Sequence record: PP445229.1
From: Escherichia phage EC.W2-6
Strand: one strand, 5' to 3'
Length of the DNA: 64,000 nucleotides
A program made the position numbers and the translations under genes. Numbering within the stretch: the first letter of the stretch is position 1; every line of letters begins with the position of its first letter. This document shows positions 1 through 64,000 of the stretch, one piece after another. The notes under the pieces are model-generated. The model made no database searches. It was not told where the DNA came from and saw only the letters and a list, made by a program, of their open reading frames with translations.

Positions 1-197
1 TTGAGAAAAGACAGGCTCTTCGGAGACTTGAAGCCAAGTATTTAATGCTACGGTGCAAAATCAATCGACATGAACGTTTCGTTGAAGCTGCACAATCTAA
101 AAACTTTGAATCATCAGTGGAGATGTTCAAGACCCAACTTTCTTTTTATAGGAAAGAACAGGAACAAGTGTGGGATGAAATTCGTTCGTTCTACTAA
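1..197 (+). CDS. hypothetical protein, 5'-truncated at window edge
   Basis: Frame-3 open reading frame running from the window edge to TAA at 195-197; preferred over the listed 70..258 ORF. Confidence 0.3.
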   Translation, partial: EKRQALRRLEAKYLMLRCKINRHERFVEAAQSKNFESSVEMFKTQLSFYRKEQEQVWDEIRSFY

Positions 198-223
198 GCT
201 CAAGGATTCCAAGGAGGAAGAGC

Positions 224-2014
224 ATGTCAAAGATCATTTTGGGAGACACAGGTTGTAAGGAATGTATCTCTCATGGTCGTGATAAAACCCACAACCACAT
301 GATTCTCTTCCGTAACGAAGAGACTGGTGAGGAGTGGGGAAGTTGTAACCGTTGTGGGAATTACGAAGTGTTCGAAAAGGGCACTACACCTACTCCAAAC
401 GAGAAGAAAGAGTTATCCCCTGAAGAGTTGAGAGAAGTCTTAGATGATTGCTTAGAGCTTCCTCAGGGTGAACTTACTCGCCGTTTAATCCCAAAAGCTG
501 TATCAGAGCGTTTTGAGTGTCGTATTGGCCTCAGTCAAACTGATGGTCAGACACCAGACAGTTACTTCTTTCCTCGTGAACGTGATGGAAACATTGTCGG
601 ATATGAGGTTAAGCTGCTAGATAGTAAGAAGTTCTATTACGTCGGCAGTGTGAAAGAAGCAGATTTGTTCGGTATGGCACAAGCTCAACGTGGAGATGTG
701 TACAACAAGAAGCTGTTCATTTTTGAAGACCCGCTATCCTGTATGTCAGGTTTCCATGTCCTTACAGCTTTTACAAATGCAACAAACATTAAACCAGCAT
801 GTGTTTCTTTACCGTTCGGTGCAGGTTCAATCTCTTCTGTGTTGTCTCGTAACCGAGACTTCGTAAATGGTTTTGAGGAGGTTGTGCTCTGCATGGACAA
901 CGATGATGCAGGTGAGATAGCTTTAACAAAAGGTCGTTCTTTATTCCCTCATGTTAAGTTTGCTCGTATTCCTAAAGGAACTTTCCCATACAACGGTGTG
1001 GAGAAAGAGATTAAGGATGCGAATGACATGCTTCTGTCTGGTCGTGGTCAAGAGTTATTCAACATTCTCAAGTACTCAGCAAAGCGGGAATCTCCTGCTG
1101 GAGCTGTAACAATCTTTGATTGTCTTGATGATGCTCTGAAGAAAGCGGAGTGGGGTATCCCATATCCGTGGAAGACTCTGAATGAGATGACCTTCGGTAT
1201 TCGATGGGGAGAGGTGGTAGCAATTGGTGGTGGAGTAGGGAGTGGTAAAACACTCATTGCTCACGAGCTGGTTGCCCATCTGTGCTTAGAGCATGGTTTT
1301 AATGGAGGTGGCTTCTTCTTGGAAGAGAAGGTAGGCATGTCTGTTAAGAACATTGCTGGTAAGTCAGCATCAATTCCTTTCCACCGACCTGATGTTGAAT
1401 ATGATGAGGAGGATTTGCGTAATGAAGCACTTCGTTATGCAGACAAATTCTTCTTGTATGACAACTTCGGACAGAACGAATGGGAAGACATTAAACAGTG
1501 TATCCGTTTCTGGGTAGTTGAAAACCAGTGTAAGTTTATCATCCTTGATAACATTACCGCTCTGGTATCTCATTTAACACCTTCAGAGATTAACACTGAA
1601 ATCAGTAAGATTGCTTCCGAGCTTGCTGGTATGTGTAAAGAGTTAGACTTTACCGCTTTCGTGCTATCTCACCTTAATGCTCCGGCAGGTGGTGCTCCTC
1701 ATGAAGAAGGTGGACAGGTACGTGAAGTGCAGTTCACTGGTTCTCGTTCCCTTATGCGTTGGTGTCAGTGTATCATTGGCTTTGAGCGCGACAAGCAAGC
1801 TGATGGCTTAGCTAAGAACCTCTCAGTCATTCGATTACTGAAAGAACGTAACTACGGTCAGACGGGTGTCTGCTATACTAAGTATATCAGTGAAACCGGT
1901 AGACTTGTAGAAAGGGAAGACTTTGAAGTTGATGAAGATAATCCATTCGTTTTAACTAACGGAGAGGATGCAGCTTCTCTCGTCAACCAAGCAGATGGAG
2001 CTTCACCGTGGTAA
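224..2014 (+). CDS. DNA primase/helicase (T7 gp4-like)
   Basis: N-terminal Cys4 zinc motif (CKEC...CNRCG), central TOPRIM-like region, Walker [10 protein letters not shown]; RBS AGGAGGA upstream. Confidence 0.9.
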
Positions 2015-2565
2015 AGAAAAAGAAGAAAGTGTTTGCATTCGATATCGAGAGTAATGCACTGTACGATGACATAACTAAAGTATGGTGTATTTACATCTTC
2101 AATGTTGAAACTGGTGAAAGGTGGGGCTATCGGCCTCACCAAATTGAAGACGGGATTCGTAAACTTACAGAAGCTGATGTGCTCGTTGGTCATAACATTA
2201 TTGACTTCGACTTACCTGCTCTGAAGAAGATGTATCCTTCTTTGATTAAATATCATTTTAACGTCTTTGACACTCTATGTCTTAGTCGATATCTTAAACC
2301 TGACCGTATTGGTGACAGTCCTGAGTATCCGAAAGGCGACCCTAGACATGGCCCAAGAGGTCATGGCTTGAAGCAGTGGGGTGAGTTCTTAGAGGAACTT
2401 AAAGGAGATTACGGTGAGCAAGAGGAAGCATGGGATGCTTTCACTGAAGATATGTTTGCTTATTGTGAACAGGACGTTAACTTAACCGTTAAGGTTTATA
2501 AATACTTGTGTGAACTCACAGGATTCGACCCTTACGACCCACCTTCATTATATTGGAAAATGTAA
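2008..2565 (+). CDS. 3'-5' exonuclease (DnaQ/PolA proofreading domain, stand-alone)
   Basis: DEDD motifs FDIESN (Exo I), HNIIDFD (Exo II), YCEQD (Exo III); start overlaps primase stop. Confidence 0.7.
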
Positions 2566-2566
2566 A

Positions 2567-3928
2567 ATGATTGTTATCCCGATTAACCAAATTGAAGATA
2601 AGGTTTCTCAACAACCTGATATCACTGTTGGTCGTCACTTCATTGAGCAATTGATTAATAACAACTTAATTCCAGACGGTATCTGTCCCATCATTACTGG
2701 TGGGGCTGTTCGAGATGCTGTGCTTAATAACACAGCTCCACATGACATTGATATCTTTATTGTCAGAGGACAAACACCAAGAACTCAAAACACATTCATC
2801 CCAACTGACCGTTGGCAAGCTCTTGGAAGAGAGATTGAAAGTAATGTGAAGGAATGGCTAGAGTCACAAGATATCGAGTATGCATCCCTTCTTGCTGAAG
2901 CTACGAACGAATCCTATGCTGGGGGTTCTCAATTAACATTCACTGATATTATTGAGTTTCAGTGGAATGGGGTTCGTATCCAATTCATGTTTAATTATCC
3001 TACTTCTATTGAAGAGGTATTGGATAATTTTCCTATGATGTGTCGTGGTGCGATGACTCTTGACAATTTATTCATGACTTCTCATGGGTATTTGGCTATG
3101 ACCGCCCCCTGTCCAGTGGTTGTTTCTAGTCGTGAAATCAGATACGTTCACAAGAAGTGGCCTAACTCGCAAGTATTGAGATTTTCCTCTCCAGCAGTTG
3201 CACATCAATACATGGCCCAAACTCGATATCTTCCCACACCCCAGCCGGTTAGTCATCTGGTTAATGGATTAGGTCAGGTTTCTCTTATTGAGGATACAAC
3301 AAGTGCTCAATATTGTGTTAACCGAGACATGAGTCGATTCTTTGGAATCCCTTATGAAGAGATTCAGTTAATGTCAAGCATTCATGGCTCTAGCCAGATT
3401 CGTGCATATTGGTCTGAAGGGTTGACAAACTTAACAACTAATACAGGAGGAGATCTCCTTGGTCGAGAAGATGAACCTAATCGGCACAATGCAATTGAAG
3501 GGGTGTTTGTAGCCCCTGCAATGCGCCGAGCACAAGAGTCACGAAGAGTAAGCCCTACTCGTAGAACATCTTTTGAAGAAGCTCTTGGTATTACAAGTGA
3601 TTCTATGGAGAGATGGATGGCTAGTCCTTCTCGTGGTCGTCCAAATGGTTTAACTGTTAGCGCACGTCAGTTCTCTGGTCAGGGTTTTGCTGTTGGTGAT
3701 ATCAACGCACCTGTTAGGGCTGTGTGGACTGATGAAGGTGTGGCCCAAGATGTGGCAGGTAGTCTTGATGTTCCTTCTCATGAGGAACTTGCTGAGACCA
3801 TCAGTCGAAATCTCGCTGACCGCTTTGTTGCTAACAACCCTGAAGTATTAGAACCTCAAACCCGCACAGTTCGGTTTGCCGATGAAGCGGGTCGTGGAAT
3901 CTCTTTTGACATGGAAACAAACAACTAA
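2567..3928 (+). CDS. nucleotidyltransferase, CCA-adding enzyme/poly(A) polymerase head-domain family
   Basis: GGAVRD...HDIDIFI matches the class II CCA/PAP head motif GGxVRD...DxD; ATG at 2567 adjacent to upstream stop. Confidence 0.55.
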   Translation: MIVIPINQIEDKVSQQPDITVGRHFIEQLINNNLIPDGICPIITGGAVRDAVLNNTAPHDIDIFIVRGQTPRTQNTFIPTDRWQALGREIESNVKEWLESQDIEYASLLAEATNESYAGGSQLTFTDIIEFQWNGVRIQFMFNYPTSIEEVLDNFPMMCRGAMTLDNLFMTSHGYLAMTAPCPVVVSSREIRYVHKKWPNSQVLRFSSPAVAHQYMAQTRYLPTPQPVSHLVNGLGQVSLIEDTTSAQYCVNRDMSRFFGIPYEEIQLMSSIHGSSQIRAYWSEGLTNLTTNTGGDLLGREDEPNRHNAIEGVFVAPAMRRAQESRRVSPTRRTSFEEALGITSDSMERWMASPSRGRPNGLTVSARQFSGQGFAVGDINAPVRAVWTDEGVAQDVAGSLDVPSHEELAETISRNLADRFVANNPEVLEPQTRTVRFADEAGRGISFDMETNN

Positions 3929-3937
3929 GGAATAAGA

Positions 3938-4471
3938 ATGAGTTTACTAGGAAGTGTTGAACTGCACGATGTAATTGACAATGGCTATCTGGATGCGGAG
4001 CATAAGTATGTTAACGCTGCTAGTGTGGATATCCGTATTGGTGATACTATCCTTGTTGAAGAACAGGCTGATGGCATCGTTGATATTGATGCGAAAGAGA
4101 ATCTTCAGTGGAAGGAAGTAAAGATTCCTGAAGAGGGTTTGGTTATCACTCCGGGTCAGTTCTTCTTGGCTCACTCTATGGAGGAGTTTAATCTTCCAGA
4201 TAACATCTCAAGTCTGTTTGTTCTGCGTTCATCTATGGCTCGTTGTGGTTTGAACCATCTCCACGCTGGGTGGGCAGACGCAGGGTTTAATAGCAGTAAG
4301 CTGACATTTGAATTCCATAACGTAACCAAGCATCATAGCTTACGAGTTCGTGCTGGTATGCGTGTTGGTCAGATGGTTATGTTTGAGCACTCTCATGCAG
4401 GGGAGCACTCCTATGCAGTGAAGGGTCGTTATAATAACTCTGAAGGTGTAGTTGCATCTAAAGGTGTGTAA
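3938..4471 (+). CDS. dcd: dCTP deaminase / dUTPase-family protein
   Basis: Motifs VDIRIGD, RSSMARCGL, GWADAGF and C-terminal KGRYNNSEGVVASK resemble Dcd. Confidence 0.8.
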   Translation: MSLLGSVELHDVIDNGYLDAEHKYVNAASVDIRIGDTILVEEQADGIVDIDAKENLQWKEVKIPEEGLVITPGQFFLAHSMEEFNLPDNISSLFVLRSSMARCGLNHLHAGWADAGFNSSKLTFEFHNVTKHHSLRVRAGMRVGQMVMFEHSHAGEHSYAVKGRYNNSEGVVASKGV

Positions 4472-4669
4472 ATGAAAAAGTGGATTGTTCGTGTACATGA
4501 TAACACGACTGGAGAGTTAGTAGCTGTAGATTTTGTTAAGACTCGAGAGCACGCACGTAGGGTCAAAAATCAATACAAATCTACTTTTAGACTTAATAAG
4601 GTTACACTAGGAAAAGCTATCGTGAATAGTGAAGGTGCTTTTTGTGTTAACAGTAAGGTTTATTATTAA
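4472..4669 (+). CDS. small protein, tandem paralog 1 of 3 (C-terminal KVYY)
   Basis: 65 aa; shares TR..AR..K core and C-terminal KV.YY with the next two ORFs. Confidence 0.45.
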   Translation: MKKWIVRVHDNTTGELVAVDFVKTREHARRVKNQYKSTFRLNKVTLGKAIVNSEGAFCVNSKVYY

Positions 4670-4878
4670 TGAGACCGATCACTATGAGACAATTTTGGTT
4701 AGCAAAGATTAAGTGGGCATCAGGTGGTATGACTATGACTGCACTACTCACTCGTCAACAGGCTCGAGATTTTAAAAAGTCTATGTTCAATGTAGACTTA
4801 ACTAAGAGCATCAGTATTCATAAGGCCAAGGAGTATTCTTCTGGTCGTGTTTATATCAGCGGAAAGGTACATTACTAA
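4669..4878 (+). CDS. small protein, tandem paralog 2 of 3
   Basis: 69 aa; TAATG stop-start overlap; ends GKVHY. Confidence 0.45.
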   Translation: MRPITMRQFWLAKIKWASGGMTMTALLTRQQARDFKKSMFNVDLTKSISIHKAKEYSSGRVYISGKVHY

Positions 4879-5087
4879 TGAAAAAGATGTGGGCTATTCA
4901 TGTTGTTTGGGATCTTGAGCAACACATGAGAAAAGATAACATCAAATTGTTTGACACTCGCAAAGAGGCTCGTATTGCTAAGAAACAGTTGAAGACTCTG
5001 GGCACAATAGTAAAAAGCGCTGACATACATCGCTGGTATGAAGACCCTAACACTGGTTCTTTTATGTCTAAAGTAATTTACTACTGA
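4878..5087 (+). CDS. small protein, tandem paralog 3 of 3
   Basis: 69 aa; TAATG overlap; ends KVIYY. Confidence 0.45.
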   Translation: MKKMWAIHVVWDLEQHMRKDNIKLFDTRKEARIAKKQLKTLGTIVKSADIHRWYEDPNTGSFMSKVIYY

Positions 5088-5111
5088 TTGGTAGTAGATA
5101 TGATAACTCTC

Positions 5112-5122
5112 AAATGTATATA
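5112..5122 (+). promoter_or_regulatory. candidate phage-specific promoter element (AATGTATA motif)
   Basis: AAATGTATATA about 40 nt upstream of ATG 5160. Confidence 0.3.
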
Positions 5123-5159
5123 GAGTACAATAAGAATTTGTATTTTACAGGAGAGAGTT

Positions 5160-5489
5160 ATGTTAGATTTGAGTAAAGTGGCCCCGCCCACTGAAGAGAT
5201 TACAAAATCCAAGGTGATGCAACAGTTTTATCATCGTGATATGCTTGGTCGCTTTATCAAGAATCGTGATGTTGTTGCTTGGTCTATTGGTAATCAGGGA
5301 TATCTGTTGAAGGTTCTTCAGGTTACAGGCTCAACTGCTAAGCGAGTTAAGGTGTATGACCCTGAAATGGGGCGTTCTAAGTCAGTAGACCCACAGAACT
5401 GCATCGTAATTACCCAGCAGGTAATGGATAATATTGCACGTAACGTTGCTAACTCAGTTGAACTTGATGGAGAAAACCCAAATGCATAA
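5160..5489 (+). CDS. hypothetical protein
   Basis: ORF with GGAGAGAG RBS; no recognisable motif. Confidence 0.4.
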   Translation: MLDLSKVAPPTEEITKSKVMQQFYHRDMLGRFIKNRDVVAWSIGNQGYLLKVLQVTGSTAKRVKVYDPEMGRSKSVDPQNCIVITQQVMDNIARNVANSVELDGENPNA

Positions 5490-6045
5490 GAATGTTTTTG
5501 ATTTACCTGAGATTGGTCGTGACAGTTATAGTATGTTAGACCGGTCTGATCTTTCAATCTCTCGCCTTGAAACAATGCAAGGCATGATTAGTGCAAACAG
5601 CCTAGAACACATCCTGAGCTGCTTACAAGCTAACATGGAACTATTGCATATCAAAGCTAAAAACTACCACTGGAACGTCTCTGGTGCAGGATTTCAGGGT
5701 GTCCATGGTATGTTTGATGAGCTGGAAGATTACGCACGACAGGTAGGAGATCGTATTGCTGAACGTATGCGTTACCACTGTGTTAAAGTGGATGCTACAG
5801 CAGCTAATTATCTTTCTCATGCTTGGTTCTCAGAGGGGAATGCTGATCTAGACATGGACGGTATGCTCTCTGATATGTGCATGACCTTGATGTGTATTAT
5901 TGAGAAGATGGATGAGTTTGATGGTGATTTAGCCTCCCACCCTGTCGATCAGAGTATGCTTCAAGAAATTAATGAAGGTCTTGGCAAGTATTGCTACTTC
6001 GTCAAGAGCAACATGTCCCATTCAAGTGGTGACGTGTCTTACTAA
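5482..6045 (+). CDS. Dps/ferritin-like protein
   Basis: KNYHWNVSGAGFQGVHGMFDE...DRIAER parallels the Dps ferroxidase region (HWN..G..F..VHE..D...AER); ATG at 5482 overlaps upstream stop. Confidence 0.55.
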   Translation: MHKNVFDLPEIGRDSYSMLDRSDLSISRLETMQGMISANSLEHILSCLQANMELLHIKAKNYHWNVSGAGFQGVHGMFDELEDYARQVGDRIAERMRYHCVKVDATAANYLSHAWFSEGNADLDMDGMLSDMCMTLMCIIEKMDEFDGDLASHPVDQSMLQEINEGLGKYCYFVKSNMSHSSGDVSY

Positions 6046-6105
6046 AACCTCCGCCCTGTCTCCTAACCCGAGGTGGGGCGAACTTATTTATAAGGATATA
6101 GATAT

Positions 6106-6285
6106 ATGTTATCAGCAATCGTATGGGGTATTTGGGCTATCTTTATTGGTGGTGGTATTTATTGGGCTTCTGGTAAGCTTATTGAAGAAACTCCTGATAA
6201 GAAAGGTGAAATTCAAACAGCATCAACCATCATGGTTATTGTAGCTGTTGTTATCCCGTTCCTACTTCACCTCCTGACTGCATAA
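6106..6285 (+). CDS. small membrane protein (two predicted TM helices)
   Basis: 59-aa ORF with AAGGA RBS, not in the supplied track; preferred over overlapping 5972..6244 frame. Confidence 0.35.
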   Translation: MLSAIVWGIWAIFIGGGIYWASGKLIEETPDKKGEIQTASTIMVIVAVVIPFLLHLLTA

Positions 6286-6293
6286 GGATTTAC

Positions 6294-6569
6294 ATGTCTA
6301 AAGTAATTAAGTTTTATAGCGATCAGTGTGCTCCATGTAAAGCAATGGCTCCTACCTTTGAGAAGGTTGTTAAGGAGTTTGATGTAGAAGTGGAAGAGAT
6401 TAACATCCTTGAAGGTGATGGTCGTGAACAAGCTGTTAAGTATGGTGTACGAAGTATCCCTGCTTTCGTTGTGCCTGACCGTAACAGTGGTGCGCACTAC
6501 AGCCTCTCCGGTATGCAGACTGAAGCAAACCTGAAAGCATTTTTGGACACAGCCCTGAGAAATAAGTAA
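6294..6569 (+). CDS. thioredoxin-like protein
   Basis: Active-site-like CAPCK (Trx WCGPCK) in a 91-aa protein. Confidence 0.7.
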   Translation: MSKVIKFYSDQCAPCKAMAPTFEKVVKEFDVEVEEINILEGDGREQAVKYGVRSIPAFVVPDRNSGAHYSLSGMQTEANLKAFLDTALRNK

Positions 6570-6584
6570 TAAGGATATTCACGG

Positions 6585-7241
6585 ATGAATGAACAACTAC
6601 AAGCAACATTAATCGAAGCTATGGGAAGTGATCGTAGCGTAGTAAACGCAGCTCGAGTTTCCTTTGGCGTAACCCGTGAAGGTGATTTAAATGAACGTGA
6701 TGAACGTCTCATCAACTTTCTCGCAAGAGAGAAGCATGTTACCCCATTCCGACACCCGCAAGTCAGTTTCCGATGCAAAGCACCTATCGCAATTGCGAGA
6801 CAGCTGGGCAAGCATCAGGTTGGATTCTCGTGGAACGAAATGTCCCGGCGGTATAAAGATGGAGCAGTTGAAGTCTTCATCCCTAAAGAGATTTTTGCGA
6901 GACCTTCGGACCTCCATGCAGGTTCAGGGATTCAACTCATCGACGGAGAGCGAGCTGAAGCATTAATGCTGATTAATGATGCATATGAAGCTTCTCTAGC
7001 AGCATATGACAAGTTGATTGAATTTATTGCACCAGAGCAGGCTCGATTTGTTCTTCCTCAGGGGATGATCACTGAGTGGGTGTGGACTGGTTCTTTGTAT
7101 GGCTGGTTTGAGTTGTGCCGTCAGCGACTCTCCTCTCACGCTCAATATGAAGTTCGAGTGTTTGCTAAATCTCTAGATGAAGAGATGGCTAAACTCTACC
7201 CAATCTCGTGGGCAGCTCTGAAGAAAACTTTGGAGAGTTAA
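6585..7241 (+). CDS. thyX: flavin-dependent thymidylate synthase-like (ThyX)
   Basis: AARVSFG N-terminus and ARQLGKH...SWNEMSRRY region resemble the ThyX signature (RHR...S.RY), with H replacing RHR. Confidence 0.6.
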   Translation: MNEQLQATLIEAMGSDRSVVNAARVSFGVTREGDLNERDERLINFLAREKHVTPFRHPQVSFRCKAPIAIARQLGKHQVGFSWNEMSRRYKDGAVEVFIPKEIFARPSDLHAGSGIQLIDGERAEALMLINDAYEASLAAYDKLIEFIAPEQARFVLPQGMITEWVWTGSLYGWFELCRQRLSSHAQYEVRVFAKSLDEEMAKLYPISWAALKKTLES

Positions 7242-7242
7242 A

Positions 7243-7491
7243 ATGGCTAGTAAAAGTATTTGGATTCTGAGTCGTGTTGAAGAGACAGACAGAGGGGAGT
7301 ACACAGAAGTGCTTTGCTCTTTCATTACATACCCCACAAAACAACAGCTTGAAGATGCTGGAGTAGAAATAAATCTTTCTCAATCTCTTTTTGATAAAAA
7401 GGTTTCCAAGTCAACAGCCCCATTCTTTGGTTATTACTACACACTTGATAGTTTGGAGCTACTGATGAATGATTCTTGTTTGGAGAATTAA
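7243..7491 (+). CDS. hypothetical protein
   Basis: ORF abutting thyX stop; no motif. Confidence 0.4.
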   Translation: MASKSIWILSRVEETDRGEYTEVLCSFITYPTKQQLEDAGVEINLSQSLFDKKVSKSTAPFFGYYYTLDSLELLMNDSCLEN

Positions 7492-7625
7492 TGTTGGAAG
7501 AAGATGACGATGTGTTCTGCACCAAGTGTGGGATGACAGTTGATGATGCATATGACCCAAGTGTAGAAATTTGTCCATGTTGCAGAGTATGTGAATATTG
7601 CTGTTCCCACAACTCAGAGGATTAG
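7491..7625 (+). CDS. small Cys-rich (zinc-ribbon-like) protein
   Basis: 44-aa ORF, CTKCG...CPCCRVCEYCC; TAATG overlap with upstream gene. Confidence 0.3.
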   Translation: MLEEDDDVFCTKCGMTVDDAYDPSVEICPCCRVCEYCCSHNSED

Positions 7626-7637
7626 CAGGAATTCCTT

Positions 7638-7871
7638 ATGAAGATAAAACATATTACAGATATTCAGGAGGCATTTAGAATGCTTCCTCGAAGAGAGAAA
7701 GATAAGATTAAGAAGCTTATTCAAGTCTATGGTCATACATCTGAAGGTGATGTAGATTATATGCCTGCCACTTTTAGAGAATGCGGAATTGCTCGTAATT
7801 TCACATTTGATCATAAAGTATTTCAGCAATTCGTTGACCACTGGAGAAAAGATGGAAAAGAAAGTCTGTAG
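7638..7871 (+). CDS. hypothetical protein
   Basis: ORF with RBS; no motif. Confidence 0.4.
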   Translation: MKIKHITDIQEAFRMLPRREKDKIKKLIQVYGHTSEGDVDYMPATFRECGIARNFTFDHKVFQQFVDHWRKDGKESL

Positions 7872-8037
7872 CTTCTGTAATAAAGAGAAGACTGTCGCCA
7901 ACTTTAAACCTAATCCTGTAACTGGTCTGACCCATGTCATGTGCCACTCTTGCAGGATATATCTTGAAACAAAACACACTATCAATAGATTGCATTATTA
8001 TCACCCAACAACATTCAAATTTAAGGTTGTGAAATGA
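7852..8037 (+). CDS. small zinc-finger protein
   Basis: CSFCN...CHSCR; internal ATG with GGAG RBS chosen over the listed 7789 start. Confidence 0.4.
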   Translation: MEKKVCSFCNKEKTVANFKPNPVTGLTHVMCHSCRIYLETKHTINRLHYYHPTTFKFKVVK

Positions 8038-8363
8038 TTGACAGTAATACATTTAGGACTTCAAATGGAAGTGAAATAAGTCCCGCTGAAGTAATCAATC
8101 GGCATAGAAGGCAATTGATCATCCATTCCTATTTGTATTACTGGTTGGATGACCCTATCTGGTCTGATGATAAATGGCAACAAGTTGCTAATGATCTAGT
8201 GGAGCTGCAAGCTCTGTATCCAGAGCCTACCGGAGTCTTTGACAGTGAGTTCAAAGATTGGGATGGTTCTACAGGGATGCACCTCCCACACAATGAGACT
8301 GTTGCTTGTATGGCGACAGCTGTTTACAGGATTCATAAAGATATGAACCATGAAGTGCTCTAG
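8034..8363 (+). CDS. protein resembling NAD-dependent DNA ligase N-terminal Ia domain (stand-alone)
   Basis: HSYLYYWLDDPIWSDDKWQQVANDLVELQALYPEP mirrors LigA Ia (HNYRYYVLDDPEISDAEYD...L.ELEA..PEL); no adenylation domain follows. Confidence 0.4.
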   Translation: MIDSNTFRTSNGSEISPAEVINRHRRQLIIHSYLYYWLDDPIWSDDKWQQVANDLVELQALYPEPTGVFDSEFKDWDGSTGMHLPHNETVACMATAVYRIHKDMNHEVL

Positions 8364-8535
8364 ATGTGAAGGAACAAACCTTCATTTAAGTAACAAGGTT
8401 ATCAGAGAGCTTGCCAAAGGCTCTCCAACCAAAGGGAAGAACAAACGATTTACTAACGTCAGGGTTTATACAGCAATCTGCAAAGACTGCTTAACTACTG
8501 AGTGTCATTACGAAGAAATTGGAGAGCGTAAATGA
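8350..8535 (+). CDS. small zinc-ribbon protein
   Basis: CSRCEG...CKDC; overlaps neighbours. Confidence 0.4.
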   Translation: MKCSRCEGTNLHLSNKVIRELAKGSPTKGKNKRFTNVRVYTAICKDCLTTECHYEEIGERK

Positions 8536-9269
8536 GTCGTCGTCAATCACGGAAAGAATCACGGAAAGACCTTCGTCGAGAAGCACTTGTTACTCGTAAG
8601 GGTAAGCGAGAGTATGAAGAGGTGGTTTTAGCAAAGCCTGTAGTCCCTCAGAACCAGTTTCAGTCTGAGCTACTCAATGCTATTAAGACTAAACAAGTTG
8701 TGTTCACAGACGCTCCTGCGGGCTGTGGTAAGACCTTTGTAATCACTTCCACGGTTATTGATGCACTGAAGAGTGGTAAGATTCAGAAGATCATCCTGAG
8801 TCGACCTTCAGTTGGCATGGGTAACTCTCTTGGGTTACTTCCGGGAGGAATGCGTGAGAAGTTTGAACCATACCTGATGCCTATCATTGATGTTATTACT
8901 CAGCGATACGGTAAGGGATTCTATGAATGCCAAATCGGAAATGGTAACATTGAATTTGTACCTCTGGAATATCTCCGTGGTCGCTCTTTCAACGATGCCA
9001 TTGTTATCGTAGATGAGTTCCAGAACACAACTAAGGATGAAGCCTTCTCCATCATGACTCGATTGGGAGAAACCTCTCAATTGTTCTGTATGGGTGATAC
9101 AAACCAGCATGATATGCGTGGTCGCGAGAGTGGTCTAACTTGGGCTACTAACTTTATTGATGAACACGATCTGTATGAGTTTGCTGAGATTGTAGATGGT
9201 GAATCAGATGATATTGTTCGTTCTGGTTTCTGTAAGGCGATTGTTAAAGCAATGGAAAAGAAAGCTTAA
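8532..9269 (+). CDS. phoH: PhoH-like ATPase
   Basis: Walker A DAPAGCGKTF and PhoH-like length/layout. Confidence 0.8.
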   Translation: MSRRQSRKESRKDLRREALVTRKGKREYEEVVLAKPVVPQNQFQSELLNAIKTKQVVFTDAPAGCGKTFVITSTVIDALKSGKIQKIILSRPSVGMGNSLGLLPGGMREKFEPYLMPIIDVITQRYGKGFYECQIGNGNIEFVPLEYLRGRSFNDAIVIVDEFQNTTKDEAFSIMTRLGETSQLFCMGDTNQHDMRGRESGLTWATNFIDEHDLYEFAEIVDGESDDIVRSGFCKAIVKAMEKKA

Positions 9270-9280
9270 ACAGTAACTTA

Positions 9281-9291
9281 TAATGTATACT
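9281..9291 (+). promoter_or_regulatory. candidate phage-specific promoter element (TAATGTATACT)
   Basis: Exact TAATGTATACT 35 nt upstream of ATG 9326, no sigma70 -35. Confidence 0.35.
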
Positions 9292-9325
9292 CCTTAGTGT
9301 ACACTGATATATTAAGGAGTTTTAA

Positions 9326-9643
9326 ATGGCAGATCATGTAGGAAAGAGAGATTATGCACAAGAAAGACGTACCGCAATTGCCCGTGGTGAGACAGGCGTT
9401 GGGAGCAAGAGCGGAGATGCTCAGCGCCACCGTGCACGTCGCATCGTTGAAAAGCGCGATGGAAAAGCTGCTGTCAGAGGTAAAGACGTTGGACACAAAC
9501 GAGCTGTCAAGTCTGGAGGCTCTAATGCGTCAAGCAACTTACGTGTTGAATCAGTCAGCTCAAACCGTTCAAACGGCGGCAAAAGTGGTGATCGAGCTGG
9601 AAAAGCAAACGGAGCTAGGAAGGGGGCGTTGAGTGGTTCTTGA
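9326..9643 (+). CDS. basic low-complexity protein (Gly/Ser/Arg/Lys-rich)
   Basis: AAGGAG RBS; codon pattern (cgt/ggt/gct/gtt) supports this frame over overlapping 9354..9632. Confidence 0.4.
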   Translation: MADHVGKRDYAQERRTAIARGETGVGSKSGDAQRHRARRIVEKRDGKAAVRGKDVGHKRAVKSGGSNASSNLRVESVSSNRSNGGKSGDRAGKANGARKGALSGS

Positions 9644-10124
9644 TGACACCTTATCTTACGATGCGGTCACAGGTAACCTATATTACACAAAATCTCCTAG
9701 CAAAGGAGTGATGTGGAACAAAAGCCACCCCGGAAAGATAGCTGGATGTATGATATCGAAAGGCTATATCGGTGTGTATTTCCAAGGAAGACGATGGAGA
9801 GCGCACCGACTTATAGCTACGCACTTTATACCAAACCCTAACAATTATCCAGAAGTCAACCACATCAATGGGATAAAAGACGATAATCGACTGGAGAATC
9901 TTGAATGGGTATCCGCTTCTGAAAACATACAACATTCCTTTGATACAGGGTTGAATAAAGGGCACACTCGTGACAATAACGGAATGACCAAATTATCCTC
10001 TGGAGATGTTGTAAAGATTAAACAGATGTATGTGAAGGGTTCTAGGGATTTTGGCTCTAGAGGTCTTGGTAAGTTGTTTGGCGTGAGCCATACAGCTATA
10101 CTCCATGCTTTAAAGGAGCTTTAA
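9633..10124 (+). CDS. HNH homing endonuclease
   Basis: AHRLIA...EVNHINGIKDDNRLENLEW...ENIQHS HNH-type motif. Confidence 0.7.
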   Translation: MVLDDTLSYDAVTGNLYYTKSPSKGVMWNKSHPGKIAGCMISKGYIGVYFQGRRWRAHRLIATHFIPNPNNYPEVNHINGIKDDNRLENLEWVSASENIQHSFDTGLNKGHTRDNNGMTKLSSGDVVKIKQMYVKGSRDFGSRGLGKLFGVSHTAILHALKEL

Positions 10125-10140
10125 GCTCATCGTAATATGA

Positions 10141-10168
10141 GGCTACCCAAATGGGTGGCCTTTTCTTT
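10141..10168 (+). terminator. intrinsic terminator
   Basis: GGCTACCC-AAAT-GGGTGGCC stem-loop followed by TTTTCTTT. Confidence 0.6.
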
Positions 10169-10203
10169 CATATAAACCAAAATAAACTTCTTAGGTAATA
10201 AAT

Positions 10204-10458
10204 ATGTCTATTGTAAAAATCGTAAATATTTTTGATGTAACCAGAGATGGCAAGATTGTTAAGTGGACTTTCACTAACCACCACAACAAATCAAACAAGA
10301 TCATCGAACGGATGATTGAGATTAACCCAAAAACAGCTCGCACTAACGTACTCCTTCGAGGAGCTGATGGAAAATTTATCTCTTATAAGAATAAGAACGT
10401 AGAAAAATCTTTCCGTGTTGCAGTAGAAAATCTCATCCCATTCCCTAAAGGAGTTTAA
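10204..10458 (+). CDS. hypothetical protein, tandem paralog A
   Basis: Shares KTARTNV(L/M)LR...GKFISY...PFP(K/R)G with next ORF. Confidence 0.45.
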   Translation: MSIVKIVNIFDVTRDGKIVKWTFTNHHNKSNKIIERMIEINPKTARTNVLLRGADGKFISYKNKNVEKSFRVAVENLIPFPKGV

Positions 10459-10459
10459 T

Positions 10460-10744
10460 ATGAATAAGTTAGCTATGGTTCAGATTCGAGACACATACCC
10501 TAACCGCCCGGAGCAGAAACCGCGTACTTGGTCTTATCTGTTGGCTGAAAGTAAGACTATTGACAAATACGCTGTAGGGATTGATGCTATTCCAAATAGT
10601 GTCACATTACTCCCTCACAAAACAGCCAGAACTAATGTAATGTTACGTGATAGCAAAGGTAAGTTTATCTCTTATCGTGATTCAAGAATCAATAATGAAA
10701 TTAAATCTGCTGTGGAATTTTTGATGCCATTCCCAAGAGGTTGA
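10460..10744 (+). CDS. hypothetical protein, tandem paralog B
   Basis: Paralog of 10204..10458. Confidence 0.45.
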   Translation: MNKLAMVQIRDTYPNRPEQKPRTWSYLLAESKTIDKYAVGIDAIPNSVTLLPHKTARTNVMLRDSKGKFISYRDSRINNEIKSAVEFLMPFPRG

Positions 10745-10747
10745 GTT

Positions 10748-10906
10748 ATGAAAGAGTATATTTACGTTGGTCAGCGGTGGTTCGGTGATGAATGGGAAGG
10801 TGGATACAGCGTTGTGAAAGCTTTTAAGTCTGAAGAAGATGCCAAGGCATGGGTCTTAAAAGATGACGTTGGCGAGAGAACTTACATTGAAGTAGAGGTG
10901 GAGTAG
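10748..10906 (+). CDS. small hypothetical protein
   Basis: 52-aa ORF, tightly packed between neighbours. Confidence 0.3.
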   Translation: MKEYIYVGQRWFGDEWEGGYSVVKAFKSEEDAKAWVLKDDVGERTYIEVEVE

Positions 10907-10907
10907 A

Positions 10908-11330
10908 ATGCCATTACCAGCTAGACACCAAAACCGTTTCTTAGTTCTTAAGTGGGATGATATCGAAATGAATCTCACTGAACATGAACTTGATTTGTTC
11001 CATGAACTACTGTCAGAGATTCGCTCTGGTATCCCTGAACGTCAGTATGTGGTTATCAGTGATAAGCACCCTCAAGAGTTTGAAGAAGCTTGGGGTATGA
11101 AGTTGGCTTACATTCAGAGAGCTATCCGAGAAAGAGAAGAAGTCGCTAACCAAAGGGTTGTGGCTCATTTAGTACGAGAGCAACCTCGTGAAGCTAGGGC
11201 TAACCATGCACCACCTCCACCTACTCCTCGGATAGTTGTTAACGGGGCGGTTAGGGCTTACAGTTATGAAGCTACCGCGTTAGATGTGATAGAAGATAAC
11301 CAAGCATTTACAGATTTACTTTACCAATAA
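10908..11330 (+). CDS. hypothetical protein
   Basis: ORF directly upstream of polymerase; no motif. Confidence 0.45.
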   Translation: MPLPARHQNRFLVLKWDDIEMNLTEHELDLFHELLSEIRSGIPERQYVVISDKHPQEFEEAWGMKLAYIQRAIREREEVANQRVVAHLVREQPREARANHAPPPPTPRIVVNGAVRAYSYEATALDVIEDNQAFTDLLYQ

Positions 11331-11346
11331 TTTAAAGGAGTATAAA

Positions 11347-13191
11347 GTGAGCAACCCGGACGCTCTTCCATTTTTGACAGAGATGACTGTCGCTGATATA
11401 ATCTCTAAGCAAGCAAAGCACGGAGTTAGTTTCAACCGAAGAAATGCTCGGTGGTATGTTCACCTCCTTAAAGAGATTATTGTTAATATTGACAGAGAGT
11501 TGATTCCTCTCTTACCTAAGATGAGATTAGATGGCTCTACTTATATGAAGCCGTTTAAGAAGTCTGGAGCTTTACAGAAGTGGCCTCAAGCTTATTGTGA
11601 TAGGGTTGGGCTGAAAAGAGAAGACATTGGTGGAGCATTCACCTGTGTCGAATATGTAGACTTTGATCCATCGAAAGATGCACGAGTTAAAGAAGCTCTT
11701 ATGGATGAGGGCTTTCTTCCTCCAGAGTTTAACGTATCTAAGAAGCCTTGGAATACTTTCGAAATTAAGAAAGATATGAGAAAGTATGGAACATACCAAG
11801 CATGGTATACTGCTTGGATGCGAGGTAATGCTAAACAGAAGCAGACAGCCGAGATGGTTGACGCTGATATTAGAAAGTTCTTAGAGAAGCATTTTCGGTT
11901 TAAAACTAAGAACTACATGAAGGCTTACGTATTTGGTTTGGGATTAAACCCTAATCGCCGTAATCCTGTAACGTTTGATGAGATTAAGAAAGCACTAGCC
12001 ACATCAAACAAGTGGCCTACAGCTCCTACAAACCTCGAGGAGACTCTTGAAGAAGGGTTAGGGGGTGAGCTAGGGAGTGTCGGAAGTTTGCTTAAGAGAC
12101 GCGTTGTGGCGGCTCACAGGCTAGGTCTTATCAGTGGACTCATAGCAAAGGAACGCGAAGATGGTAAACTTTCGGCAGAAGCTAACAGCTGCGCTACGCC
12201 GACTTTTCGATTCAAACATCGTATCGTGGTTAATATTCCCTCCCGTGGTCTGTTTGGTCACGAGTGTCGCAGTTTGTTTGAGTCTGACTATAACTCAGAC
12301 AGTGATCACTCTCGTCCTTTCGTTATTACTAACGTTGTTCCTGATGGTTGTTATATACGAAAAGGTACTAACGTAATTTACGAGAAAGGTAAGCCGGGGA
12401 AGAAAGACAAACCTGTAGGCGCTTACAAATATTACATACCCACTGGTAAAGAAGTATTCTTAGGGTATGATGGTTCTGGACTGGAACTTCGTATGCTCGC
12501 TCACTACCTCATTAAAGAGTGTAGGGATATGCTTGCTGAGGCAATTGAAGAGAACAACCCAGCTAAGAAAGCTCTGGCAGAACGTGGTTTAGCTTCTGCT
12601 ATTATGTATCGTGATATTCTCCTTGAAGGTGATATCCACTCCCACAACCAGAAACTTGCTGGTCTTCCTACTCGTGACAACGCTAAGACATTTATCTATG
12701 CATTCAACTACGGTGCTGGCGATGCTAAGCTTGGTTCAATTGTAGGTGGTGGGGCTGACGAAGGTTCAGTGATGCGAGCACGTTTCTTAGCAGAGAACCC
12801 ATGTATTGCAATCCTCATTGATCGTATGACAGAGAAAGCTGCTCAAGGATACTTGATTGGAGTTGATGGTCGTAAGATTACAATGAGACGGGATGCCACT
12901 GGTAAGGTTATGGTTCATAAAGCCCTTAACACACTCCTGCAATGTGCTGGTGCTGTTGTTATGAAATATGCTATGATGTTCCTTAACAAGTGGATTGAGA
13001 AAGATAAGGTTCGTTGTGCTAAGGTAATTGATATGCACGATGAAGGTCAATTCTCAGTAAACCGTAATGATGTACAGAAACTCAAAGAGCACACTGAGCT
13101 TTGTGTTAAGAAAGCTGGCGAGTATCTGAACATGGAATGTCCTCTGGCATCTGATTGTCAGATTGGACTTAACTGGATGCATACACACTAA
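11347..13191 (+). CDS. DNA polymerase, family A polymerase domain (T7 gp5-like)
   Basis: DGSGLELRMLAHY (motif A) and GDIHSHNQ...LPTRDNAKTFIYAFNYGAGDAKLG (motif B) closely match T7 gp5; GTG start with AAAGGAG RBS. Confidence 0.9.
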   Translation: MSNPDALPFLTEMTVADIISKQAKHGVSFNRRNARWYVHLLKEIIVNIDRELIPLLPKMRLDGSTYMKPFKKSGALQKWPQAYCDRVGLKREDIGGAFTCVEYVDFDPSKDARVKEALMDEGFLPPEFNVSKKPWNTFEIKKDMRKYGTYQAWYTAWMRGNAKQKQTAEMVDADIRKFLEKHFRFKTKNYMKAYVFGLGLNPNRRNPVTFDEIKKALATSNKWPTAPTNLEETLEEGLGGELGSVGSLLKRRVVAAHRLGLISGLIAKEREDGKLSAEANSCATPTFRFKHRIVVNIPSRGLFGHECRSLFESDYNSDSDHSRPFVITNVVPDGCYIRKGTNVIYEKGKPGKKDKPVGAYKYYIPTGKEVFLGYDGSGLELRMLAHYLIKECRDMLAEAIEENNPAKKALAERGLASAIMYRDILLEGDIHSHNQKLAGLPTRDNAKTFIYAFNYGAGDAKLGSIVGGGADEGSVMRARFLAENPCIAILIDRMTEKAAQGYLIGVDGRKITMRRDATGKVMVHKALNTLLQCAGAVVMKYAMMFLNKWIEKDKVRCAKVIDMHDEGQFSVNRNDVQKLKEHTELCVKKAGEYLNMECPLASDCQIGLNWMHTH

Positions 13192-13199
13192 GGTGAGTG

Positions 13200-13565
13200 A
13201 TGAAAGAAACCAATATCATCTACAGAACATTGAGATGTTTAGCTAAAGAGAGGGGGATGGAGGATTTCCTCCTCCAATATTATGAAATAACTAAGACTGG
13301 AATTTATCCAAAATGGTTTAGTGAAGATCACGGATTATGCTTCAACTTTCGCTGTTATAAGAGGTATTACTATTTCACAAAGCATTTAGATATTGACGAC
13401 ATGAAGAATATGTTTAATCAAGAAAAGTTTTTGGACCCAACATACCCATTCGGATGTTATCAATATTTTAGAGATAGGGAAAACGGGGCACATCATAAGA
13501 ATCCAAAACGACGGGCTTGGATTAAAGATACACTGAAAACTCTGTACAGTATTGAGGTTGAGTGA
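13200..13565 (+). CDS. hypothetical protein
   Basis: ORF with AAGGTG RBS. Confidence 0.4.
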   Translation: MKETNIIYRTLRCLAKERGMEDFLLQYYEITKTGIYPKWFSEDHGLCFNFRCYKRYYYFTKHLDIDDMKNMFNQEKFLDPTYPFGCYQYFRDRENGAHHKNPKRRAWIKDTLKTLYSIEVE

Positions 13566-13756
13566 TGAGTGTTCGTGGTTATTATGAATCTTGGGCCGTC
13601 TTCAGCGGTGGCTCCACTCTCGTAGCATTAAATGGTCAACTGTGTATCTTTGAGACAGAGAACTTAGCAATAACCAAAGCAGCAGAGCTAGTTCGAAAGT
13701 TTCCAAACAAGACATTCACAGTTAAAAGGATAGAAGTACCTGCATTGGTAGAGTGA
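13562..13756 (+). CDS. hypothetical protein
   Basis: ORF, ATGA overlap with upstream gene. Confidence 0.4.
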   Translation: MMSVRGYYESWAVFSGGSTLVALNGQLCIFETENLAITKAAELVRKFPNKTFTVKRIEVPALVE

Positions 13757-13820
13757 ATAAATAAGACGAATGAACTATTCTTATTGATTGGTTCGTAACA
13801 AGGAGATTGAAGTGGAAGAG

Positions 13821-13940
13821 ATGCCATCGGATTGGTGTTATCGTCAGAGCGCCATCTGTAATGAACAAGGTCGTCCTGATGAGGCTGAGTTCTATCTAGA
13901 GCTAGCCGAACTGTGGAAAGAACGAGAGGAGAAAGAGTGA
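13821..13940 (+). CDS. small hypothetical protein
   Basis: 39-aa ORF with AAGGAG RBS. Confidence 0.25.
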   Translation: MPSDWCYRQSAICNEQGRPDEAEFYLELAELWKEREEKE

Positions 13941-14107
13941 TGGAAGGTATTTACCGTAAACCGCCTCCAAAATATAACATCCTTTATACTGATGCAACAG
14001 GTGAGTTTAGAAGTGTGTTAGTTTACACGGATGAAGAACGAAACCAAATGGTTGCTGCTATTGAAGCCAATGGTGGTACAATCATGCGAATTTATAACAT
14101 AACATAA
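13940..14107 (+). CDS. small hypothetical protein
   Basis: 55 aa from internal ATG of listed 13913 ORF. Confidence 0.35.
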   Translation: MEGIYRKPPPKYNILYTDATGEFRSVLVYTDEERNQMVAAIEANGGTIMRIYNIT

Positions 14108-14116
14108 GGAATATCA

Positions 14117-14293
14117 ATGACTGCTTCTGAATTAAAAGAAACCCTATCCACTGAAGAAGGTAAAGCTTTCTTCTTATCTCAAGTACACTCTATGGGTAAA
14201 GATGCCCTTCGCCAAGCAGTCGTTGAGCTTACTGGTGTAGTGATTGACTTGAGTATTGAAAATGAAACACTTGAAGCTAAAGTGAACGGTTAA
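14117..14293 (+). CDS. small hypothetical protein
   Basis: 58-aa ORF with TAAGGA RBS, followed by terminator. Confidence 0.3.
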   Translation: MTASELKETLSTEEGKAFFLSQVHSMGKDALRQAVVELTGVVIDLSIENETLEAKVNG

Positions 14294-14298
14294 ATAAG

Positions 14299-14323
14299 AA
14301 GCTGCCTTCGGGCGGCTTTTCTT
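14299..14323 (+). terminator. intrinsic terminator
   Basis: AAGCTGCC-TTCG-GGCGGCTT then TTTCTT. Confidence 0.55.
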
Positions 14324-14339
14324 GTCTAAAGGATTTGAC

Positions 14340-14732
14340 ATGAATATTGGTTTAGATTATGATGACACTTACACAGCAGATAGACGTCTGTGGAGAGATG
14401 TGATAGGATTGATGAAAGGGTATGGACATGATGTAAGATTCGTGACTTTCCGTTTCTCAGAGCCTAATGGTTATGATAACGTGGATATCCTCTATGATGC
14501 AGAGACCCTGCAAATCCCTGTCATCTTTTGTAATGGTGTGCAGAAGGATGAGGTGTGTCGACAGTTAGGTTTCTTCGTCGATATCTGGATTGATGACTTC
14601 CCTGTTGGAATCCCCAAAAAGGACCACCTAGATGGTATGCTGAAGGGCGTAAGACTTAATGACCTTAGGGCAGCACCTCCTGTAGAAATAGCCGCTCCTG
14701 TGTACTCTGAAGAGCCTTTGGTGATTCGATGA
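14340..14732 (+). CDS. HAD-like phosphatase/nucleotidase (tentative)
   Basis: N-terminal IGLDYDDTYT (DxD motif I-like) and WIDDFP; AAAGGA RBS. Confidence 0.4.
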   Translation: MNIGLDYDDTYTADRRLWRDVIGLMKGYGHDVRFVTFRFSEPNGYDNVDILYDAETLQIPVIFCNGVQKDEVCRQLGFFVDIWIDDFPVGIPKKDHLDGMLKGVRLNDLRAAPPVEIAAPVYSEEPLVIR

Positions 14733-14896
14733 AGAAATATAGTGTATGGATTAACGAGGAAGAAGAAGGTTTTGATGAAGCTGGAGGGTGGGTGAATATC
14801 CTAAACACCGACGACATAGAAGAGGCCGAGAAGTGCGCCCTAAACTATAACTCTGGATATTATGAAAGAAATTGGGAATATGGGGAAGAAGAATGA
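14729..14896 (+). CDS. small acidic protein
   Basis: 55-aa ORF, ATGA overlap. Confidence 0.3.
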   Translation: MKKYSVWINEEEEGFDEAGGWVNILNTDDIEEAEKCALNYNSGYYERNWEYGEEE

Positions 14897-15114
14897 TTTG
14901 GGTTCACACTTATAGAATTGGAAAGAAAGGGCTTACTACTATTCATACCTCTGAAGACAGTGCTAAAGCATCTCAGGCTGTACTGAAAGGGAAGATCACA
15001 CCTTATGTAGTCGCTGAAGAAAAGAAGAGTCCTCCAGTTTTGGAATACTTAGGAACAGGTAAAGCTTATACAGCACTGGATGTTATTAACAACAAACAAG
15101 GAGATGTGGCATAA
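14893..15114 (+). CDS. hypothetical protein
   Basis: Internal ATG of listed 14872 ORF, ATGA overlap. Confidence 0.35.
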   Translation: MIWVHTYRIGKKGLTTIHTSEDSAKASQAVLKGKITPYVVAEEKKSPPVLEYLGTGKAYTALDVINNKQGDVA

Positions 15115-15116
15115 AA

Positions 15117-15332
15117 ATGGAATACATTGATAAATACTCAAGTGAAGACTCAACCAACGCTGAAGTTTTGTTCGTACTAAAAACAGACTGCCTCGAACAT
15201 GGTCAGCTCATTAACTTTATGGAGTTGGCAAAACTTAAAGAAGAGATTGATCAACTATACAGCGATGAGCAATCCAGATTACTTTCCCTGTCCCTGCTAG
15301 GTGACTTAACTTGTGATGGGTGTACTATCTAA
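15117..15332 (+). CDS. hypothetical protein
   Basis: ORF; no motif. Confidence 0.4.
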   Translation: MEYIDKYSSEDSTNAEVLFVLKTDCLEHGQLINFMELAKLKEEIDQLYSDEQSRLLSLSLLGDLTCDGCTI

Positions 15333-15341
15333 GAGGTCTTT

Positions 15342-15845
15342 ATGGCTGAAGTTTATTTTGCAGGGGATGGTCACTTAGGCCATCGCAACATCTGTAGTTT
15401 TCGTAAGCAATTTAAAACCATCGAAGAACACGACAAAGTAATCCTAGCTGCATTTGATCATGTAACTAAGCGTGATAAAATCTTCTTTACCGGTGATTGG
15501 GTGTTTGAAAAGTATGCCCTTGATATCATCGCTGAAGTAAGAGGAGAGAAGCATCTAGTCTTAGGAAACCATGACAGGTTAGAACTTCTCCCTGATATGA
15601 TGAAAGTCTTCCGTAGAATCTCTGGTGATTATAAATATAAAGAGTTTTGGGTAACTCATATTCCTATTCACACTGATGAGATGAGAGGAAAGTTTAACAT
15701 TTATGCTCATACACACAACCATGTAATTGATGATTGGAGATATTTCTGTACATCAATGGAGCAAATTGACTATAAAGCTGTTTCTCTGCAAGAGATTAGG
15801 AAGGTCTTTGATGAAAGAAGAAAAGAACAAGATCTCATTATTTAA
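15342..15845 (+). CDS. metallophosphoesterase (calcineurin-like)
   Basis: GDGHLGH, GDWV and GNHD motifs. Confidence 0.65.
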   Translation: MAEVYFAGDGHLGHRNICSFRKQFKTIEEHDKVILAAFDHVTKRDKIFFTGDWVFEKYALDIIAEVRGEKHLVLGNHDRLELLPDMMKVFRRISGDYKYKEFWVTHIPIHTDEMRGKFNIYAHTHNHVIDDWRYFCTSMEQIDYKAVSLQEIRKVFDERRKEQDLII

Positions 15846-16089
15846 AGAACCTGTAGTACATAAAGATTCTATCAGAGATCAATATAATGAGATGTTAAAG
15901 AAACAAGCTGATTCTAATCTTCGTTATCAGAGGATAGTAGAACAATCTAACTTTAAAGGTTTACTTGAATGGTAACTTATATCCTTTACTTTTTAGCTTT
16001 CTTAGGAATAGTCTTTTTATCTATTCTTATTGAATTTGGTTTAAGTAAGTTAGTTAATTATTTAGGTAATAAGTAATTAATATTCTTTT

Positions 16090-16155
16090 AAATAGAGAAT
16101 CAAAGTCCCTAGGAGTCCCTACAACCTAAATCAAGGATTCCTTAATTCTCTATTT
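16090..16155. repeat. inverted repeat (11-bp arms) in AT-rich intergenic region
   Basis: AAATAGAGAAT at 16090-16100 and its complement ATTCTCTATTT at 16145-16155. Confidence 0.5.
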
Positions 16156-16323
16156 TTATCTCGCAGGTGGCTCCTGCCCTTCGGTACTTGCAAGGGATTC
16201 TGTGAATTGCCCAATATACAAGCCTGCAATAACTTTATCAGCTATACAATATATACATTACTAGTGTGATATATCTACTACCAAAGATACTTATATTATA
16301 TAGTACTCTTATCGGTATAAGCG

Positions 16324-16334
16324 TAATGTATACT
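16324..16334 (+). promoter_or_regulatory. candidate phage-specific promoter element (TAATGTATACT)
   Basis: Exact TAATGTATACT 58 nt upstream of SSB gene. Confidence 0.35.
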
Positions 16335-16391
16335 ATACATAACCGCTCAAAGAGAGCAACAATCTTTCAAATTAAATAAGGAAATTAAAAT

Positions 16392-17138
16392 ATGTCTATG
16401 ATTCCAACTATCGCAACCGCTTCCCGTAAATCCAACTACGATGTAATCCCTGATGGTGAGTACGAAGCACGTATCGTTCGTGTAGTAGGTTTGGGTGTTC
16501 ACAATCGTGACCCTTGGATTGACCCGAAGACCAAAGCAGTGACTCCTAAGAATCCGGCTTTCCGTATGGATTTAGCTTTCGAGCTGATTGGTGTTGATGC
16601 TACTGGTAAAGATTCCGATGGTAAGGCATTAGAACCACGTCCAGCTTGCCAGTTCAAGAGCTATGATGTAAACCCACGAGCTAAGAACTCTGGTATTCTT
16701 GATCTTTGCAAGATGATTGACCCAAGTATTCAAGCACTGAAAGGTGATCTATCTTGGTTCAAGGATGTTCTGTTAGGTCAGCCTGTTAACATTCTGGTTA
16801 ACTCTTATACTAACAAAGCTGGTGAAGTTAAAAACTCCATCAAGACCATTTCTCCAATCCCAACCAAATATCGTGCAGCAGTTGGTGAAGCTCGTAGTCC
16901 TCTGGTATTCTTCGAACCATATGCTGAAACCGACGAGAACGTAGCATCCTACCAACTGATGTTCCCGTTCCAGCGCAACCTGCTTACTCAAGCTAATGAC
17001 GCTAAGAACATGCCTCTGGCTGGTCGTGAAATTACTCGTGCTTCTGAAACAGAGCAGAAAGAAGCTACTCCTTCAATCCCTACGATTGATAAAGAGCCTG
17101 CTTCTACTTACGAAGACGACAACGATAGCCCATTCTAA
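16392..17138 (+). CDS. single-stranded DNA-binding protein (T7 gp2.5-like)
   Basis: Acidic C-terminal tail ending in Phe (YEDDNDSPF), strong codon bias, own upstream region and terminator. Confidence 0.65.
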   Translation: MSMIPTIATASRKSNYDVIPDGEYEARIVRVVGLGVHNRDPWIDPKTKAVTPKNPAFRMDLAFELIGVDATGKDSDGKALEPRPACQFKSYDVNPRAKNSGILDLCKMIDPSIQALKGDLSWFKDVLLGQPVNILVNSYTNKAGEVKNSIKTISPIPTKYRAAVGEARSPLVFFEPYAETDENVASYQLMFPFQRNLLTQANDAKNMPLAGREITRASETEQKEATPSIPTIDKEPASTYEDDNDSPF

Positions 17139-17149
17139 TAACTCTCCTT

Positions 17150-17173
17150 GTTATAGCTTAGCCACCTCCGGGT
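17150..17173 (+). terminator. intrinsic terminator after SSB gene
   Basis: AGCCACC-TCCG-GGTGGCT then TTTTTT. Confidence 0.7.
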
Positions 17174-17195
17174 GGCTTTTTTCGTTGGAGACAAC

Positions 17196-17546
17196 ATGCA
17201 AAACACATTAAGTGATAACTTAGGGTTTATCGTTTTCTCAGCTCTTGTATTCTTTGGTGGTATGAAGTTTAACGAATATCAAACAGACAGCAGTAATCTG
17301 GACAAAGAGAAGCACCAGCAAGAGTTAGAGATTGAAAGAAGTAGAGCAGCTGATGAAGTTGCTCAGAGAGTTCTTACCGGTTTATCTAACTGGAAGAAGA
17401 ACACAGAAACCGTTTATAAAGAGATGCATTATGAGAAAACTAAACCAGTTTTTTATGATGTCTGCGCTAGTGATGACTATGTCCGCATGTTCAATGATCG
17501 ACAGCAGCAGGCAATCAATGCCCTTACCAACAAACCTAAAAGCTGA
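17196..17546 (+). CDS. candidate i-spanin (Rz-like)
   Basis: N-terminal TM helix then coiled-coil; overlaps next ORF in another frame. Confidence 0.45.
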   Translation: MQNTLSDNLGFIVFSALVFFGGMKFNEYQTDSSNLDKEKHQQELEIERSRAADEVAQRVLTGLSNWKKNTETVYKEMHYEKTKPVFYDVCASDDYVRMFNDRQQQAINALTNKPKS

Positions 17547-17690
17547 ATGCAGGGTTGACTTACCTTTTTTAGAGAGTGCTCAAGGAAAAGCACTAGCCAC
17601 TACGTTGGAGTGGTATCAGGACCAGTACACAGAATGTGCTGCCAATCACAATGGATTGTTAGAAGCTCTGAAAGAGCGTGGAATAGAATA

Positions 17691-17691
<1 letters not shown>
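17431..17691 (+). CDS. candidate o-spanin lipoprotein (Rz1-like)
   Basis: MRK...ALVMTMSAC lipobox-like signal; begins in +1 frame inside the preceding ORF. Confidence 0.4.
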
Positions 17692-19177
<1,486 letters not shown>

Positions 19178-19187
<10 letters not shown>

Positions 19188-20077
19188 ATGAAGAGGTAAA
19201 AGCTTTAAAGAAAGCTCTTGCAATTAAAATCAAACATTTAAATTTCGTCAGAGATGAGTTGGAGGAGCTATCCAACTTATCAGGATATGAGTTACAGAAT
19301 GAGCTTGTAGAGTTTCAAATCAATATTGATGGCGGTAAATACGTAGAAACAACTAGAGCGATTTTACCTAAAGTTACTGGTAACAAAACTTCTCCAGTAG
19401 ACTACTCACATGACCACACGGAGCAATTAGAAATGGAATCTCAAGGCAATCCAGCACTGACCAATATGGTGGGAGATTCCCATTATAAGCCTTTAGTAGT
19501 AATTCTTAATGGGCCTCCGGGTTGTGGTAAAGATACGATAGCCAATGCTTGGGTCAATGCCCATTCATACCATCACAATTATTCAACCAAATCCTTCAAG
19601 GAGCCAATGTACAAGGTAGCTGCTGCTGCACTAGGCATACCTCTAGAAAACTTTCTAGCACGCTATGAAGACCGTGAATGGAAAGAAAAACCTAGACCAG
19701 AATGGGGAGGGAAGTCTGTAAGAGATTTGATGATTTCTACAAGTGAAGACTTCTTAAAACCTATGTTTGGCAACAGCCATATGGGGGATCTTGCTGTAAA
19801 AAGCATCAAACAAGAAGGGTTAGGTCAGGATGATATTGTCATGTTTACTGACGGAGGTTTTGATGCAGAGGTACGAGAACTAGAAAAGAATTTCCATGTC
19901 CAAGTTGTACAAGTTCTTAGAGATGGTTGCTCTTTTGATGGAGACTCTCGCTCATATATTGAAGGCGAACAGAGAAAAACATATCTACTGTTTAATGACT
20001 CAACTATTGAATCAGCAGTATCAGATCTAGATTGGATTATTGCTCAAGCTCAGGATGATATTTATGGAAGAAGTTAA
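19178..20077 (+). CDS. deoxynucleoside monophosphate kinase (T4 gp1-like) with N-terminal coiled-coil extension
   Basis: P-loop NGPPGCGKDT and downstream blocks resembling T4 dNMP kinase. Confidence 0.6.
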
Positions 20078-20882
20078 GCTCCCTGAAGTTGCTATAGTGG
20101 ACGCTGACGTTCTTCGGTATGAAGTGGGCGCTCTTACTCAGGAGCATCCCTTTCTTGACACAGGACGTGTTCCAGTTGATTACAATTTCATGATTGAACG
20201 ACTTCAGTACAAGATCGATACAATCATAGCTCGCTCGGGTTGTAGTAAGGTTGTATTCTACTTCAGCGAAGGTGGTAACTTTCGTTTCGATGTTGCTAAG
20301 CAACAAGACTACAAGGCAAATAGACCTCCCGGAGAAAGACCTTTTCACTGGCAAAACGTTGGCGATTACATTAAAGCCAAGTACGAATATGTTGAGGTCT
20401 TTGGGAGAGAAGCTGATGATGCATTAGCTGAAAGGCAACGTAGGGATAAGAATACTATCATCTGTACTAGAGACAAGGATTTGTTGATAACTCCCGGATG
20501 GCATTATCGCTGGGCTTGTGGAGAAAGACAGAAAGAAGTACCTCCTCATTATGTATCTGACTTGGTATCATGGCAAAATTTCTTCTATCAAATGTTGATT
20601 GGGGATGGGACAGATAACATTCCCGGATGTGGTGAACGTAAAGAAGTTATGTGGGGCGGTAAGCTCCAGCTACGACGTCAAGGTGTCGGGAAGAAAGCAG
20701 CAGCTAGTCTGTTGGCTGGTGTTGCAGATAAGTGGACCATGTATCATATAGTACGAATGGAATATTATAAGAAGTTCGATACTGAAGATGAAGAGAAGAT
20801 GCTCGAGAATGCTCGGCTTCTCTTTGTTGGTCAGACTCCGGAAGACCTGTTCGACTGGACATGGTTAGATAAATCTTGGTAA
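20064..20882 (+). CDS. 5'-3' exonuclease / flap endonuclease (T7 gp6-like)
   Basis: VAIVDADVLRYE and IICTRDKDLLI resemble FEN motifs; start uncertain (20040-20064). Confidence 0.65.
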   Translation: MEEVKLPEVAIVDADVLRYEVGALTQEHPFLDTGRVPVDYNFMIERLQYKIDTIIARSGCSKVVFYFSEGGNFRFDVAKQQDYKANRPPGERPFHWQNVGDYIKAKYEYVEVFGREADDALAERQRRDKNTIICTRDKDLLITPGWHYRWACGERQKEVPPHYVSDLVSWQNFFYQMLIGDGTDNIPGCGERKEVMWGGKLQLRRQGVGKKAAASLLAGVADKWTMYHIVRMEYYKKFDTEDEEKMLENARLLFVGQTPEDLFDWTWLDKSW

Positions 20883-20895
20883 TAAGGATATTATA

Positions 20896-21075
20896 ATGGG
20901 TAAATTTGATTATCGTTCATATGATGAAAACTCCTCCAACCGTGAATCTCGTAAAGACCAAAAGATTAAACATCAACTGTTTGATCAGAGAACTGGTCGT
21001 ATTCCTCGTGAGGGTAAGGTGAGCCATCGTGTAAACAAACGAGTTTGGGAAGAAGCTGATTATGGCGAAGTCTGA
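20896..21075 (+). CDS. small basic hypothetical protein
   Basis: 59-aa ORF with AAGGA RBS; overlaps start of next gene. Confidence 0.25.
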   Translation: MGKFDYRSYDENSSNRESRKDQKIKHQLFDQRTGRIPREGKVSHRVNKRVWEEADYGEV

Positions 21076-21463
21076 GAAGACTCGCTGTAGTGGAATGTGG
21101 ACTGAAGCTCGTTACAACTCTTTCATCAAGTCAGGGATTCGTTCTCTGACTAGAAAGTGGAAGCCCATGTTCGATGCACTAGCAGACGCCAAGACAGAGC
21201 AGAAGATTAATCCAAAGACAGGAAGACTGGCAATGCACTTTAAATGTGCCATGTGTGGTTCTGACCACCCTGTAAAGGATATGGCTATTGACCACATAGA
21301 GCCTATAGTTCCCTTAGATCATGAAGCAACTTGGGATGAAATCATCTCTCGTGCTCTGTGTGAGAAAGAAGGTTTTCAGGTTCTATGTAAAGACCCTTGT
21401 CATAAGATTAAAACAAAAGAAGAGAATGATGCAAGAAAACAATTCAAAAAAGGAAATGAGTGA
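21062..21463 (+). CDS. HNH endonuclease
   Basis: CAMCGSDHP...DHIEPIV...LCKDPCHKIK HNH pattern. Confidence 0.65.
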   Translation: MAKSEKTRCSGMWTEARYNSFIKSGIRSLTRKWKPMFDALADAKTEQKINPKTGRLAMHFKCAMCGSDHPVKDMAIDHIEPIVPLDHEATWDEIISRALCEKEGFQVLCKDPCHKIKTKEENDARKQFKKGNE

Positions 21464-21683
21464 TGATCAAAAATCTACGCAACAAGTGCTTCGCTTTCGC
21501 TATCGCAATTGGAGAGGCGAGGTTGCTGACCGGTCCGTTATTCCACTCCGAACCTCCGTTGCTAGCTCCCGTTTTCATAACGGTGGCAAACCTTGTTGGA
21601 TTATGACAGCGATAGATGTAGAGAAAGATGAGATTCGAGAGTTCAAACTCTCTGACATTATTCAGTATTACGATTTAATCTAG
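21456..21683 (+). CDS. hypothetical protein
   Basis: Internal ATG of listed 21321 ORF overlapping HNH stop. Confidence 0.4.
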   Translation: MSDDQKSTQQVLRFRYRNWRGEVADRSVIPLRTSVASSRFHNGGKPCWIMTAIDVEKDEIREFKLSDIIQYYDLI

Positions 21684-22008
21684 GAACTGACATTATCACA
21701 CAAGCAGATAAAAATAAACTCTTCGACTTAATCCACGACCTATTAGAAGCTCAGAGCTTTATTGACAATGCCGATACTTGGGAGATGGAAGCAGCTGGAA
21801 AAGCTTTTGATGAAAGTGAAGAGAAACTTACTAATTTTATAAACACAATCTAGGAGGGTATATGAATGAAGAAGTTGTTATCCTTGGAAGTAAATCAGAT
21901 TGGTTCTATGGAGGCATCTCAGGATGCTTTGAAGATGAACATCCAGACTTCTGAAGAAAATTGGGATGTATGACGAATTTGATGGTTTTTAAAACTTAGA
22001 AACAAATA

Positions 22009-22041
22009 AAGCCCCTTCCTTTCGGTTGGGGCTTTTCTTTT
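22009..22041. terminator. bidirectional terminator between convergent blocks
   Basis: AAGCCCC...GGGGCTT hairpin flanked by A/T runs on both sides, at the junction of + and - blocks. Confidence 0.6.
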
Positions 22042-22042
22042 A

Positions 22043-25000
22043 TCACTCCTTAGGTCGAACTCTTACACGGAGTCTCGATTGACGCTTACTGCGTTCAAGC
22101 TTCTCTGACAATGAGCCACGTTTAATCTTAGGCTTCCCTTCGTCATTAAACTTCTCCAAGAACTGCAAGTACTCAGTACGATTTGTTGTCTTGTAAGAAG
22201 GAATCTTGATATCAGGGTTCTCTTCAATCACACGTCTCATCTTCGCTACATCATCCCTACCAAGCAACTTACTCTTAGCCTGTTCAGCTGTAGAACCAAA
22301 GATCTTCTCCAGTGCTCTGGATTTGTTACCACCTGCGGAAGAAGCACCAAGTTTAGCAATGGCAGAGTAATCATCAGCACTAAACCAAGCTACTGGATTA
22401 TCACCATACTTCTTCTTGTTTTCAGCAGCAGTCTGCAATGCACGTACAAAGCGACGGTTGTTACCAGCCTTATCTGCACCATGAACCCTGTCTAAAACTT
22501 CAGCCACACTAGCTAATTCATCCAAGCTCTTCCCGCTTAAGAAAGCTTTCTCTACTTTATCAGCAAAGACCTCTTCCTGTTGTTTAATGCTTTCCAAGAT
22601 ATCAGAATTTGCTTGAGATTTTTCATCATCAGGTAGAGCAGAACGAATCTTCTCCATCTCCAATTCTTCCTCTTGCAGTTTCTTAATATCAGAGTCAACC
22701 TTCTGAGCCTCCTCAATAGCCTTCCTAGTATCCGCATCCAAGTTATCAAGCTTACCTTCAGTATCTCCAGTAACCTTAACAATCTCTTTCTCGATAGGAG
22801 TCATTGATTCGTACTTCTTAGCAAACTTCTCAACATCAGCTTCGATACGAGAACGAGCATTCTGATGTTCAGTAGGAGTCATAGGTTTCTCAAGAAGTGC
22901 ATAACGGTTGTCCATATAGGAACCAGCAAACGCTTCAGCATCCTCTCTAGATATGCCCTTATCTTCCATAGTACGCATCAGGCGGCGATGAATGTCATCA
23001 CGTTGACGTTGTACTGCCATAAGATCATTCTCACGCTCTTGGGCCGCTTTAAGCTCTTCACTGCGCTTAACTCTCTTGTCCACATCAAACTTACGGTTCA
23101 TCTCTTCCGCTTGCTCGTACATCTTGTTCCACTTGGCCTGACGAGCATCTTCCTCTGCATCAGTTAAACGACGCTGACGATCAAGGTAATCTGACTCGGC
23201 GTTGTGGATACGTTCAATGTAACTACGGAACTTCTCTGGAGGAACTGGAGAGTTCTTGTCATGGTGAGCAGCCAACTGTTTCAATGTACGAGATTCCTGA
23301 GCCTCACGAACAGGTTTAGGTAAACCTTCCATCATCTTCTCAATCTCACTCTTCTGAGCTGCAATAGCCTCTAAAGTTTTACGTTCATTCTCAACAGCAG
23401 CCTTAGCATCTGAACGAGCCTGAGCCTTTTTCCTGAGGGTAGCAAGACGTTCTTCACGAGCCTGTAAGTGCTTAGCAGCAGCTTCGTACTGAGAGTTCTT
23501 GTTAGCTTTGTTGAAGGCATTCACTTCTCTGTTGTAGGTGTTAATAAACCCATCCCAAATATCCTTCATCTGACCAACTTCCAAAGCCTCTTCCCTACCA
23601 GCCTTCTCTGAAGATTTAAACTTCCCATCTACAAAGTCATTCATCAGCTTACGCATAGCATCTTTCTGAGCAGGACGTAAAGGTTCTGAATCAATCAAAG
23701 CATCAATCTCAGACTGAAGCTCTTTCTTCTGATCAACCAGTTTAGGAGCATCTTTCTTATCGAAAGCTTTGTTCTCTTCTAGAGCTTGTTGGTACAGTCT
23801 ATCAAACTCATCCTCACGCTGCTTCTGATACAACCTTTCAGCACGACGTTTCAGACTATCCAAGTTAGTTACGTTCCCACCTAAACCTTTCTCTTCAGCA
23901 CGTAATGCCTTAGTAGCAATGTCTTCTGGCAGACCACGTTCTTTAACCCATTCAGCAAAATTAGTTCGTACAGTGTTGTTCTTAGCAGTAGCAATACCTT
24001 GCTGAGAGGCCAGCTGGTTACGAGCCATTTCTTCATGACGTTCAGTGTTGATAGCATTATCTTCCTGACGAATACGACGCATCAGTTCCTTAGGATCGCC
24101 TTTATAAGCCAAGAAGTTTTCAGCAGTAGCTTTAGCTTTAGCAGCCTTAGAGTACAGAGAACGAGCAAAGCGTTCTGCACGATCTTTAGTAGCCTGACGA
24201 GCAGCACTAGACATAGCAGCTAAACGTTCTACACCACTTGCCGGTTTAACGTCCTGTACAGCTTCCTTAGGAGCTTTAGGAGCACGAGCAGGTAACGGCT
24301 CAGCTTTGACTGTTGGTTCCTCTACGGTTGGTTCTGGAGCCTGTGCGGCCTCTTCTTGAGCACGTTGCTGTTCCATTGCACGACGCTCCTCTAGAGGGTT
24401 ACGAGCAGGGAGAGGTTCAGCCTGTGGAGCTTGTTCGACCGGAGCTTCTTGAGCTGCTGCTGCCTCTTCTTCAGCTCGACGCTGTTCAGCCTGACGGATA
24501 GCGCGTCTTTGCGCAACTAAATCACGAGCTGTGAGAGGGGTTTCTTGAGGAGTAGAAGAAGGAAGATTTTCTTCCGTCACAGTACTAGAAGAAGGCTCCC
24601 GAACCGGTTCGGTTTCCACGTCATTTTGCGTCTTAAATTTAATGTCATCAACAACTGGTTCTTCTTCCATCTTAGCACGAGCTTCATCAGCAGTAGATTT
24701 AGCACGAGCAACTTCCAAATCACCACGAGCCAGAGAGCGGATAGCTTCACTATTAGACTCTTGTTGCTTAACACGTTGAGAACGGGCACGCTGAGAAGAG
24801 AAGCGATTCAGAGCATATTTAGCAGCACCGAGAGTGTTCATCACCAGACTAGGAGAAGAAGCCTCACGGAATCCATCATCAGTCAAGGAAGTCCAACCAC
24901 GATCTTGGTTGCTCATGAATTTAGCTGTATTGTTCAGAGTATAAGCATCTTGAATAGGATTAAAACCTTCAGGCATACCTTTCAGTTTCTTCAACCCACC

Positions 25001-26464
25001 AATAGCTTTCTTCATCTCTGGAGAAACATTATCAGCCATCTTCTGTAGTTCAGCAGCTTTCTCTACAAAGTTATTAAAGTCTTCGCCATCACGAGCTTTG
25101 AATCGATTTGCTTCATTGTAGAAAGTCTTGTAAGCATCAATGAAATCACGGTCGGCTTGTGTACGGTTCTTAATATCAATCGGACTACCAGTAAAATCAC
25201 CAGAAGCTCGGAGAGAGGTTAATTCACGATCTAGATTATCTAGAACATCTGTAAGAGCTTTCGTGTTGTCTTTGGTGTAGTCAGCCATTGCATCCTTCAT
25301 AGCAACAGCCTGCTTCTGGTTGTGCTCGTTATCAGCGAATGCTTTACCACGAGTCTTAGCAGGAGAAGCTAAAGGGTTGAGGCCCGGAATGTTGGAATGT
25401 TCTTTCTGAATGGAAGCAGCTTTCTCAGCACGAGCTTGGTCAGTATTAAGAATACGCTGAGCAGCAGGAGAGTCTACAGCAACAGCATCTGTAATACGGA
25501 ATCCATTCTCATCCAGAAGGTTCAGAGCAGAAGCAGCGTTAGCAGTTTCAGCTTTAGAGTAAGCTTCTTTCAGTTCATCAATATTCTTAGCACTACGAAT
25601 TAGTTCATCATCAGCAGCAATATCAGTCTTCGCATACTCTGGAGTGTTCTTGAAGACAGTAGAATCCGGACGGTTAATCAAACCATGAACCCCACCAACT
25701 GCACCACCGAATGCAGCACCCATAGCACCTTCTTCGATAGCACCTTCTAATACATTAGCAAAGGTTGTATCATCTCCATGCTTGTTCTGAGCTTCAGCAG
25801 CACCTACAAGAGCGCCACCTTTAGCACCAGCCACTGCGTTAGTAGCAACGTTCTGACCAATACGTCCAAGTGTGGACTCAGCTGTACCAACAGCGCCCGG
25901 AAGGATTCTCTGAGCCGCATAGTTAGCACCACCAACTAAGGCTGCATCTAGAATAGATTTATCTTCCCCCTCTTCAGGGGTTTGGTCTGCATATGCACGA
26001 CCTGTCTCACGACCTGCGATGATAGCAGCAGCAGCCAATGGGTTAGCAACAGTCATACCAATATCACCAGCAACGCCAGCATACTGACCTACAGTTTTAC
26101 CAATCCCATCCTCAATCTTATCCATACGTTCTTTCAGAAGATTCTGAGAGTTCTCTTGGATACGCTTACCATAACTAGTTTGTGCTCCAGCTAGATTCTC
26201 ACCAATCTCAACTAAACCACCAATACCTTTAGCAGCACTAGCTGCAATATTTGCACCACCAGATTGAAGAGCATTTGACACACCTTGAGCAAACTCACCT
26301 ATAGCACCACGTTCTTCTTGTTGTGGTTGTGCTACTGGCTGTTCCTCAGGAATAGAGCCACCTGCTGCCTTATATTGTTCTCTCATTTGAGCTTGTTGCT
26401 CCGGAGAGGCATTCAGATACGCAGGAGCTTTGGAAGCTTCTTCCCACGGTTTAATGTTAGCCAT
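22043..26464 (-). CDS. large internal virion/ejection protein (1473 aa)
   Basis: Gly/Ala-rich N-terminus, long coiled-coil, AEPLPAR repeats; AAGGAGA RBS before ATG at 26464; last gene of late operon. Confidence 0.6.
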   Translation of the reverse strand: MANIKPWEEASKAPAYLNASPEQQAQMREQYKAAGGSIPEEQPVAQPQQEERGAIGEFAQGVSNALQSGGANIAASAAKGIGGLVEIGENLAGAQTSYGKRIQENSQNLLKERMDKIEDGIGKTVGQYAGVAGDIGMTVANPLAAAAIIAGRETGRAYADQTPEEGEDKSILDAALVGGANYAAQRILPGAVGTAESTLGRIGQNVATNAVAGAKGGALVGAAEAQNKHGDDTTFANVLEGAIEEGAMGAAFGGAVGGVHGLINRPDSTVFKNTPEYAKTDIAADDELIRSAKNIDELKEAYSKAETANAASALNLLDENGFRITDAVAVDSPAAQRILNTDQARAEKAASIQKEHSNIPGLNPLASPAKTRGKAFADNEHNQKQAVAMKDAMADYTKDNTKALTDVLDNLDRELTSLRASGDFTGSPIDIKNRTQADRDFIDAYKTFYNEANRFKARDGEDFNNFVEKAAELQKMADNVSPEMKKAIGGLKKLKGMPEGFNPIQDAYTLNNTAKFMSNQDRGWTSLTDDGFREASSPSLVMNTLGAAKYALNRFSSQRARSQRVKQQESNSEAIRSLARGDLEVARAKSTADEARAKMEEEPVVDDIKFKTQNDVETEPVREPSSSTVTEENLPSSTPQETPLTARDLVAQRRAIRQAEQRRAEEEAAAAQEAPVEQAPQAEPLPARNPLEERRAMEQQRAQEEAAQAPEPTVEEPTVKAEPLPARAPKAPKEAVQDVKPASGVERLAAMSSAARQATKDRAERFARSLYSKAAKAKATAENFLAYKGDPKELMRRIRQEDNAINTERHEEMARNQLASQQGIATAKNNTVRTNFAEWVKERGLPEDIATKALRAEEKGLGGNVTNLDSLKRRAERLYQKQREDEFDRLYQQALEENKAFDKKDAPKLVDQKKELQSEIDALIDSEPLRPAQKDAMRKLMNDFVDGKFKSSEKAGREEALEVGQMKDIWDGFINTYNREVNAFNKANKNSQYEAAAKHLQAREERLATLRKKAQARSDAKAAVENERKTLEAIAAQKSEIEKMMEGLPKPVREAQESRTLKQLAAHHDKNSPVPPEKFRSYIERIHNAESDYLDRQRRLTDAEEDARQAKWNKMYEQAEEMNRKFDVDKRVKRSEELKAAQERENDLMAVQRQRDDIHRRLMRTMEDKGISREDAEAFAGSYMDNRYALLEKPMTPTEHQNARSRIEADVEKFAKKYESMTPIEKEIVKVTGDTEGKLDNLDADTRKAIEEAQKVDSDIKKLQEEELEMEKIRSALPDDEKSQANSDILESIKQQEEVFADKVEKAFLSGKSLDELASVAEVLDRVHGADKAGNNRRFVRALQTAAENKKKYGDNPVAWFSADDYSAIAKLGASSAGGNKSRALEKIFGSTAEQAKSKLLGRDDVAKMRRVIEENPDIKIPSYKTTNRTEYLQFLEKFNDEGKPKIKRGSLSEKLERSKRQSRLRVRVRPKE

Positions 26465-26531
26465 AACGTCTCCTTTTATAAATAAAAATGTCCTACCCCC
26501 TATATACATTATAGAAGGCAGGACTTAGGTC

Positions 26532-28187
26532 TTATTGAGTAAACCAGCTAGTGTCTTCGACAGCTGATAAAGCACCATTGAGCTTAGGATTGGTTGCTGC
26601 ACCACCAACTGCTTCTTCTGCTTGTTCAGAGAAAACACCTAGAGGGTCATAGAAACCACCAGAAGGGATTGCACGGTTAACCAATGCAGTAGCTCTCTTC
26701 TTATCCATACCAGAACCGATGTAAGCTTCAATCGTAGCTCTCTTAGCATCAGCAACACCTTTCATTGCAGAGGTGTGACCAACGTTAGCTTGCTTACGAG
26801 CATAAGCAAGAGCAGAATCAGTAGGACGCCATCCAGATTTCAGTGCAAACTTGTTGCCAACACGAACGAAGATTGATGGGTCTTCTGCAAAGTGCCCCAA
26901 GTCTTCTTCGGTAAGAGAACGAGTAGCACCGATTTCAGCCCTTGCGGAGTTCATGATAGCCTGCATGTAAGCAGAACGAGCTGTCTGATAGTCTTTATCC
27001 TTAACAGCCTTATCAGCCAAATCCAAGTCTTTGTTAGACTGGTTAAACAGGCCACCTTTCTCTGCCCACTGCTTAGCAACCGTACCTTCAGCTGTATTCT
27101 GAGCAAGACGAACTTCTTTCGGGTTAAAGTTAAAACTCTGAGCAGCTTGTTCAGCACGTTCAGCCTTAACCTTATCACGATAACCAATCAACTCTTTCTG
27201 ACGTTCAAAGTTCATGTTAGCTCTTTCTTCAGCGGCACGACGAGTTTCATCAGCACGCTCACGCATAGTTTGCTCTTGAATCTGTTGACGTCTATCCCAT
27301 TCAGCATTTTGTCGTTCTTCACGAGCAGCATACAACGCTTCTTTCTGAGCAGGGTCTACAGCTCTCATCTTCAGTAGAGATGGGTCTCCGTTAGCAATAG
27401 CAGCTGCAATCGAGTCTTGAGAGAAGCCTTGTTCAATCAGAGCATCACGGTTAGCTTCCAGTTGCTTCTTAGTCTCATCTTGATTAGCCATTCCCTGACC
27501 AATCTGGAAAGCTTCAATAGGAGACTTACCTGACATAATGGAAAGACCTACACCCATCAAACCTGTGTAGAAACTAGAGTTCTGATAGAATGGTTCTTTC
27601 TGTAGCTTGTTCCAAGCTTCCGAAGGGTCTTTAGCTTTCGCAACTTGCAAGATATCATTGTTAACACGTTCCTGATCTTTAGCACGAGTAGCAGCAGCCA
27701 TTCCATCACCAGTATCTTGTCCTTGAGCAAGAGTATTAATCACACCTTGTGCCTGTTCCACCTGAGAAGGAGTAAACTCCATAGGACCAGCTTCTAACGG
27801 TTTAGTAGGAGGTGTTACCGGAAGAGGGTCACTAGGCATAAGCCCAGCATCCTGTAAACCTTGATCAGTGGATAGGTTAGGGTTAGACGCTACAGGGGCC
27901 GGTGCTCCAATATCAATACCTTGAAGACTTGTAGGAGTTCCTTGATTCTGCTGTTCCATAAGACGTTGCTGGAATCCCGGATTAACCATAGCAGTCTGAT
28001 CTTCTTCTGCCTGAGAGACAAGACCCGCAAGAGATGAAGGTACAGCAGGACGTTGATACATAGAAATATCTGCTGTCTGAGTTGGTCTAGCCATATAAGG
28101 AGAGGCCGAAGCCGCTCCCGGATTAACACCATAGAAAGTATTTCTCGGGTCACGACTTCTGACCTGAGCGTAAGTTGTCTGTTGCAT
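26532..28187 (-). CDS. virion structural protein (551 aa)
   Basis: Late-operon ORF with AGGAGA RBS; coiled-coil central region. Confidence 0.5.
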   Translation of the reverse strand: MQQTTYAQVRSRDPRNTFYGVNPGAASASPYMARPTQTADISMYQRPAVPSSLAGLVSQAEEDQTAMVNPGFQQRLMEQQNQGTPTSLQGIDIGAPAPVASNPNLSTDQGLQDAGLMPSDPLPVTPPTKPLEAGPMEFTPSQVEQAQGVINTLAQGQDTGDGMAAATRAKDQERVNNDILQVAKAKDPSEAWNKLQKEPFYQNSSFYTGLMGVGLSIMSGKSPIEAFQIGQGMANQDETKKQLEANRDALIEQGFSQDSIAAAIANGDPSLLKMRAVDPAQKEALYAAREERQNAEWDRRQQIQEQTMRERADETRRAAEERANMNFERQKELIGYRDKVKAERAEQAAQSFNFNPKEVRLAQNTAEGTVAKQWAEKGGLFNQSNKDLDLADKAVKDKDYQTARSAYMQAIMNSARAEIGATRSLTEEDLGHFAEDPSIFVRVGNKFALKSGWRPTDSALAYARKQANVGHTSAMKGVADAKRATIEAYIGSGMDKKRATALVNRAIPSGGFYDPLGVFSEQAEEAVGGAATNPKLNGALSAVEDTSWFTQ

Positions 28188-28200
28188 ATTTATCTCCTAA

Positions 28201-29169
28201 TTAAGTACTAGCCAACCCACCGATTACACCCCCAGCTAATGCACCCCAAGGCCCAAAGGAAGAGCCAGCTGCTGCACCACTCATAGCTCCACCAAGGAAA
28301 CCACCTTTGCCACCAGATGTTTTAGTAGTTGTAGTTTGTCCGAGAGCACCGTTAAGTACACCTGCTGCACCGAGTTGGTTATTGATATCTTGCCATCCCC
28401 AATTAGCTGCGTTCTGAGCATTCTGGTAGGCATTATCATATTCATTCTGTTGTTGCTGTTGTTGCTGCAACCCTGCATTCCATTGATTCATTATTTGCTG
28501 TTGAGACAAATTAGCACCCTGCTGACCTAGGTTAGAAAGGTTAGAACCAATATTAGAAAGACCAGAGAGAGCAGCTGCCTGATTCTGTCTATTACCAGAG
28601 AGGATGCTTTCAGCTTGGCTAATAGCCGAGTTATAGGCACTATTGGTAATATCTGTTGCTTGGCCTTGCATCTGATTCAGAGCATCACCTTGGGCAAAAG
28701 ACTTAGCCATACGAGCACCTGAACCTTGTTGACCAGCAAACTGTTGAGCTAACTGAGGAAGAGCATTACGTGCCAAGTTCTGTTGAACCTGTTCATTATT
28801 AGCTGTAATGGCTGCTTGCACAGCGTCATCATCATACAGTTGACCAGCGAGAGCACCAATCTGCTCTCCAGTAATCCCACCTTGTCCAGAGAGGCTCTGA
28901 TAACCTTTATAGGCATTATCTAGATAACCCAAGCCTTGACCTGCTGCATCCATATACTGCTGTGAGAGAGTACCTAGAGCGCCAGATTGTGCTAGGTTGT
29001 TAAGTGCCTCTGTCTGATTGTTATTAAACCCTACATTGTCACGATAAACATAATCCCCTGAACTAGTATTACCAATCTGTTGGTTAAGCTGGTCAATATA
29101 CTGTTGAATGTATTCAGGGCGAATCATTTGGGAAGTAGTTTTACTACCCCCGCCTCCGAAAAGTCCCAT
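28201..29169 (-). CDS. Gln/Asn-rich virion protein with C-terminal Gly-zipper segment (paralog A)
   Basis: Starts MGLFGGGGSKTTSQ, Q/N-rich, ends GGAMSGAAAGSSFGPWGALAGGVIGGLAST; AAGGAG RBS. Confidence 0.5.
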   Translation of the reverse strand: MGLFGGGGSKTTSQMIRPEYIQQYIDQLNQQIGNTSSGDYVYRDNVGFNNNQTEALNNLAQSGALGTLSQQYMDAAGQGLGYLDNAYKGYQSLSGQGGITGEQIGALAGQLYDDDAVQAAITANNEQVQQNLARNALPQLAQQFAGQQGSGARMAKSFAQGDALNQMQGQATDITNSAYNSAISQAESILSGNRQNQAAALSGLSNIGSNLSNLGQQGANLSQQQIMNQWNAGLQQQQQQQNEYDNAYQNAQNAANWGWQDINNQLGAAGVLNGALGQTTTTKTSGGKGGFLGGAMSGAAAGSSFGPWGALAGGVIGGLAST

Positions 29170-29181
29170 ATCAAATCTCCT

Positions 29182-30234
29182 TTAGTTTGCTCCAAATGCC
29201 CCTAAGACACCACCTAAGATATTACTACCTGCTGTGGATAACCAGTTAGACTGACCTTTCTGTTGAGAAAGATTAGAACCACCAATCATAGGACCAGCCA
29301 TTCCAGATTGCCCACCTGAGTTGTTATAGGAACTCCAAGCATTCTGAGTCTGTTGATTAGGAGAGAAAGCACCCATACGACCTGCAATACCTAATCCAGT
29401 GATACCAGCACCTAGGAGCTGTTGTCCAGTATTAACCCCCGGAGCAGCATTCTTAATCGTGTACCCAGCCATTGGGCTTACACTATTTAATACATTAAGT
29501 TGGTTGTTAAGCTGATTCCACCTATACTGTTGAGAGCCAATAGCGTTCTGCCAATTAATATCAGCTTGAGCTTGGGCTTGTTGCTGTTGTAGATTACCAG
29601 CCATGAGTTGATTCTGGATAGCTTGTTGAGTTGCCTGAACACCTTGAGCACCAAGATTGAGATTCTGTCCAGCCAATCCTGACTGAGCACCAAGTAAGCC
29701 CCTCTGGAAGTTTTGGTCTTGTTGAAGAGCACTGATTCCCATATTCTTGCCACTGATAGTACGAGCTAAGTTTGTATTAGCACTGTTCAGAGCAGCACCT
29801 TGAGCAGCAGCTCTACGGAGAGAGCCTGAATCAGAACCATTTCCGAGGGATACATTGGAAGCTGCCTTACTAGTCGCTTGAGCAAGAGCTGAGTTATTCA
29901 ATCCTTTACTAAAGTTATTAACACCATCAGCAGTTAGACCACCACCATTGACAATATTCTGATACTGCTGTGCAAGAGAGTTTAATTGGTCCAACCCTTG
30001 CTGTGTACGAGGCGTGTACATATCAGCCAATTGCTTCTGAGTAGTAGAAGCTGCTAAGTTGTTCAGAGCACCCTGTTGGTTGCCATTAAACCCAGCCAGT
30101 TGTTGGGAGATGAATCCCGGATCGTTGTTCTGCATATTCTGAGCATTAGCAACAATCTGCTTCAGCAGGGCATCAACCTGAGAGGAAGGGGCCACTGTGG
30201 TTTTGCTAGAAGCTGATTTTCCAAATAAAGACAT
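29182..30234 (-). CDS. Gln/Asn-rich virion protein with C-terminal Gly-zipper segment (paralog B)
   Basis: Starts MSLFGKSASSKTT, Q/N-rich, ends AGSNILGGVLGAFGAN; AAGGAGG RBS. Confidence 0.5.
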   Translation of the reverse strand: MSLFGKSASSKTTVAPSSQVDALLKQIVANAQNMQNNDPGFISQQLAGFNGNQQGALNNLAASTTQKQLADMYTPRTQQGLDQLNSLAQQYQNIVNGGGLTADGVNNFSKGLNNSALAQATSKAASNVSLGNGSDSGSLRRAAAQGAALNSANTNLARTISGKNMGISALQQDQNFQRGLLGAQSGLAGQNLNLGAQGVQATQQAIQNQLMAGNLQQQQAQAQADINWQNAIGSQQYRWNQLNNQLNVLNSVSPMAGYTIKNAAPGVNTGQQLLGAGITGLGIAGRMGAFSPNQQTQNAWSSYNNSGGQSGMAGPMIGGSNLSQQKGQSNWLSTAGSNILGGVLGAFGAN

Positions 30235-30253
30235 AAGTCCTCCTTAAAGATTA

Positions 30254-31036
30254 TTACTTTACACCAATGCTAGCCAGACGTCTGAGCACTGCTTGTGTTT
30301 GTGGACTGTACTGAGAACCTGCTGCATGTGGTGCACTTGCCCTCTGAACTGTTTGAGAAGTGGGAGGTTTACCAGCAAGCATAGCAGCTACCCCTAATAC
30401 TGCATTACCAAAGTTCTGTTGAGGTTTCTGATTTTCGCCTTCCTGCACTTCATCAGAGTAAAACTCTACTGGATTTCCACCTAAAGCACCTGTCTTAGAA
30501 GCAGCAATCTCTGCCTGAGTTGGAGCTTGTGCGGCCTTCTCTCTATCTAACAAGTCAGGACTAAACTGATTGACTGGTTGAACAGCTTGCAAAGCTCCAA
30601 CAGGGTTAGCAATCTGAGAAGCTGCATCACCATAGAAAGGAAGAAAGTGTTTATTGTTCATGGAGTCAAGAGCTTGTGGAGTAAACCCCTTTTTACCAGC
30701 GAACATTTGCTTAGCTCCACCGATACCTTCTGAATAACCAACCATTGCTTTCTTAACATCACCATTAAAAGCTTTTAAGTTATCTCTTATGTAACGAGCG
30801 CCCATATCAATATTCTTTGCTGGGTCAAGTCTATCTTCTAGTTTGTAACCGTAATCTTTAGCCAACCCTTTACTGATCTGCATTAAACCTACAGGACCAG
30901 TTCCAGAGGCCACTGTAGGACGACCACTGGACTCTCTTTGGATGACAGCATGAATCAAAGCAGCAGGAATCCCATACTTCTTTGAAGCTTGCTGTACCAT
31001 TGGGTCTAGTTCTTCGATACCCATTCTGATTGCCAT
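30254..31036 (-). CDS. lytic transglycosylase (SLT domain) virion protein
   Basis: RESSGRP...GLMQIS SLT motif. Confidence 0.75.
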   Translation of the reverse strand: MAIRMGIEELDPMVQQASKKYGIPAALIHAVIQRESSGRPTVASGTGPVGLMQISKGLAKDYGYKLEDRLDPAKNIDMGARYIRDNLKAFNGDVKKAMVGYSEGIGGAKQMFAGKKGFTPQALDSMNNKHFLPFYGDAASQIANPVGALQAVQPVNQFSPDLLDREKAAQAPTQAEIAASKTGALGGNPVEFYSDEVQEGENQKPQQNFGNAVLGVAAMLAGKPPTSQTVQRASAPHAAGSQYSPQTQAVLRRLASIGVK

Positions 31037-31045
31037 AATATCTCC

Positions 31046-32080
31046 TTATTGTATACTCCTGAATATCTTTCTAGCATCTAATATTGGAATACTTAACCCG
31101 AGGGCACCACCCCCTCCTAAATCATATTGACTACTCCAAGAGTAAATCATCCTTCCGAAACCTGTACCGAAAGAAGAGCCATTCATCATGTGAGATCTTG
31201 TGTGTTGAAAATACCAACCACTAGCCTTGCCTCTTATTGCTCCTGCTCCGTAAGATAGTGGTATCATTGGATAGGCCAGAGATGTGTTACCGCCACTCAT
31301 AGGCATAAATCCCTCAACACTAAAAGGGGTTCTATATGTAGAAAATACACACTGAGACCCATTTGGAGAGAAGATATTTAAACCACCATTGTGGGTTGGT
31401 ACTCCAGAACCATCACAGAAGACGGCAATTCTAACACCACCAATGTATCCTGTTTGGTTTGTGTTACCATTATCATGAGACCTGTTCTGGTACACATAAA
31501 CAACCCTATTGGATGGATTGTATAGCAGCCCTGCTCCACCGTTACTCCAATTCGCGTAGACAGTTGCTCGGCTCATATCAAAACCACCAATATCTGGTAT
31601 TTGAAGAGAACCATTTATGTCACCCTCCCAAGCCCAAATACATTGACCAACAACCCCAGAATCGGATATTGAGAAATAGTCAGCAGAGTTGGAGAATGTG
31701 ATTCCATAATTCCTGTTAGCTCTAGGCCATATTTGATACACATTAAAAGCCATATCAAATACCCAACCGTTTACATTATAGTCCATAGTAACTCTGAAGG
31801 TTGAGTTATTAATAACAGATATATCCGTTATCCAATACACATCAGACGTTACGTTAGGAGGTATGTATCTCTCCCAAACAACAGACCCTGTTGGAACTAC
31901 AACTATCTGACCACTACCATCCCAACCACTTATAGGCAAGTCACAGGTATTTCCACTAAAAGAGAAATTCCCACTGACTCTATTTCTGAGTTGAGGGAAT
32001 GTGCTACCACTATCGATGTAAATATCAGCAGGTGCCGCTGGACCCGGACCAACCGGGCGTGTCCATATTCCATATGCCAT
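31046..32080 (-). CDS. virion/tail-associated protein
   Basis: Late-operon ORF with GGGAG RBS; Gly/Asn/Ser-rich. Confidence 0.5.
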   Translation of the reverse strand: MAYGIWTRPVGPGPAAPADIYIDSGSTFPQLRNRVSGNFSFSGNTCDLPISGWDGSGQIVVVPTGSVVWERYIPPNVTSDVYWITDISVINNSTFRVTMDYNVNGWVFDMAFNVYQIWPRANRNYGITFSNSADYFSISDSGVVGQCIWAWEGDINGSLQIPDIGGFDMSRATVYANWSNGGAGLLYNPSNRVVYVYQNRSHDNGNTNQTGYIGGVRIAVFCDGSGVPTHNGGLNIFSPNGSQCVFSTYRTPFSVEGFMPMSGGNTSLAYPMIPLSYGAGAIRGKASGWYFQHTRSHMMNGSSFGTGFGRMIYSWSSQYDLGGGGALGLSIPILDARKIFRSIQ

Positions 32081-32081
32081 G

Positions 32082-33050
32082 TTACCAACTCCCTATTCTT
32101 ATGCGAAGAGTTCCACTCCCATCATAAAAATCTATTCTATTACCATTCATCCACAACTGAGAACCACCTGTACCACCCATAACAAAATCACCACCAACAG
32201 TAAGTCTCCAGTTAGAACCCCACATAGAACCAGCAGTGATTTTATCCGCTGATAAGTTCTGAATCTGAGCATTGGAGATAGATACGTTATCAATCTGTGC
32301 CCATTGGATCCTAGCGTTGGCAATCTGAGCAGTTGTGATGTTGACGTTCTTTATGTCAGCGAATTCCATCCTAGCTCGCCCACCCTCAAATACGAAGGGG
32401 GTATTCCCAGAGCTGCCATCACCAACAATAAATTTGTTAGCTGTTACTTGGAATTGACTGTTTGTTCCGTTGTTAGTTAACTTGACCCCAGCATATCTTC
32501 CGTTGACTGTAGAGTTAACACCCCACGTAGCTTCATACTCAGAGAGTTTCATATACTGAGAAAGGCTTCCGTTGATATTTTGCAGTTCTGTCTGAACAAG
32601 AGCAATCTCTTGACCTTGATCGTTAACAATACCTTCTACTGTCTGAATTTTAGTTGTGTTACCTTCGATGCTGGTCTTAAAACCAGATACAGTGCTTTCT
32701 AGCTTCACAGGGGGTTGAACAGAATTATCCCAAATGTCCTCAGTGGACAGGTTCCCCATCTGGGTTTGGATATCTGCAATAGCTGTTTCTATCTCTGTAG
32801 TAATTCTATTCTCAAGCTCATCAAATTGTAGATTCATTGCATTAAGAGCTTTAATACGAACATCAATCTCTTCGTGAATTTCATCTATAGCTTGGAACAT
32901 TTGGTTAGTAGCTGTGCTAACTTTTTGTAATTCATCATACACGGCTACGTTATATGTTTCTGTGTCCTGTACATTATTGAGAAACCCAACGTTGTACGGG
33001 AGTGTGGTGTTGTTGCGACCAGTGTTCTTACGAAAACCACCTGCACCCAT
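32082..33050 (-). CDS. tail-fibre-like protein
   Basis: Coiled-coil N-half then beta-rich repeats (ISNAQIQNLSADKI); start at internal ATG 33050 with GGAGGA RBS. Confidence 0.5.
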   Translation of the reverse strand: MGAGGFRKNTGRNNTTLPYNVGFLNNVQDTETYNVAVYDELQKVSTATNQMFQAIDEIHEEIDVRIKALNAMNLQFDELENRITTEIETAIADIQTQMGNLSTEDIWDNSVQPPVKLESTVSGFKTSIEGNTTKIQTVEGIVNDQGQEIALVQTELQNINGSLSQYMKLSEYEATWGVNSTVNGRYAGVKLTNNGTNSQFQVTANKFIVGDGSSGNTPFVFEGGRARMEFADIKNVNITTAQIANARIQWAQIDNVSISNAQIQNLSADKITAGSMWGSNWRLTVGGDFVMGGTGGSQLWMNGNRIDFYDGSGTLRIRIGSW

Positions 33051-33093
33051 AAGTTCCTCCAAAACAATAAAAGGGGCACGAAGCCCCTTGTTG

Positions 33094-36000
33094 TTATCTC
33101 CGCCCGCCAACAGCAAACTCTATCGTTAAACCATTGATAGCAGCATTACTATTAACATCATTATCTATAACATTATAGAAAAGGTATGGATGGTTCAGTC
33201 TCACCGAGACATGCCTGTCAACACCGATCGTATATGTCTTAGATGTGTGTGGGTGTCCATATTCATTTGAGAATTGACTACCACCAGCTTCAAATATGTA
33301 AGTACCTGAACCAGTTGTCTGAGGTCGGAACCTGTTAATATGCTTCTGATTCCACTCATTCGTCACATTATCAAAATCTATACCAGTCCTCTCCAACCTC
33401 ATTTCCAGAGGCTTCTCTATAACAACATCATTTAGCCTGTCATAGAAGTAATCAAGAGCACCTACATCCACTTGATAGAATCCCTTCAAGAATGAACCTA
33501 CTATCGTAACCCTCTGTCTAAAGTTTGTTGCATCCTTTCTCCAAACGAGTTCTTTAATAGATGGGTCATCCCAAGTGATTTCTTGGAAGTCAGACCAGAT
33601 TGGACCTCTTTCTAAAACAGGAGGATCAACCAGACCAATACACTGAGCATATGGGATAGTACGGAATGACCAAGTATCAAACTCGTAGTTCCATACAGCA
33701 GCTTTAGTACAAGCGAAGCTTTCTTTTGGCTCTCCCGGACCTACGTACAGAACCCAAACTTCTTTCTTATCCTGATGCAAATGCACTCGAGTTGCTAGAG
33801 GGTTAACCAGACATACCTCGTTAATCAGCATATTCTTAACACGGTTAGATGCAATTGACTTCTTAGTTGCACCGTTGTGTAAGATTACATCGTTCTGAGT
33901 AACTACGAAGTGACTACCTTCTACTTCAACCACACACTCAGGAGCAAGGATACCAGAGTCGTTAAAGAGCTTCTTGAACATTAGAGGTTGGTACGTGTTA
34001 TTAGTCGGAGAACCAATATACGTTTCAAACTCTGTATAAACGAACAAGTAATCTTTAAGAGGTAGGATATCAATCAAGCTACCATTAGAATCTGCTAAGT
34101 CAATGTAACCAGCATACCCATTCTCTAGAGCCTGAGTCTGCCCTACGATGTTAGAAGCTAAGTCCGAAGACACAACTCGATCATAGGCAAAGTCATCCCA
34201 CAGTGTAGGAGCCTTGTTCTCATTGGCAAAGTTAGACCAACGAAGACGAAGCGGGTAGTTAGTGGTAACACCAGAAGCATTAGCCTCTCTCATATTCAGA
34301 GCAAAAAGACGGTTGTTAAAAGATCTTACTCTCTCACATTTCCAGTTAAACTTCTTGACTGAAGGGTTTCCATCACTATCCACCACTGTTTGCTCACCCC
34401 ACCCCGGAAGGTCTACAAAGTATTCTGATTCGAATTCTTTTACCTGAGGAGTTTCATAGTGAGTTGTAGCAACTGCACAGTTAGAGATAACAGCGTGATA
34501 CCAAGGGTAGTCATCAAAAGCATCGTAATCCTTCTGAGTCATCTGACTGACAGTACATGTTACGTTAATCTCTCCTTTACGAAGAGCAACCAGTTTGATA
34601 GATTTACCAGTGACTGAAGTTGTAGAAACATAACCAGTTTTATCAACAGACCACTGATAAGAGTACTCACCTTCTGGAGAAGCTGTGGCTGTAATGACAA
34701 CCTCTTCACCAACATCAAGAGAAGCGCTGACAATATCTAAGGTTACAGATGACAAAGGGGTTGCCAGTAAAGAAGCTCTTGCAAAACCTTCAATGTCATT
34801 CACGTTAGAGTAGTCATAGAAGTTATTACCTTCGTACATCCCTGACGTATCAATACCGGATGTAGGCTCAGCAAAATAAACCGTCTCTTCACTTTCAGGA
34901 GGAGTTACTACTTCTTCCTCTTGAGTTTCTACTGACTCTGACACAGGAGCAGCAAATGCCATAGAACTTGTTCTCATTGTTCTTCCAGCTAAATCTACAC
35001 GTACAGTACAGACAGCAACCCTGTTGCCTTCTTCAGTGGTAGCTGTAATCTCAGTAAAGCCAGCAAGTAAAGCGTTGATCGTCCCTTGTGTGCTAGTCCC
35101 TGATACTGTTGCAATATTTGGATTAGAAGAGGTCCAAGTAATATTTTGATTAGGGGCGTTAGCAGGAGAAAGGGTAGCAGTTAAGATATACTGAGAACCT
35201 CTACTCACAATAACATCTGACTGGCTTAAAGAGATACTATCAATCTGAGGGATGGAAACAACCTCACAAGAAGCAGTCTTAGTTCCGTTATCAGCAGTGA
35301 TTGTTACATTACCTTCTCCATTCGCTGTAATGACAGCAGTTAAAGAATTGGCGTTAGGGGTTACGGATACAATAGAAGCGTTATTGCTGGACCAAGTTAC
35401 AGGAGTCTTGCCAGTAACAGCCGTGAGAGTAGTAGTCCCTCCTTTACGAATTGTAACAGTGTCTTGACTCAAGAAGATGCCTGAATCACCGTCGATGATA
35501 TTAACAGCAATCTGAGCCACTACGGATTCGTTGGCAGTAGAGATAGTTACTACAAGATTACCTTCTTTCTCAAAAGATGTTAGAGTAGCAAGTTTAGAGT
35601 CACTAGGGTCTACCGTAATACTTCCATAGGATGAGTTACTAACCTCCCAAATAAGATCAGTATTGTTAGCATCAGCAGGGAGAAGAGAAACCTCTAGATT
35701 CTTGGTCTGATTGAAGTTCATTGAGATAGTTGATTCTTTAGGAACGATCTGAGAAACAACTGGATAAATCTTAATTGAGGCAGAAGCCTTCTTAGTGACT
35801 GTAGCAACCTTACGGCTAATATCAGTCAAGCTTTCATCTGTCAGTTTATATAACTTCTTATCCGTACCTACAACAAGAAAGCTATTACCTGCGCTATAAT
35901 AATCGAAAGGCATAGAAACGAAAGACAGAGGGGTTAAATCCTTATCTTCATCTACATAAGAAAGAGGGGCATTGCCCCCCGTCTTAAATACTCTCTGCTC

Positions 36001-36111
36001 AACAAATCGAGCATTTATAGCATTAGTGAAAGCATTAGGAGCTAAGTCTGTCGGAGCCTGATCAGCGATAATGCCTACAGCACCTAGTGACTTTATTGGA
36101 TACAGCGCCAT
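33094..36111 (-). CDS. large structural protein with Ig-like (Big_2-type) repeats
   Basis: 1005 aa with several Thr/Ser/Val-rich Ig-like repeat units; AAGGAGGA RBS. Confidence 0.6.
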   Translation of the reverse strand: MALYPIKSLGAVGIIADQAPTDLAPNAFTNAINARFVEQRVFKTGGNAPLSYVDEDKDLTPLSFVSMPFDYYSAGNSFLVVGTDKKLYKLTDESLTDISRKVATVTKKASASIKIYPVVSQIVPKESTISMNFNQTKNLEVSLLPADANNTDLIWEVSNSSYGSITVDPSDSKLATLTSFEKEGNLVVTISTANESVVAQIAVNIIDGDSGIFLSQDTVTIRKGGTTTLTAVTGKTPVTWSSNNASIVSVTPNANSLTAVITANGEGNVTITADNGTKTASCEVVSIPQIDSISLSQSDVIVSRGSQYILTATLSPANAPNQNITWTSSNPNIATVSGTSTQGTINALLAGFTEITATTEEGNRVAVCTVRVDLAGRTMRTSSMAFAAPVSESVETQEEEVVTPPESEETVYFAEPTSGIDTSGMYEGNNFYDYSNVNDIEGFARASLLATPLSSVTLDIVSASLDVGEEVVITATASPEGEYSYQWSVDKTGYVSTTSVTGKSIKLVALRKGEINVTCTVSQMTQKDYDAFDDYPWYHAVISNCAVATTHYETPQVKEFESEYFVDLPGWGEQTVVDSDGNPSVKKFNWKCERVRSFNNRLFALNMREANASGVTTNYPLRLRWSNFANENKAPTLWDDFAYDRVVSSDLASNIVGQTQALENGYAGYIDLADSNGSLIDILPLKDYLFVYTEFETYIGSPTNNTYQPLMFKKLFNDSGILAPECVVEVEGSHFVVTQNDVILHNGATKKSIASNRVKNMLINEVCLVNPLATRVHLHQDKKEVWVLYVGPGEPKESFACTKAAVWNYEFDTWSFRTIPYAQCIGLVDPPVLERGPIWSDFQEITWDDPSIKELVWRKDATNFRQRVTIVGSFLKGFYQVDVGALDYFYDRLNDVVIEKPLEMRLERTGIDFDNVTNEWNQKHINRFRPQTTGSGTYIFEAGGSQFSNEYGHPHTSKTYTIGVDRHVSVRLNHPYLFYNVIDNDVNSNAAINGLTIEFAVGGRR

Positions 36112-36120
36112 AATTCCTCC

Positions 36121-36924
36121 TTAGCTAATACGTCTCCAAATGTGAGCTGCTCTGAATGGTGGCAAAGTGTTAATAGGTTGACGAGAGATATCATCACGAC
36201 CAAGACTTACACTACCAGAGATTGTATGAGTGTGAGTATCATTATCAGTTCTCTGACTGTATCCACCACCCGGACTATACCAGTTTGGCGAGCTGTTATG
36301 ACCACTAGCATCTCCACGACCAAATACCATGTTGTGACTGTGAGTATTACTGGATAGAGAGAAGCTGGAGCCATTAACTGTCATCAAAGGTACGTTCTCA
36401 GTTCGAATAGTATTGAAGACACGACCACCAGTACCACCTGCTTGGAACTCAACTCTCTGAGCATTAGGGACAGAACCATCAGGGTTTACTACACCAGTAC
36501 CCATGATAACACCAGTCACTTTAGCCCAAGAGCCAAACCCTAAGGAGATGGAATCACCGGGGTTAATATCTTCTTCAGTGATGTAGTAAGAACCAATTCG
36601 ATAGAGCTTATTCTCCATCCAGTTCTTCATGAACGCTTCCATCTGGCCTTTAGTAACAACATCCTTGTCACCAGTTCCCGGAGTAACGTTCTTGATCATA
36701 AGACCACCAACATCCATTGAATCACCAGTAAACTTGAGCTTCTCTGACATAATCTTAAAGGTGTCAGAATCTATATCAACTGGTTCTGTAACATTGGGGA
36801 ATGTGTTCTGTAACGTTTGTTTAATGAGGCGGATTTGAGCCGCCCCTTCGTAGATGTAATCCCTGTCTCTAGGATAGAGCGGGTTTAAGTCGGTAATAAC
36901 TACCGCATTAGTTTCGATAGCCAA
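36121..36924 (-). CDS. virion protein (apparent TTG start)
   Basis: Reading frame begins with TTG preceded by GGAGGTG RBS; no ATG at this position. Confidence 0.45.
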   Translation of the reverse strand: MAIETNAVVITDLNPLYPRDRDYIYEGAAQIRLIKQTLQNTFPNVTEPVDIDSDTFKIMSEKLKFTGDSMDVGGLMIKNVTPGTGDKDVVTKGQMEAFMKNWMENKLYRIGSYYITEEDINPGDSISLGFGSWAKVTGVIMGTGVVNPDGSVPNAQRVEFQAGGTGGRVFNTIRTENVPLMTVNGSSFSLSSNTHSHNMVFGRGDASGHNSSPNWYSPGGGYSQRTDNDTHTHTISGSVSLGRDDISRQPINTLPPFRAAHIWRRIS

Positions 36925-36936
36925 AAGGCACCTCCA

Positions 36937-37428
36937 TTAATATTTACCTTCGGTGTAAAGATTAGCTTCTGCAACTCTTCTATTATGAAGACCCTGACTT
37001 CTCTGCTTCTCTCCCTTGACCGTTATTTTATCCCAACGAAGAAATTCGGAATAAACATCCCCCTTAACATCTCCATTGATTACCTTCCTTAACTTAGATG
37101 TGCTCAAAGCCCCACTGCCAACATTGAAGTTGAAAGAAGTGAGTGCATCAAACTCATGAACTAGTAAAGGAACCTTTATGTTCTTCTGAGTAGCACGAAC
37201 AGAGTCTTGTGTGTCTCTATCTAGCAGAGCTAGACAATCCTCTATAGAATACGTTAATCCTTGTCTAACCGGATAACCATTCATATCGCGCGTAGCCCCT
37301 ACACATATAGTCCAGATACCTGCGGAATCTTTATAAGCCTTGGTTCTCATACCCTCATGCTTCATGATGAATTCCATTCCAGCTGGGCTTAAGTTTAATT
37401 GTACAGGTGGCAATGCGGCGTTATCCAT
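36937..37428 (-). CDS. endolysin, GH24 (T4 lysozyme-like)
   Basis: MKHEGMRTKAYKDSAGIWTICVGAT matches the lysozyme E...D...T catalytic block. Confidence 0.8.
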   Translation of the reverse strand: MDNAALPPVQLNLSPAGMEFIMKHEGMRTKAYKDSAGIWTICVGATRDMNGYPVRQGLTYSIEDCLALLDRDTQDSVRATQKNIKVPLLVHEFDALTSFNFNVGSGALSTSKLRKVINGDVKGDVYSEFLRWDKITVKGEKQRSQGLHNRRVAEANLYTEGKY

Positions 37429-37457
37429 TTCTAACCTCCTTTTGTAGTCCCTTTAAA

Positions 37458-37676
37458 TTAAGGTAGTATCTTTCTCAGAGCGTTAGATTCAGCATCAGGG
37501 CAAATAACAACTAAGTTATTTTGAATTGTTCTCTGCTTGCATTGAGAGCTAAGCTTCTCTACTGGAGCAGGGACAGTTACTAATGGATGAACTGCGCCTA
37601 CAGGAACTGCGGTGGATACCACAACACCTGCGCCTAAACATATTAAACCATATGCAGCTTGTTTCATCATTTTCAT
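37458..37676 (-). CDS. small membrane/secreted protein (possible holin or lysis accessory)
   Basis: N-terminal hydrophobic segment AAYGLICLGAGVVVSTAV; adjacent to endolysin. Confidence 0.4.
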   Translation of the reverse strand: MKMMKQAAYGLICLGAGVVVSTAVPVGAVHPLVTVPAPVEKLSSQCKQRTIQNNLVVICPDAESNALRKILP

Positions 37677-37688
37677 TTGAGTGTCTCC

Positions 37689-37697
37689 TATATATTA
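37689..37697 (-). promoter_or_regulatory. candidate late promoter element (TAATATATA, minus strand)
   Basis: One mismatch to TAATGTATA; between terminator 37747-37766 and gene start 37676. Confidence 0.25.
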
Positions 37698-37746
37698 ACC
37701 TCTTGGGATATAGTAGTTTCATTACTTATTCACCAGTTTTACTCCT

Positions 37747-37766
37747 AAAAGCCCCCGAAGGGGCTT
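37747..37766 (-). terminator. intrinsic terminator after tail fibre gene
   Basis: GCCCC-CGAA-GGGGC hairpin; T-run on minus strand. Confidence 0.6.
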
Positions 37767-37769
37767 ATC

Positions 37770-39938
37770 TCACTTCTCTGCTAACTTCGCTTCTAGAACT
37801 TCAATACGCTTCAGCAGATCTTGAACAACCTGCATGGTATCTAAAAGCATTGGAGTTGCATCCAACTCTTTCTGTTCCTGCTCTACCCCATCGTTGTCAT
37901 GGAATTTACGAGTTTTAACATAAAGAGGTTCAACTTTCTCTGCCTGCTGTGCAATGATACCACGACGAGTTCTTCCTTGATTATCATTGTTGTACACAAA
38001 CGATTTGAAATCCAAACCTTTTATCGCACGAATTGCTTCATCAGGAGAGATATCTTGGATGTTATGTTTCAACTTTTCATCAGATACAGGATTCATAGCA
38101 AGAGTATAAGTTCCGGTTGAACTTGGCTGCCAAGTGTAGTAGTAAATCTCGTTCCTGTTTGGTCGGAGAGTTAAACGACAACCATATTTGTTGTCTTCAT
38201 CTCCCGAAACATGCCAACAGGAATCAGCAAAAGATCCAGCATCATTGTGAATCATCCCTACATGGGTAGTAGTTTTGTATCCACCTTGGGATGCTTGGGA
38301 AGCACTCAGTATAGAGTTAAAAGAGTAGTTAGCACCAACCCCTTGGTTGTCTATAGAAAACGTCCCTCTGCGACTTCCTGTTTCACTCCAAGACATCAAT
38401 GTTCTAGACCGAGCAACATATCTATCAGAGTTCAGGGTTCCAGAATCGTCAAAAGCTAATTGCTTGGTAACTCCTTTGGTTTTATTATAAACATTGATAA
38501 TCCCATAATAAGCTCCGTCGATATAAGCATCAGTTTGGAGCGTAGTAGAGGCTTCTACTTCTGAACCTATTTTATATTCAGAAACAACTGAACCGCTAGT
38601 TACCCTAGTTCCACCAGCAGGACGGTTTGCATCACTGTTAATAACTGACCAAGAGGTGTTAGCAGCAGTAAAACCTCCATGAGCACGAATAGTCCAAACA
38701 CCTACAAAGTTACGGGTCAGAATCTCCTCAGTGGAGCGACCATAAATAGGACTGGAACGCGATGCGTCAAAGTTTGTGGATATGTATTTACCTCCAGCCC
38801 CCACTGGAGCCACATCGTCTGTAGAGGTGATTGATTGAATTGCCCCGTTAGTCGCCACCTGCCCCGGAGCGGAGGCTAGTGTTACCATTGTGTGAGGGGA
38901 CGCATATGTGATATTCGGTGCAGCAGAATCAAACACTTGGCCATTTGCAGCAGAATTACCACCATCACCACGGCCATATAAAGCTCTCAGTGACCCCTCT
39001 TGGATACCATTTCGGTCAGGAACACGGAAAGTTGTTGTACCATTTCCGGTAGAATACCTACCCCTCTGATAGATATTAGACAACCAAAGAGAGTCTTCAA
39101 TTGGGGATAGCAGTTGTGCATAAGCCCATAAATCTGGGTAGTCAGCACGATTCAAAAGCTGCCCATCCGACACAACCTCAAAAGCTGGGATGAAAGCTCG
39201 ACTGTCACGTAAATGGAAATCACCAATACCAAAGTTAGAGATACCGCTCATCGTAGGACCACCAGAGCCACCACCACTGTTTCGAAGCTGTCTCAAAGTA
39301 ACCGCATCATAATCACCAACTGCATCAGGGACAGTTACTGGTTGAGTGAAAGTAACTTTCTGTGTGAGCTGTTTGATATCAGAGTTAATCCCTGTACGAG
39401 TAACACCTACCGTACGACCTTTAGAGTCTTTAACATAAGAACCAATTGCAGCAAAAGGCAAATCCTCAATCTCAGGACGGTAACGTTTAGAATAAACTGG
39501 ATACTTAGTTTCTACCCCAGAGTCATTCTGGTCAACAACCTGAAGACGACCAGCAGAATGAATCTCTACACCTTGAACTGAAGAGGCATAACTACCAATC
39601 TTGATTGAGTTATCAGTAGTAACTTTCATCATATCAACTGATTCTACACCATTAGCTCCAGTAGAACGGAATGGGGTATCATTAACAACCCAAGGGTCTT
39701 CTCGGAACAGCGCACCAGACATAATAGGTTGAATCGAATCCAGCACAAAATCTTTAGATGCACCCTCTGTTTTAGTTTGATAGGTAGCAGCTGCGTCGGT
39801 TTTCTGTAAATATTTTCCGGTGAGGTTAATAGCTCCAGTCTGTCCATCTACAGTAGAAACCCCAACAACAGCCGCGTCTCTGGTTACAACCACATGAGGC
39901 ATCATTATACCAGATTTGGGCATTAATTCTCTAGACAT
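37770..39938 (-). CDS. tail fibre/tailspike with C-terminal S74 intramolecular chaperone domain
   Basis: C-terminal SDEKLKHNIQDI...GLDFKSFVY matches the self-cleaving chaperone (S74) motif. Confidence 0.8.
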   Translation of the reverse strand: MSRELMPKSGIMMPHVVVTRDAAVVGVSTVDGQTGAINLTGKYLQKTDAAATYQTKTEGASKDFVLDSIQPIMSGALFREDPWVVNDTPFRSTGANGVESVDMMKVTTDNSIKIGSYASSVQGVEIHSAGRLQVVDQNDSGVETKYPVYSKRYRPEIEDLPFAAIGSYVKDSKGRTVGVTRTGINSDIKQLTQKVTFTQPVTVPDAVGDYDAVTLRQLRNSGGGSGGPTMSGISNFGIGDFHLRDSRAFIPAFEVVSDGQLLNRADYPDLWAYAQLLSPIEDSLWLSNIYQRGRYSTGNGTTTFRVPDRNGIQEGSLRALYGRGDGGNSAANGQVFDSAAPNITYASPHTMVTLASAPGQVATNGAIQSITSTDDVAPVGAGGKYISTNFDASRSSPIYGRSTEEILTRNFVGVWTIRAHGGFTAANTSWSVINSDANRPAGGTRVTSGSVVSEYKIGSEVEASTTLQTDAYIDGAYYGIINVYNKTKGVTKQLAFDDSGTLNSDRYVARSRTLMSWSETGSRRGTFSIDNQGVGANYSFNSILSASQASQGGYKTTTHVGMIHNDAGSFADSCWHVSGDEDNKYGCRLTLRPNRNEIYYYTWQPSSTGTYTLAMNPVSDEKLKHNIQDISPDEAIRAIKGLDFKSFVYNNDNQGRTRRGIIAQQAEKVEPLYVKTRKFHDNDGVEQEQKELDATPMLLDTMQVVQDLLKRIEVLEAKLAEK

Positions 39939-39978
39939 TTAAATCTCCTTAAAGCCCCCCGAAGGGAGCATTGTTAAA

Positions 39979-42537
39979 TTACTCAGAAGGCATTTCAACA
40001 CGAACTGAAATAAAAGCATCACTCGGGATATCAATAGGATCACCGTCAGAAAAACCTTCTATCTCATTTCTAGAAAAAACCGGAGAGGTTGGATGGGTTC
40101 TGTGATAGGTTTTAACTAAAATAGAACCATCTTCTTTAATCTCATAGTCCAGCCAAACCCTAGGTTGTTTGTTGCGGTCAGTAGGGATTTCAAAGCCGCC
40201 GTCAATGCCTCCCCATTTTGCATCTGCGTTTAAGCCAAGGCAACCGGTAATCAAGTACTCACCAACACCTTGCCGAATGACATTAACCCCCTCAGATTCC
40301 TCGTTCGTCTCATATCGACCGTCGGAGTAAATATGAACTACCGGAGATGCCGCTTTGATAAATCCGTTTACATCAACAGTGGTGTTTTTGTTTGTAAGAC
40401 AATGGACATATTTTATTGTTCCGTCTGCAATCTTTATTGCGTAAGATATGCGACCGTATTGTGAGGCTTCGCCACCAGACCCTGCATATGACACACCGTG
40501 GGCAATCCAGAAGTTAGTATCCTCTGGCTGCATATACCAGTAGCAGTTAAACAAGTCTAAAGTAAACAGGCCGTTCCCGGAGGCATGTTGGACACGATCC
40601 CCAGTACCACCTACGCCTGAATTTGCTGGGGTGTTACTTAGCGCTCCAATATTGAACCTTGCACCAGCAGCATCTCCAGCCCCTGTCCCACCATTAGCAA
40701 TAGGTACATTATCCAGAGTAGAAACACTTCCCAACCCTAGATTAGAACGAGCACTAGCAGCATTTTTAGCTCCAGTGCCTCCTCTTTCAACACCTAGAGC
40801 CAAATCGCCAACTCTTCCAGGCGAGGTACTGTAACATCCCCACCCATTATTATCCACAAAGAGGTAGGTTTCTTTGTTAGGAGATAGTAATCTACTCTCC
40901 CCAGAGGCTTGATCAACTCTATCTATAGATAAATTGGAACGAGCAGCATCAACAGTAGTTGCCCCTGTACCACCATTAGCTATAGGAATTGTGTTGAGTG
41001 TAGCTATGGAGCTTAGACCTAGATTAGAACGAGCACTAGCAGCGTCTTTAGCTCCAGTGCCTCCTTGTGTGACAGACAGTGCTGTAGTGAGTCCCGTGAG
41101 GGATGTTATATCAGAGTTTGTACCAGAAGCGGCAGCACCTAAAATTGATCTGGAGATGTTCACATTACCAGTAATCTCATCAGGAGCTTGGTTATTTACA
41201 GTAACAACATAAGGTTTCTGAGCCTGTACAGACCCATTGTACTGAGAGTCTTTATCAGAATCTGGTGCTCTTATTGCCTCCCCTCCAGTCCAATCAGGAA
41301 GTCGAATGTTGATAAAATTAGTAGAATCTGCATCGGTAATACCATCTGCCAATTTACCCCAAGAGAAGTATTGTTTAGCCCCTGCTTGCCATTCAGTTTC
41401 AGAAACAACAGGAAGTTGTCCACTGACAAGGGATGGGCCTAAATCTGAAGCAGACTCTTTAGACACTAGACGACCATCGGCTGGAAGAACGCCCGGATAG
41501 GAGATATTCTTTGTTGGGTCATAAGGGAACATTACCATCTCACCAAGATATAGAGAAGGGTTTCCTGTTGGAATGGTAATGTCAATATTACCACTGGAGT
41601 CTGGAGAACGGGAATTAACAGTAAGAATTCTACCTTCAGTTTTAACAGGAGTTAATGTTTTGTTAGCAGCAACAGTATAAAATTCATACTTAGTAGCTTC
41701 CCAAACTAAGACCTTCTCACCAACTTGGCGATACTGAGCGTCAGCATCAGCTTCTGCTTTAGATTGATATGTCTTGGTGGTTTTATCAAACTTGTCATTA
41801 ATCTCTTGACGACTGTACTGAGCAACGTTCAGAACATTTCCTAAACCTACCGTCTCTTTGTTAAGCGTTAGAGCAACCTCTCCATCAAGAGCTGGACCGC
41901 CGTTAATAGAGACAGAACGGACAGATGGGATTAAGTTAGCAATGTTATCTAGAGTAGTTTTGTGGACGGTGTTGTCATCTTTGTCAACATAGAAACCTAA
42001 ATCACCTAGCTCTGGAACACCTGTAGGTGCTGTATCCAAATCCTTAACAGAACCATCTTTTCCGGGATCACCTTCTGGAATACCTAAAGAGATTACACCA
42101 GTGTTAGGATTAAAAGAGCCAGTAGCTGGAGTTCCCGGAGGGAGAGTTGTTACATCAACAGACATTCCTAACAGAACATCAAGCTGATTCTGGACTTCAA
42201 TAAGTTTTTGGTTAATGAGAGCAACGGCATTATTAGCATCCGATACTGCTGCGTTGGTTTGGGCAATCAGAGTCATCAAACGAGCATCTTGATCCTTAAA
42301 ATCCTGCTTAAGATCTTCAATATCCTGCTTCATCAGAACACCCTGTTGATATAGACGCTCTACTTCAGCGATTAAATCATCAATTGTACCAAACTTAGAT
42401 TCTGCTAGCAGTGCCCAATATTTGGAGTCAGCTGCATATTCTGCTGCTTGCTTGTAAGCTCCGATAGAGCCTTCAGTAGCACCAAACTGCCCAACGTTAT
42501 TCACTGCATCAGGTGCTTGGTTATTATAAACGATCAT
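39979..42537 (-). CDS. tail fibre protein with internal repeats
   Basis: Two copies of GGTGAK.AASARSNLGL...IANGGTGA repeat; coiled-coil N-terminal region. Confidence 0.7.
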   Translation of the reverse strand: MIVYNNQAPDAVNNVGQFGATEGSIGAYKQAAEYAADSKYWALLAESKFGTIDDLIAEVERLYQQGVLMKQDIEDLKQDFKDQDARLMTLIAQTNAAVSDANNAVALINQKLIEVQNQLDVLLGMSVDVTTLPPGTPATGSFNPNTGVISLGIPEGDPGKDGSVKDLDTAPTGVPELGDLGFYVDKDDNTVHKTTLDNIANLIPSVRSVSINGGPALDGEVALTLNKETVGLGNVLNVAQYSRQEINDKFDKTTKTYQSKAEADADAQYRQVGEKVLVWEATKYEFYTVAANKTLTPVKTEGRILTVNSRSPDSSGNIDITIPTGNPSLYLGEMVMFPYDPTKNISYPGVLPADGRLVSKESASDLGPSLVSGQLPVVSETEWQAGAKQYFSWGKLADGITDADSTNFINIRLPDWTGGEAIRAPDSDKDSQYNGSVQAQKPYVVTVNNQAPDEITGNVNISRSILGAAASGTNSDITSLTGLTTALSVTQGGTGAKDAASARSNLGLSSIATLNTIPIANGGTGATTVDAARSNLSIDRVDQASGESRLLSPNKETYLFVDNNGWGCYSTSPGRVGDLALGVERGGTGAKNAASARSNLGLGSVSTLDNVPIANGGTGAGDAAGARFNIGALSNTPANSGVGGTGDRVQHASGNGLFTLDLFNCYWYMQPEDTNFWIAHGVSYAGSGGEASQYGRISYAIKIADGTIKYVHCLTNKNTTVDVNGFIKAASPVVHIYSDGRYETNEESEGVNVIRQGVGEYLITGCLGLNADAKWGGIDGGFEIPTDRNKQPRVWLDYEIKEDGSILVKTYHRTHPTSPVFSRNEIEGFSDGDPIDIPSDAFISVRVEMPSE

Positions 42538-42546
42538 ATTATCTCC

Positions 42547-43299
42547 TTATACACGAGAAGTACGAATACCATAAATATCAGGCAAGCTGCTCTGAAGCCG
42601 AGTCATGTTATTCGGAATTGCGATAGGTGAACCTGAGTACTCTTGTTTCTTATTCTGCTCTACCATTTCATCAAGGATAGCTTTTCCTAATGCTGACCAT
42701 TTCTGAACACCGTTATCATCTTGAACAAAGAGACAAGCATGACGTAGGGTGAAGTACAGAAGAAGTTCTGGTGCGATAGTAAGAATAGCACTGGTATCTG
42801 TATCTTCGTGGAATTCCGGTGGGTCTGCATAATAGCTAAGAATCACTGAGTTTTCTGCTGGAATTAAAGGGCTTCCATCATCAGGATAAACAGGAGTATC
42901 TGCTTCAATACTAGGGTAGAAAATGAAACGACTCCCGAAACGAGCAAAGTTAACAGGTTGGTTATTCCAGTGAGATGGATTAATTGTTCCATGCTGTCTA
43001 CGATAGCTAATCTCCTCAGGAGAGGTTACTTGGAAGATTGTACCATCTTTGGCTCTCATCATCCATTGAGCTTCTAAGTAATCAGGAGGAATATAAGCTA
43101 CTCCATCTTTGATATCTAAATACACTTCTTTTTCCAGAGGAGGAATACGTAAGTTACGATAAATCTCTTTCTCTGCAAAGTTAATAAAGTTTGGAATTTG
43201 ATTAACAAATTCATCGTCGTCCCTATCTGCCCAGAGGGCCACGGCCTTCTTTAGCCACCCATAGGTATTGATGGGGTATTGAACATCTGGCATTGCCAT
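42547..43299 (-). CDS. virion structural protein (possible adaptor/fibre-associated)
   Basis: Position between capsid and fibre genes; no motif. Confidence 0.45.
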   Translation of the reverse strand: MAMPDVQYPINTYGWLKKAVALWADRDDDEFVNQIPNFINFAEKEIYRNLRIPPLEKEVYLDIKDGVAYIPPDYLEAQWMMRAKDGTIFQVTSPEEISYRRQHGTINPSHWNNQPVNFARFGSRFIFYPSIEADTPVYPDDGSPLIPAENSVILSYYADPPEFHEDTDTSAILTIAPELLLYFTLRHACLFVQDDNGVQKWSALGKAILDEMVEQNKKQEYSGSPIAIPNNMTRLQSSLPDIYGIRTSRV

Positions 43300-43332
43300 A
43301 GGTTGTCCTCCTTGTTATATGTAGACAAAGAA

Positions 43333-43341
43333 TATACATTA
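43333..43341 (-). promoter_or_regulatory. candidate phage-specific late promoter element (TAATGTATA, minus strand)
   Basis: Reverse complement reads TAATGTATA, between terminator 43371-43393 and gene start 43299. Confidence 0.35.
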
Positions 43342-43370
43342 CACACTAGCTTGTATAGGTCTTAAAACGA

Positions 43371-43393
43371 AAAAACCCCGCCCGAAGGCAGGG
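43371..43393 (-). terminator. intrinsic terminator after capsid/decoration genes
   Basis: Minus strand CCCTGCC-TTCG-GGCGGGG followed by TTTTTT. Confidence 0.65.
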
Positions 43394-43400
43394 TCTGATT

Positions 43401-43913
43401 TTAAGCAGGTGTTACACCAGTAAAAGTGCATGTTGCATTGATGGACGGGTCAGCTGTCAAACTTGCTTGAACAGTAACTTCGCCACTTGCAGCAGCATCT
43501 AAGGTTAACGCACCAGCGGCGCTTACTGTACCGGCTTCTGTAGGAGTTACAACAAACGTGTAATCCGCAGCAGCAGAGTTAGTTACAGTAAACATGGTAG
43601 TGAAATTAGTGGAAGAACCACCAGTTTTACCCGTAATTGGACCCTTAGCTACAATAGTAGGAGCAGGAGCAACAATTTCAGAAATGGTTGCTGTACCAGA
43701 AACACCTTCTAAAGTTGCAGTAATGGATACATCAGTGGATTGAGACGCACTCGGAGCAGTATACAAACCAGACTGAGTGATAGAACCACCTCCTGTCACT
43801 GACCAAGTAAAGCCAGTTGTTTCGGTAGAACCATCACTTTTCTCCGCGCTTGCAGTGAACTGCCGAGTAGCCCCTGTCTCTAGACTTGCTAAAGACGCAG
43901 GGCTAACAGTCAC
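43401..43913 (-). CDS. Ig-like domain protein (possible capsid decoration)
   Basis: Thr/Ala/Ser-rich beta-strand repeats immediately downstream of capsid gene. Confidence 0.5.
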   Translation of the reverse strand: MTVSPASLASLETGATRQFTASAEKSDGSTETTGFTWSVTGGGSITQSGLYTAPSASQSTDVSITATLEGVSGTATISEIVAPAPTIVAKGPITGKTGGSSTNFTTMFTVTNSAAADYTFVVTPTEAGTVSAAGALTLDAAASGEVTVQASLTADPSINATCTFTGVTPA

Positions 43914-43924
43914 ACTGTCTACTG

Positions 43925-44983
43925 TTACGCCGCCACCTTTCCCGCAGCAGTGAACAGAACGCCGGAAGCATACGGGTTGCGGTGACGCAGACCAACTTCC
44001 ATTTCAATCATCCACTTCTCGTAAGAACCGTCTTTAGCCAGTTCAGTACGTTTCGGAGCACGCAGAACCATCTGAGTCCAGTCAGCGCTACGGAAGAAGT
44101 AAACTGCATCGGTAGGCATCCAACGGTTAACGATGATTTTGTAGCTCTGGCCCAGCGGGTCAGTGATGCTGTTAACTTCGTAGATGAACTGCTTGGTGTT
44201 CTCAAAGATACGCTTACGTGAACCCTGAGTATTTTCTTGCAGACCAGCAAAGATCTTAGCATGAGCCGGGTTAATCATGATGATATCTGCTTCAGAACCA
44301 GCGGTATACAGTTGCAGAGTCATATCAAAGATATCAGCTTCGTCGAAACCAATGTTAGTGGTCGGGTTAGAAGCATTCTGTGCAACTTTAACAGTTACTG
44401 CACCAGTGTCCGGGTCAGCAGGACCATTCTTGGTCTTGTCAACAACGCCACCAGCCAGACCACCGTGAGCACACAGGAACTGGAATGCACCAGTCTTACG
44501 AGCTGCATGGGTGTCATTCAGACCAACAACAGCAGGATCAGTTGCAGAGTTAGTCAGATACTGGTCAGCCAGAACGTCGGTACGAGCCTGACCGGACAGA
44601 AGGATTTTCTCGAGGTCACGCTTGATCTCTTTACCTTTCTTCTCCAGCTGATACATCAGTTCACGACCACGACCGTAGTTAGCGGTGGTGTTAGCAGTAT
44701 CAGAAACACGAACAACCTTACGCAGAATCTGAGTAACGTTAGATTTGATAACAGTCGGTTTCATTTCACCGTCTTCAGCACGAGAGCCTTCGACGTGTGC
44801 GTTATTACCGTCAACGCTTGCCAGTGCATCGGTCTGCCAGCTAAAGATAGTCTGGTTGATAGACTCTTTACCGGTCATAGATACGAACGGGGTATCCTGA
44901 GGGGACAGAACAGAAATCCAGTTAGCAAAAGAAAGTTTTTTACCATTCTGGTCATACGATACAAATAAAGTTGGATTAGCCAT
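43925..44983 (-). CDS. major capsid protein
   Basis: 352 aa, strong high-expression codon bias, located between scaffold and decoration genes. Confidence 0.65.
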   Translation of the reverse strand: MANPTLFVSYDQNGKKLSFANWISVLSPQDTPFVSMTGKESINQTIFSWQTDALASVDGNNAHVEGSRAEDGEMKPTVIKSNVTQILRKVVRVSDTANTTANYGRGRELMYQLEKKGKEIKRDLEKILLSGQARTDVLADQYLTNSATDPAVVGLNDTHAARKTGAFQFLCAHGGLAGGVVDKTKNGPADPDTGAVTVKVAQNASNPTTNIGFDEADIFDMTLQLYTAGSEADIIMINPAHAKIFAGLQENTQGSRKRIFENTKQFIYEVNSITDPLGQSYKIIVNRWMPTDAVYFFRSADWTQMVLRAPKRTELAKDGSYEKWMIEMEVGLRHRNPYASGVLFTAAGKVAA

Positions 44984-45024
44984 GTTATGTTAGCTCCTAT
45001 ACTATTAATAATTTAATTTGTCGA

Positions 45025-46101
45025 TTAATCTACGAGGAATTTGAATGCGTCTTCGTGACTAACGCGACCCTCTGCGAATGCCTTGGCAACCTTAGCGTTG
45101 TCGGGCTTATTGGAAGTGCGAGACTTTGCAGCATCAGACTTCACAACCTTGCGTGGAGCACCGGGACGTTTAATCTTAGCCATCACCTGTTGCTTACCTT
45201 TATCAAATTGGTATGCTTTGTGGAGAGCTAGGAAAATAGACGGACGGTTTTCCTTCAATACTTCTTCTTCAGTAGCACCTAAGTCAATTGCGTATTGCAT
45301 TAAGTTTTGATATAAGTTTTCATCCCAATTTGGAATCTCACGTTTCAGAATATTAACACATTCAATACTCTTGGCTTGGAAAGCTTCCTGCTCTTTAGCT
45401 GCTGCTTCCTGCTTAATACGGACCTGAGCCTGTTCAAGCTGTTGACGGCGAGCTGTGTACTTCTCTAGGAAACGTTTGTTTTCAACATATGCTTGAGGAT
45501 CTTCTACTGCAAGCTTGTCCCAATCAAAACCGTTATAATCTTCAATTACTCGGTCTGCTTCTAAAGACGCTAGTTCTAATACATCCTTCAAACCTACTAC
45601 ACGTTCCTCGAATGCTTCCATATGACGCTGAAGAGTTGATTCTCGTTCTGTCATATCAGCACCAGTAAGATAGCCATTAGAAAGTTCTTCAATAGTCATC
45701 TCACGTCCATCAGGAAGGGTGATAACGGTTTCGTAGTCTACATCAAAGACTTCACCTTCACCGTCAGCAGAATCATCTTCATACTCTGCATCGCTTGAAT
45801 CTTCTTCCTCTTGTTCTTCTGCTTCAGAGGATTCGTCTTCATCTTCTTCGACTTCGCCTTCCTCTTCACGATCTTCCCAACCATCTTCATCTTCGAACTT
45901 AAGCTCATCGCTTTCACCGAGAAGGTCGGTATCAAAGTCGAAATCGTCACCGTCTTTTTCCGGGAACTCATCGTCAATGTCCACTTCTGGTTCTTGTTCA
46001 GATTCTAATCGACCGAGTTCTTCTTTGAAAGAACCTTTCAGGTCATCCAGTTGGAGGAAAGATTTAAAATCGTTCGGGTCAATATAATTATCTTGTGGCA
46101 T
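45025..46101 (-). CDS. scaffolding protein
   Basis: Highly acidic Glu/Asp-rich N-half, helical C-half; between portal and capsid. Confidence 0.55.
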   Translation of the reverse strand: MPQDNYIDPNDFKSFLQLDDLKGSFKEELGRLESEQEPEVDIDDEFPEKDGDDFDFDTDLLGESDELKFEDEDGWEDREEEGEVEEDEDESSEAEEQEEEDSSDAEYEDDSADGEGEVFDVDYETVITLPDGREMTIEELSNGYLTGADMTERESTLQRHMEAFEERVVGLKDVLELASLEADRVIEDYNGFDWDKLAVEDPQAYVENKRFLEKYTARRQQLEQAQVRIKQEAAAKEQEAFQAKSIECVNILKREIPNWDENLYQNLMQYAIDLGATEEEVLKENRPSIFLALHKAYQFDKGKQQVMAKIKRPGAPRKVVKSDAAKSRTSNKPDNAKVAKAFAEGRVSHEDAFKFLVD

Positions 46102-46337
46102 TATGAAACATCTCCTGCACTATTGATAGCAGCTTTTATGACCTCTTTTAAGCTACCAACCATTTTATACTTTTGATAACAATCTTCGCGTTTCTTATTC
46201 TCATGAGGTTCTGTTTGAACTATCTCTGTCATGAGTCTTTCTTTCAATGCCTCTAATGCTGCGTCAAGACTGCCGTTAAGGTTGAGAGCCGCCAAAGCGG
46301 CGGCGTGCTCTTTATTAAATTGATGTCTAATGTTCAT
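46101..46337 (-). CDS. hypothetical protein
   Basis: 78-aa ORF overlapping neighbours. Confidence 0.4.
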   Translation of the reverse strand: MNIRHQFNKEHAAALAALNLNGSLDAALEALKERLMTEIVQTEPHENKKREDCYQKYKMVGSLKEVIKAAINSAGDVS

Positions 46338-46346
46338 TCGACGTCC

Positions 46347-48590
46347 TTAGTTTTTACTTCCAAGACGTTTGCCTGGAATCCGTGAATCTTTGAGAGAAGC
46401 TTGTTGCTCTTTCTTAGTTACATTAGCTTCTTTCTTTTGGAGTTCCAAAGTTTTATCCTGAACACGAGCTTGCTGAACAATCTTCTCTTGGTCTACCTGA
46501 TGCTCCATAACCATCTGCAATTCTTTCAGTACAGACTCATACTGACGGACCTGCTGTTGCATAAGAGCTAACTTGTGCTTAGCTTGTTCCAGAGTAGCAT
46601 TGTTATCCTCTTTACGGTTTTCCAGAGTCATAGCATCTGCTGCATTTTCTTGCTTGAACTGCAACTCTTCCTGACGCAGACTTAATTCATCCGCAGCTTT
46701 CTGCTGTTCGAATGTAGTACGTTCACGTTGGTCGAATGCATCAGCAATCATCTTCTGAGAAGAAGCCTGTACGTTCTCAACCTGTGCTTTAGTCATCTCG
46801 AGTTGGAGGATTTCCATTGGAGACGGCTCAGGAGGCTGATACTGTTCCAGAGGCAGTAAGTATTTATGAGTGTCCTTAATACCCATCAACTCAAAGATCT
46901 GTGCAGTCATGTAACGGTCTTGCTCCAAACCGAAGAGAGGTGCTAACTGTGCATCTGCTGCAATCAGCTGTTTCAAGCTAATCAGTTTCTGTGCACGTTC
47001 TGCTTTCTCATTAGGAGAGATAGCTACAACAACTTGAAGATTGTGACGAGCTGGCAATTGTTTCGGATTTACCTGAACCATACCACGAGGGGTTTGTACC
47101 TCAATAGGAACTTCACCATTTTCTCTGATAAGGCTGTAAATACCACGCATCAATTCAACCATACCATTGTGAGCAATGTTACGACATACCATACGGAGAC
47201 GGTTCTGTGCAGCATTCATCATCAAGCCTACAGTTGCATAAGCGTTATCATTCTTAAACACATCAGGGTTGATACCCATGCCTAGTTTGGTTACACCTGT
47301 ACGTGTCTCTTTAAGCTCCTCAGACATGCCTAGGAGGCCGTCAATACCTTGAGGTAGGTTATGGTATGGGAACAGGTCAATAGCGTCCTGACGTTCCATT
47401 TCAACCACTCCACCGGGACGGTTATCAAGCAGAGAGCGACGGTCGTATGCACCAACAAGAGCTTTGTATCGACCATAGTTAGCATTGTTGACGTTATCAA
47501 TATAACCACGAACTAACGCGGTACGTAAATCTTGAATATCTTTCGTAATGTCATAGACCGATTGACCATAGAAGGAACCCGGAATCGGATATGGGCAGAA
47601 GGTTACAAACGGAATGTGAGTTACTTCTTCAGTGTGAAGGATATGCTCACCAGCTTGGATAACCTGATAGAGTTTAGACTCTTTATTCTTATCTAGAACA
47701 CCAGTACGAATGTAGTGCTCGTAAACCCAAACCATAGAAGCGATATCTTCGGTATCTGTACCAATATCAGCATCAATATCTTGACGCCAGTCAGTACGAG
47801 ACCAAGCAACTGTAGATTGAGTAGTATCCATCGTGTCTGTCCAGTCGTTGAATGCTTCAATCTCATCTTTAGGGAAGCCCATAGCAACCAGATCTTCTTT
47901 AGAACGACGTACACGATGACAGAAGTATTGTGCATCTGCAAAAGAGGTAGCATGTTCATCAACAAAGATTTGCTCTGAAGGAACATATTCAACTTTCACA
48001 CGTTTAACAGTTTGTTCGTAAGTAACTTTAACATCGACTGTACCGTCTTCATTTTCTTCAGTGAAGACTTCCAGATTCTTGAGTCCACCAGCTTCTAATC
48101 CCTGAACATATGCAGCCAATGCTTCCGGTGGTACACCTTCAGCTTCTTCAGTTTGAGTAGAAGTTTGTTCATCCCAATAATACTTGATAAAAGAGTTACG
48201 AGTAACTAGACATTCTTGTGCAGCAGAAGAGATAATATTGTATCCCGGATTATCACGCAGAAGAATTTGGTTAACTAATTTAGTTGCTACATCAGCAGCA
48301 TCAGAATCCTGTTGGTTGTCAGCTACGAAAGTAACTGCTTCATCACCAGAACAGAATACGTTAATAATATCTTGCAATGTACCGTTAACAGATTCCCAAA
48401 CAGTACGATCTACCCAACTAGAGCTGCCAGCAGTTACTGGTGCAGGTAAGTTACCATAGAAATATTCCCAAGCTTCACGAGCATAGCCCTTAACAGCCAT
48501 GTCCACGTAACCTTGAGCGTAATTAAAACGACGTTGAAGGTCAACACGTAACTCGTCCAACACCTCTTCACTATATTTTTGCTTAGCCAT
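46347..48590 (-). CDS. portal protein
   Basis: 747 aa, directly downstream of large terminase, C-terminal coiled-coil with basic tail. Confidence 0.65.
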   Translation of the reverse strand: MAKQKYSEEVLDELRVDLQRRFNYAQGYVDMAVKGYAREAWEYFYGNLPAPVTAGSSSWVDRTVWESVNGTLQDIINVFCSGDEAVTFVADNQQDSDAADVATKLVNQILLRDNPGYNIISSAAQECLVTRNSFIKYYWDEQTSTQTEEAEGVPPEALAAYVQGLEAGGLKNLEVFTEENEDGTVDVKVTYEQTVKRVKVEYVPSEQIFVDEHATSFADAQYFCHRVRRSKEDLVAMGFPKDEIEAFNDWTDTMDTTQSTVAWSRTDWRQDIDADIGTDTEDIASMVWVYEHYIRTGVLDKNKESKLYQVIQAGEHILHTEEVTHIPFVTFCPYPIPGSFYGQSVYDITKDIQDLRTALVRGYIDNVNNANYGRYKALVGAYDRRSLLDNRPGGVVEMERQDAIDLFPYHNLPQGIDGLLGMSEELKETRTGVTKLGMGINPDVFKNDNAYATVGLMMNAAQNRLRMVCRNIAHNGMVELMRGIYSLIRENGEVPIEVQTPRGMVQVNPKQLPARHNLQVVVAISPNEKAERAQKLISLKQLIAADAQLAPLFGLEQDRYMTAQIFELMGIKDTHKYLLPLEQYQPPEPSPMEILQLEMTKAQVENVQASSQKMIADAFDQRERTTFEQQKAADELSLRQEELQFKQENAADAMTLENRKEDNNATLEQAKHKLALMQQQVRQYESVLKELQMVMEHQVDQEKIVQQARVQDKTLELQKKEANVTKKEQQASLKDSRIPGKRLGSKN

Positions 48591-48613
48591 CTATTCTCTC
48601 CCTCGGTTGATAG

Positions 48614-48644
48614 CTTAAATAAAAGAAGGGAGGACAAACCTCCC
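48614..48644 (-). terminator. possible attenuator hairpin between terL and portal
   Basis: GGGAGG-TTTGT-CCTCCC followed by T-rich run on minus strand. Confidence 0.3.
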
Positions 48645-48651
48645 CCTTACT

Positions 48652-50193
48652 TTAGTAACTCTGATTCCATCTGCTTACGTTTGCCTCATACAGAGAAGCA
48701 CTTCCGTAGCTAACGTCATGCTTAGAGCGACCACGATGTGTAACAGAGCACGCTGAATAGCGCATTGCATCCATTAAGTCATCATGTTCTTTAATAATCT
48801 TACCAACCTTACGGTGATATCTAGCTTTCTCTTCGAATAGCTTAGCATTAGCGGCTGTGTTAAAGATTTTAAAGCGTCCACTCATCATTCTTTCTCGGAT
48901 ATCTGTGATTCCCGGTTCTACAAAGAAGTTCTTTTTACCATCCATTCCAATTTTGTTGTAGAAGGTCTCACTCTGTACGTTAACTCCTGCATTCTTATAG
49001 AATTGAGCAACAGATGAGCCACTACCTTTCTCAATATTGTCCGCATCGTGCGGTAGGATGACAGGAATCCACTGACCACGACCATTAATAGCTGGAGCAT
49101 GATACACTGGAGTAAAGCCACCTTCTTTATATGAGTCGTAAACATAGATAGTATCCGTGTTTGCATCGTAAGCTGTCCAAACAGCAGCAGTTGGGTGATC
49201 AATACCAATATCAATTGCACAGACACGTTTCCACGTATCAGGAATTTCGAATGGTTCACATTTAATTGTGTCATCCGATACATCATAAATCAAACCACTT
49301 CCTAACAATGGCATACCTTTCGAACGCATCTCTAACTGCCACGCTGGAATACCTTCAGTCATATCTTTTATATCTTGGTCAGTGATATGTCCACCTAGGT
49401 CTGCATGAGCATCCCACCAAGAAGCGTTCTGGAAATATAGAGAACCTGTGTTCTCATCCCCTTCGCCTTTCATAAATTTATCTACCAGTTCAGTTAAACC
49501 GTTCTCTGGTGTAGCTGTAATTGTAACTAGACCTTTAGTTGTGAGTGTACGTGTGACGCACTGTGCGAATATAGCCATAGACTCGTATGGATCTTCTTCG
49601 TCTAACCAAATGTAGTCAACTGTTGCACCCATCAATGTGTGTTCACCCTGTTGGGTTGAACGGAATTCTAATGTACTTAAACCGTCAAACTCCCCTCTCT
49701 CATTTTGATGTTTGATTTGTACGATTTGAAGTTTGTTACCATCTCGTTCTATCGTGTCAATGACGATAGCATCACGAGGAATGACACCTGTCCCCAATAA
49801 GTTTGTATCCTTTCCGATAGGTGTACCAAACAATTCCTTTTGCAATACTTTCCTTGTGGAATCCCCTGTAATACCAACTGCCCATGCTAAGATAGGTCTT
49901 TTAAATTTATATCCTGTCCACCAAGTTGGGTAGCGACCTGTGACATGACAAGCAAACTCGTATGCCTCGCTATAAGATTTACCAACACGGTTCGCTGCAC
50001 ACAAGAATCTAAAGCGATGCTTCAATCCTGCTGCATAAAATTTCTTTTGGAAGTCATACGCCTTGAAAGACAAAATCTTATTATACTTCCTCCATTGGTC
50101 ACGCTCTTTCAACATATTCAATAGTGCTTTCTTTTCCTCTACACTAAGATTGTTACCAGTTAGAGCTTCATAAATTTGTTTATCTAATGACAT
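48652..50193 (-). CDS. terminase large subunit
   Basis: Walker A-like AANRVGKS, Walker B IWLDEE, C-terminal nuclease-like region. Confidence 0.85.
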   Translation of the reverse strand: MSLDKQIYEALTGNNLSVEEKKALLNMLKERDQWRKYNKILSFKAYDFQKKFYAAGLKHRFRFLCAANRVGKSYSEAYEFACHVTGRYPTWWTGYKFKRPILAWAVGITGDSTRKVLQKELFGTPIGKDTNLLGTGVIPRDAIVIDTIERDGNKLQIVQIKHQNERGEFDGLSTLEFRSTQQGEHTLMGATVDYIWLDEEDPYESMAIFAQCVTRTLTTKGLVTITATPENGLTELVDKFMKGEGDENTGSLYFQNASWWDAHADLGGHITDQDIKDMTEGIPAWQLEMRSKGMPLLGSGLIYDVSDDTIKCEPFEIPDTWKRVCAIDIGIDHPTAAVWTAYDANTDTIYVYDSYKEGGFTPVYHAPAINGRGQWIPVILPHDADNIEKGSGSSVAQFYKNAGVNVQSETFYNKIGMDGKKNFFVEPGITDIRERMMSGRFKIFNTAANAKLFEEKARYHRKVGKIIKEHDDLMDAMRYSACSVTHRGRSKHDVSYGSASLYEANVSRWNQSY

Positions 50194-50262
50194 ACTTCCT
50201 CCAGTTTAAAAATAGAAAAGGGAAAGTCCCTTCGTCAAAGAACCTCCCCTTCTTTCCTTTAC

Positions 50263-50736
50263 TTAACTCTCGTCCGCTTCCTCCCCCTTTTCAGCGTCCT
50301 CAGAGTTGTCTTCTTCTGGAGGCATAACGTCGATACCAAGTGCTCCAGTCAAGAAGTCCTTGATTTGTGCATTCAATGATTCTTCGTTGATTACATTCTC
50401 TTCCTCAATCTTAACTTCAACAGAGGCCGCCTTAGGATATACCAGATCTGCAACTTTTGATGCAGCCTTGAATCTAAGATCAGGTGGAATATTAGGATCT
50501 TCGTAAATTTGAATTAACACTTCATCAGGAGACAAATGACTTGCAGCAACACGGTCCAACATTAATTGTGTCAGTTTACCTCTACTACCTCTGGGTCGTC
50601 CGAATTTATTTCCCTTTTGAAACTTCCCATTGCTTGGGTTCATACCACGGCCTTCAAGTTCTTCCGTTACTCCGGGTAATCTTCCTGTAATCTCAGCTAC
50701 CTGTGCAGGCGTGAGTTCTCCGTTTTCTCCAAACAT
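50263..50736 (-). CDS. terminase small subunit (putative)
   Basis: 157 aa immediately upstream of large terminase; acidic C-terminus. Confidence 0.45.
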   Translation of the reverse strand: MFGENGELTPAQVAEITGRLPGVTEELEGRGMNPSNGKFQKGNKFGRPRGSRGKLTQLMLDRVAASHLSPDEVLIQIYEDPNIPPDLRFKAASKVADLVYPKAASVEVKIEEENVINEESLNAQIKDFLTGALGIDVMPPEEDNSEDAEKGEEADES

Positions 50737-50792
50737 TTTATACTCCTTCTACATTATCAACAACACAAAAAGCCTCCCAACGGAGGCAAATA

Positions 50793-51425
50793 TTACTTAC
50801 AATCACCAACGGACAGGTTAAACATCTTACCTAGAGCAATCGTCTCACCTTCCCACGGAAGTTCTGCACCCTTCTCTTCCTCTAAAAGAATAGAGCCGTC
50901 GACCAAAAATTTTTCGTAGTCTCGCAGTGCGTCGTCTACTAGCTCACTCTTGTGAATCCATGTAATTGTTTCTGTACCATCCTCTTCGATTCTAACATCA
51001 CGATGCCATTCATCTTTGGAGGTAATATAATCATGGAGCATTTCGTATTCAGCTTCTTCAATCATCTCAATCATTGCACGAGCATAGTCAGGGAGGTGAT
51101 CATGTTTAGTAGATTCGTATTCAACTACTTCCAGAGTAGAAGGCTTAGCCCGTGCAACTTCTTCAAGTACTTTTGAGCGATCTTTGTAGTAGTTCTCATA
51201 TTTATCACCAATAGTACCGACTTGAAGTCCACGGTATTGTTCTACTAAACTCATCATATCTTTCTTCTCCGTAATAGTTGGTTTAAGAATACTTCCACTA
51301 TATAAATCTTGTACAGCCAATCCTGAAACATTTCCCATAGTTTCTAAATGCTGTAAGCTACAACCAGATCGACATAGCTGTGAATTGTAATCGTTAAGGT
51401 CCATCGCTTGGATTAAATTATTCAT
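50793..51425 (-). CDS. hypothetical protein
   Basis: Start at internal ATG 51425 with AGGGAGA RBS. Confidence 0.45.
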   Translation of the reverse strand: MNNLIQAMDLNDYNSQLCRSGCSLQHLETMGNVSGLAVQDLYSGSILKPTITEKKDMMSLVEQYRGLQVGTIGDKYENYYKDRSKVLEEVARAKPSTLEVVEYESTKHDHLPDYARAMIEMIEEAEYEMLHDYITSKDEWHRDVRIEEDGTETITWIHKSELVDDALRDYEKFLVDGSILLEEEKGAELPWEGETIALGKMFNLSVGDCK

Positions 51426-51672
51426 TTGTATCTCCCTTGCTGTAATCTTTGTATGTTTCTTTTCTGTAAGTGCGGAATGCTCTGAAGAAGAGCCAACCAA
51501 AACTACTTACATCAATTGTAATATCGAAATCTGTTTCATCATCTAAATCAACAAGACGGCCTAAGCAAGTAGCTTCCATCCCTTCTTCAGAGTCACTGTT
51601 GACCACGAAAGCGTATGTCTCCGTTCTGAACCGAGGCACCATCTCTGATAAAAAGTCTAGTACTAAATTCAT
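51418..51672 (-). CDS. hypothetical protein (first gene of late operon)
   Basis: GAGGAGA RBS; acidic 84-aa product. Confidence 0.4.
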   Translation of the reverse strand: MNLVLDFLSEMVPRFRTETYAFVVNSDSEEGMEATCLGRLVDLDDETDFDITIDVSSFGWLFFRAFRTYRKETYKDYSKGDTNE

Positions 51673-51696
51673 AATTCTTCTCCTCTGAATAAGAGT

Positions 51697-51978
51697 ATAA
51701 AGGGCACATCATAAGACCTACCCGTAAAGGCCACCTCACATTAACACCCGTGAGAATACCTGTATTCATTTTCGTAGTCTTCTTCAGAGAAGCTACCGTA
51801 TTCATCTTCTGTCATACATCCCTCTGATAAAGTTAAGACATAAAGGGGACGTCATCTTTGATGACTACTTCACATTAAGGCACCCCCATAAAGGCCATGT
51901 CACGTTAAGGCCTATCCATCCATGTGCTGTGTTTAAGCTTACCACATTTACTACATCTCCAAGTGGACTTATAAAGGG
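51697..51978. repeat. three degenerate ~135-bp direct repeats (ATAAAGGG / CACATTAA units)
   Basis: ATAAAGGG at 51697, 51840, 51971, each followed by related CCCGTAA / CACATTAA segments. Confidence 0.5.
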
Positions 51979-52264
51979 TGTGAACTCTTTCATCCCCGTA
52001 AGCTTTGCGTATCCGATAGTACTCATGATCACATTTGAATTGCTTAATGATTAACTTAATTTTCCACATAAGTTCTCTTTCAACCTTATATATAAGAGTT
52101 TAAAATACAGATTTATAAAAAATAAAGATGTATATATCTGTTTAAAATTCTGATTTGACCGAGTGGGGCTAGCCGCTCGCCGCGCGTTTCCTAAAAGGGG
52201 GGAGTCCTCATTTAAAAAAGGGTTATTGGCAATGCCTTTACACCTCCTTCCACGTTCCAACCTT

Positions 52265-52327
52265 TCCCCGTGCCTACTCCCCGTTATTCTTTCCCCGTGT
52301 ATACCATCCTATTCATTAGCTACCCGT
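52265..52327. repeat. short direct repeats (T/C)CCCGT array
   Basis: TCCCCGT at 52265, 52278, 52292 and TACCCGT at 52321. Confidence 0.5.
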
Positions 52328-52636
52328 TTATTTAGTACCCCTTTAGAGAGTGAGAGAAAGGCTATACTCTGATAAGGCACAATCATAACAGGTCTAATAA
52401 TACCGTATTGTTACCGTTCAGCTCCCCATAGTTTGAATGTAAATAGTTTCAATAGTAATGATTATGAGTGCAATAATGATGTATGTATTAATTAAGTGGA
52501 TGATTGTAATTCTTTTAATAATTGCTTTTATTCTTTTCTTTTTCAGCGTGCCTTTGTGAGCGTAGCGAACGTCTTTGATGTTTGAGTTATACAATTATTT
52601 AAGTGGTATATTATTACCGCACTATCTTGCTATGTT

Positions 52637-52720
52637 TCCCCGTGGTCTACCCTGCGGTTGTATGCTCCCCGTGTCCTGGTCTGTTGGTCTGCTACCCGTA
52701 GCACCAGCGTAACACCCGTA
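52637..52720. repeat. short direct repeats CCCCGTG / ACCCGTA array
   Basis: TTCCCCGTG 52637, CTCCCCGTG 52665, TACCCGTA 52693, CACCCGTA 52713. Confidence 0.5.
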
Positions 52721-52836
52721 GGATTAGTGTTATAAAGTAACAATAGCTAGTAAGCTGATTCTCTGAGTATGGAAGGTTTAGTAAATTAAATTCCTTTAGT
52801 TTTCAGTGAGTTATAAGAAAGTTAGAAAATAAATGG

Positions 52837-52864
52837 TTGACAGGTTTTTCCTTTATTATATAGT
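52837..52864 (+). promoter_or_regulatory. sigma70-type early promoter
   Basis: TTGACA, 16-nt spacer, TATAGT; spacer TTTTCCTTTAT shared with promoter at 55090. Confidence 0.5.
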
Positions 52865-52908
52865 TGCGATTGTAATTTGTAGTTTTCATCAACCATAAGG
52901 AATATCAA

Positions 52909-53781
52909 ATGTCTAAAGTAGCAATTAACCACTTGAACAAAGCAAACGAAAGCCTTTCCTCTTTAGGCTTAACCGTTGGTAGTCCTGATGCGTGGATGGA
53001 AAACGAAAGCGCACGTAAAGGATTCAAAAACTCTGTAATGCTGGCTTGCTTGATCATTAATTCTACTGCGAACGCCTTACAGTGTGAAGATGAAAGCACG
53101 TTCAAAGAGAATGGCTTTACCGATATACAGGACGCTATCAACTGTTACATTCAGGCAAATTTGGATAGCTGGAATCAGAAAGATTGGCCTGAGTCATGCC
53201 GTGATGTGAAAGCTGAATTATCCCGCTTGTCTGTCATGGTTGAAGCATGGAACAAGAAAAACAAGAAACAACCAATCAAGCCTACTGTTGCAAGTAAGAT
53301 TATGAAGTCTGTTAATCTGGCAAGTTATGCACTGGTTGCAGCTATCGGTGTTAGTGCACTGGTCACGTCTCTTTCTGATAAGGCTATCGCTAGTCCTGCT
53401 CCTGCAACTGATGCGGCTAGTGTCTTCTCTAGTTCCATCAATAAGGGTTGGATGATTTGCAACGGTGCGGATAGTGACGGCAATAATATCGTGCTAAAGA
53501 TGAAATTTAGCAACGTAACAAATGATGGAGTTCTCTTTCAATCTAAAACGTTAGATAATCAGCCTAACAGTGATCTAGTTCTCAAGCGTACTGATAACGA
53601 TGCGGATATGGTGACATTTGGCACTGTACAACGTTATGAAGACGTTAAAGCTGTAACCAACCTAGTGAGCTATGGCCCGATCAATGAGTCGATGATCGCC
53701 ACCACGGTTTACAATAACGCTGATAATGCTGTTTATACTGTTCACGTTAATTTAGCCAACTGCATTAAGGCTAGTAAGTAA
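52909..53781 (+). CDS. early protein, unknown function
   Basis: First ORF downstream of a sigma70-like promoter; central hydrophobic helix. Confidence 0.5.
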   Translation: MSKVAINHLNKANESLSSLGLTVGSPDAWMENESARKGFKNSVMLACLIINSTANALQCEDESTFKENGFTDIQDAINCYIQANLDSWNQKDWPESCRDVKAELSRLSVMVEAWNKKNKKQPIKPTVASKIMKSVNLASYALVAAIGVSALVTSLSDKAIASPAPATDAASVFSSSINKGWMICNGADSDGNNIVLKMKFSNVTNDGVLFQSKTLDNQPNSDLVLKRTDNDADMVTFGTVQRYEDVKAVTNLVSYGPINESMIATTVYNNADNAVYTVHVNLANCIKASK

Positions 53782-53805
53782 ATAACCTATTTTGGGAGTG
53801 TAAAA

Positions 53806-54069
53806 ATGGCTATCAAAGAAATTAAGTTATCTAATGGCTTTTCTTGTTTTGTTGGTGGAAGCTCTATCCTGTTTAATACACTTGATGGTCAGATAACGTT
53901 ACCTGTTATCACTTTTTGCAGGATGGAATATCAGCCTCTTAAAGATTGGCTAGCCTTTGCTGATTTTGAAATTACCCGTGAAGACTTCAAATCAATCTAT
54001 ATTGACGGTGATTTATCACTGGCTAACCTGCTCAATCATGGACTAATTAAGGGTGATATTAATGGGTAA
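53806..54069 (+). CDS. early hypothetical protein
   Basis: ORF with GGGAG RBS. Confidence 0.45.
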   Translation: MAIKEIKLSNGFSCFVGGSSILFNTLDGQITLPVITFCRMEYQPLKDWLAFADFEITREDFKSIYIDGDLSLANLLNHGLIKGDING

Positions 54070-54316
54070 TGAAACAATCGCACTGATTGACACGCACAAT
54101 TACGGTGGCGTTACGCTCTCCTTTGATGAGTCAATCGACTACACTTATTTGTCCTTTCTAACTAAGGGTGAAATAAAAACTATTAGCTTTCCTGCGGTCT
54201 ATTTAGTACAGGATTATCTCACTATTGGGAAGTATTTAGCCCAACGCGGGATTCTTCTGTCGCTGGAAGAAGTGGAACAGGTTAGCGTAGCATTTTTTGG
54301 CGAGGATAGCAACTAG
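54062..54316 (+). CDS. early hypothetical protein
   Basis: ATG at 54062 preferred over GTG 54053. Confidence 0.4.
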   Translation: MGNETIALIDTHNYGGVTLSFDESIDYTYLSFLTKGEIKTISFPAVYLVQDYLTIGKYLAQRGILLSLEEVEQVSVAFFGEDSN

Positions 54317-54420
54317 TGATTCATGATTATTTTTGGCGTTGCTTGTTCGTTGTTACAGTGGCGTTATTCGTCGCTGATATGCTTTATTCTTATATTCTCT
54401 AACTATAGGTGATTATTATC

Positions 54421-54786
54421 ATGGGTATTATCAAATTTGTAGTAAAAGTATTCGTGGGCTTCTTCCTTGTCGTTCTCCTGCTGGGTGTGCTCCTATCGGC
54501 TATGGGTAGCGTTAAGGCTGCAACATTCTCCCCTGCTACGGTGGAAGGTTTACAGTGCACCTATTTGATAGAAAATTATGATACCGGTAAAAAGTCACCT
54601 AAAGTTATTATTTTGCATGTAAATGATTTCGATCATGTGCAATCAGATAGTAAAACTATTCTACTGGTAAATGAAACTACTGGTAAACAAATCACGGTCG
54701 ATCACTTGATGCGCTCATCGTTAACGCTCTTTGATGAGTCCATGAATGAAATGGCATCCGGTAATGGTCAATGTGTAAATCCATAG
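54421..54786 (+). CDS. early secreted/membrane protein
   Basis: N-terminal signal/TM (FVVKVFVGFFLVVLLLGVLLSA); followed by terminator. Confidence 0.45.
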   Translation: MGIIKFVVKVFVGFFLVVLLLGVLLSAMGSVKAATFSPATVEGLQCTYLIENYDTGKKSPKVIILHVNDFDHVQSDSKTILLVNETTGKQITVDHLMRSSLTLFDESMNEMASGNGQCVNP

Positions 54787-54863
54787 GCTTAATCTTTCTC
54801 CTGTATTGTGCCGTAGTCATGCCTATGGTCATAATTTATCTGATGCTTTAAATCCTTCCTGTA

Positions 54864-54890
54864 AGCCTCCTAGTGAGGCTTTTCTCTTTT
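54864..54890 (+). terminator. intrinsic terminator
   Basis: AAGCCTC-CTAGT-GAGGCTT then TTCTCTTTT. Confidence 0.6.
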
Positions 54891-55089
54891 ATGAGGTGAT
54901 TGTATGCCTTACTCCCTTTTAGCTCGTTGTGGTGCGTTACAGGCCGCTTATTATTGCTTTACAAGCCGTTTTCTATGATGTATCACGCGCCCCCGCTCTT
55001 TTACCTCCTGATTTCTTCCGGTGTCCTACCGACAATAAAATAAATTCCTTTATAAAACAGTGAGATGAAAAATAATTTGAAAAAAGGGT

Positions 55090-55117
55090 ATTGACATGAT
55101 TTTCCTTTATAGTAATA
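55090..55117 (+). promoter_or_regulatory. sigma70-type early promoter
   Basis: TTGACA, 16-nt spacer, TAATAT. Confidence 0.55.
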
Positions 55118-55296
55118 TGAATCCCGTAGTAAGCAGTAAGTAACAACAAGTAGTAAAAACTCCTCGATAGGTGATTAGCATCACGGTAAAAGGCTTCAAC
55201 GGGGAGCGGTAGGAATACCGACAGTAAGACGCACAATGAAGGTGCTACGCTCTTTAAAAATCAGGCTAGAAAGTGAAAATATTCTTAAAAAGAGTA

Positions 55297-55325
55297 TTGA
55301 CACCGAAAACAGCCTGATTCATAAT
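55297..55325 (+). promoter_or_regulatory. sigma70-type early promoter
   Basis: TTGACA, 17-nt spacer, CATAAT; near-duplicate of promoter at 55599. Confidence 0.55.
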
Positions 55326-55443
55326 AAGCACTCAGTCAGCGATGACTTAAAAAATCCCGCTCTTTAAAAACTTATCATCTTGCCTTTTCGCATAGATTCA
55401 CGCGAGATAAGGGAAAAGAATAAAAGAAGATGATAAAAAAGAG

Positions 55444-55472
55444 ATTGACAAGCTAACACGATGTGTTAAGCT
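55444..55472 (+). promoter_or_regulatory. possible sigma70-type promoter (weak -10)
   Basis: TTGACA with poor -10 (AAGCTG) at 17 nt. Confidence 0.25.
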
Positions 55473-55598
55473 GTAAATGCTACACCGCTCTTTAACAATA
55501 TGAATCATAAGTTAAGCATCACCGCTTAATCTTCAATCAAATAAAGCTGATTGATATATCCTCCCAATAGCGGGAACGACGAAAAAGATTAAAAAGTG

Positions 55599-55627
55599 GT
55601 TGACAGCGAAAACAACATGATTCATAA
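55599..55627 (+). promoter_or_regulatory. sigma70-type early promoter
   Basis: TTGACA, 17-nt spacer, CATAAT. Confidence 0.55.
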
Positions 55628-56549
55628 TGAGCACTCACTAAGCAAATCACCGCTTCAGTGAAAAGCGTAACAACGGCTAACAGTTGCATAGTGTGAGAAA
55701 GCACACTGATAGATTTACCGCTCTTTAATAATTTAAACATTCTCCTATATCGGTTGAATATGTTAGATGATAATAACCATCGGATAACATACCAGATAAA
55801 ACGGTGTAAGATTCTCTAAACTATCAGAGAAAACAATCTTATAATCCCTTGCTGGAAACGTCACCACTGATAAACGGATTCATTGAGTGTACGCAAAGAT
55901 TTAAGCTAATCGCCCACGGTTAAGGGTAGCGGCGGTCATCGCTAACAAGGCGCTACAGTGAAAGAAGTTAATCAGGGTAGGCAAGCCCGAAGAATTAACG
56001 CTCAATTGAGAGCGGCGGGGAGTGGTTAAAAAGTGGCAAATTGCTATTTAACAATAAGGTTTAGTGTGAACGTTTACGATGTGAATGATTTGAGGCCACT
56101 ATTGATGGCGTACATAGTCAGTTTATGTAGTAAACTTGCCGAAAGATATAAAACGTCAGAACATTAGACGGTCAATGACTCTTTCACAATAGCATCCCGT
56201 TGTGGGCGATGGCTAGTGATTGAGAGTTGATACAAAAGGATAGGCGAGAGCGAAAGCAAAGTAGACGATATTGCCGACGGTTACAATAAACGTAACTAAT
56301 TAGAGTCGGACGCACTGCCTTATTGTGATGATTGATCATCGCTATCAGGTCGGCTTCGTTTATAGCGACTAATTAAAGATACCAGATGAAACATCACGGA
56401 TAAGGGGGCGGCAAGGTTAACTCCTGATAAGACCGCCCCGCTTACCTATAACTACTTAACAACGAGTGGTTATAGTTAAGTTAATAGTGACTTAAACAAG
56501 CTCATAGAGAGCGGGGCAATAGCGCCCTTACAAGTGAAAGGTGAATATC

Positions 56550-57449
56550 ATGGCTAAAATCTTTACTCTGGTTAACGAATCCGGTTTTAATGCTCTGGCT
56601 AACAACATTCGCAGTAATAACGCGGCGATCAAACAAGATGTTTCTAACTTCCTGTTAGGGCACTTACAGCACTTCCGCAGTAATGGTAAGAAGCTGGACG
56701 TATTGCAGTCGGCGGTTGACTTTCTGTTAACTGAACGTTTCCGTGATATGGATGTTATTGCCACTGCAATTACTTTCTTAACTCCTATCAAGTTTAACAC
56801 CGATGCGGCAAATGGTCGTAAAAAGTGGATTAATCTGGAAGGTGAGGCGAAAGCTAAAGAAGACGCGAAAGAAGCGCAAATTAAAACCAAAATGGAACAA
56901 AACCGCGCTCGCTGGTCAAATGCTTTCGAGAATTTTGCTTTAGGCCGTGAAATTGAAGTTGATAATCCTAACTTTTACAAGGGTTGCAATGACAACGTGG
57001 CGGCACACCTGCAAATCCCGGCGAAAAACAAGGAAGATTTTAATCAGGATATTTACGCTTTAGTTGAACGCTTGAATGCAATCCGTATTGAAGCCAAATT
57101 ATTGGCTGATGAGCGCAATGGTGCTACCAGCGATAACACTATCGCCTTAAGTGAAGAAGTGGGCAAAGTTAAGAAGTCATTCGACTCGCTCATCAAGAAA
57201 GTCACGGCCTCAACGGTAGCGATCTCTGATAACTACCTGATGAACGCATCAAGCAAGGAATTAGAATCACTCGATTCATACGCTGATGAAATGGAAAAGA
57301 CTGTTGCAGCTATGCAGGAGAAGTTAGAAAGTCTGCGCGGTCGTATCTCTTCAACGGTTGCTACCCGTACCGAACAAGCTGCGAAAGCAGAAGAGGAAGA
57401 AGTATTGCGTAAAGCGGCTGAAATTATGGCGGCACGTCAAGCGGCATAA
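56550..57449 (+). CDS. early protein, unknown function (300 aa, helical)
   Basis: AAAGGTG RBS; first ORF after tandem promoter array and long leader; terminator follows. Confidence 0.55.
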   Translation: MAKIFTLVNESGFNALANNIRSNNAAIKQDVSNFLLGHLQHFRSNGKKLDVLQSAVDFLLTERFRDMDVIATAITFLTPIKFNTDAANGRKKWINLEGEAKAKEDAKEAQIKTKMEQNRARWSNAFENFALGREIEVDNPNFYKGCNDNVAAHLQIPAKNKEDFNQDIYALVERLNAIRIEAKLLADERNGATSDNTIALSEEVGKVKKSFDSLIKKVTASTVAISDNYLMNASSKELESLDSYADEMEKTVAAMQEKLESLRGRISSTVATRTEQAAKAEEEEVLRKAAEIMAARQAA

Positions 57450-57472
57450 GTAAGACAATTTAAATAAACATA

Positions 57473-57506
57473 AGGTGCTATCTTAACGGGTAGCGCCTTT
57501 TCTTTT
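57473..57506 (+). terminator. intrinsic terminator
   Basis: AGGTGCTA...TAGCGCCT stem then TTTCTTTTAT. Confidence 0.5.
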
Positions 57507-57560
57507 ATCAGTGCATTGATTCAGTGCATTAATCAAAGAATTTAATCAAAGGTGATGATC

Positions 57561-57779
57561 ATGTTAATTACGCATACCACGATTTATAGGAATCTTGTCA
57601 ACGGTCAACATTACCGCCTATCTAAAAAATATGGCGTTGAATGTAAATGTATTATTACCGGTGAATGGTATCCGTCACCAATGAAGATTGAAACATTGGA
57701 ACGTGAAGCGATCAGCTATATTATCACGCAAGAAACAACGTTAGGCCGTATCTTAAGAAAGTTGGGATTGAGAAAATGA
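57561..57779 (+). CDS. early hypothetical protein
   Basis: ATG at 57561 with AAAGG RBS. Confidence 0.4.
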   Translation: MLITHTTIYRNLVNGQHYRLSKKYGVECKCIITGEWYPSPMKIETLEREAISYIITQETTLGRILRKLGLRK

Positions 57780-58000
57780 TATTCAGTAATAATTTTGGCA
57801 AGTGTCCTATTTGTGAGAAACATCGCAGCACGGGAAACCATCGCAAATGTAGTAAGATATTACAGCGCCAACGTGATAACAACCATTGGGATACTGTACA
57901 CGCTAATCAGCGTAAAGAAGAAGTTAAAGAAATGGCTGTTAAAGCATCCTTTGCCCAATCCACCCGTATTGAACACATCCAAAGGTATCAAGCATTATGA
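57776..58000 (+). CDS. early small Cys/His-containing basic protein
   Basis: CPICEKH...HRKC; ATGA overlap. Confidence 0.4.
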   Translation: MIFSNNFGKCPICEKHRSTGNHRKCSKILQRQRDNNHWDTVHANQRKEEVKEMAVKASFAQSTRIEHIQRYQAL

Positions 58001-58206
58001 TCACTAATATTTCAGAGTTTAAGAAAGCGCCTTCTCGTCTGTTAGGTCGTCGTGTTGTGTATCTTTATAGCAATAAAGGTAAAGCTACAACTGGACGAAT
58101 TACAACAGTAAGTAGTGTTACTAAAGGTTTGCTCAAGTTATGTGTAGCTATGGACGATGGTACAATCCTGCTACGCAGTTGGAAGTCATTTAGTTTACTC
58201 GATTAA
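57997..58206 (+). CDS. early hypothetical protein
   Basis: ORF, ATGA overlap. Confidence 0.4.
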   Translation: MITNISEFKKAPSRLLGRRVVYLYSNKGKATTGRITTVSSVTKGLLKLCVAMDDGTILLRSWKSFSLLD

Positions 58207-58275
58207 GTTATTTGTTCAAGCCTGTCACCTTGATGGGCTTGCCCGATATAATTTATCACTAAAAGGAATAAGGTT

Positions 58276-58719
58276 GTGGCTAAATCTAAAATCAGCATGA
58301 AGGGCGGGCGTTGTTTTTCTATATCTGAACTGGAGAAAGAGAATCCAAAGGCAACCAATCACGTCAGCAAGCGTAGTTTAAAACGTCGTGCTGCAAAGGC
58401 TGAAGCTGAATCCCATATCCCTTCTAGTGTGGCAAAACGTGTAGGCCATCGTGTCCATCGTGCTGATGCGTTATTGTTAGCCGATCATAAACGTTCTTTG
58501 TTAAAGAGCGGGGGAGCAAAAACAGAAGAGGAGAAGAAGTTAGAAATCTTCTGTAATGGTCGCACCCGTGGTAAACAGAAGTTTAAGGGTAGCACGAAAG
58601 ACCCGCAGGCTTTTCCTAAGACAAGCCAGTGCGCACCTGATGTTTTCTACGCAGACAGTAAACACAAGTGGGGCGTTGAAAAATACATTGATCCCATCAA
58701 AGAGGCGAGGGTAAAATGA
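58276..58719 (+). CDS. early basic protein (GTG start)
   Basis: AAAAGGAATAAGG RBS then GTG; Lys/Arg-rich. Confidence 0.45.
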   Translation: MAKSKISMKGGRCFSISELEKENPKATNHVSKRSLKRRAAKAEAESHIPSSVAKRVGHRVHRADALLLADHKRSLLKSGGAKTEEEKKLEIFCNGRTRGKQKFKGSTKDPQAFPKTSQCAPDVFYADSKHKWGVEKYIDPIKEARVK

Positions 58720-58889
58720 TTTATTCAGAGATTCTAAATAAAGTCAGAGAGATGCGGCAAGGTGATGCAGTAGTTGATGTTCTGGTCCATCTGGTAGCAT
58801 CCTTGCAAGAAGAAAACGAATTGGTTAAACAAGAAAACAAGGCATTAAGGAAGGCAATAAGTAACCTCTCCAATAGCCTCTCTTTTTAG
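58716..58889 (+). CDS. small coiled-coil protein
   Basis: 57-aa ORF, ATGA overlap; two terminators downstream. Confidence 0.3.
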   Translation: MIYSEILNKVREMRQGDAVVDVLVHLVASLQEENELVKQENKALRKAISNLSNSLSF

Positions 58890-58945
58890 TACTATGACGC
58901 TCTTTCTGTCGCGTCGTGCCCTCTCCCCATTTGAAGCTTCCGCAT

Positions 58946-58968
58946 AGCCGCCTTTGAGCGGCTTTTTG
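58946..58968 (+). terminator. intrinsic terminator
   Basis: AGCCGC-CTTTGA-GCGGCT then TTTTTG. Confidence 0.55.
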
Positions 58969-59030
58969 CGTTGCTGTAAGTGCATTTGCGAGTGTATTTA
59001 TAGCAACGGTCATGTGTTGCTTTCAGGTTT

Positions 59031-59056
59031 GCCCCGGCTACGGCTGGGGCTTTTTT
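59031..59056 (+). terminator. intrinsic terminator
   Basis: GCCCCGGC-TACG-GCTGGGGC then TTTTTT. Confidence 0.7.
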
Positions 59057-59105
59057 ATGCCCGTAAAACAGGAGGTATCAAGTTCTGATAACAACGGCAC
59101 AGCTA

Positions 59106-59495
59106 ATGTTGACATTGACTATTTATTATGAGGCAGGGAATCAGCCAACCGCATGTAAGGCTTTAGTTGCGGATACCGTGATAAATAGAATGGCCCAACG
59201 AAAACTGACCGCTGAACAGGTGATAAGACAAAAGAACCAGTTTGAGTGGATTCCGGTACTATTAAAACAGGAGAAACCTTATAAACGTTATGTAAAGCTG
59301 ATTCGTGATAAAAATCCGATGACTAAGCAAGCCATTGGAGAAAGCGAGCGGCTGGCTAAACGTGCCCTTAAGAAGAATTATGTTCCGCTGTACAGTGGGA
59401 CTTACTTTCAGAGTAAGAGCGAAGGGGTGCCAAAATGGTATGCCAATCCTATGTATTGTGGTGATTTAGTATTTGATAATAGCTCTAGGGAATAA
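59106..59495 (+). CDS. SleB/CwlJ-like cell-wall hydrolase domain protein (tentative)
   Basis: YYEAGNQP...KALVADTVINR and ...KWYANPMY resemble Hydrolase_2 family blocks. Confidence 0.45.
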   Translation: MLTLTIYYEAGNQPTACKALVADTVINRMAQRKLTAEQVIRQKNQFEWIPVLLKQEKPYKRYVKLIRDKNPMTKQAIGESERLAKRALKKNYVPLYSGTYFQSKSEGVPKWYANPMYCGDLVFDNSSRE

Positions 59496-59694
59496 TCACT
59501 AGTGCCAGATTTGACAAACTAAATTCCTTTATAAACCAACCACTTAGTAAATTTATTGAAAAAGATGGTAGTATTCTGGGACTATGGGTAATGCTCTGTA
59601 TATAGACCCTTTGAAAATTTCTTAGAAAATAAGTTTACTAAATATAACTTACTTAAATAATATTACTTTTAATCTCTGATAAAGGGTAAATAAT

Positions 59695-59991
59695 ATGACT
59701 TTAGAAGTATATAAATTCCTTTTTGTAAGCTGTTTAACTATCAGCGTTCTAGGATTTATTGTTCTAAGAAACAAAGCAGCAAGCTGGGAAAGAATGTATA
59801 AATCCCTAGTCCGAGTGGATGAGATGTATAATGAGAAGGTTAAAGTAACACTCAACGATCTTATTATGCAAGTTGAGGACAGAAACAAGCGTCTTCAGAA
59901 CCTCAATCACGAAGTGTTACGCCTTGCTCGTGCTAATGAAGACTTGCGAATAGCTATTGCTAAGCAGCAGGAGATTAACAGTGATAATTGA
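59695..59991 (+). CDS. membrane-anchored coiled-coil protein
   Basis: N-terminal TM (FLFVSCLTISVLGFIVL) then heptad-rich region. Confidence 0.4.
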   Translation: MTLEVYKFLFVSCLTISVLGFIVLRNKAASWERMYKSLVRVDEMYNEKVKVTLNDLIMQVEDRNKRLQNLNHEVLRLARANEDLRIAIAKQQEINSDN

Positions 59992-59992
59992 T

Positions 59993-60217
59993 ATGAACAA
60001 CGCCCCAAAGGTTTTAACTCTTGGGGATTTAGAATCAGGTGATGTATTCCAGTTCCCTCTGGATGGGGAGAATTACTATATGTTATCTAGTCAGAAGTTT
60101 GGGACAACAGACAAGAGAAGTTATATCAATCTTTCCTGTGGCGTTATTGCAACGGATGAAGGTAATACAGTCATCAAGAAGGTCAGCAATGCTCGGCTTA
60201 CCAATAAGGTGGATTAA
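59993..60217 (+). CDS. small protein, GD(V/L)F paralog family member 1
   Basis: LTLGDLESGDVFQF; internal ATG fits family N-terminal length. Confidence 0.45.
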   Translation: MNNAPKVLTLGDLESGDVFQFPLDGENYYMLSSQKFGTTDKRSYINLSCGVIATDEGNTVIKKVSNARLTNKVD

Positions 60218-60219
60218 CA

Positions 60220-60456
60220 GTGAAAGTTAATATTAAATCCGATCGTACAATGCTTCGCTTAAACAACATGAAGCCGGGCGTTCTATTTGAGCGTAAAGAA
60301 TCCCTTTACATTAGAACCGACACATTGTACGCAGACAATTATGTCAACTGTGTTGATGTGGTAACTGGAAAGCTCATTCCTTTTAAACGGGATGAAGTCT
60401 GCCAAGTACGCAGCGATCTCCACATAACTAACATAGAGGCTAAAGATGAAGATTGA
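60220..60456 (+). CDS. small protein, paralog family member 2 (divergent)
   Basis: MKPGVLFERKESLYIRTDTLYADNYVNCVDVVTGKL. Confidence 0.45.
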   Translation: MKVNIKSDRTMLRLNNMKPGVLFERKESLYIRTDTLYADNYVNCVDVVTGKLIPFKRDEVCQVRSDLHITNIEAKDED

Positions 60457-60703
60457 TTTGAAGGTAAATGAACCATCTTTGTGTGTTGGTGATCTCAAAC
60501 TTGGAGATGTATTCCAAATCAGGGAAACACGAGCAGATTTCTACATGGTTGTTCAGCTATTTACCTCACAGATTGAAGAGACCAAGCCTTCTGATGGGGG
60601 TTGTGTCGTCCTTAGTCTGACAAATAAGCAAGTCCTTAAGCTTAGCTCGAAAAGCAAGGTTGTTCTTCTTCATGATGTTGTTATTACTAACAAGGGCAAG
60701 TAG
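60446..60703 (+). CDS. small protein, paralog family member 3
   Basis: LCVGDLKLGDVFQI. Confidence 0.45.
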   Translation: MKIDLKVNEPSLCVGDLKLGDVFQIRETRADFYMVVQLFTSQIEETKPSDGGCVVLSLTNKQVLKLSSKSKVVLLHDVVITNKGK

Positions 60704-60922
60704 ATGGAAATTAAAGTAGTTGATTATCCTAAATATGCAAATGCAGAAGATGTTAAAGGTGGTGATGTTTTCTCTTACGACAGACGTTTCTGGCTGATGT
60801 TAGAAGATAAAACTCCCGATGGTTTATGTAAGGCCGCCAATCTGAACAGCGGTTCTGTTGAAGTCTTCGGTCTATCAACCACTGTTATGCCACGCCCTGA
60901 TCTGTGTTTATCCCAAAAGTAA
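60704..60922 (+). CDS. small protein, paralog family member 4
   Basis: GGDVFSYDRRFWLMLEDKTPDGLCKAANLNSGSVEVFG. Confidence 0.45.
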   Translation: MEIKVVDYPKYANAEDVKGGDVFSYDRRFWLMLEDKTPDGLCKAANLNSGSVEVFGLSTTVMPRPDLCLSQK

Positions 60923-61280
60923 CATCGACTTATAGCCCTTGTGTTTATCAGAGGGCTATGTGAGGGTGTTCCTCATTAACTTATTAATTCAGGCATATGC
61001 CACACCGCTAGGGAGAGCTTGCTCGAACATCCGGTGTTAGACTAAAACCTGTTCAATTTCGGTAGACTTTCCACTACGTAGGGGTACGTATTGGTTTGGG
61101 ATTCAGGAGATCTCCTAGGGGTAGGAGGTCTTCACCAGTTGGGATAAGAGATAGCTCTAGAACCTGAACTCTTAGGCAGAGAGGGTCGGCAATGAGTACG
61201 AGGTCAGAATTAGCCTCCTGACTAGGGCTATCCCTTATATCAACTGGCAATAATGCCTCCACTAATAAAGAGAGAACGTT

Positions 61281-61421
61281 ATGAAGAAGTCAACCAAGAG
61301 TATGAACCGTCCTGAGCGTATGGATGCAGTAGCAAATGGTGCACTGAAGATCGAGTCTGCCATGCTGCGTCTGATGGGTAACATCCGTAAGCGTCAAGGT
61401 GGTTGGGTTTACAATAACTGA
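61281..61421 (+). CDS. small basic protein (46 aa)
   Basis: ORF with strongly biased codons after a 350-nt structured non-coding stretch; terminator-like hairpin follows. Confidence 0.3.
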   Translation: MKKSTKSMNRPERMDAVANGALKIESAMLRLMGNIRKRQGGWVYNN

Positions 61422-61634
61422 TTTAATAAAAGGCTGCCTAGAAATAGGTGGCCTTTGTTGTTTTAATTAAGGGTCAACTCTTACTTAAACTAACAACGGG
61501 TGTATGGTATTGACAGGCATCGGCACGGAACTTGTTACCAACAAGGTTGGCGAATCAAGACCTCTGTGAAGCTCCGAAGAAATCAAGGCAGGTTCGACTC
61601 CTGCTCCCCGACCAAATCAGCAAGAGGTGCTTAT

Positions 61635-61988
61635 ATGAGAAGCATGGTTAAAGATTGGGTAACTAAATCAGGTCTTCGTGCTGTGATTATGCACATGAAC
61701 GACTCCCACTTTTGTGGATATGTAGAGCTACCAGACAGCTTAAAACATAAAAACTTCACCGGATATAACGGGAATGAAGAAGTTTGTTATGTAAGTGTTC
61801 ATGGTGGTGTCACATGGCAAGATACCCTTGAAGAGATGGATGGTTTAGATACAATCGGATTTGATTGTGCCCATGCAGGTGATAAGACACGGTTCAACCC
61901 TAACGGGGTTCCAAGAACAGAAACGTTCTGCATCAACGAATGCGAACAAATGGCTGAACAACTAAGAGATCTCGAATCAAATGTCTAA
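61635..61988 (+). CDS. hypothetical protein
   Basis: Internal ATG with GAGGTG RBS preferred over listed 61500 start. Confidence 0.4.
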   Translation: MRSMVKDWVTKSGLRAVIMHMNDSHFCGYVELPDSLKHKNFTGYNGNEEVCYVSVHGGVTWQDTLEEMDGLDTIGFDCAHAGDKTRFNPNGVPRTETFCINECEQMAEQLRDLESNV

Positions 61989-62157
61989 GCAAACAATCAA
62001 ACATACGCAAGCTGGTTACTCTTATATCAACTCTCCTTGTTGTGGTGCTCGTGTGAATCTGGTTAAGGAAGAGGTTCGTATCGTTCAGCGTGGCGCTACT
62101 GTTGTTCGTTCATGCTGTGTCTGTGGTAATGACATTTTTATCAAAGGTAAAGTATGA
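61981..62157 (+). CDS. small zinc-ribbon protein
   Basis: 58 aa, CCGAR...CCVCG; overlaps both neighbours. Confidence 0.3.
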   Translation: MSKQTIKHTQAGYSYINSPCCGARVNLVKEEVRIVQRGATVVRSCCVCGNDIFIKGKV

Positions 62158-62405
62158 AAAACTTCCAAGCTGCACCAATAACTAAAGTGATCGAAGTTGA
62201 CGGTGTAATGATGACTGTTCCTCTGAACACTCGTTACATTGCAATTGACAAGATGGGCTATGTATGGGCTTGGAAGATCAAGCCTAGTTATAACGCACTG
62301 TTTGATGAGTTTGTTTGTACTGGTACTTACAGTCCTACATTCTTGGGTTTATTTGGAGAGTTTGATGGTAAGCATAAAATCATCACTCTCCCTGCTTGTG
62401 CTTGA
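62154..62405 (+). CDS. hypothetical protein
   Basis: ORF, ATGA overlap. Confidence 0.4.
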   Translation: MKNFQAAPITKVIEVDGVMMTVPLNTRYIAIDKMGYVWAWKIKPSYNALFDEFVCTGTYSPTFLGLFGEFDGKHKIITLPACA

Positions 62406-62412
62406 GGTTATT

Positions 62413-62577
62413 ATGTTCAAGTGGTTTAAACGTTTCTTCCATCTCCATGATTGGGAGACAATAAAAGAAATTCGTTTACACATATATAATGAGATTGGTC
62501 AAATAGAAGACACAGGTACTCGTTATATACTTCGATGTAAAACATGTGGTCATATCACCAAGCGAGATATGATCTAA
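62413..62577 (+). CDS. small zinc-binding-like protein
   Basis: 54 aa with GAGGT RBS; C-terminal CKTCGH. Confidence 0.35.
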   Translation: MFKWFKRFFHLHDWETIKEIRLHIYNEIGQIEDTGTRYILRCKTCGHITKRDMI

Positions 62578-62585
62578 ATAATTCT

Positions 62586-62661
62586 GCGCTCTTAGCTCAA
62601 TGGATAGAGCAGTAGCCTTCTAAGCTATTGGTTACAGGTTCGAGTCCTGTAGGGCGCACCA
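62586..62661 (+). tRNA. tRNA-Arg (anticodon UCU), CCA encoded
   Basis: Cloverleaf by hand: 7-bp acceptor GCGCTCT/AGGGCGC, D-arm GCTC/GAGC, anticodon stem GTAGC/GCTAT with loop CTTCTAA, T-arm ACAGG-TTCGAGT-CCTGT, then ACCA. Confidence 0.85.
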
Positions 62662-62801
62662 CATTTAGGGCTAGTATGGGTGCGGCACCAGAGTTAGTGT
62701 ATCCCTGTTGAGGCAAGTGCTTTTATAACAGTGGGAATTACTTTCTTAGTGAGCTTCTGGTTCGATTCCAGATAGTCCACCAAATCTAATAGGAGGTAAT
62801 T

Positions 62802-63101
62802 ATGAGTTGGGGTGGTGTAATATCCTTAATCTGTATCTTCCTTGTCTGTATAGCCCTTACAGGCTGCGTACAGAGTCGTCCTGATGGATGGTGTGCAGTA
62901 GCAGTGGAAGGTGTTTGTGTTTCTCGCTGGCATAAAGGTAAGAAGGTTCCTTCTGGTGAAATTGATATGCGCTGGAACGGAGCAACCTGCTCTAATGCTA
63001 ACCCTTCTATCAACGAAGAGAAATCTACACCGGATAATGTTGTGATTGATACAGCGTTGTGGTGTGGTGGCTCTGTAACAACAACCGGTAAGGAGTGGTA
63101 A
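62802..63101 (+). CDS. lipoprotein (Cys-rich)
   Basis: Signal peptide with lipobox IALTGC; TAGGAGGT RBS. Confidence 0.5.
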   Translation: MSWGGVISLICIFLVCIALTGCVQSRPDGWCAVAVEGVCVSRWHKGKKVPSGEIDMRWNGATCSNANPSINEEKSTPDNVVIDTALWCGGSVTTTGKEW

Positions 63102-63102
63102 T

Positions 63103-63351
63103 ATGACAGCTCATTATTGGAATACAAAGAAGCTTCTTGAGGAGATGGCTGGGGGTAGTAGAGTACAGCTAATCTCTATGCTTCGAATGGATGCTCGCTC
63201 TTTACGCTTTCAAGTGAAGATTGGTAACTTCAGCGATGGTCTTTATTATACCTTGAAGGAAAGAATTAAGAAAACTCACTTCATCATGTACGGAATCAAA
63301 CCGAGAACGTACGTTAACTACATGTATTGGGATACATGCTACGATAGTTGA
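63103..63351 (+). CDS. hypothetical protein
   Basis: ORF abutting previous stop. Confidence 0.4.
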   Translation: MTAHYWNTKKLLEEMAGGSRVQLISMLRMDARSLRFQVKIGNFSDGLYYTLKERIKKTHFIMYGIKPRTYVNYMYWDTCYDS

Positions 63352-63358
63352 GGCTATT

Positions 63359-63580
63359 ATGAAATTAGATTCTAAACAATCACTTAAAACTGTTGAACTA
63401 TCCACCCTTCCAAATGGAAGTATTTTTGGTCATGATAAACACTTCTGGATTAAAACAGACTACTTGAACGATGGGTATATCACCTGTGTCAATCTTTGGA
63501 ATGGCTCAGTGGATGGCTACCGCCCTAGTGCAAAAGTAGTCCCTCAGCCTGATGCAAAAGCTATAGGTTTGGTCTACTAA
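63359..63580 (+). CDS. small protein, paralog family member 5
   Basis: HDKHFWIKTDYLNDGYITCVNLWNGSVDGY parallels 60704..60922. Confidence 0.45.
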   Translation: MKLDSKQSLKTVELSTLPNGSIFGHDKHFWIKTDYLNDGYITCVNLWNGSVDGYRPSAKVVPQPDAKAIGLVY

Positions 63581-63589
63581 GGAGTTCAT

Positions 63590-63763
63590 ATGAGCTGTTA
63601 TGGTGGAGGTGAAGTTTATGATGACGATGATATGGAATCTAATGGGGAATGCCCTGATTGCGGGTGTGAGACGTTTGATGGTGTATCAGTATATCCTGCC
63701 TGTAGTTACTCACCAGTGATCTGTAAAACATGTGGTGATCAGCCATGTGACCAATCTTGTTAA
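63590..63763 (+). CDS. small Cys-rich acidic protein
   Basis: 57 aa with four CxxC-like pairs; AAGGAG RBS. Confidence 0.3.
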   Translation: MSCYGGGEVYDDDDMESNGECPDCGCETFDGVSVYPACSYSPVICKTCGDQPCDQSC

Positions 63764-63772
63764 GAGGTTAAT

Positions 63773-64000
63773 ATGGACGGAGAAATGGTTTCATATATAG
63801 CCATGACCTACTTGGTAGGTTGGTGGGTTGCAGTGTTGGTGGTGAAGTGGTGCTTCAAGAGAGGGAAGTTTAAAACTTTCCTACATACTCCTTGGGGGAA
63901 CCCTGACGAAACTGCAATGTGGGTTGTGATCTTCTTCTGGCCTGTTATCTTATTATTCTTTATCATCTTCCCAATCCTACTACTATTTGACACTGTATTA
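63773..64000 (+). CDS. membrane protein, 3'-truncated at window edge
   Basis: GAGGT RBS; two hydrophobic helices; open to window end. Confidence 0.4.
   Translation, partial: MDGEMVSYIAMTYLVGWWVAVLVVKWCFKRGKFKTFLHTPWGNPDETAMWVVIFFWPVILLFFIIFPILLLFDTVL

What the first reader, a model, noticed from the sequence alone, without database searches (positions are those of the whole stretch)
37689..37766. Terminator-then-promoter modules inside the late operon (also at 43333-43393)
Strong intrinsic terminators on the minus strand sit directly after the fibre gene (37747-37766) and after the capsid/decoration genes (43371-43393). Each is followed within 30-50 nt by a TAAT(G/A)TATA element and the next gene's RBS. 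This suggests transcript dosage control, with capsid mRNA terminated and re-initiated for downstream genes.
Basis: seen in the sequence. Interest (0 to 1): 0.35.

Follow-up and report, generated by a model that had tools for sequence, protein, structure and literature searches.

The report
Known phage terminator–promoter junctions, one misread
These are two of the hairpin terminators in the late operon of a phiEco32-like coliphage: one is followed by the already published promoter for the phage's own sigma factor, while the "promoter" flagged at the other is a chance AT-rich match, with a better-conserved candidate 27 bases upstream.

Summary
The window is a Kuravirus (phiEco32-like) coliphage, 100% identical over the tested stretch to EC.W8-1 and EC.W14-3. 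Its late genes lie on the minus strand. Site 2 (43333-43396) is real and already published: it is the SU10 "terminator 8934 + late promoter 8988" and the homologue of phiEco32 P13. P13 is read by the phage sigma factor gp36 (consensus tAATGTAtA), and gp36 is encoded in the window. The hairpin covaries across relatives, and TAATGTATA occurs 5 times against 0.6 expected. Site 1 (37689-37766) is only half right. The hairpin after the fibre gene is conserved, but its U-tract is weak (4 U here, 3 in most relatives). The flagged TAATATATA is at chance level and not conserved. It lacks the -11G and -34A that gp36 reads, and its start site would fall after the holin ribosome-binding site. Upstream, a block TTTAGnAGT-N16-TAATGAA is invariant in 15 distinct relatives and carries every published gp36 contact base. 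It is a candidate non-canonical promoter for the lysis cassette, still untested. All three canonical late promoters (P6, P13, P26) sit next to or inside terminator-like hairpins. Dosage control is plausible but not shown. Verdict: ordinary and largely known.

The parts
43364..43396 (-). Intrinsic terminator after the Ig-like decoration gene (phi32_12 homologue). Stem 43396-43387 / 43382-43373, loop UUCG, U-tract UUUUUUCGUUUU down to 43364.
   Evidence: Covariation: pair types CG/GC/AU and GC/CG. Published as SU10 terminator 8934 and annotated as 'terminator' in NC_070991.
43356..43364 (-). TAAGACCTA, the upstream (-38..-30) element of P13. It supplies the -34A and the -37 purine, and is shared with P26.
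   Evidence: Invariant in relatives. The -35-region contacts of gp36 are described in PMC12276001.
43333..43341 (-). TAATGTATA, the -15..-7 element of late promoter P13 (gp36-dependent). Predicted +1 is G43326, giving a 27-nt leader. SD AAGGAGG is at 43307-43313 and the ATG at 43297-43299.
   Evidence: Identical to the SU10 late promoter 8988 and to phiEco32 P13. Experimentally defined in phiEco32.
37747..37766 (-). Weak terminator-like hairpin after the tail-fibre gene (phi32_15 homologue): AAGCCCC-UUCG-GGGGCUU, then UUAGGAG.
   Evidence: Three stem variants keep pairing in relatives. Annotated as 'terminator' in NC_070991. Replaced by a different hairpin without a U-tract in XT32.
37740..37750 (-). 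Conserved TTTTAGGAGTA (family pattern TTTAGnAGT). A candidate -35-region element: -37A, -36G, -34A relative to TAATGAAAC.
   Evidence: Invariant columns T33-T41. Positions. GTAGTA sits at the same offset in P68 and P40as.
37716..37724 (-). Conserved TAATGAAAC, a candidate non-canonical gp36 -10 element (AATG kept; -10 T>A). Predicted +1 is A37709, giving a 33-nt leader to the holin ATG. This is inferred, not demonstrated.
   Evidence: TAATGAA is invariant in 15 distinct relatives at constant spacing to the upstream block. It carries all contact bases listed. There is a syntenic validated promoter, P16, in phage 7-11.
37689..37697 (-). An AT-rich spacer directly abutting the holin SD (GGAG 37685-37688; ATG 37674-37676). 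Not supported as a promoter.
   Evidence: chance level; not conserved; -11A, -34C; G-specific contacts at -11.
50748..50787 (-). Third module of the same kind: hairpin GCCTCC-GTTG-GGAGGC (50787-50772) plus UUUUUGUGUUGUU, then P6 TAATGTAGA (50756-50748).
   Evidence: Identical in phiEco32. P6 is in the published list.
26478..26524 (-). Fourth module: a 15-bp hairpin (26524-26510 / 26504-26490) whose loop and stem contain P26 TAATGTATA (26511-26503), followed by AUUUUUAUUUAU. Predicted +1 G26496 lies inside the 3' arm.
   Evidence: Conserved, with five one-sided pair-preserving changes, in six phages. P26 activity in vitro is reported.
48626..48646 (-). Terminator-like hairpin after the large terminase gene. 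No gp36 motif follows it.
   Evidence: SU10 terminator 3682.
33071..33089 (-). Terminator-like hairpin after the phi32_19 homologue. No promoter motif follows; the next ATG is about 22 nt downstream.
   Evidence: Annotated as 'terminator' in NC_070991 and in phage Paul.
18151..18798 (+). Gene for the phage sigma factor gp36, which reads the TAATGTATA promoters.
   Evidence: Full-length match to PDB 9M7Y chain F, E = 1e-145. Contact residues E79, H80, Y83, R84, W90, S91, S94, N95, Y186 and R187 are present (compared).

Best explanation
The window is a phiEco32-like (Kuravirus) coliphage. [quoted passage not shown] This enzyme starts at tAATGTAtA promoters and, being the host core, should respond to intrinsic terminators.

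Site 2 is the known junction between the head genes and the tail genes. A strong terminator ends part of the P6-derived head-gene transcripts just after the capsid and decoration genes. About 32 nt further on, promoter P13 restarts transcription (predicted +1 G43326) for gp13 and the tail genes.

Site 1 is the junction between tail-fibre gene 15 and the holin-endolysin cassette. It holds a conserved hairpin with a poor U-tract, so at best a leaky terminator or a 3'-end-stabilising structure. The TAATATATA next to the holin RBS is not a promoter. If transcription restarts at this junction, it most likely does so from the conserved bipartite block TTTAGnAGT-N16-TAATGAA (37750-37716, predicted +1 A37709). 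That block retains every base that gp36 is known to contact.

What is shown: identity with the published elements, conservation, covariation, and presence of gp36. What is inferred: termination efficiency, dosage control, and the candidate 'P16' promoter (my estimate about 0.4).
For: Identity of the phage:
- 100% match to EC.W8-1 and EC.W14-3, and 83-96% to MN03, SU10 and others.
- Gene order equals that of phiEco32.

The sigma factor and its promoters:
- gp36 is present with intact contact residues.
- All six published gp36 promoters are found at the expected places: 5112+, 9281+, 16324+, 26503-, 43333-, 50748-.

Site 2:
- The sequence equals the SU10 published terminator and late promoter.
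- The module is conserved in about 20 relatives, with compensatory stem changes.

Site 1:
- The hairpin is conserved in three stem variants and is annotated as a terminator in NC_070991.
- Its U-tract is weak.
- TAATATATA is at chance level, variable, and has the wrong bases at -11 and -34.
- In the alignment of the hairpin-to-holin stretch, the largest invariant runs downstream of the hairpin stem are TTTAGnAGT and TAATGAA, with no gaps between them.
- These blocks give -37R, -36G, -34A, -14A, -13A, -12T, -11G and a purine at +1, like all seven consensus promoters.
- The blocks persist in XT32, where the terminator hairpin is replaced.
- Phage 7-11 has an experimentally validated late promoter at the syntenic junction, before the phi32_18 homologue.

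General pattern: P6 and P26 are also coupled to terminator-like hairpins.
Against: - No transcript 5' or 3' ends are available for this phage or any Kuravirus in the searchable literature.
- The primary phiEco32 papers (Pavlova 2012, Savalia 2008) could not be read.
- Published searches in six phiEco32-type genomes list only six gp36 promoters and none before the holin.
- TAATGAAAC differs from the consensus at 3 of 9 positions, including the otherwise invariant -10T. TAATGAA alone is not over-represented (13 observed against 15 expected).
- The bipartite pattern was defined after seeing the site, so its enrichment (4 against 0.33) is partly circular.
- Two other late-operon hairpins (after genes 7 and 19) have no promoter after them, so a terminator does not imply a restart.
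- A terminator after gene 7, upstream of the head genes, sits oddly with a simple 'more capsid mRNA' dosage model.
Confidence: 0.75

Rival explanations
1. Site 1 has no promoter at all. The hairpin only attenuates or stabilises transcripts coming from P13. The holin, the endolysin and the downstream tail genes are expressed by read-through. The conserved TTTAGnAGT and TAATGAA blocks reflect some other constraint, such as the terminator tail, control of holin translation, RNA processing, or homology arms for fibre-module exchange.
For: - Only six gp36 promoters are reported, none before gene 16.
- The -10 region deviates from the invariant AATGTA core.
- TAATGAA is not enriched genome-wide.
- The fibre genes upstream are mosaic, and homology resumes around the hairpin.
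- The hairpins after genes 7 and 19 also lack promoters.
Against: - The two blocks stay invariant, at fixed spacing, in lineages where the sequence between them, the hairpin and the RBS region have all diverged (WFI101126, Ptacy1532, XT32).
- The invariant bases coincide with the gp36 contact positions.
- In XT32 the TTTAGCAGT block lies in a hairpin loop with no U-tract role.
- There is a syntenic promoter in phage 7-11.
Confidence: 0.5
2. One reading: TAATATATA (37689-37697) is a variant late promoter that re-initiates transcription for the holin gene after a strong terminator.
For: - It matches the consensus at 8 of 9 positions, is on the right strand and is intergenic.
- Its layout (element directly abutting the SD) resembles that of the validated P6.
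- The predicted +1 is a purine.
Against: - The mismatch is the -11 guanine, whose N2 and O6 atoms are read by gp36 E79 and H80. Mutating contact nucleotides compromises activity.
- -34 is C where all seven consensus promoters have A.
- The motif is at chance frequency.
- It is not conserved: TAATACATA, GAATACACATA, AAAATGAAAGG in relatives.
- Its start would remove the SD from the holin mRNA.
- The terminator is not strong.
Confidence: 0.05
3. The hairpins are not terminators in vivo. Instead they act mainly as 3'-end protective or processing structures that set differential mRNA stability, with transcription running through them.
For: - Several have short or interrupted U-tracts: site 1, the hairpins after genes 7 and 19, and the large-loop P26 hairpin.
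- A terminator upstream of the capsid genes would be counter-productive.
- In XT32 the site 1 hairpin has no U-tract.
Against: - Site 2 and the P6 hairpin have canonical GC stems followed by 6 T in 8 nt, and high rough scores.
- The enzyme is the host core polymerase.
- Terminator-like sites are enriched in the region: 26 against 13.5 +/- 3.3.
- The two roles are not mutually exclusive.
Confidence: 0.15

Closest known systems
phiEco32 late promoter P13 and its SU10 equivalent (terminator at 8934 plus late promoter at 8988 between CDS10 and CDS11)
   Same: The sequence at site 2 is identical to the SU10 late promoter as published (gtgtgTAATGTATAttctttgtctacatataacaaggag), and the terminator differs from the SU10 listing only in the bases just upstream of the stem. 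It occupies the same position after the Ig-like gene and before the gp13 homologue, and the same sigma factor is present.
   Different: Nothing material. This is the same element in a closely related phage.
gp36-dependent promoters of phiEco32 (tAATGTAtA; AATGTA centred at -11.5; -35-region contact at -37G and -34A; cryo-EM structure 9M7Y)
   Same: The site 1 candidate TAATGAAAC keeps -14A, -13A, -12T, -11G, -34A and a purine at -37, with a purine at +1.
   Different: It has A instead of T at -10, and AC instead of TA at -8/-7. It is not in any published promoter list and there is no transcript evidence.
Late promoter P16 of Salmonella phage 7-11 (GTAATT-N16-ACTA, read by sigma factor gp47)
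   Same: A validated internal late promoter in the intergenic gap after the fibre/tail genes and before the block containing the phi32_18 homologue. This is the syntenic junction to site 1.
   Different: A different sigma factor (15% identity) and a different bipartite consensus. The gene downstream is a small virion protein, not a holin.
T7-type layout: terminator T-phi after major capsid gene 10, with further late promoters downstream (from my own knowledge)
   Same: A partial terminator directly after the capsid gene is thought to raise head-protein mRNA relative to tail-gene mRNA. Downstream genes get their own promoter.
   Different: T7 uses a phage single-subunit RNA polymerase with its own terminator signals. 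Here the host core enzyme carries a phage sigma factor and meets ordinary intrinsic terminators. The promoter also follows the terminator within about 30 nt, or lies inside the hairpin (P26).

Membership tests
gp36 (phiEco32 sigma) promoter: site 2, 43333-43341 | Consensus tAATGTAtA, with the AATGTA core at -14..-9 | tested here: met
   Exact TAATGTATA. Conserved in relatives; two have TAATGTAT/CT with the core intact.
gp36 (phiEco32 sigma) promoter: site 2, 43333-43341 | -35-region contact bases (-34A, purine or G at -37) | tested here: met
   -37A, -35G, -34A within TAAGACCTA, which is shared with P26. Contacts are described.
gp36 (phiEco32 sigma) promoter: site 2, 43333-43341 | The cognate sigma factor is encoded by the same genome | tested here: met
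   Window 18151-18798 matches PDB 9M7Y_F at E = 1e-145, and the contact residues are intact.
gp36 (phiEco32 sigma) promoter: site 2, 43333-43341 | A primary transcript 5' end 6-8 nt downstream that depends on gp36 | not testable with these tools
   [quoted passage not shown] Not measured for this phage.
   -11 is A. The contact is described.
   -34 is C, whereas all seven consensus promoters have A.
   Replaced by TAATACATA, GAATACACATA or AAAATGAAAGG. Frequency is at chance.
gp36 promoter: candidate TAATGAAAC, 37716-37724 | AATG contact bases at -14..-11, plus -34A and a purine at -37 | tested here: met
   These columns are invariant in 15 distinct relatives.
gp36 promoter: candidate TAATGAAAC, 37716-37724 | Full AATGTA core and tAATGTAtA consensus | tested here: not met
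   AATGAA: -10 is A, not T, and there are 3 of 9 mismatches to the consensus. It cannot be filed as a canonical member.
gp36 promoter: candidate TAATGAAAC, 37716-37724 | A gp36-dependent 5' end | not testable with these tools
   No data. It is absent from the published lists.
Intrinsic (Rho-independent) terminator: site 2 | A GC-rich stem with a short loop, followed by a U-tract, just downstream of a stop codon on the coding strand | tested here: met
   A 10-pair stem, UUCG loop and 6 T in the next 8 nt, starting 5 nt after the stop codon.
Intrinsic (Rho-independent) terminator: site 2 | The structure is maintained in evolution | tested here: met
   Two pairs show compensatory double changes and one shows GC/GU.
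Intrinsic (Rho-independent) terminator: site 1 | A GC-rich stem with a short loop | tested here: met
   Five GC pairs plus two AU pairs, UUCG loop. Three stem variants keep pairing.
Intrinsic (Rho-independent) terminator: site 1 | A U-tract of about 5 or more U immediately after the stem | tested here: not met
   UUUUAGGAG here and UUUAGUAG in most relatives. Not reported by the scan. T-weight is 3.1 or lower, against 4.3-4.5 for the strong sites.
Intrinsic (Rho-independent) terminator: both sites | RNA 3' ends, or release, at the U-tract | not testable with these tools
   No Term-seq or in vitro termination data were found.

The most novel reading that the evidence does not exclude
The fibre/holin junction carries an unrecognised seventh or eighth gp36 promoter of a relaxed type. 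It would have a -35-like TTTAGnAGT, a -10 TAATGAA (only the AATG contact bases kept) and +1 at A37709. It would give the lysis cassette its own, probably weak, late transcription unit behind a leaky terminator. More generally, every late gp36 promoter in these phages would be deliberately paired with a terminator. In the extreme case of P26, the promoter lies inside the terminator hairpin, so read-through RNA is terminated while RNA started at the promoter is not.
Probability: 0.4. Interest if true: 0.35.

Novelty: already known. Interest (0 to 1): 0.2.

Why it matters
As flagged, it matters little. The motif is the published gp36 promoter consensus, and the site 2 terminator-promoter pair is already in the SU10 paper and in GenBank annotations.

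The value of the check lies in four points:
- It prevents TAATATATA from being annotated as a promoter.
- It identifies a conserved bipartite block before the holin gene as a testable candidate for how lysis-gene transcription is set in Kuraviruses. These phages are used in phage therapy and engineering, where payloads are often placed behind late genes.
- It suggests that gp36 may need only AATG plus the -34A region. This can be tested directly with the existing in vitro system.
- It shows that all three late promoters are insulated by hairpins.

Tried and rejected
- The primary phiEco32 papers (PMC3275717, PMC2587145) are not held. Promoter data were therefore taken from secondary sources.
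- No Kuravirus transcript maps were found. One RNA-seq study sampled 10 min after infection and mapped reads only to the host genome.
- IMG/VR gave only 5 related loci, so relatives were fetched from GenBank phage records instead.
- A coding role for the ATG inside TAATGAA was rejected. The 57-aa ORF 37549-37722 is not conserved in length or frame: 8-9 codons in WFI101126 and SU7, in frame with the holin in KBNP1711, out of frame in ECBP2 (read from the sequences).
- An SD-sequestering hairpin (CUACUAUAU pairing with AUAUAGGAG) was rejected. It is not in the minimum-energy fold and is not maintained in the relatives' sequences.
- A sigma-70 promoter at site 1 was rejected. There is no acceptable -35/-10 pair on the minus strand in the 37677-37769 gap. 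The conserved TAnTAT has no -35 partner at 16-18 nt.
- A wider class of 'AATG-only' promoters was looked for. The pattern GNAGTA-N15-WAATG gives 4 hits against 0.33 expected, all intergenic. However, the pattern was defined after seeing the site, and the fourth hit (59568) is ambiguous.
- The terminator d-score was re-implemented from memory and is used only for ranking.

Full report
**What the window is.** The 7.1-kb stretch around the finding is 100% identical to Escherichia phages EC.W8-1 and EC.W14-3. It is 83-96% identical to MN03, SU10 and other Kuravirus (phiEco32-like) podophages. The gene order on the minus strand matches phiEco32 genes 5 to 26:
- large terminase, portal, scaffold, major head protein and Ig-like protein;
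- then gp13 and two tail-fibre genes;
- then holin (72 aa, 37458-37676), endolysin and tail genes.

So "after the fibre gene" is the gene 15 / holin junction. "After the capsid/decoration genes" is the gene 12 / gene 13 junction.

[quoted passage not shown] Six promoters (before genes 6, 13, 26, 40, 58 and 68) were identified experimentally. They share the single element tAATGTAtA, with starts 6-8 nt downstream (PMC8948821; PMC4331800; supplement).

A 2025 cryo-EM study describes the contacts (PMC12276001):
- AATGTA is centred at -11.5.
- There are base-specific contacts to -14A, -13A, -12T and the guanine at -11 (its N2 and O6 atoms, read by E79 and H80).
- There is an essential -35-region contact at -37G and -34A.

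The window encodes gp36 at 18151-18798, a full-length match to PDB 9M7Y chain F (E = 1e-145). All the contact residues are present. All six published promoters are found at the expected places: 5112+ (AAATGTATA), 9281+, 16324+, 26503-, 43333- and 50748- (TAATGTAGA).

**Site 2.** The minus-strand sequence from 43396 to 43297 holds five features in order:
- a 10-pair hairpin with a UUCG loop;
- UUUUUUCGUUUU;
- TAAGACCTA at -38..-30;
- TAATGTATA at -15..-7;
- a 27-nt leader with AAGGAGG and the ATG of the gp13 homologue.

The promoter is identical to the "late promoter 8988" listed for phage SU10, and the hairpin matches "terminator 8934" apart from the bases just upstream of the stem (PMC4281155, Table S2). 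It is also the homologue of phiEco32 P13.

The hairpin is the best terminator-like site between 30 and 50 kb. It folds far better than shuffles (z = -4.8). Across relatives it shows two pairs with compensatory double changes. TAATGTATA occurs 5 times against 0.61 expected. This part of the finding is real and already described.

**Site 1, the hairpin.** AAGCCCC-UUCG-GGGGCUU (37766-37748) begins 4 nt after the fibre-gene stop codon. It is conserved. Relatives carry three different stems that all pair: GCCCC/GGGGC, CCCCGC/GCGGGG and ACCCUC/GAGGGU. The GenBank record of phage WFI101126 annotates it as a terminator.

It is not a strong terminator:
- Energy is -12.6 kcal/mol and z = -1.55.
- Only four U follow the GC stem here, and three in most relatives.
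- It fails the scan's U-tract criterion.
- It ranks well below site 2 and the P6 hairpin in a rough score.
- In the XT32 lineage it is replaced by an unrelated 10-11-pair hairpin with no U-tract.

**Site 1, the flagged TAATATATA.**
- It occurs once against 0.56 expected; 42 of 100 shuffles have at least one copy.
- Its single mismatch to the consensus is the -11 guanine that gp36 reads specifically.
- Its -34 position is C, whereas all seven consensus promoters in the window have A.
- In relatives the same place reads TAATACATA, GAATACACATA or AAAATGAAAGG.
- Its predicted start (A37682) lies downstream of the holin Shine-Dalgarno GGAG (37685-37688).

I note that the validated P6 has a similar tight layout. 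The geometry alone is therefore not disqualifying, but the other four points are. I reject this element as a promoter.

**Site 1, what is conserved instead.** An alignment of 15 distinct relatives has no gaps between two blocks. The largest invariant runs between the hairpin stem and the RBS are TTTAGnAGT (window 37749-37741) and TAATGAA (37724-37718), followed by nnnAnTAT. These blocks persist in WFI101126 and Ptacy1532, where the sequence between them is largely different. They also persist in XT32, where the terminator is gone.

With TAATGAAAC placed at -15..-7, the site has -37A, -36G, -34A, -14A, -13A, -12T, -11G and +1 = A37709. That is every published gp36 contact base and a purine start, as in all seven consensus promoters. 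In phiEco32 itself the upstream block reads GTAGTA at -36..-31, identical to P68 and to the extra copy at 16252. The leader would be 33 nt, similar to that of P13.

Salmonella phage 7-11 is a distant relative with a different sigma specificity. It has an experimentally validated late promoter (P16) at the syntenic junction, before the phi32_18 homologue.

Against the idea:
- The -10 region is AATGAA, not the otherwise invariant AATGTA.
- Published searches list only six promoters.
- TAATGAA is not over-represented.
- The bipartite pattern was defined after seeing the site.

I rate this candidate "P16" at about 0.4.

**The wider pattern.** The late operon has six internal hairpins, and all three canonical late promoters are coupled to one.
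- P6 follows GCCTCC-GTTG-GGAGGC plus UUUUUGUG by 12 nt (50787-50748).
- P13 is site 2.
- P26 lies inside a 15-pair hairpin (26524-26490) followed by AUUUUUAUUUAU. Its predicted start, G26496, is in the 3' arm. RNA started at P26 therefore cannot form the hairpin, while read-through RNA can. This hairpin is conserved in six phages, with five pair-preserving changes.
- The hairpins after genes 7 and 19 have no promoter behind them.

It applies to P6, P13 and P26 rather than to TAATATATA.

**Mechanism and its status.** The following is inference from established properties of intrinsic terminators and of the gp36 holoenzyme. Head-gene transcripts from P6 end partly at the site 2 terminator, whose stable 3' hairpin should also protect them. 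P13 gives the tail genes an independent input that is stimulated by gp79 (one search shows stimulation for P26 and P68). The weak hairpin after the fibre gene trims or stabilises fibre mRNA, and the lysis cassette is fed by read-through and possibly by the TAATGAA block. No transcript data exist to confirm efficiencies. The terminator upstream of the head genes (after gene 7) does not fit a simple capsid-dosage story.

**Verdict.** Site 2 and the motif are already known. The site 1 promoter call is wrong, but a nearby conserved candidate deserves a simple in vitro test. Interest is low (0.2).

Noticed in passing
window 16245-16281 (minus strand), with the transcript region down to about 16085: A seventh consensus gp36 promoter that is not in the published list of six. 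It is an exact TAATGTATA (16260-16252) with GGTAGTAGATAT at -37..-26, the same as P68, and it fires away from P40 into a 546-nt gap with no minus-strand ORF longer than 35 aa. The promoter blocks and a downstream stretch of about 160 nt, ending in a 16-pair hairpin plus UUUAAAA, are conserved in ECBP2, SU7 and TH42. There is no Rfam match. It may be a phage small RNA under gp36 control.
   Followed up: partly
window 26478-26534 (minus strand): Promoter P26 is embedded in a conserved 15-pair terminator-like hairpin followed by AUUUUUAUUUAU. The predicted start, G26496, lies in the 3' arm, so only read-through RNA can form the hairpin.
   Followed up: partly
window 50734-50756 (minus strand): The predicted P6 start (A50741) is 5 nt before the ATG of the gene 6 homologue and downstream of its SD, AGGAG. 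P6 transcripts would therefore be nearly leaderless for that gene.
   Followed up: no
L014 392-904 (IME267) and L017 1958-2470 (XT32): In IME267 an annotated HNH endonuclease gene sits between P13 and the gp13 homologue; XT32 has a hypothetical gene of the same length at the same position. Both begin with the same leader and first codons (ATGGCAATGCCAGAT) as gp13, which suggests a homing-endonuclease insertion exactly at the P13-driven start.
   Followed up: no
window 59568-59610 (+ strand): GGTAGTA-N15-TAATGCTCTGTATATAG lies in an intergenic region just downstream of a conserved TTGACA-N17-TATAAA promoter. The TAATG(A)CTGTATATAGACC part is conserved in KBNP1711, EK010 and SU7. It looks like a split or degenerate gp36 element. 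Its meaning is unclear.
   Followed up: partly
window 26462-26511 (minus strand): The mechanical ORF start of the 1488-aa gene (ATG at 26509) lies inside the P26 element. The phiEco32 annotation implies that the real start is the ATG at 26464-26462, after AAGGAG.
   Followed up: yes
window 37662-37676 (minus strand): The holin gene opens with ATGAAAATGATGAAA (M-K-M-M-K). This is a multiple-start arrangement of the kind seen in holin/antiholin pairs (the comparison is from my own knowledge).
   Followed up: no
window 43356-43364 and 26526-26534 (minus strand): The late promoters P13 and P26 share an upstream element, TAAGACCTA, at -38..-30. It differs from the GGTAGTAG element of P68 and P40as, which suggests distinct -35-region subclasses for late and middle gp36 promoters.
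   Followed up: partly

What the first reader, a model, noticed from the sequence alone, without database searches (positions are those of the whole stretch)
51690..52900. Repeat-dense 1.2-kb region between late and early blocks: candidate genome terminus, packaging site or origin
No credible ORF lies between the start of the late operon and the first early promoter. The stretch holds three degenerate ~135-bp direct repeats, two arrays of CCCCGT(G)/ACCCGTA repeats, an AT-rich GTTTAAAAT..GATTT direct repeat (52098-52157) and a GC-rich island (52160-52200). With terS/terL adjacent and early genes starting just beyond, this is where terminal repeats or pac signals of a rotated assembly would sit.
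Basis: partly seen in the sequence, partly recalled or inferred. Interest (0 to 1): 0.6.

Follow-up and report, generated by a model that had tools for sequence, protein, structure and literature searches.

The report
Phage genome end: collapsed terminal repeat
This stretch is where the linear DNA of a phiEco32-like coliphage begins and ends: it holds the family's known 193-bp terminal repeat, surrounded by one-directional short repeats much like those at the ends of phage T7, so it is a correct reading of an already described feature.

Summary
The window is a Kuravirus (phiEco32-like) genome, 100% identical to Escherichia phage EC.W8-1, whose record is deposited as a rotated circle. The two ends of the phiEco32 record carry an exact 193-bp direct terminal repeat (DTR). 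They map to window 52171 and 52363, so 52171-52363 is the single collapsed copy of the DTR. Junctions rebuilt from YF01 (ends read on nanopore reads) and Paul (PhageTerm) align colinearly.

Parts of the description need correcting:
- A conserved 54-aa CxH...CxxC gene lies at 51905-52069 (-).
- The "three 135-bp repeats" reduce to one ~40-nt similarity plus short ATAAAGGG motifs.
- The late promoter sits further left, near 50750.

The CCCGT repeats are real: 10 copies against 0.34 expected, all on one strand, at positions conserved in 14 relatives. Suseptimavirus-like genomes carry CCCAT at the same places. Spacing clusters at about 14 and 29 bp. T7's concatemer junction, checked directly, has the same layout with CCTAAAG. 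I infer that these arrays are loading sites for the packaging or end-processing machinery. No evidence for a replication origin was found.

The parts
52171..52363 (+). Single collapsed copy of the 193-bp direct terminal repeat (DTR). In virion DNA it would be present at both ends.
   Evidence: phiEco32 ends map to 52363 and 52171. YF01 and Paul junctions are colinear. The sequence is single-copy in the window. Sequence conservation stops abruptly after 52363 in all relatives.
52140..52235 (.). Most conserved block of the region, spanning the left DTR boundary (52170|52171). It includes the GC-rich island; the boundary falls inside GGCT|AGCC.
   Evidence: Identity is 0.91-0.94 across 18 genomes. 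It is the only part still found by blastn in Suseptimavirus records. See the alignment.
52192..52222 (.). Internal homopolymer direct repeat TAAAAGGGGGG-N10-TAAAAAAGGG, the reverse complement of CCCTTTTTTA-10 nt-CCCTTTTTTA described inside the SU10 terminal repeat.
   Evidence: Coordinates; description in PMC4281155.
52266..52327 (+). Array 1, inside the DTR: CCCCGT at 52266, 52279 and 52293, and ACCCGT at 52322 (spacing 13, 14 and 29).
   Evidence: same positions +96, +109, +123, +152 in 14 Kuraviruses. Motif columns are 0.977 identical against 0.876 for spacer columns, p = 0.04.
52364..52625 (.). AT-rich non-coding spacer (GC 0.31) with three conserved blocks: 52424-52499, 52525-52549 and 52593-52621.
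   Evidence: Indels are not multiples of three, so it is not coding. No Rfam match.
52638..52719 (+). Array 2, outside the DTR: CCCCGT at 52638 and 52667, ACCCGT at 52694 and 52714 (spacing 29, 27 and 20), interleaved with TGGTCT three times. The fourth copy lies in a 20-nt unit present in only a few relatives.
51673..51904 (.). Indel-prone spacer between two leftward genes. It carries RTAAAGG at 51697, 51724, 51840 and 51888, and CCCGT at 51721 and 51747.
   Evidence: Large deletions or insertions occur in YF01, Paul and phiEco32. Identity falls to 0.32-0.36 at 51771-51830.
51741..51815 (-). 24-aa ORF (MTEDEYGSFSEEDYENEYRYSHGC), present in only some relatives; doubtful gene.
51905..52069 (-). 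Real small gene: a 54-aa CxH...CxxC (zinc-ribbon-like) protein, the first leftward gene next to the terminus.
   Evidence: phrog_7696 at E = 6e-17. Intact with amino-acid-level divergence in 16 of the 17 relatives and in three genera; not seen in EP335, whose locus is truncated there.
52098..52139 (.). 42-bp tandem duplication of the conserved TATATA..GTTTAAAAT..GATTT element just outside the DTR; specific to this phage.
   Evidence: D3. The gap is present in all 17 relatives.
52837..52864 (+). Strong sigma-70 early promoter (TTGACA-16-TATAGT) for the rightward early genes.
   Evidence: Conserved in relatives that keep the same first gene. A promoter upstream of the homologous SU10 gene is reported in PMC4281155.
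52909..53781 (+). First rightward early gene (homologue of phiEco32 gene 128).
50263..50736 (-). Candidate small terminase subunit. The gp36-type late promoter motif TAATGTAGA lies just upstream at 50748-50756.
   Evidence: Profile match to NV1 and PaP3 TerS at E = 0.0025 and 0.07. The YF01 paper assigns the homologue as TerS. Motif.
48652..50193 (-). Large terminase subunit.

Best explanation
The stretch is the concatemer junction of a Kuravirus genome. Window 52171-52363 is the one copy, collapsed by assembly, of the 193-bp DTR that bounds the linear virion DNA.

Shown by homology: during infection, genomes are joined head to tail through this repeat. The terminase cuts at both boundaries, which read ...CT|AGCC... 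on the left and ...AAAGGCT|A... on the right, and the repeat is duplicated so that each packaged genome carries it at both ends. In window orientation the layout matches T7: DTR, then an AT-rich spacer, then a strong host-type early promoter and the early genes. The terminase genes and a short leftward early unit lie on the other side.

Inferred: the one-directional CCCGT repeats form a protein-loading array. There are 4 copies inside the DTR, 3-4 about 470 bp to its right and 2 to its left, spaced at about 14 or 29 bp. The array most likely serves the small terminase or end-processing complex and positions the cuts. The strongly conserved block 52140-52235 across the left boundary would be the core recognition and cleavage site.

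The confidence of 0.85 is for the junction and DTR identification, which I put at about 0.95 on its own. The loading-array mechanism taken alone is about 0.4-0.45.
For: - Terminus. There is an exact 193-bp repeat at both ends of the phiEco32 record, and the ends map to 52363 and 52171. YF01 and Paul junctions are colinear. Published end determinations: phiEco32 by restriction mapping and primer walking, YF01 by whole-genome nanopore reads, and 30 relatives by similarity (PMC9965538); Paul by PhageTerm (PMC6787329); SU10 reads drop sharply at both boundaries (PMC4281155).
- Boundaries. Conservation peaks across the left boundary and collapses immediately after the right one.
- Arrays. Enrichment has P = 4e-12, with 10 copies on one strand and none on the other. 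Positions are conserved in 14 Kuraviruses. Suseptimavirus-like genomes carry mainly CCCAT in all three locations, which indicates change in concert. Spacings cluster at 12-16 and 26-31 bp in three genera.
- T7 comparison. T7's junction has 19 CCTAAAG/CATAAAG copies in one orientation, left of, inside and right of its 160-bp repeat, mostly 13 bp apart.
- Terminase. The TerS candidate and TerL lie 1.4-3.5 kb away.
Against: - There are no reads or virion DNA data for this phage; the terminus rests on homology.
- The factor that binds the arrays is unknown. The TerS assignment is weak (E = 0.0025; the AlphaFold model has pLDDT 67; Foldseek found nothing).
- Within alignments, motif columns of array 2 and of the left pair are not more conserved than their surroundings (p = 0.38 and 0.77).
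- The left pair lies in DNA that is deleted in some relatives.
- LUZ24, a short-DTR phage with a related TerL, shows no clean array, so such arrays are not required in general.
- No significant hairpin potential was found at either boundary.
Confidence: 0.85

Rival explanations
1. The arrays and the AT-rich spacer form a replication origin, with iteron-like repeats next to a DNA-unwinding element. This could be in addition to the terminus.
For: Array 2 has 3-4 direct repeats about 29 bp apart and adjoins a 260-bp stretch of GC 0.31 with conserved blocks. TGGTC, the T7-type primase recognition sequence (recalled from memory), occurs three times in array 2. The more distant Cronobacter phage A24 has 5-6 perfect DnaA boxes in the equivalent non-coding region.
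Against: There is no DnaA-box cluster here. The conserved core of each repeat is only 5-7 nt, against the usual 17-22 nt of an iteron. The same motif also sits inside the DTR and to its left, which an origin does not explain. TGGTC is not enriched in the window (69 and 67 copies on the two strands). The minimum of cumulative GC skew only reflects the change in gene orientation. No paper in the library links phiEco32 to an origin at this site.
Confidence: 0.15
2. The repeats are operator sites of a phage or host regulator that controls the divergent early promoters on either side of the terminus.
For: The region lies between a leftward early unit (51905-52069 and beyond) and the rightward early promoter at 52837. 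The left motifs lie upstream of gene 51418-51672.
Against: Four copies lie inside the DTR, 500 bp or more from any promoter. No sigma-70 consensus was found on the minus strand. The layout mirrors T7's junction repeats, which are not known as operators (their function is from my own knowledge).
Confidence: 0.12
3. The short repeats are functionless remains of slippage and duplication in a recombination-prone non-coding region.
For: The region does gain and lose units: the 42-bp duplication, the 20-nt unit of array 2, and the large indels at 51747-51866.
Against: The motif keeps strict single-strand orientation, conserved positions in 14 genomes, discrete spacing and a concerted motif shift between genera.
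Confidence: 0.08
4. The region is a headful pac site, giving permuted and terminally redundant genomes rather than fixed ends.
For: TerL is about 32% identical to P22-type headful terminases.
Against: Fixed 193-bp repeats with sharp ends are reported for phiEco32, SU10, Paul and YF01, and the sequence here is homologous to them.
Confidence: 0.02

Closest known systems
193-bp direct terminal repeat of phiEco32 and other Kuraviruses (SU10, Paul, YF01)
   Same: Homologous sequence, identical length, the same boundaries, and the same position between the gene 1 and gene 128 homologues.
   Different: In this assembly the repeat is collapsed to one copy inside a rotated circular record. This phage also has a private 42-bp duplication just outside the left boundary and one A-to-G change in the first homopolymer repeat.
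Concatemer junction of phage T7: 160-bp terminal repeat with flanking arrays of short CCTAAAG repeats
   Same: A short DTR. One-directional 5-7-nt repeats lie left of, inside and right of the repeat, with 13-14-bp spacing. Host-type early promoters follow a few hundred bp beyond, and a leftward unit lies next to the end (searches compared with 54, 95, 98). The motif left of the DTR here (RTAAAGG) even resembles T7's C(C/A)TAAAG.
   Different: The phage family is unrelated and the terminase is P22/LUZ24-like. There is no phage RNA polymerase, so T7's polymerase pause at the junction cannot apply. The main motif differs (CCCGT). The function of the T7 arrays is, to my knowledge, not established either.
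Multi-site terminase recognition regions: lambda cosB R sites, P1 pac hexamer arrays, SPP1 pacL/pacR
   Same: Several short repeats flank a terminase cleavage site. SPP1's multiple contact points are mentioned in PMC7672466; the lambda and P1 cases are from my own knowledge.
   Different: Those systems make cohesive ends or headful cuts, not duplicated blunt terminal repeats. No binding data exist for this phage.
184-bp DTR of Pseudomonas phage LUZ24 (related TerL, 39% identity)
   Same: A short exact DTR with sigma-70 promoters a few hundred bp inside both ends.
   Different: No single oriented repeat family is evident.

Membership tests
Kuravirus direct terminal repeat | Sequence homologous to the phiEco32 terminal repeat | tested here: met
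   blastn of both phiEco32 ends gives 86-90% identity and is colinear across the junction.
Kuravirus direct terminal repeat | Length of 192-193 bp with the same boundaries | tested here: met
   Mapped ends at 52171 and 52363 give 193 bp. The boundary sequences CT|AGCC and AAAGGCT|A are conserved.
Kuravirus direct terminal repeat | Position between the leftward terminase-side genes and the first rightward early gene | tested here: met
Kuravirus direct terminal repeat | Physically present at both ends of virion DNA, with sharp ends | not testable with these tools
   This needs reads or virion DNA of this phage. It is documented only for relatives.
T7-type concatemer junction | Short DTR with oriented short-repeat arrays inside it and on both sides | tested here: met
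   Window. T7 measured directly.
T7-type concatemer junction | T7-like packaging proteins and a phage RNA polymerase pause signal at the junction | tested here: not met
   The listed TerL relatives are Kuravirus, LUZ24-like and P22-like phages, and no T7-group record appears in the spread listing. The family uses host RNA polymerase with phage sigma factor gp36 (PMC12276001). So the region works like a T7 junction but does not belong to that family.
Iteron-type replication origin | Cluster of DnaA boxes or initiator iterons next to an AT-rich unwinding element | tested here: inconclusive
   An AT-rich element and repeats are present. There is no DnaA-box cluster, and the repeat core is shorter than typical iterons.
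Headful pac site | Permuted genomes with variable ends | not testable with these tools
   Homologues have fixed ends. This phage's reads are not available.

The most novel reading that the evidence does not exclude
The one-directional short repeats around the DTR (CCCGT in Kuravirus, CCCAT in Suseptimavirus-like phages, about 14.5-bp pitch) would be the loading track of the end-processing or packaging complex. They would then be the functional equivalent of T7's CCTAAAG arrays, whose role is, to my knowledge, still unexplained. That would mean unrelated short-DTR podophages share one rule for marking genome ends, with the motif co-evolving with the binding protein.
Probability: 0.35. Interest if true: 0.5.

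Novelty: already known. Interest (0 to 1): 0.25.

Why it matters
In practice it lets the deposited circular records (EC.W8-1, EC.W14-3) be re-opened at the true ends: start at 52171 in window coordinates, and add a second 193-bp copy. It also corrects the gene calls next to the terminus.

Scientifically, the terminus itself is textbook for this family. The modest added value is a comparative observation. The oriented repeat arrays are conserved in position, shift motif in concert between genera, and mirror the T7 junction. This offers a tractable second system for asking what such arrays do.

Tried and rejected
- Rfam (E up to 1) and tRNA scans of the region found nothing.
- A scan for minus-strand sigma-70 promoters for the leftward genes found no match at the tool's threshold.
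- gp36 late-promoter motif: the only near match in the region (52310-52318) lies inside the DTR on the wrong strand. The GAATGTAAA at 52435 is not conserved in phiEco32 itself, so it was rejected as a promoter.
- DnaA boxes: no cluster.
- Hairpins at the DTR boundaries: z-scores of +0.45 and +0.68, so nothing.
- AlphaFold model of the TerS candidate: pLDDT 67 and no Foldseek match in the PDB.
- Alignment-based test that motif columns are more conserved than spacer columns: marginal for array 1 (p = 0.04), null for array 2 and the left pair.
- LUZ24 ends examined for a comparable array: none clear.
- Salmonella phage SeKF_80 ends: no terminal redundancy in the record and no clear motif.
- The primary phiEco32 papers (PMC2587145, PMC3275717) are not held, so I could not check whether the arrays were already described there.
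- The CCCCGT at 51994 and the ATAAAGG at 51971 were removed from the arrays because they lie in conserved codons of the 54-aa gene.

Full report
**Identity of the window.** Megablast of 51600-52950 finds 93 phage records, all Escherichia or Shigella phages of the phiEco32 group. Two are 100% identical: EC.W14-3 and EC.W8-1. EC.W8-1 is a Kuravirus (Gordonclarkvirinae) deposited as a 76,408-bp circle, with this stretch at 54600-55950. So the assembly is rotated, and any terminal repeat has been collapsed to one copy. Relative to the phiEco32 reference, the window is in reverse orientation. TerL (48652-50193) and its neighbours are on the minus strand, and the gene 128 homologue (52909-53781) is on the plus strand.

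**The terminus.** The linear phiEco32 record carries an exact 193-bp repeat at both ends. blastn maps position 1 to window 52363 and position 77554 to window 52171, an interval of exactly 193 bp. I rebuilt concatemer junctions from the ends of phiEco32, YF01 and Paul and aligned them with the window. They run colinearly through the whole region.
- YF01 ends were read on full-length nanopore reads, and 192-193-bp repeats were identified by similarity in 30 group members (PMC9965538).
- Paul's ends were predicted by PhageTerm (PMC6787329).
- SU10 reads stop sharply at both boundaries (PMC4281155).

The repeat is single-copy in the window.

**Conservation.** I aligned 18 genomes: 14 Kuravirus, one Nieuwekanaalvirus and three Suseptimavirus-like.
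- The best conserved block is 52140-52235 (identity 0.91-0.94), which straddles the left DTR boundary.
- It is the only segment that blastn still detects in Suseptimavirus records.
- At the right boundary...GAAAGGCT is nearly invariant, and the sequences diverge with indels from the next base onward.
- Both boundaries read CT|AG in most genomes: CT|AGCC on the left, and GGCT|AG or GGCT|AT on the right. Here the left cut falls in the palindrome GGCT|AGCC.
- If the boundaries are homologous, the repeat would be about 205 bp in EP335 and about 249 bp in the Suseptimavirus-like genomes. This is an inference.

**The short repeats.** CCCGT occurs 10 times on the plus strand in the 1071 nt of non-coding DNA, against 0.34 expected (P = 4e-12), and never on the minus strand. 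The copies fall into three groups:
- inside the DTR: 52267, 52280, 52294, 52323;
- right of it: 52639, 52668, 52695, 52715;
- left of it: 51721, 51747.

The DTR copies sit at the same offsets (+96, +109, +123, +152) in all 14 Kuraviruses, and array 2 keeps 3-4 copies about 29 bp apart. In Bas87, 101114BS3 and EK010 the repeated word in the same three places is mostly ACCCAT (10 copies in Bas87 and in 101114BS3, 6 in the truncated EK010 locus), again on one strand only. Such a shift in concert is what dispersed sites of one binding protein would show. Neighbour spacings in the three lineages cluster at 12-16 and 26-31 bp.

Two results temper this. An alignment-column test is only marginal for array 1 (p = 0.04) and null for array 2 and the left pair. 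The fourth copy of array 2 lies in a 20-nt unit that most relatives lack.

**Comparison with T7, made directly.** I fetched both T7 ends and confirmed the 160-bp repeat. I then counted C(C/A)TAAAG: 19 copies, all in one orientation, left of, inside and right of the repeat, mostly 13 bp apart. The E. coli promoters follow a few hundred bp further on. The layout here is the same: DTR, arrays, AT-rich spacer, then the strong sigma-70 promoter TTGACA-16-TATAGT at 52837-52864. The motif on the left side (RTAAAGG at 51697, 51724, 51840, 51888) resembles T7's.

Membership in the T7 family fails, however. The terminase is LUZ24/P22-like, and the group uses host RNA polymerase with phage sigma factor gp36 (PMC12276001). 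LUZ24, which has a related TerL and a 184-bp DTR, shows no clean array.

**Corrections to the description.**
- The '135-bp repeats' are not long repeats. Only one ~40-nt A/B similarity beats shuffles. That stretch (51673-51904) is an indel hot spot, with large deletions in YF01 and Paul and a 66-nt insertion in phiEco32.
- ORF 51905-52069 (-) is a real gene. Its product, the 54-aa protein MWKIKLIIKQFKCDHEYY...RCSKCGK..., is intact in 16 of the 17 relatives across three genera, with amino-acid-level divergence (EP335, whose locus ends just upstream of the gene's expected position, is the exception). It matches phrog_7696 at E = 6e-17. The CCCCGT at 51994 lies in its conserved YGDE codons, so it is not part of the arrays.
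- The 42-bp duplication at 52098-52139 is private to this phage.
- The gp36 late promoter reported upstream of phiEco32 gene 6 (PMC4331800) corresponds to TAATGTAGA at 50748-50756. The genes between it and the terminus are classed as early in SU10.

**Mechanism.** The homology to published termini is shown. That the ends are generated by cuts at 52170|52171 and 52363|52364, with duplication of the repeat as in T7, follows from the published data on relatives. That the arrays load the packaging complex is my inference.
- The candidate small terminase (50263-50736) gives only a weak profile match to the NV1 and PaP3 small terminases (E = 0.0025 and 0.07). This agrees with the HMM-based assignment in the YF01 paper.
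- Its AlphaFold model is poor, and Foldseek found nothing.
- A pitch of about 14.5 bp would be compatible with DNA contacting successive subunits of a ring. This is speculation.

**Alternatives.** An origin of replication cannot be excluded as a second function of the AT-rich spacer plus array 2. I found no DnaA-box cluster and no supporting literature. An operator role or junk repeats fit the orientation, spacing and concerted motif change less well. Headful packaging is contradicted by the fixed ends of the relatives.

**Verdict.** This is a real feature, correctly interpreted, and already known for the family. The repeat arrays and their parallel with T7 are the only part that might be new.

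Noticed in passing
L040/L041 (Cronobacter phage A24, NC_070973, both record ends): The record has an exact 127-bp terminal redundancy, which looks like a SPAdes k=127 overlap rather than a true DTR. Its ~2.6-kb non-coding stretch holds 5-6 perfect DnaA boxes (TGTGGATAA) and an oriented CTCAAT repeat family (8 copies against 1). It also holds a GGGCT|AGC...AAAAGGGGAAGT block resembling the Kuravirus DTR boundary core, so the true end may lie there.
   Followed up: partly
L004 296-496 (phiEco32 phi32_1) versus window 51905-52069 (-): RefSeq annotates phi32_1 as a 66-aa ORF (MSTIGYAKLTG...). The conserved product at this locus is the 54-aa CxH...CxxC protein in another frame, so phi32_1, and probably the overlapping phi32_2 and phi32_3, look mis-called.
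   Followed up: partly
L037, L038, L039 (Bas87, 101114BS3, EK010): If the boundary motifs are homologous, these Suseptimavirus-like genomes would have a DTR of about 249 bp, with 44-nt and 14-nt insertions carrying extra CCCAT copies. This compares with the 53-bp DTR reported with caution for SU7.
   Followed up: partly
window 52728-52742: A small conserved inverted repeat, TGTTA-TAAAG-TAACA, lies between array 2 and the early promoter (DNA fold z = -2.3). It is conserved across genera. Function unknown.
   Followed up: partly
window 52487-52499 and 52594-52606: Direct repeat ATTAATTAAGTGG / ATTATTTAAGTGG, 107 bp apart in the AT-rich spacer, conserved in the Kuravirus panel. TTAAGTGG occurs only 5 times in the window, all on the plus strand.
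   Followed up: no
one search hits H1 and H7: EC.W14-3 (69,164 bp) is 100% identical here but about 7 kb shorter than EC.W8-1. 'Phage PH444' is a 114,913-bp record containing this Kuravirus region, which may be a chimeric or concatenated assembly.
   Followed up: no
window 53806-54069 and about 54409-54786: In EC.W8-1, small early proteins are annotated 'DNA polymerase B region' (87 aa) and 'terminase' (about 121 aa). These look like over-annotations carried over from phiEco32 genes 127 and 125.
   Followed up: no
window 62586-62661: A single tRNA-Arg (anticodon TCT) gene on the plus strand.
   Followed up: no

What the first reader, a model, noticed from the sequence alone, without database searches (positions are those of the whole stretch)
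54790..56549. 1.7-kb ORF-poor early leader with tandem sigma70 promoters and five CCGCTCTTTAA boxes
A compact phage genome here spends about 1.7 kb without a credible gene. It carries at least three near-consensus sigma70 promoters (two are near-duplicates over about 40 nt), five copies of an 11-mer CCGCTCTTTAA at irregular spacing, and GC-rich hairpins before the first early gene. It could be a host-RNAP capture array, encode processed non-coding RNAs, or hold binding sites for a host or phage regulator.
Basis: seen in the sequence. Interest (0 to 1): 0.7.

Follow-up and report, generated by a model that had tools for sequence, protein, structure and literature searches.

The report
rRNA-style promoter array driving phage RNA
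This "empty" 1.7 kb of a phiEco32-like coliphage is built like a ribosomal RNA operon: tandem strong host promoters, each followed by a host antitermination signal (boxA), lead into a previously undescribed, conserved, highly folded RNA of about 800 nt that precedes the main early genes.

Summary
The window is a Kuravirus (phiEco32-like) phage and the region is the spacer between phiEco32 genes 125 and 124.

Already known: three to four sigma70 promoters were annotated here in SU10 and phiEco32.

New, part 1: the repeated 11-mer is boxA, the RNA site where NusB/S10 load the rRNA-type antitermination complex.
- Four copies match the published gamma-proteobacterial consensus GYTCTTTAANA exactly (0.46 expected per window).
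- All four are on the sense strand, each 9-125 nt downstream of a promoter.
- The boxes persist in all 21 relatives, although the promoter modules around them are swapped.

New, part 2: the 830 nt from the last boxA to the gp124 start codon is a large structured RNA.
- Across 19 distinct relatives (74-100% identity) there are 232 pairs in 38 helices, and 99% of cells are paired.
- 78 pairs show compensatory changes, against 6-15 in slid controls.
- It has no conserved ORF, a fixed length, no Rfam match and no cellular homologue.

Best reading: an rrn-like cassette in which Nus-modified host RNA polymerase makes a Rho-resistant, correctly folded leader RNA and reads on into the early genes. What the RNA does is unknown.

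The parts
54863..54881 (+). Intrinsic terminator hairpin (AAGCCTCCTAGTGAGGCTT followed by a T-run) that ends the upstream small-gene operon (phiEco32 genes 128-125).
   Evidence: SU10 and SU7 annotate a terminator at the equivalent place.
54995..55005 (+). Degenerate box (GCTCTTTTACC). It fails the boxA consensus in this phage. Several relatives keep this box and also carry a perfect CCCGCTCTTTAAAAATC about 120 nt further downstream, which the window lacks.
55070..55118 (+). Promoter P1: A-rich UP-like tract, -35 TTGACA (55091), N16, -10 TAATAT. It is a near-duplicate of the gene-128 promoter at 52837.
55249..55259 (+). boxA1, GCTCTTTAAAA. Perfect match to GYTCTTTAANA, about +125 from the inferred P1 start.
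55276..55325 (+). Promoter P2: A-tract, TTGACA (55297), N17, CATAAT.
   Evidence: The equivalent site is listed in SU10 Table S2.
55359..55369 (+). boxA2, GCTCTTTAAAA, about +28 from P2.
55445..55472 (+). Candidate promoter P3: TTGACA, N16, TAAGCT with a TGT extended -10. Some relatives carry TTGACAAGGTGAAACGTTCTGATAGAAT at this position instead.
   Evidence: SU10 Table S2 marks it 'alt -10?'.
55487..55497 (+). boxA3, GCTCTTTAACA, about +9 from P3.
55600..55628 (+). Promoter P4: TTGACA, N17, CATAAT. This module is present in all 19 relatives aligned.
55671..55707 (+). Two covarying hairpins in the P4 leader: CAACGGCTAACAGTTG and AGTGTG-agaaag-CACACT. The second ends 10 nt before the CCGCTCTTTAA 11-mer (12 nt before the consensus boxA4 match), in the position boxB holds relative to boxA in the E. 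coli rrn leader.
   Evidence: variants CCAC..GTGG; GCGTG/CACGC, ACGTG/CACGT, GAGGTG/CACCTC.
55720..55730 (+). boxA4, GCTCTTTAATA. It always lies 826-834 nt (865 in LAMP) before the gp124 ATG. In many relatives it reads GCTCTTTAACAATTTA, identical over 16 nt to the E. coli rrnH boxA region.
55732..56030 (+). Structured RNA domain I. It is closed by a long-range helix (55732-45 with 56017-30) that starts 2 nt after boxA4, and it contains hairpins and a long irregular arm of about 120 nt (55860-55982).
   Evidence: helices 2-15.
56031..56326 (+). Hairpin 56031-56049, then domain II closed by 56051-68 with 56311-26. Includes the heavily covarying helices 20, 21, 23-25 and 28.
56327..56528 (+). Domain III (56327-56395), then five 3' hairpins. 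One is the GC-rich GGGGCGG...CCGCCCC stem (56405-56439), whose loop GCAAGGTTAAYTYCTGATAAG is constant apart from two pyrimidine positions.
55909..55917 (+). 5' strand of a candidate 9-bp tertiary helix linking domains I and II (ATCGCCCAC). Its partner is 56202-56210 (GTGGGCGAT).
   Evidence: 100% paired in 19 sequences, with 2 compensatory pairs.
56537..57449 (+). SD (AAAGGTG) and gp124, a 299-aa protein of unknown function (phrog_13018). It is co-transcribed with the RNA.
57472..57499 (+). Intrinsic terminator-like hairpin with a T-run, immediately after gp124.
   Evidence: SU7 annotates a terminator here.

Best explanation
The region is an rRNA-operon-like expression cassette.

Architecture. 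Three to four tandem strong sigma70 promoters with UP-like A-tracts fire as soon as the DNA enters the cell. Each transcript soon carries a consensus boxA.

Proposed mechanism. BoxA RNA is bound by host NusB-S10(NusE). Together with NusA, NusG and SuhB, this converts host RNA polymerase into the rrn-type elongation complex, which is Rho-resistant and fast, and which holds the 5' RNA close to the exit channel so that long-range helices can form. That complex transcribes about 830 nt of untranslated sequence that folds into a conserved multi-domain RNA, and continues into gp124 and the co-directional early genes.

Shown here: the promoters match consensus; the boxes match the published boxA consensus and are conserved, sense-strand and promoter-proximal; the leader is a structured RNA under purifying selection, on the + strand.

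Inferred: Nus factor binding, Rho protection and folding assistance, and any function of the RNA. It may act in cis as a giant 5' UTR, or in trans as an abundant early RNA.
For: boxA identity
- Four perfect GYTCTTTAANA matches lie within 482 bp, all on the + strand, against 0.46 expected per window. The consensus is from PMC5725501.
- In many relatives the last box equals the E. coli rrnH boxA region over 16 nt.
- Every relative has 3-6 copies in the spacer, all on the + strand. The only minus-strand matches lie outside it, inside the gp120 ORF of four loci. Each box follows a promoter, although the promoter modules differ between phages.

Logic of placement
- The gene-128 promoter, which is followed at once by a translated gene, has no box. 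The boxes sit where transcripts are untranslated.

Structured RNA
- 232 pairs, 99.0% of cells paired, and 78 pairs (310 cells) with compensatory changes. Shuffles give 39/81 (0 of 500 reach the observed values); slid controls give 6-15 pairs and 11-36 cells.
- G-U pairs fill 11% of cells. Pairing is 99% on the + strand against 88% if read from the - strand.
- MFE is -249.8 kcal/mol, z = -5.4.
- Length is fixed at 826-834 nt.
- Between the window and its most divergent relatives (PAS59, TH34, TH42), RNA identity is 73-79% whereas neighbouring 4-fold sites are 52-56% identical.
- The first long-range helix starts 2 nt after boxA4.

Context
- The leader is untranslated and heads the co-directional + strand gene block.
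- Nus factors prevent Rho termination without N and promote rRNA folding (PMC5725501; PMC10250234). BoxA protects untranslated CRISPR arrays (PMC7665894).
Against: - There are no experimental data for this region in any paper I could read. The two phiEco32 J Mol Biol papers were not available.
- No GT-rich boxC follows the boxes.
- Three of the four boxes are redundant for simple antitermination, because every transcript passes boxA4.
- The RNA is C-poor (18% C, G>C) and highly structured, so it may resist Rho on its own.
- The distant relative 7-11 has a similar ~1-kb ORF-free leader but no boxA.
- P3 is a weak or uncertain promoter.
Confidence: 0.65

Rival explanations
1. BoxA decoy. The multi-boxA transcripts, made in bulk from four strong promoters, titrate NusB/S10 (and SuhB) away from host rrn operons. 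This would contribute to host shut-off. Antitermination of the phage transcript itself would be secondary.
For: Up to four perfect boxes per transcript, where one would suffice. Copy number is kept at 3-6 in every relative. The promoters are near-consensus with UP-like tracts.
Against: Boxes are always paired one-to-one with promoters, which fits cassette duplication rather than selection for box number. boxA4 has a fixed position next to the first long-range helix of the RNA. There is no direct evidence of titration.
Confidence: 0.12
2. Ordinary long 5' UTR. The folded leader only stabilises or processes the early mRNA (as with the RNase III sites in the phage T7 early leader) or tunes gp124 translation. 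There is no trans-acting RNA, and the boxes only guard against Rho.
For: No terminator or T-run separates the RNA from gp124, so they are one transcript. The RNA and gp124 always co-occur.
Against: About 800 nt, 38 helices and conserved unpaired segments (75-79% identity against 52-56% at neutral sites) are far more than known stability or processing elements need. The RNA and gp124 recombine independently: the SU7 RNA is 94% identical to the window, but its gp124 is 79% identical.
Confidence: 0.2
3. DNA-level element. The boxes are operators for a phage or host DNA-binding regulator, or the region is a replication origin or packaging site whose hairpins form in DNA.
For: It lies near the genome end that carries the early promoters and contains repeated short motifs.
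Against: The boxes are asymmetric, occur on one strand only, and sit at variable distances (9-125 nt) from the promoters. The helices retain G-U pairs that would be A-C mismatches on the other strand (99% against 88% paired). GC skew changes sign near 52 kb, not here.
Confidence: 0.04
4. Cis-acting RNA antiterminator. Part of the folded leader itself modifies RNA polymerase directly, as HK022 put or the Bacillus EAR RNA do. The boxes would be accessory.
For: A conserved structured RNA lies at the head of a long operon. The 7-11 authors inferred an undefined antitermination strategy in that group (PMC8948821).
Against: Known put and EAR elements are roughly 70-120 nt (from my own knowledge). 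No Rfam family matched, even at E<=10. About 800 nt is much larger than such a role requires.
Confidence: 0.08

Closest known systems
E. coli rrn operon leader (tandem P1/P2 promoters, boxB-boxA-boxC, leader-trailer helix)
   Same: Tandem strong sigma70 promoters with A-rich upstream tracts. A boxA identical to rrnH over up to 16 nt (GCTCTTTAACAATTTA). A hairpin just upstream of boxA4. A large untranslated structured RNA whose first long-range helix starts next to boxA.
   Different: No boxC. One boxA per promoter, giving 4-6 copies. The product is an RNA of about 800 nt unrelated to rRNA, and it runs on into protein-coding genes. It is encoded by a virulent phage.
Lambda nutL/nutR N-dependent antitermination
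   Same: A phage uses boxA RNA soon after early promoters to make host polymerase termination-resistant over a long operon.
   Different: There is no shared boxB hairpin downstream of the boxes. No N-like protein was found by Pfam or PHROG among the flanking early proteins. The boxes are full rrn-type consensus, not the shorter lambda CGCTCTTA (lambda sequence from my own knowledge).
BoxA upstream of CRISPR arrays and of suhB (PMC7665894, PMC5725501)
   Same: An N-independent boxA placed ahead of a long untranslated transcript to block Rho.
   Different: Those examples are cellular, have a single copy, and have no associated large folded RNA.
Phage T7 early promoter cluster A1-A2-A3 and its leader (from my own knowledge)
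   Same: Tandem strong host promoters near the genome end that carries the early genes, followed by an untranslated leader before the early genes. A role in transcription-driven genome entry is possible.
   Different: T7's leader is shorter (a few hundred nt), is known for an RNase III site rather than a multi-domain fold, and has no boxA array.
Large phage-associated structured RNAs (GOLLD, ROOL)
   Same: Several hundred nucleotides, a complex conserved fold, phage-borne, function unclear.
   Different: No Rfam match to these or any other family. Distribution is restricted to E. coli/Shigella Gordonclarkvirinae. It is embedded in an early transcription unit with boxA.

Membership tests
boxA (Nus-factor loading element, rrn type) | Matches the gamma-proteobacterial consensus GYTCTTTAANA | tested here: met
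   Four perfect matches at 55249, 55359, 55487 and 55720. The consensus is quoted from PMC5725501. The fifth box, at 54995, fails.
boxA (Nus-factor loading element, rrn type) | Lies on the sense strand of a transcript, downstream of a promoter | tested here: met
   All are on the + strand, 9-125 nt after consensus promoters. The promoters are sequence-predicted here; P2-P4 equivalents are listed for SU10.
boxA (Nus-factor loading element, rrn type) | Conserved across relatives while the flanking sequence diverges | tested here: met
   Each of the 21 loci has 3-6 copies in the spacer, all on the + strand. Promoter modules are swapped or duplicated around them.
boxA (Nus-factor loading element, rrn type) | Binds NusB-NusE and recruits NusA, NusG and SuhB to RNA polymerase; gives Rho resistance | not testable with these tools
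   Needs ChIP or EMSA, boxA point mutants, nus mutants and bicyclomycin.
boxA (Nus-factor loading element, rrn type) | rrn-style companions: boxB hairpin upstream and GT-rich boxC downstream | tested here: inconclusive
   A covarying hairpin ends 10-12 nt before boxA4. No boxC-like TGTGTGGG follows any box.
Lambda-type nut site | boxB hairpin a few nt downstream of boxA, shared by all sites | tested here: not met
   The sequences after the four boxes share no hairpin.
Lambda-type nut site | Phage N-like antiterminator protein | tested here: inconclusive
   No Pfam or PHROG antiterminator hit among 10 flanking early proteins. Small arginine-rich proteins could escape profile detection.
Any curated RNA family (Rfam 15) | Covariance-model match at or near the gathering score | tested here: not met
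   No hit at E<=1 over 54000-57500. At E<=10 the best hits score 11-20 bits against gathering scores of 34-167.
Structured non-coding RNA (generic) | Compensatory base changes that maintain helices, strand specificity, and no conserved ORF | tested here: met
   78 covarying pairs against 6-15 in slid controls. 99% against 88% paired by strand. No conserved ORF.
T7-type early promoter cluster | Tandem strong sigma70 promoters close to a genome end, ahead of the early genes | tested here: met
   In phiEco32 the cluster lies about 3.1-3.8 kb from the right end, and the gene-128 promoter about 0.67 kb from it.
T7-type early promoter cluster | RNase III processing site in the leader; transcription-driven genome entry | not testable with these tools
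   Needs 5'/3'-end mapping in rnc+ and rnc- hosts and entry kinetics.

The most novel reading that the evidence does not exclude
Gordonclarkvirinae phages encode a new class of large (~0.8-0.9 kb) structured RNA. To make it they hijack the host's dedicated rRNA-synthesis and folding machinery (boxA/Nus complex, rrn-like tandem promoters). The RNA accumulates within the first minutes of infection and acts in trans. It might serve as a scaffold or decoy for a host factor (ribosomal protein, RNase, RNA polymerase or a defence sensor), contributing to host takeover or to the broad defence resistance reported for these phages.
Probability: 0.3. Interest if true: 0.9.

Novelty: new variant of a known kind. 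Interest (0 to 1): 0.8.

Why it matters
- It identifies a host-factor signal (boxA) that nobody, in the literature I could search, has linked to phiEco32-like phages. This gives a concrete, testable answer to how these phages push host polymerase through a long untranslated leader and a long co-directional gene block. The authors of the 7-11 study explicitly left antitermination in this group "to be defined" (PMC8948821).
- It would be an N-independent, rrn-type use of Nus factors by a virulent phage.
- It adds a large, well-supported structured RNA family, with 38 helices and a candidate inter-domain contact, in a phage group that is common and is being isolated and tested for phage therapy. 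The BASEL collection authors call its molecular biology "poorly studied" and describe the group as highly resistant to defence systems (PMC11990801).
- Practically, this "non-coding spacer" is not a safe site for payload insertion.
- The promoter-boxA cassette could be reused to express long non-coding RNAs in E. coli.

Tried and rejected
- Rfam at permissive thresholds gave only noise.
- Protein coding was rejected. There is no conserved + strand ORF. A minus-strand 41-51 aa ORF is absent from the divergent relatives. No short ORF is both conserved and preceded by an SD.
- Helix 1 of the RNAalifold model (boxA4 paired with the gp124 SD region) was rejected. It shows no covariation and breaks in TH34 and TH42.
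- The internal boxA-like strings were not counted as boxA. TGCTATTTAACAA (starting at 56042) and GACTCTTTCACAA (starting at 56177) fail the consensus and lie inside supported helices.
- A host origin of the RNA was not supported. blastn against 5,426 E. coli genomes found nothing. Two invariant-motif scans of 100,044 bacterial and archaeal species genomes gave 0 hits.
- Wider distribution was not found. IMG/VR and metagenome scans returned only close relatives: 5 and 8 true hits, with the other 29 of 37 metagenome loci being chance matches.
- Phage 7-11 has no boxA, no sequence similarity to the RNA and no gp124 homologue.
- There is no gp36-type promoter motif (TAATGTATA, up to 1 mismatch) inside the region.
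- There is no tRNA in the region.
- No N-like protein was detected.
- The primary phiEco32 papers (PMC2587145, PMC3275717) could not be opened. What they say about this spacer is known only second-hand.
Full report
**Identity of the window.** The 1,760-bp region is 100% identical to Escherichia phages EC.W14-3 and EC.W8-1. It is 92-97% identical to SU10, phiEco32, Paul and other Kuravirus phages. In all, 95-99 phage records match, every one from E. coli or Shigella Gordonclarkvirinae. The region corresponds to the spacer between phiEco32 genes 125 and 124, where phiEco32 and most other relatives carry no annotated feature; SU10 annotates only a terminator.

**The observation.**
- The promoter scan finds TTGACA-N17-CATAAT at 55297 and 55600 (11/12 matches) and TTGACA-N16-TAATAT at 55091 (10/12).
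- A fourth TTGACA at 55445 is followed after 16 nt by TAAGCT, preceded by TGT (an extended -10).
- The 55297 and 55600 promoters are 44-nt near-duplicates, 86% identical.
- All four carry an A-rich tract immediately upstream.
- CCGCTCTTTAA occurs exactly three times and twice more with one mismatch. With a sixth match elsewhere in the window that makes 6 matches, against 0.71 expected; 0 of 100 shuffles reach this.
- No + strand ATG ORF of 25 aa or more is conserved among relatives. No short ORF is both conserved and preceded by an SD.
There are 3 exact and 2 near copies of the 11-mer. Also, gp124 is not the very first early gene, because genes 128-125 lie upstream under a promoter at 52837.

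[quoted passage not shown] Its Table S2 lists the equivalents of P2, P3 ("alt -10?") and P4. None of the papers I could search links these phages to boxA, antitermination, or an RNA in this spacer.

**The boxes are boxA.**
- Baniulyte et al. derived the consensus GYTCTTTAANA for functional boxA in gamma-proteobacteria (PMC5725501).
- The window has four perfect matches on the + strand within 482 bp: 55249, 55359, 55487 and 55720. The whole window has 7 matches on both strands, against 0.46 expected; 0 of 100 shuffles reach this.
- The E. coli rrnH leader, fetched for comparison, reads TGCTCTTTAACAATTTATCAG. The last phage box reads GCTCTTTAACAATTTA in PAS59, MLP3, EK010, EP335, ECBP2 and others, which is identical over 16 nt. 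In this window it reads GCTCTTTAATAATTTA.
- All 21 related loci carry 3-6 perfect copies in the spacer, always on the + strand. The only minus-strand matches lie outside it, inside the gp120 ORF of four loci.
- Every spacer promoter is followed by a box before the next promoter, although the promoter modules themselves are exchanged, duplicated or lost between phages.
- The inferred distance from transcription start to box varies from about 9 to 125 nt. The motif is asymmetric and strand-specific. Both points argue for an RNA-level signal rather than a DNA operator.
- The promoter of gene 128, which is followed within about 70 nt by a translated gene, has no box. The boxes appear exactly where transcripts are untranslated. 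This matches the known logic of boxA ahead of rRNA and CRISPR arrays (PMC7665894).
- No boxB-type hairpin is shared downstream of the boxes, and no N-like protein was detected among ten flanking early proteins. The lambda nut model is therefore not supported. The rrn (N-independent) model fits better.
- A covarying hairpin (AGTGTG-agaaag-CACACT, with variants GCGTG/CACGC, ACGTG/CACGT and GAGGTG/CACCTC) ends 10-12 nt before boxA4 in all 19 relatives, in the position boxB holds relative to boxA in the E. coli rrn leader. A boxC is absent.

**The leader is a large structured RNA.**
- From the last boxA to the gp124 ATG the length is 826-834 nt in 21 of 22 sequences. LAMP, at 865 nt, has an insertion.
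- The segment aligns end to end even with the most divergent relatives, at 74-77% identity. This is as well conserved as the adjacent coding sequence.
- Between the window and PAS59, TH34 or TH42, 4-fold degenerate sites of gp124 are only 52-56% identical. RNA columns are 73-75% identical where paired and 75-79% where unpaired. This indicates purifying selection on both.
- RNAalifold on 19 distinct sequences predicts 232 pairs in 38 helices.
- Counting on the alignment gives 99.0% of 4,403 cells as standard pairs, and 78 pairs (310 cells) with changes on both sides.
- Column shuffles give 39.1 +/- 3.6 pairs and 81 cells; 0 of 500 shuffles reach the observed values. Sliding the 3' partner by 1-3 columns gives 6-15 pairs, 11-36 cells and 36-47% pairing.
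- Many pairs show three or four pair types, for example 46-70 (CG/UA/AU/GC) and 509-541 (GC/AU/CG).
- G-U pairs make up 11.2% of cells. The same columns would be only 88.0% paired if read from the opposite strand.
- The + strand MFE is -249.8 kcal/mol (z = -5.4), against -217.7 for the complement. The functional molecule is therefore the + strand RNA, not DNA.

**Architecture in window coordinates**.

| Element | Coordinates |
|---|---|
| boxA4 | 55720-55730 |
| Domain I, closed by 55732-45 with 56017-30 | 55732-56030 |
| Hairpin | 56031-56049 |
| Domain II, closed by 56051-68 with 56311-26 | 56051-56326 |
| Domain III | 56327-56395 |
| Five 3' hairpins | 56405-56528 |
| SD and ATG of gp124 | 56537-56552 |

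- An all-against-all scan for extra covarying stacks found a 9-bp helix between the tips of domains I and II: 55909-17 ATCGCCCAC with 56202-10 GTGGGCGAT. It is paired in all 19 sequences and has two compensatory changes. It replaces two local stems that had no support. I treat it as a candidate tertiary contact.
- The alifold helix pairing boxA4 with the SD region has no covariation and breaks in two phages, so I reject it.

**What it is not.**
- No Rfam family matches.
- There is no tRNA in the region.
- No gp36-type middle or late promoter motif lies in the region.
- No intrinsic terminator lies between the promoters and gp124. The next + strand terminator follows gp124, at 57472-57499.
- The RNA has no detectable relative in 5,426 E. 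coli genomes or in motif scans of 100,044 species genomes. In IMG/VR and metagenomes only close relatives were found.
- The family thus appears confined to Gordonclarkvirinae coliphages.

**Mechanism proposed.**
- Shown: the sequence architecture is that of an rrn operon, namely tandem strong promoters, boxA, and a large untranslated structured RNA whose first long-range helix abuts boxA.
- Inferred from established knowledge of Nus factors: NusB-S10 binds each boxA and assembles the rrn-type complex on host polymerase. This prevents Rho termination without N. According to recent work, its main role on rRNA is to promote correct co-transcriptional folding (PMC5725501; PMC10250234).
- For the phage this would secure fast, Rho-proof synthesis and folding of the leader. 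It would also secure read-through into gp124 and the co-directional + strand gene block, which runs from 52 kb to 64 kb and, because the assembly is circularly permuted, continues from position 1 to about 22 kb (GC skew).
- The function of the RNA itself is not determined. Its size, its conserved unpaired segments, and its independence from gp124 in recombination argue for more than a stability element. On the last point, the SU7 RNA is 94% identical to the window while its gp124 is 79% identical.

**Rivals.** These are a boxA decoy that titrates NusB/S10, a purely cis-acting 5' UTR, a put- or EAR-like cis antiterminator, and a DNA-level element. They are weighed in the dedicated sections of this report. 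Only the DNA-level reading is clearly disfavoured.

**Novelty and score.**
- The promoters are known.
- Recognising the boxes as boxA makes them a new member of a known kind.
- An rrn-style, multi-boxA cassette in a virulent phage that drives an unrelated, strongly supported RNA of about 800 nt is, as far as the searchable literature and Rfam show, undescribed.
- I rate the whole as a new variant of a known kind, with interest 0.8.

Noticed in passing
L065 (Salmonella phage 7-11, NC_015938) 4865-5917, minus strand: The distant C3-morphotype relative 7-11 also has about 1,050 nt without annotated genes between its genome end and its first early gene 151. Published predicted tandem sigma70 promoters lie even further upstream. 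It has no boxA and no sequence similarity to the Kuravirus RNA. Its fold z-score is -2.4. This may be an analogous but non-homologous long early leader.
   Followed up: partly
window 58499-58509, minus strand: A perfect CCCCCGCTCTTTAACAA lies on the minus strand inside the gp120 ORF (58276-58719). It is conserved in NJ01 (two copies of the record), IMEP8 and Bas94. No minus-strand consensus promoter was found in the window. It may be chance, a coding constraint, or an antisense boxA.
   Followed up: partly
window 33549-33559 and 48786-48796, + strand: Two further GYTCTTTAANA matches (GTTCTTTAATA) lie in the part of the genome whose genes run on the minus strand. They are probably chance.
   Followed up: partly
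window 52837-52864 versus 55091-55118: Promoter P1 is a near-duplicate of the gene-128 promoter (TTGACAnGnTTTTCCTTTAT...). The spacer promoters therefore fall into three sequence families: P128/P1, P2/P4 and P3.
   Followed up: partly
window 55370-55445 versus L002 (phiEco32) 3402-3586: phiEco32, SU10 and many other relatives carry about 180 extra nt between boxA2 and P3 that this phage lacks. The promoter/boxA array is a hotspot of module gain, loss and exchange, whereas P4-boxA4-RNA is constant.
   Followed up: partly
window 55997-56025 and 56498-56527: The RNA contains an internal repeated motif, GCTCA-nnn-GAGAGCGG(C)GGGG (two small hairpins, each followed by a G-run). A second repeat is TACCAGATRAAAC (55789-55802 and 56379-56392). 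Their significance is unknown.
   Followed up: no
window 62586-62661, + strand: A tRNA-Arg (anticodon TCT) gene lies among the early genes.
   Followed up: no
window 53806-54786; relatives L005, L007, L011, L015: Small early proteins upstream of the spacer are labelled 'terminase', 'polymerase' or 'cathepsin L-like cysteine proteinase' in some GenBank records and PHROG descriptions. These proteins are 55-124 aa with no Pfam support, so the names look like annotation artefacts.
   Followed up: partly
window 57472-57499, + strand: A strong terminator-like hairpin (12 pairs plus a T-run) sits directly after gp124. The RNA and gp124 may therefore form a partly insulated unit at the head of the early region.
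   Followed up: no

What the first reader, a model, noticed from the sequence alone, without database searches (positions are those of the whole stretch)
56550..57449. First early gene after the promoter array encodes a 300-aa helical protein of unknown function
This is the best-expressed-looking early gene (strong RBS, biased codons, own terminator) and the first product made after sigma70 promoter capture. That position is typically held by host-takeover or anti-restriction factors. No motif is recognisable.
Basis: inference. Interest (0 to 1): 0.4.

Follow-up and report, generated by a model that had tools for sequence, protein, structure and literature searches.

The report
Conserved orphan first early phage gene
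The gene is real: it is the phiEco32 gp124 homologue of a Kuravirus coliphage, a strongly conserved 299-residue early protein with no known fold or function, and its expression is set up by ribosomal-RNA-style signals upstream.

Summary
The window is a Kuravirus (phiEco32-like) coliphage. ORF 56550-57449 (+) is the homologue of phiEco32 phi32_124 / PHROG 13018, annotated everywhere as hypothetical.

- The ORF is coding: dN/dS is 0.028 and substitutions fall 8/0/39 by codon position.
- CAI ranks 8th of 98 genes and is the highest among the larger early genes.
- It follows four sigma70-type promoters and has its own intrinsic terminator, which is conserved in most relatives checked.
- The RBS is only average.
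- In Kuravirus a gp128-125 operon lies upstream. In four diverged relatives the gene is the first early gene.

Each upstream promoter is followed by an rrn-type boxA. Then comes an 0.8-kb non-coding leader whose structure is supported by covariation.

Function is unresolved. My best guess is an abundant, non-enzymatic, oligomeric binder of a host factor (takeover or anti-defence). It does not resemble Ocr. Published, unexplained restriction resistance of this subfamily makes an anti-restriction role testable.

The parts
55091..55118 (+). Early promoter P1 (TTGACA-16-TAATAT) with an A-rich upstream tract
55248..55260 (+). boxA copy 1, CGCTCTTTAAAAA
   Evidence: (family D2). The pattern GCTCTTTAA occurs 6 times in the window against 0.71 expected; 4 of the 6 are here, all on the + strand.
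55297..55325 (+). Early promoter P2 (TTGACA-17-CATAAT, 11 of 12)
55358..55370 (+). boxA copy 2, CGCTCTTTAAAAA
55445..55472 (+). Early promoter P3 (TTGACA-16-TAAGCT preceded by TGt, extended -10 type)
   Evidence: Read from the sequence. TTGACA position. The SU10 paper predicts three sigma70 promoters in this spacer (PMC4281155).
55486..55498 (+). boxA copy 3, CGCTCTTTAACAA
   Evidence: The 20 nt at 55484-55503 are identical in the otherwise unalignable distant relatives L015 and L016.
55600..55628 (+). Early promoter P4 (TTGACA-17-CATAAT, 11 of 12)
55719..55735 (+). boxA copy 4 plus spacer, CGCTCTTTAATAATTTA
   Evidence: Matches E. coli rrnG boxA-spacer UGCUCUUUAACAAUUUA at 15 of 17 positions (sequence from PMC2724277). 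Relative L008 matches 17 of 17.
55736..56537 (+). Untranslated, structured leader RNA of about 0.8 kb, including an internal boxA-like TGCTATTTAACAA at 56042-56054
   Evidence: No codon periodicity. Present full length in the same 97 phage records as the gene. RNAalifold structure on 8 sequences: 185 pairs, 89% of cells paired against about 40% in slid controls, and 96 pairs changed on both sides against 23-35. No Rfam family.
56538..56543 (+). Shine-Dalgarno AAGGTG, 6 nt before the ATG
   Evidence: -8.5 kcal/mol, rank 31 of 98.
56550..57449 (+). CDS of the 299-aa gp124 homologue. Orphan alpha+beta N-domain (about residues 10-190) plus an acidic helical C-terminal third (198-298).
57472..57509 (+). 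Intrinsic terminator or attenuator (12-bp stem, 4-nt loop, T-run)
   Evidence: Conserved in position with a T-run in phiEco32, L005, L006, L008, L011 and L010, with different stem sequences. L014-L016 have a hairpin with a weak or absent T-run. Annotated as a terminator in phage SU7.

Best explanation
What is shown. This is the conserved protein-coding cargo of the main early transcription unit of SU10/phiEco32-type podophages. Host sigma70 RNA polymerase starts at four tandem strong promoters. Each transcript acquires an rrn-type boxA within about 7-130 nt. The unit ends at an intrinsic terminator right after the gene.

Inferred from established Nus-factor biology. The boxA elements recruit NusB/NusE and the other Nus factors. 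This makes the polymerase Rho-resistant, so it can cross an 0.8-kb untranslated structured leader and reach the gene. Most transcripts stop at the terminator, so this mRNA becomes the dominant early message. Modified polymerases read on into the remaining early genes.

Inferred about the protein. It is made in stoichiometric rather than catalytic amounts. It has an orphan-fold, near-neutral N-terminal domain and an acidic C-terminal region of long helices with heptad-like hydrophobic spacing, which suggests an oligomer. The few invariant residues look structural: a helix N-cap Asp, a turn Gly, an Asn-Pro turn and core Phe residues.

My committed reading is that it is a non-enzymatic binder that sequesters or remodels a host macromolecule in the first minutes of infection. 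That means host takeover or neutralisation of a host defence. The target is unknown.
For: Real and constrained:
- dN/dS is 0.028, among the lowest of the nine early genes compared.
- The gene is in the published core proteome of Kuravirus-like phages.

Expression signals:
- Four promoters and a conserved terminator.
- CAI is the highest among the larger early genes.
- boxA is enriched 6 against 0.71 expected, always on the + strand downstream of a promoter.
- boxA is conserved in L005, L006, L008, L011, L015, L016, SU7 and E20-1.
- One copy is near-identical to rrnG boxA-spacer.
- Further terminator-like sites lie downstream at 58946 and 59031.

Conserved position: head of the early cluster in seven diverged lineages.

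Protein features:
- N-domain model has pLDDT 86.9 and pTM 0.82, with no PDB or viral fold match beyond its own family.
- Long C-terminal helices.
- The N-domain is conserved while the C-terminus is variable but always helical and acidic.
- Only five columns are invariant across the family: H41, D66, G98, F126, F129.
Against: - No direct evidence exists for any partner or phenotype.
- The protein was not among the early proteins detected by mass spectrometry of a PEG-precipitated SU10 lysate (PMC4281155). Abundance at the protein level is therefore unproven.
- The RBS is only average.
- H41 and R65-D66 are conserved and could be catalytic. I could not map them on coordinates.
- Strict conservation and core status are more typical of an essential regulator or replication factor than of an arms-race anti-defence gene.
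- Nus-dependent antitermination at these boxA elements is inferred from sequence only.
- I could not read the two primary phiEco32 papers. Published data on this gene or on boxA may exist there.
Confidence: 0.4

Rival explanations
1. Anti-restriction or anti-defence factor. The protein is made before most of the genome is exposed and blocks restriction-modification systems, or another defence, by binding the enzymes or shielding phage DNA. This would explain the subfamily's broad restriction resistance.
For: - PMC11990801 reports pronounced RM resistance of all tested Gordonclarkvirinae with no known modification pathway or inhibitor.
- The genome retains 9 EcoRI, 34 EcoRV, 8 EcoKI and 110 EcoP1I sites, so site avoidance does not explain resistance to those enzymes.
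- The gene is conserved across the whole subfamily, as the trait is.
- The architecture resembles T7 A1-A2-A3 followed by gene 0.3 (established knowledge).
- The 5.7 kb from the genome end through this gene contain no EcoRI, EcoRV, EcoKI, EcoBI or EcoAI site, against 5.9 expected.
Against: - It is not a DNA mimic: net charge -3, pI 5.85.
- No structural similarity to Ocr, ArdA, Gam or any solved protein.
- Resistance to type II enzymes is usually due to DNA modification. The BASEL authors favour a dCTP-deaminase/nucleotidyltransferase pathway.
- General 6-bp palindrome avoidance in the leading region is not significant, rank 8 of 59 windows.
- The enzyme set was chosen by me.
- Very low dN/dS is atypical for arms-race genes.
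Confidence: 0.2
2. RNA-linked function. The protein works with the RNA it is co-transcribed with. It could be a partner of the 0.8-kb structured leader (a ribonucleoprotein). Or it could be an N-like processivity or antitermination factor acting at the boxA-modified polymerase to read through its own terminator and those downstream.
For: - The layout promoter, boxA, gene, terminator parallels lambda pL-nutL-N-tL1 (established knowledge).
- Leader and gene co-occur in all 97 phage records and in the diverged relatives.
- The leader structure has strong covariation support.
- rrn-type boxA alone is known to suppress mainly Rho-dependent termination (PMC2724277), yet intrinsic terminators follow.
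- Salmonella phage 7-11 lacks both the boxA array and this gene.
Against: - Mass spectrometry of RNA polymerase from phiEco32-infected cells found only gp36 and gp79 (as summarised in PMC12276001).
- The N-domain is near neutral and lacks an arginine-rich motif.
- No fold similarity to N, Q, Nus factors or RNA-binding domains.
- The co-occurrence may simply reflect shared ancestry.
- High codon adaptation is not expected for a regulatory factor.
Confidence: 0.15
3. Essential DNA-transaction or structural role inside the cell. Examples are genome-end protection, nucleoid remodelling or organising replication. It would be carried out by an abundant coiled-coil oligomer.
For: Core gene under strong purifying selection. 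High codon adaptation. A globular head plus long helices is common in scaffolding or DNA-organising proteins. Weak compositional hits to SMC/JetC coiled coils.
Against: No basic surface is evident from sequence. No OB, HTH or other DNA-binding fold was detected. The JetC and Pfam hits are far below threshold and lie in the coiled-coil part only.
Confidence: 0.15

Closest known systems
phiEco32 phi32_124 / SU10 CDS120 / YF01 gp117 (PHROG 13018)
   Same: Same gene: 98% protein identity to phiEco32, same length, same position after the spacer that holds the predicted sigma70 promoters.
   Different: Nothing substantive. None of these has an assigned function in the records or papers I could read.
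T7 gene 0.3 (Ocr)
   Same: First gene behind a tandem array of strong host-polymerase promoters at the leading end of a lytic podophage genome. It is made abundantly and early (established knowledge). The phage group is restriction-resistant.
   Different: Ocr is a small, extremely acidic DNA mimic. This protein is 33 kDa, nearly neutral, has an orphan fold, is separated from its promoters by an 0.8-kb leader and is followed by its own terminator.
Lambda N with pL-nutL-N-tL1
   Same: The order promoter, boxA-containing RNA signal, first gene, terminator, with downstream early genes that need read-through.
   Different: N is a small, basic, disordered boxB-binding peptide. Here the boxA is of the rrn consensus type, which can work with host factors alone. 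There is no arginine-rich motif, and the protein was not reported with RNA polymerase.
E. coli rrn operon leader (tandem promoters, boxB-boxA-boxC antiterminator)
   Same: Tandem strong promoters with A-rich upstream tracts. boxA plus spacer match at 15-17 of 17 positions. A long untranslated structured RNA lies downstream.
   Different: The downstream RNA is not rRNA, has no Rfam family, and is followed by a protein gene. There are four boxA copies, one per promoter.

Membership tests
PHROG 13018 / phi32_124 family | Full-length sequence similarity to the family profile | tested here: met
   E 1.5e-202 over residues 1-299 of a 299-position profile. 98% identity to phi32_124.
PHROG 13018 / phi32_124 family | Syntenic position at the head of the early cluster, divergent from the terminase/late cluster | tested here: met
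Ocr/ArdA-type DNA-mimic anti-restriction proteins | Very acidic protein whose surface charge mimics B-DNA | tested here: not met
   45 acidic against 42 basic residues, pI 5.85. N-domain charge is -2 to +2 across the family.
Ocr/ArdA-type DNA-mimic anti-restriction proteins | Fold similarity to a solved member | tested here: not met
Ocr/ArdA-type DNA-mimic anti-restriction proteins | Inhibition of type I restriction-modification enzymes | not testable with these tools
   Needs plating assays with a knockout or with ectopic expression.
Lambda N / Q-type phage antiterminators | Arginine-rich boxB-binding motif (N), or a Q fold with DNA and polymerase binding | tested here: not met
   No arginine-rich N-terminus. 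No fold match. No Pfam match.
Lambda N / Q-type phage antiterminators | Association with the transcribing RNA polymerase | not testable with these tools
   Only indirect evidence: the literature summary lists gp36 and gp79 as the phage proteins found with RNA polymerase.
rrn-type boxA (Nus-factor) antitermination signal, applied to the upstream context and not to the protein | RNA sequence (U/C)GCUCUUUA followed by an A-rich spacer, on the transcribed strand downstream of a promoter | tested here: met
   Four copies at 55248, 55358, 55486 and 55719, each downstream of a promoter. Comparison with the rrnG sequence in PMC2724277.
rrn-type boxA (Nus-factor) antitermination signal, applied to the upstream context and not to the protein | NusB/NusE binding and Rho-resistant elongation | not testable with these tools
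   Requires in vitro binding, or transcription in nusB/nusE mutant hosts.

The most novel reading that the evidence does not exclude
The unit is a phage mimic of a ribosomal RNA operon. Tandem promoters and rrn-type boxA elements drive high-level, Rho-proof synthesis of a previously undescribed 0.8-kb structured RNA. The orphan-fold protein encoded directly behind it is that RNA's partner. The resulting ribonucleoprotein would be the early takeover or anti-defence device that underlies the unexplained broad restriction resistance of Gordonclarkvirinae.
Probability: 0.1. Interest if true: 0.8.

Novelty: new variant of a known kind. Interest (0 to 1): 0.45.

Why it matters
Gordonclarkvirinae are common, therapeutically used coliphages whose early biology is almost unknown. 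This gene is the most conserved and best-positioned early gene of the lineage, and its fold matches no solved structure or other viral model searched.

It is an obvious first target for explaining two published open points. One is the broad restriction resistance of the subfamily without a known mechanism (PMC11990801). The other is how early transcription reaches genes behind multiple terminators. For the related phage 7-11, PMC8948821 says an antitermination strategy remains to be defined.

The boxA array and structured leader suggest that a virulent phage takes over the host's rRNA antitermination system. I found no report of this in the searchable literature for this group.

Tried and rejected
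Searches that found nothing:
- Pfam, NCBIfam and PADLOC gave only sub-threshold coiled-coil noise such as DUF3450, CorA and JetC.
- PDB sequence and profile searches were empty.
- The BFVD search found only the family itself.
- AFDB Foldseek was unavailable.
- The exhaustive HMM search found only 12 clusters.
- IMG/VR scans with distant members found nothing.
- tblastn of distant members hit only kuraviruses.
- PHROG scans of ten neighbouring genes gave no credible function: eight are 'unknown function', and the two named matches repeat the implausible 'polymerase' and 'terminase' labels on 87-aa and 121-aa ORFs.

Ideas rejected:
- The protein as an Ocr-like mimic, on charge and fold.
- The leader as a decayed or unannotated ORF. 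It has no codon periodicity, and the roughly 100-aa ORF of distant relatives has no trace here.
- The leader as a known RNA family. Rfam gave nothing below E about 1.
- General palindrome avoidance in the leading 5.7 kb, which is not significant.

Literature limits:
- The svsR paper and the gp79 paper contain nothing on this gene.
- The two primary phiEco32 papers are not held.

Full report
IDENTITY OF THE WINDOW AND THE GENE

A 2-kb query around the finding is 100% identical to Escherichia phages EC.W14-3 and EC.W8-1. It is about 96% identical to phiEco32, in the genus Kuravirus, subfamily Gordonclarkvirinae. The ORF at 56550-57449 (+) corresponds to phiEco32 phi32_124, a 'hypothetical protein' in every annotated record. 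It matches PHROG 13018, function unknown, over its whole length.

In phage YF01 it is gp117. It is entry 63 of the 63-protein core proteome of Kuravirus-like phages (PMC9965538 Table S4).

CHECK OF THE OBSERVATION

The ORF starts with ATG, 6 nt after AAGGTG, and encodes 299 aa of 33.3 kDa with pI 5.85.

It is clearly coding:
- Against phiEco32, dN is 0.007 and dS 0.256, giving omega 0.028.
- The 47 substitutions fall 8/0/39 by codon position.
- Omega is among the lowest of the nine early genes compared.

The mean over 98 annotated genes is 0.288 with sd 0.082. That ranks 8th overall. It ranks behind only the capsid, portal and scaffold genes and one middle gene among proteins of at least 100 aa. 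It is the highest of the larger early-region genes.

The RBS is adequate but not exceptional: -8.5 kcal/mol, rank 31 of 98.

A 12-bp hairpin plus T-run lies 22 nt after the stop. Equivalent hairpins with different stem sequences and a T-run follow the stop in phiEco32, in L005, L006, L008 and L011, and in the locus of a 22%-identical relative, L010. In the distant L014-L016 a hairpin is present but the T-run is weak or absent. SU7's authors annotated the hairpin as a terminator.

Upstream, four TTGACA promoters with A-rich upstream tracts lie at 55091, 55297, 55445 and 55600. The SU10 paper describes one promoter before the gp128-type operon, a terminator after it, and three sigma70 promoters in the spacer before this gene, 'like phiEco32' (PMC4281155).

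The array lies 0.9-1.5 kb upstream of the ATG. In Kuravirus a four-gene operon (52909-54786) lies nearer the genome end.

CONSERVED POSITION

In four diverged metagenomic lineages the protein is 47-70% identical. There the gene is the first called gene after a 3.0-3.4-kb gene-free gap that follows the divergent terminase/late cluster. The gp128-125 operon is absent.

In three lineages the protein is only about 20% identical. Their contigs carry an SU10-type portal. The gene is the second gene of the early cluster, after a conserved ORF of about 100 aa.

An exhaustive profile search of 1.84 billion representative proteins found only 12 clusters. Among cultured phages only 97 Escherichia/Shigella records carry the gene. 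Salmonella phage 7-11, a more distant relative, lacks it.

THE PROTEIN

No family library or PDB sequence search gives a credible hit.

Across the whole family only H41, D66, G98, F126 and F129 are invariant. S32, L36, Q53, R65, V69, G132, N139 and P140 are nearly so. From their positions in the secondary structure these look mainly structural. D66 sits at the start of helix 4, G98 and N139-P140 at turns, and the Phe residues in the long helix. H41 and D66 should lie at opposite ends of the bundle. This is inference, because I had no coordinates.

The N-domain is near neutral in all members. The C-terminal third is acidic and evolves about twice as fast, yet it stays helical. Residues 238-270 show 3-4 spacing of hydrophobic residues, read directly from the sequence. 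That suggests oligomerisation.

UPSTREAM CONTEXT

Each promoter is followed, 7-130 nt after the predicted start, by CGCTCTTTAA(A/C/T)AA. The core pattern occurs 6 times in the window against 0.71 expected. Four of the six are here, all on the + strand.

The fourth copy, CGCUCUUUAAUAAUUUA, matches the E. coli rrnG boxA-spacer UGCUCUUUAACAAUUUA at 15 of 17 positions. Relative L008 matches at 17 of 17.

The elements are conserved behind promoters in all relatives examined. This includes the 20%-identity lineages, where a 20-nt exact match around boxA is the only DNA similarity left. Phage 7-11 has none at its early end.

By established Nus-factor biology, such elements make RNA polymerase resistant to Rho on untranslated RNA. 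That is what is needed here, because 0.8 kb of non-coding RNA separates the last boxA from the ATG.

That leader shows no codon periodicity. It is present full length in the same 97 phage records as the gene. It has no Rfam match.

An RNAalifold structure on eight sequences has 185 pairs:
- 89% of cells are paired, against about 40% when partners are slid.
- 96 pairs change on both sides, against 23-35 in the slid controls.
- No shuffle out of 500 reaches the observed values.

The caveat is that the structure was derived from the same alignment, and four of the eight sequences are close relatives.

I found no paper that mentions boxA together with phiEco32. I could not read the two primary phiEco32 papers.

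MECHANISM

Shown: the signals, their conservation, and the orphan nature and constraint of the protein.

Inferred for expression: host polymerase starts at the array. boxA-Nus modification carries it through the leader. The gene is translated efficiently. The terminator stops most transcripts, so this message dominates. Modified complexes read on through this and the later terminator-like sites at 58946 and 59031.

Inferred for function: I commit to a stoichiometric, non-enzymatic, oligomeric binder of a host macromolecule (takeover or anti-defence), with confidence 0.4.

Rivals:
- A specific anti-restriction role, confidence 0.2.
  - For: the published, unexplained RM resistance of the subfamily; many retained restriction sites; a leading 5.7 kb free of five tested site types.
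  - Against: the lack of any DNA-mimic character; the authors' own DNA-modification hypothesis; a non-significant general palindrome test.
- An RNA-linked role, either as a partner of the leader or as an N-like factor, confidence 0.15.
  - For: the lambda-like layout and the strict co-occurrence of leader and gene.
  - Against: the absence of the protein from RNA polymerase preparations as summarised in PMC12276001; a near-neutral N-domain.
- An essential DNA-transaction or scaffolding role, confidence 0.15.

COMPARISON AND NOVELTY

The gene is a known, unstudied hypothetical protein (phi32_124).

In layout it resembles T7 gene 0.3 behind A1-A3, and lambda N between nutL and tL1. It fails the defining sequence, charge and fold features of both families.

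The regulatory context resembles an rrn operon leader. I rate the finding a new variant of a known kind: an early first-gene module, here with an orphan protein, rrn-type boxA elements and a large structured leader.

Interest is moderate (0.45). The protein alone is an ordinary 'conserved hypothetical'. Its conservation, its position, the open restriction-resistance question and the unusual upstream RNA signals make it a well-defined experimental target.

Noticed in passing
window 55248-55260, 55358-55370, 55486-55498, 55719-55735 (+): Four rrn-type boxA elements, one behind each early sigma70 promoter. The last matches E. coli rrnG boxA-spacer at 15 of 17 positions, and relative L008 at 17 of 17. 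They are conserved in all Gordonclarkvirinae-like relatives examined and absent from the early end of Salmonella phage 7-11. No paper pairing boxA with phiEco32 was found in the searchable library.
   Followed up: partly
window 55736-56537 (+): A non-coding leader of about 0.8 kb between the last boxA and the gene. It is present full length in the same 97 phage records as the gene. Substitutions show no codon periodicity and there is no Rfam match. A consensus structure of 185 pairs has strong covariation relative to slid and shuffled controls. A possible closing helix pairs boxA 4 with 56503-56511, but that helix has little covariation.
   Followed up: partly
window 52837-54881 (+): The gp128-125-type operon has its own promoter (52837) and terminator (54863-54881). 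It is absent from four diverged relatives and is not in the published core proteome. It looks like an accessory insertion between the genome end and the conserved early unit.
   Followed up: partly
whole window: Strong avoidance of some sites: CCWGG 3 observed against about 72 expected, PstI 0 against 10, BamHI 1 against 10.5, GATC 121 against 235. EcoRV, HindIII and CAGCAG are over-represented. Expectations come from mononucleotide shuffles only.
   Followed up: no
window 51806-57500: No EcoRI, EcoRV, EcoKI, EcoBI or EcoAI site in the 5.7 kb from the presumed genome end through the gene, against 5.9 expected in total. The non-coding spacer 54790-56549 has few G/C-containing 6-bp palindromes (4 against a mean of 13.2). 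The whole 5.7-kb region is not significantly depleted of palindromes.
   Followed up: partly
window 53806-54069, 54421-54786, 59695-59991: Small ORFs of 87, 121 and 98 aa carry implausible names in public records ('polymerase' or 'DNA polymerase B region', 'terminase', 'DNA helicase'). PHROGs repeats two of these names. They look like propagated mis-annotations.
   Followed up: no
L014 9732-10088; L015 10098-10430 and 11088-11348; L016 5221-5553 and 6267-6527: Early clusters of the distant SU10-type relatives encode a ProQ-domain protein. Two of them (L015, L016) also encode a DksA/TraR-type zinc-finger protein. Both lie a few genes downstream of the gp124-like gene.
   Followed up: no
window 58946-58963 and 59031-59050 (+): Two further terminator-like hairpins with T-runs lie inside the early cluster, with no strong promoter predicted after them. 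This fits a need for read-through.
   Followed up: no
window 62586-62661 (+): A tRNA-Arg (anticodon TCT) lies within the early region.
   Followed up: no
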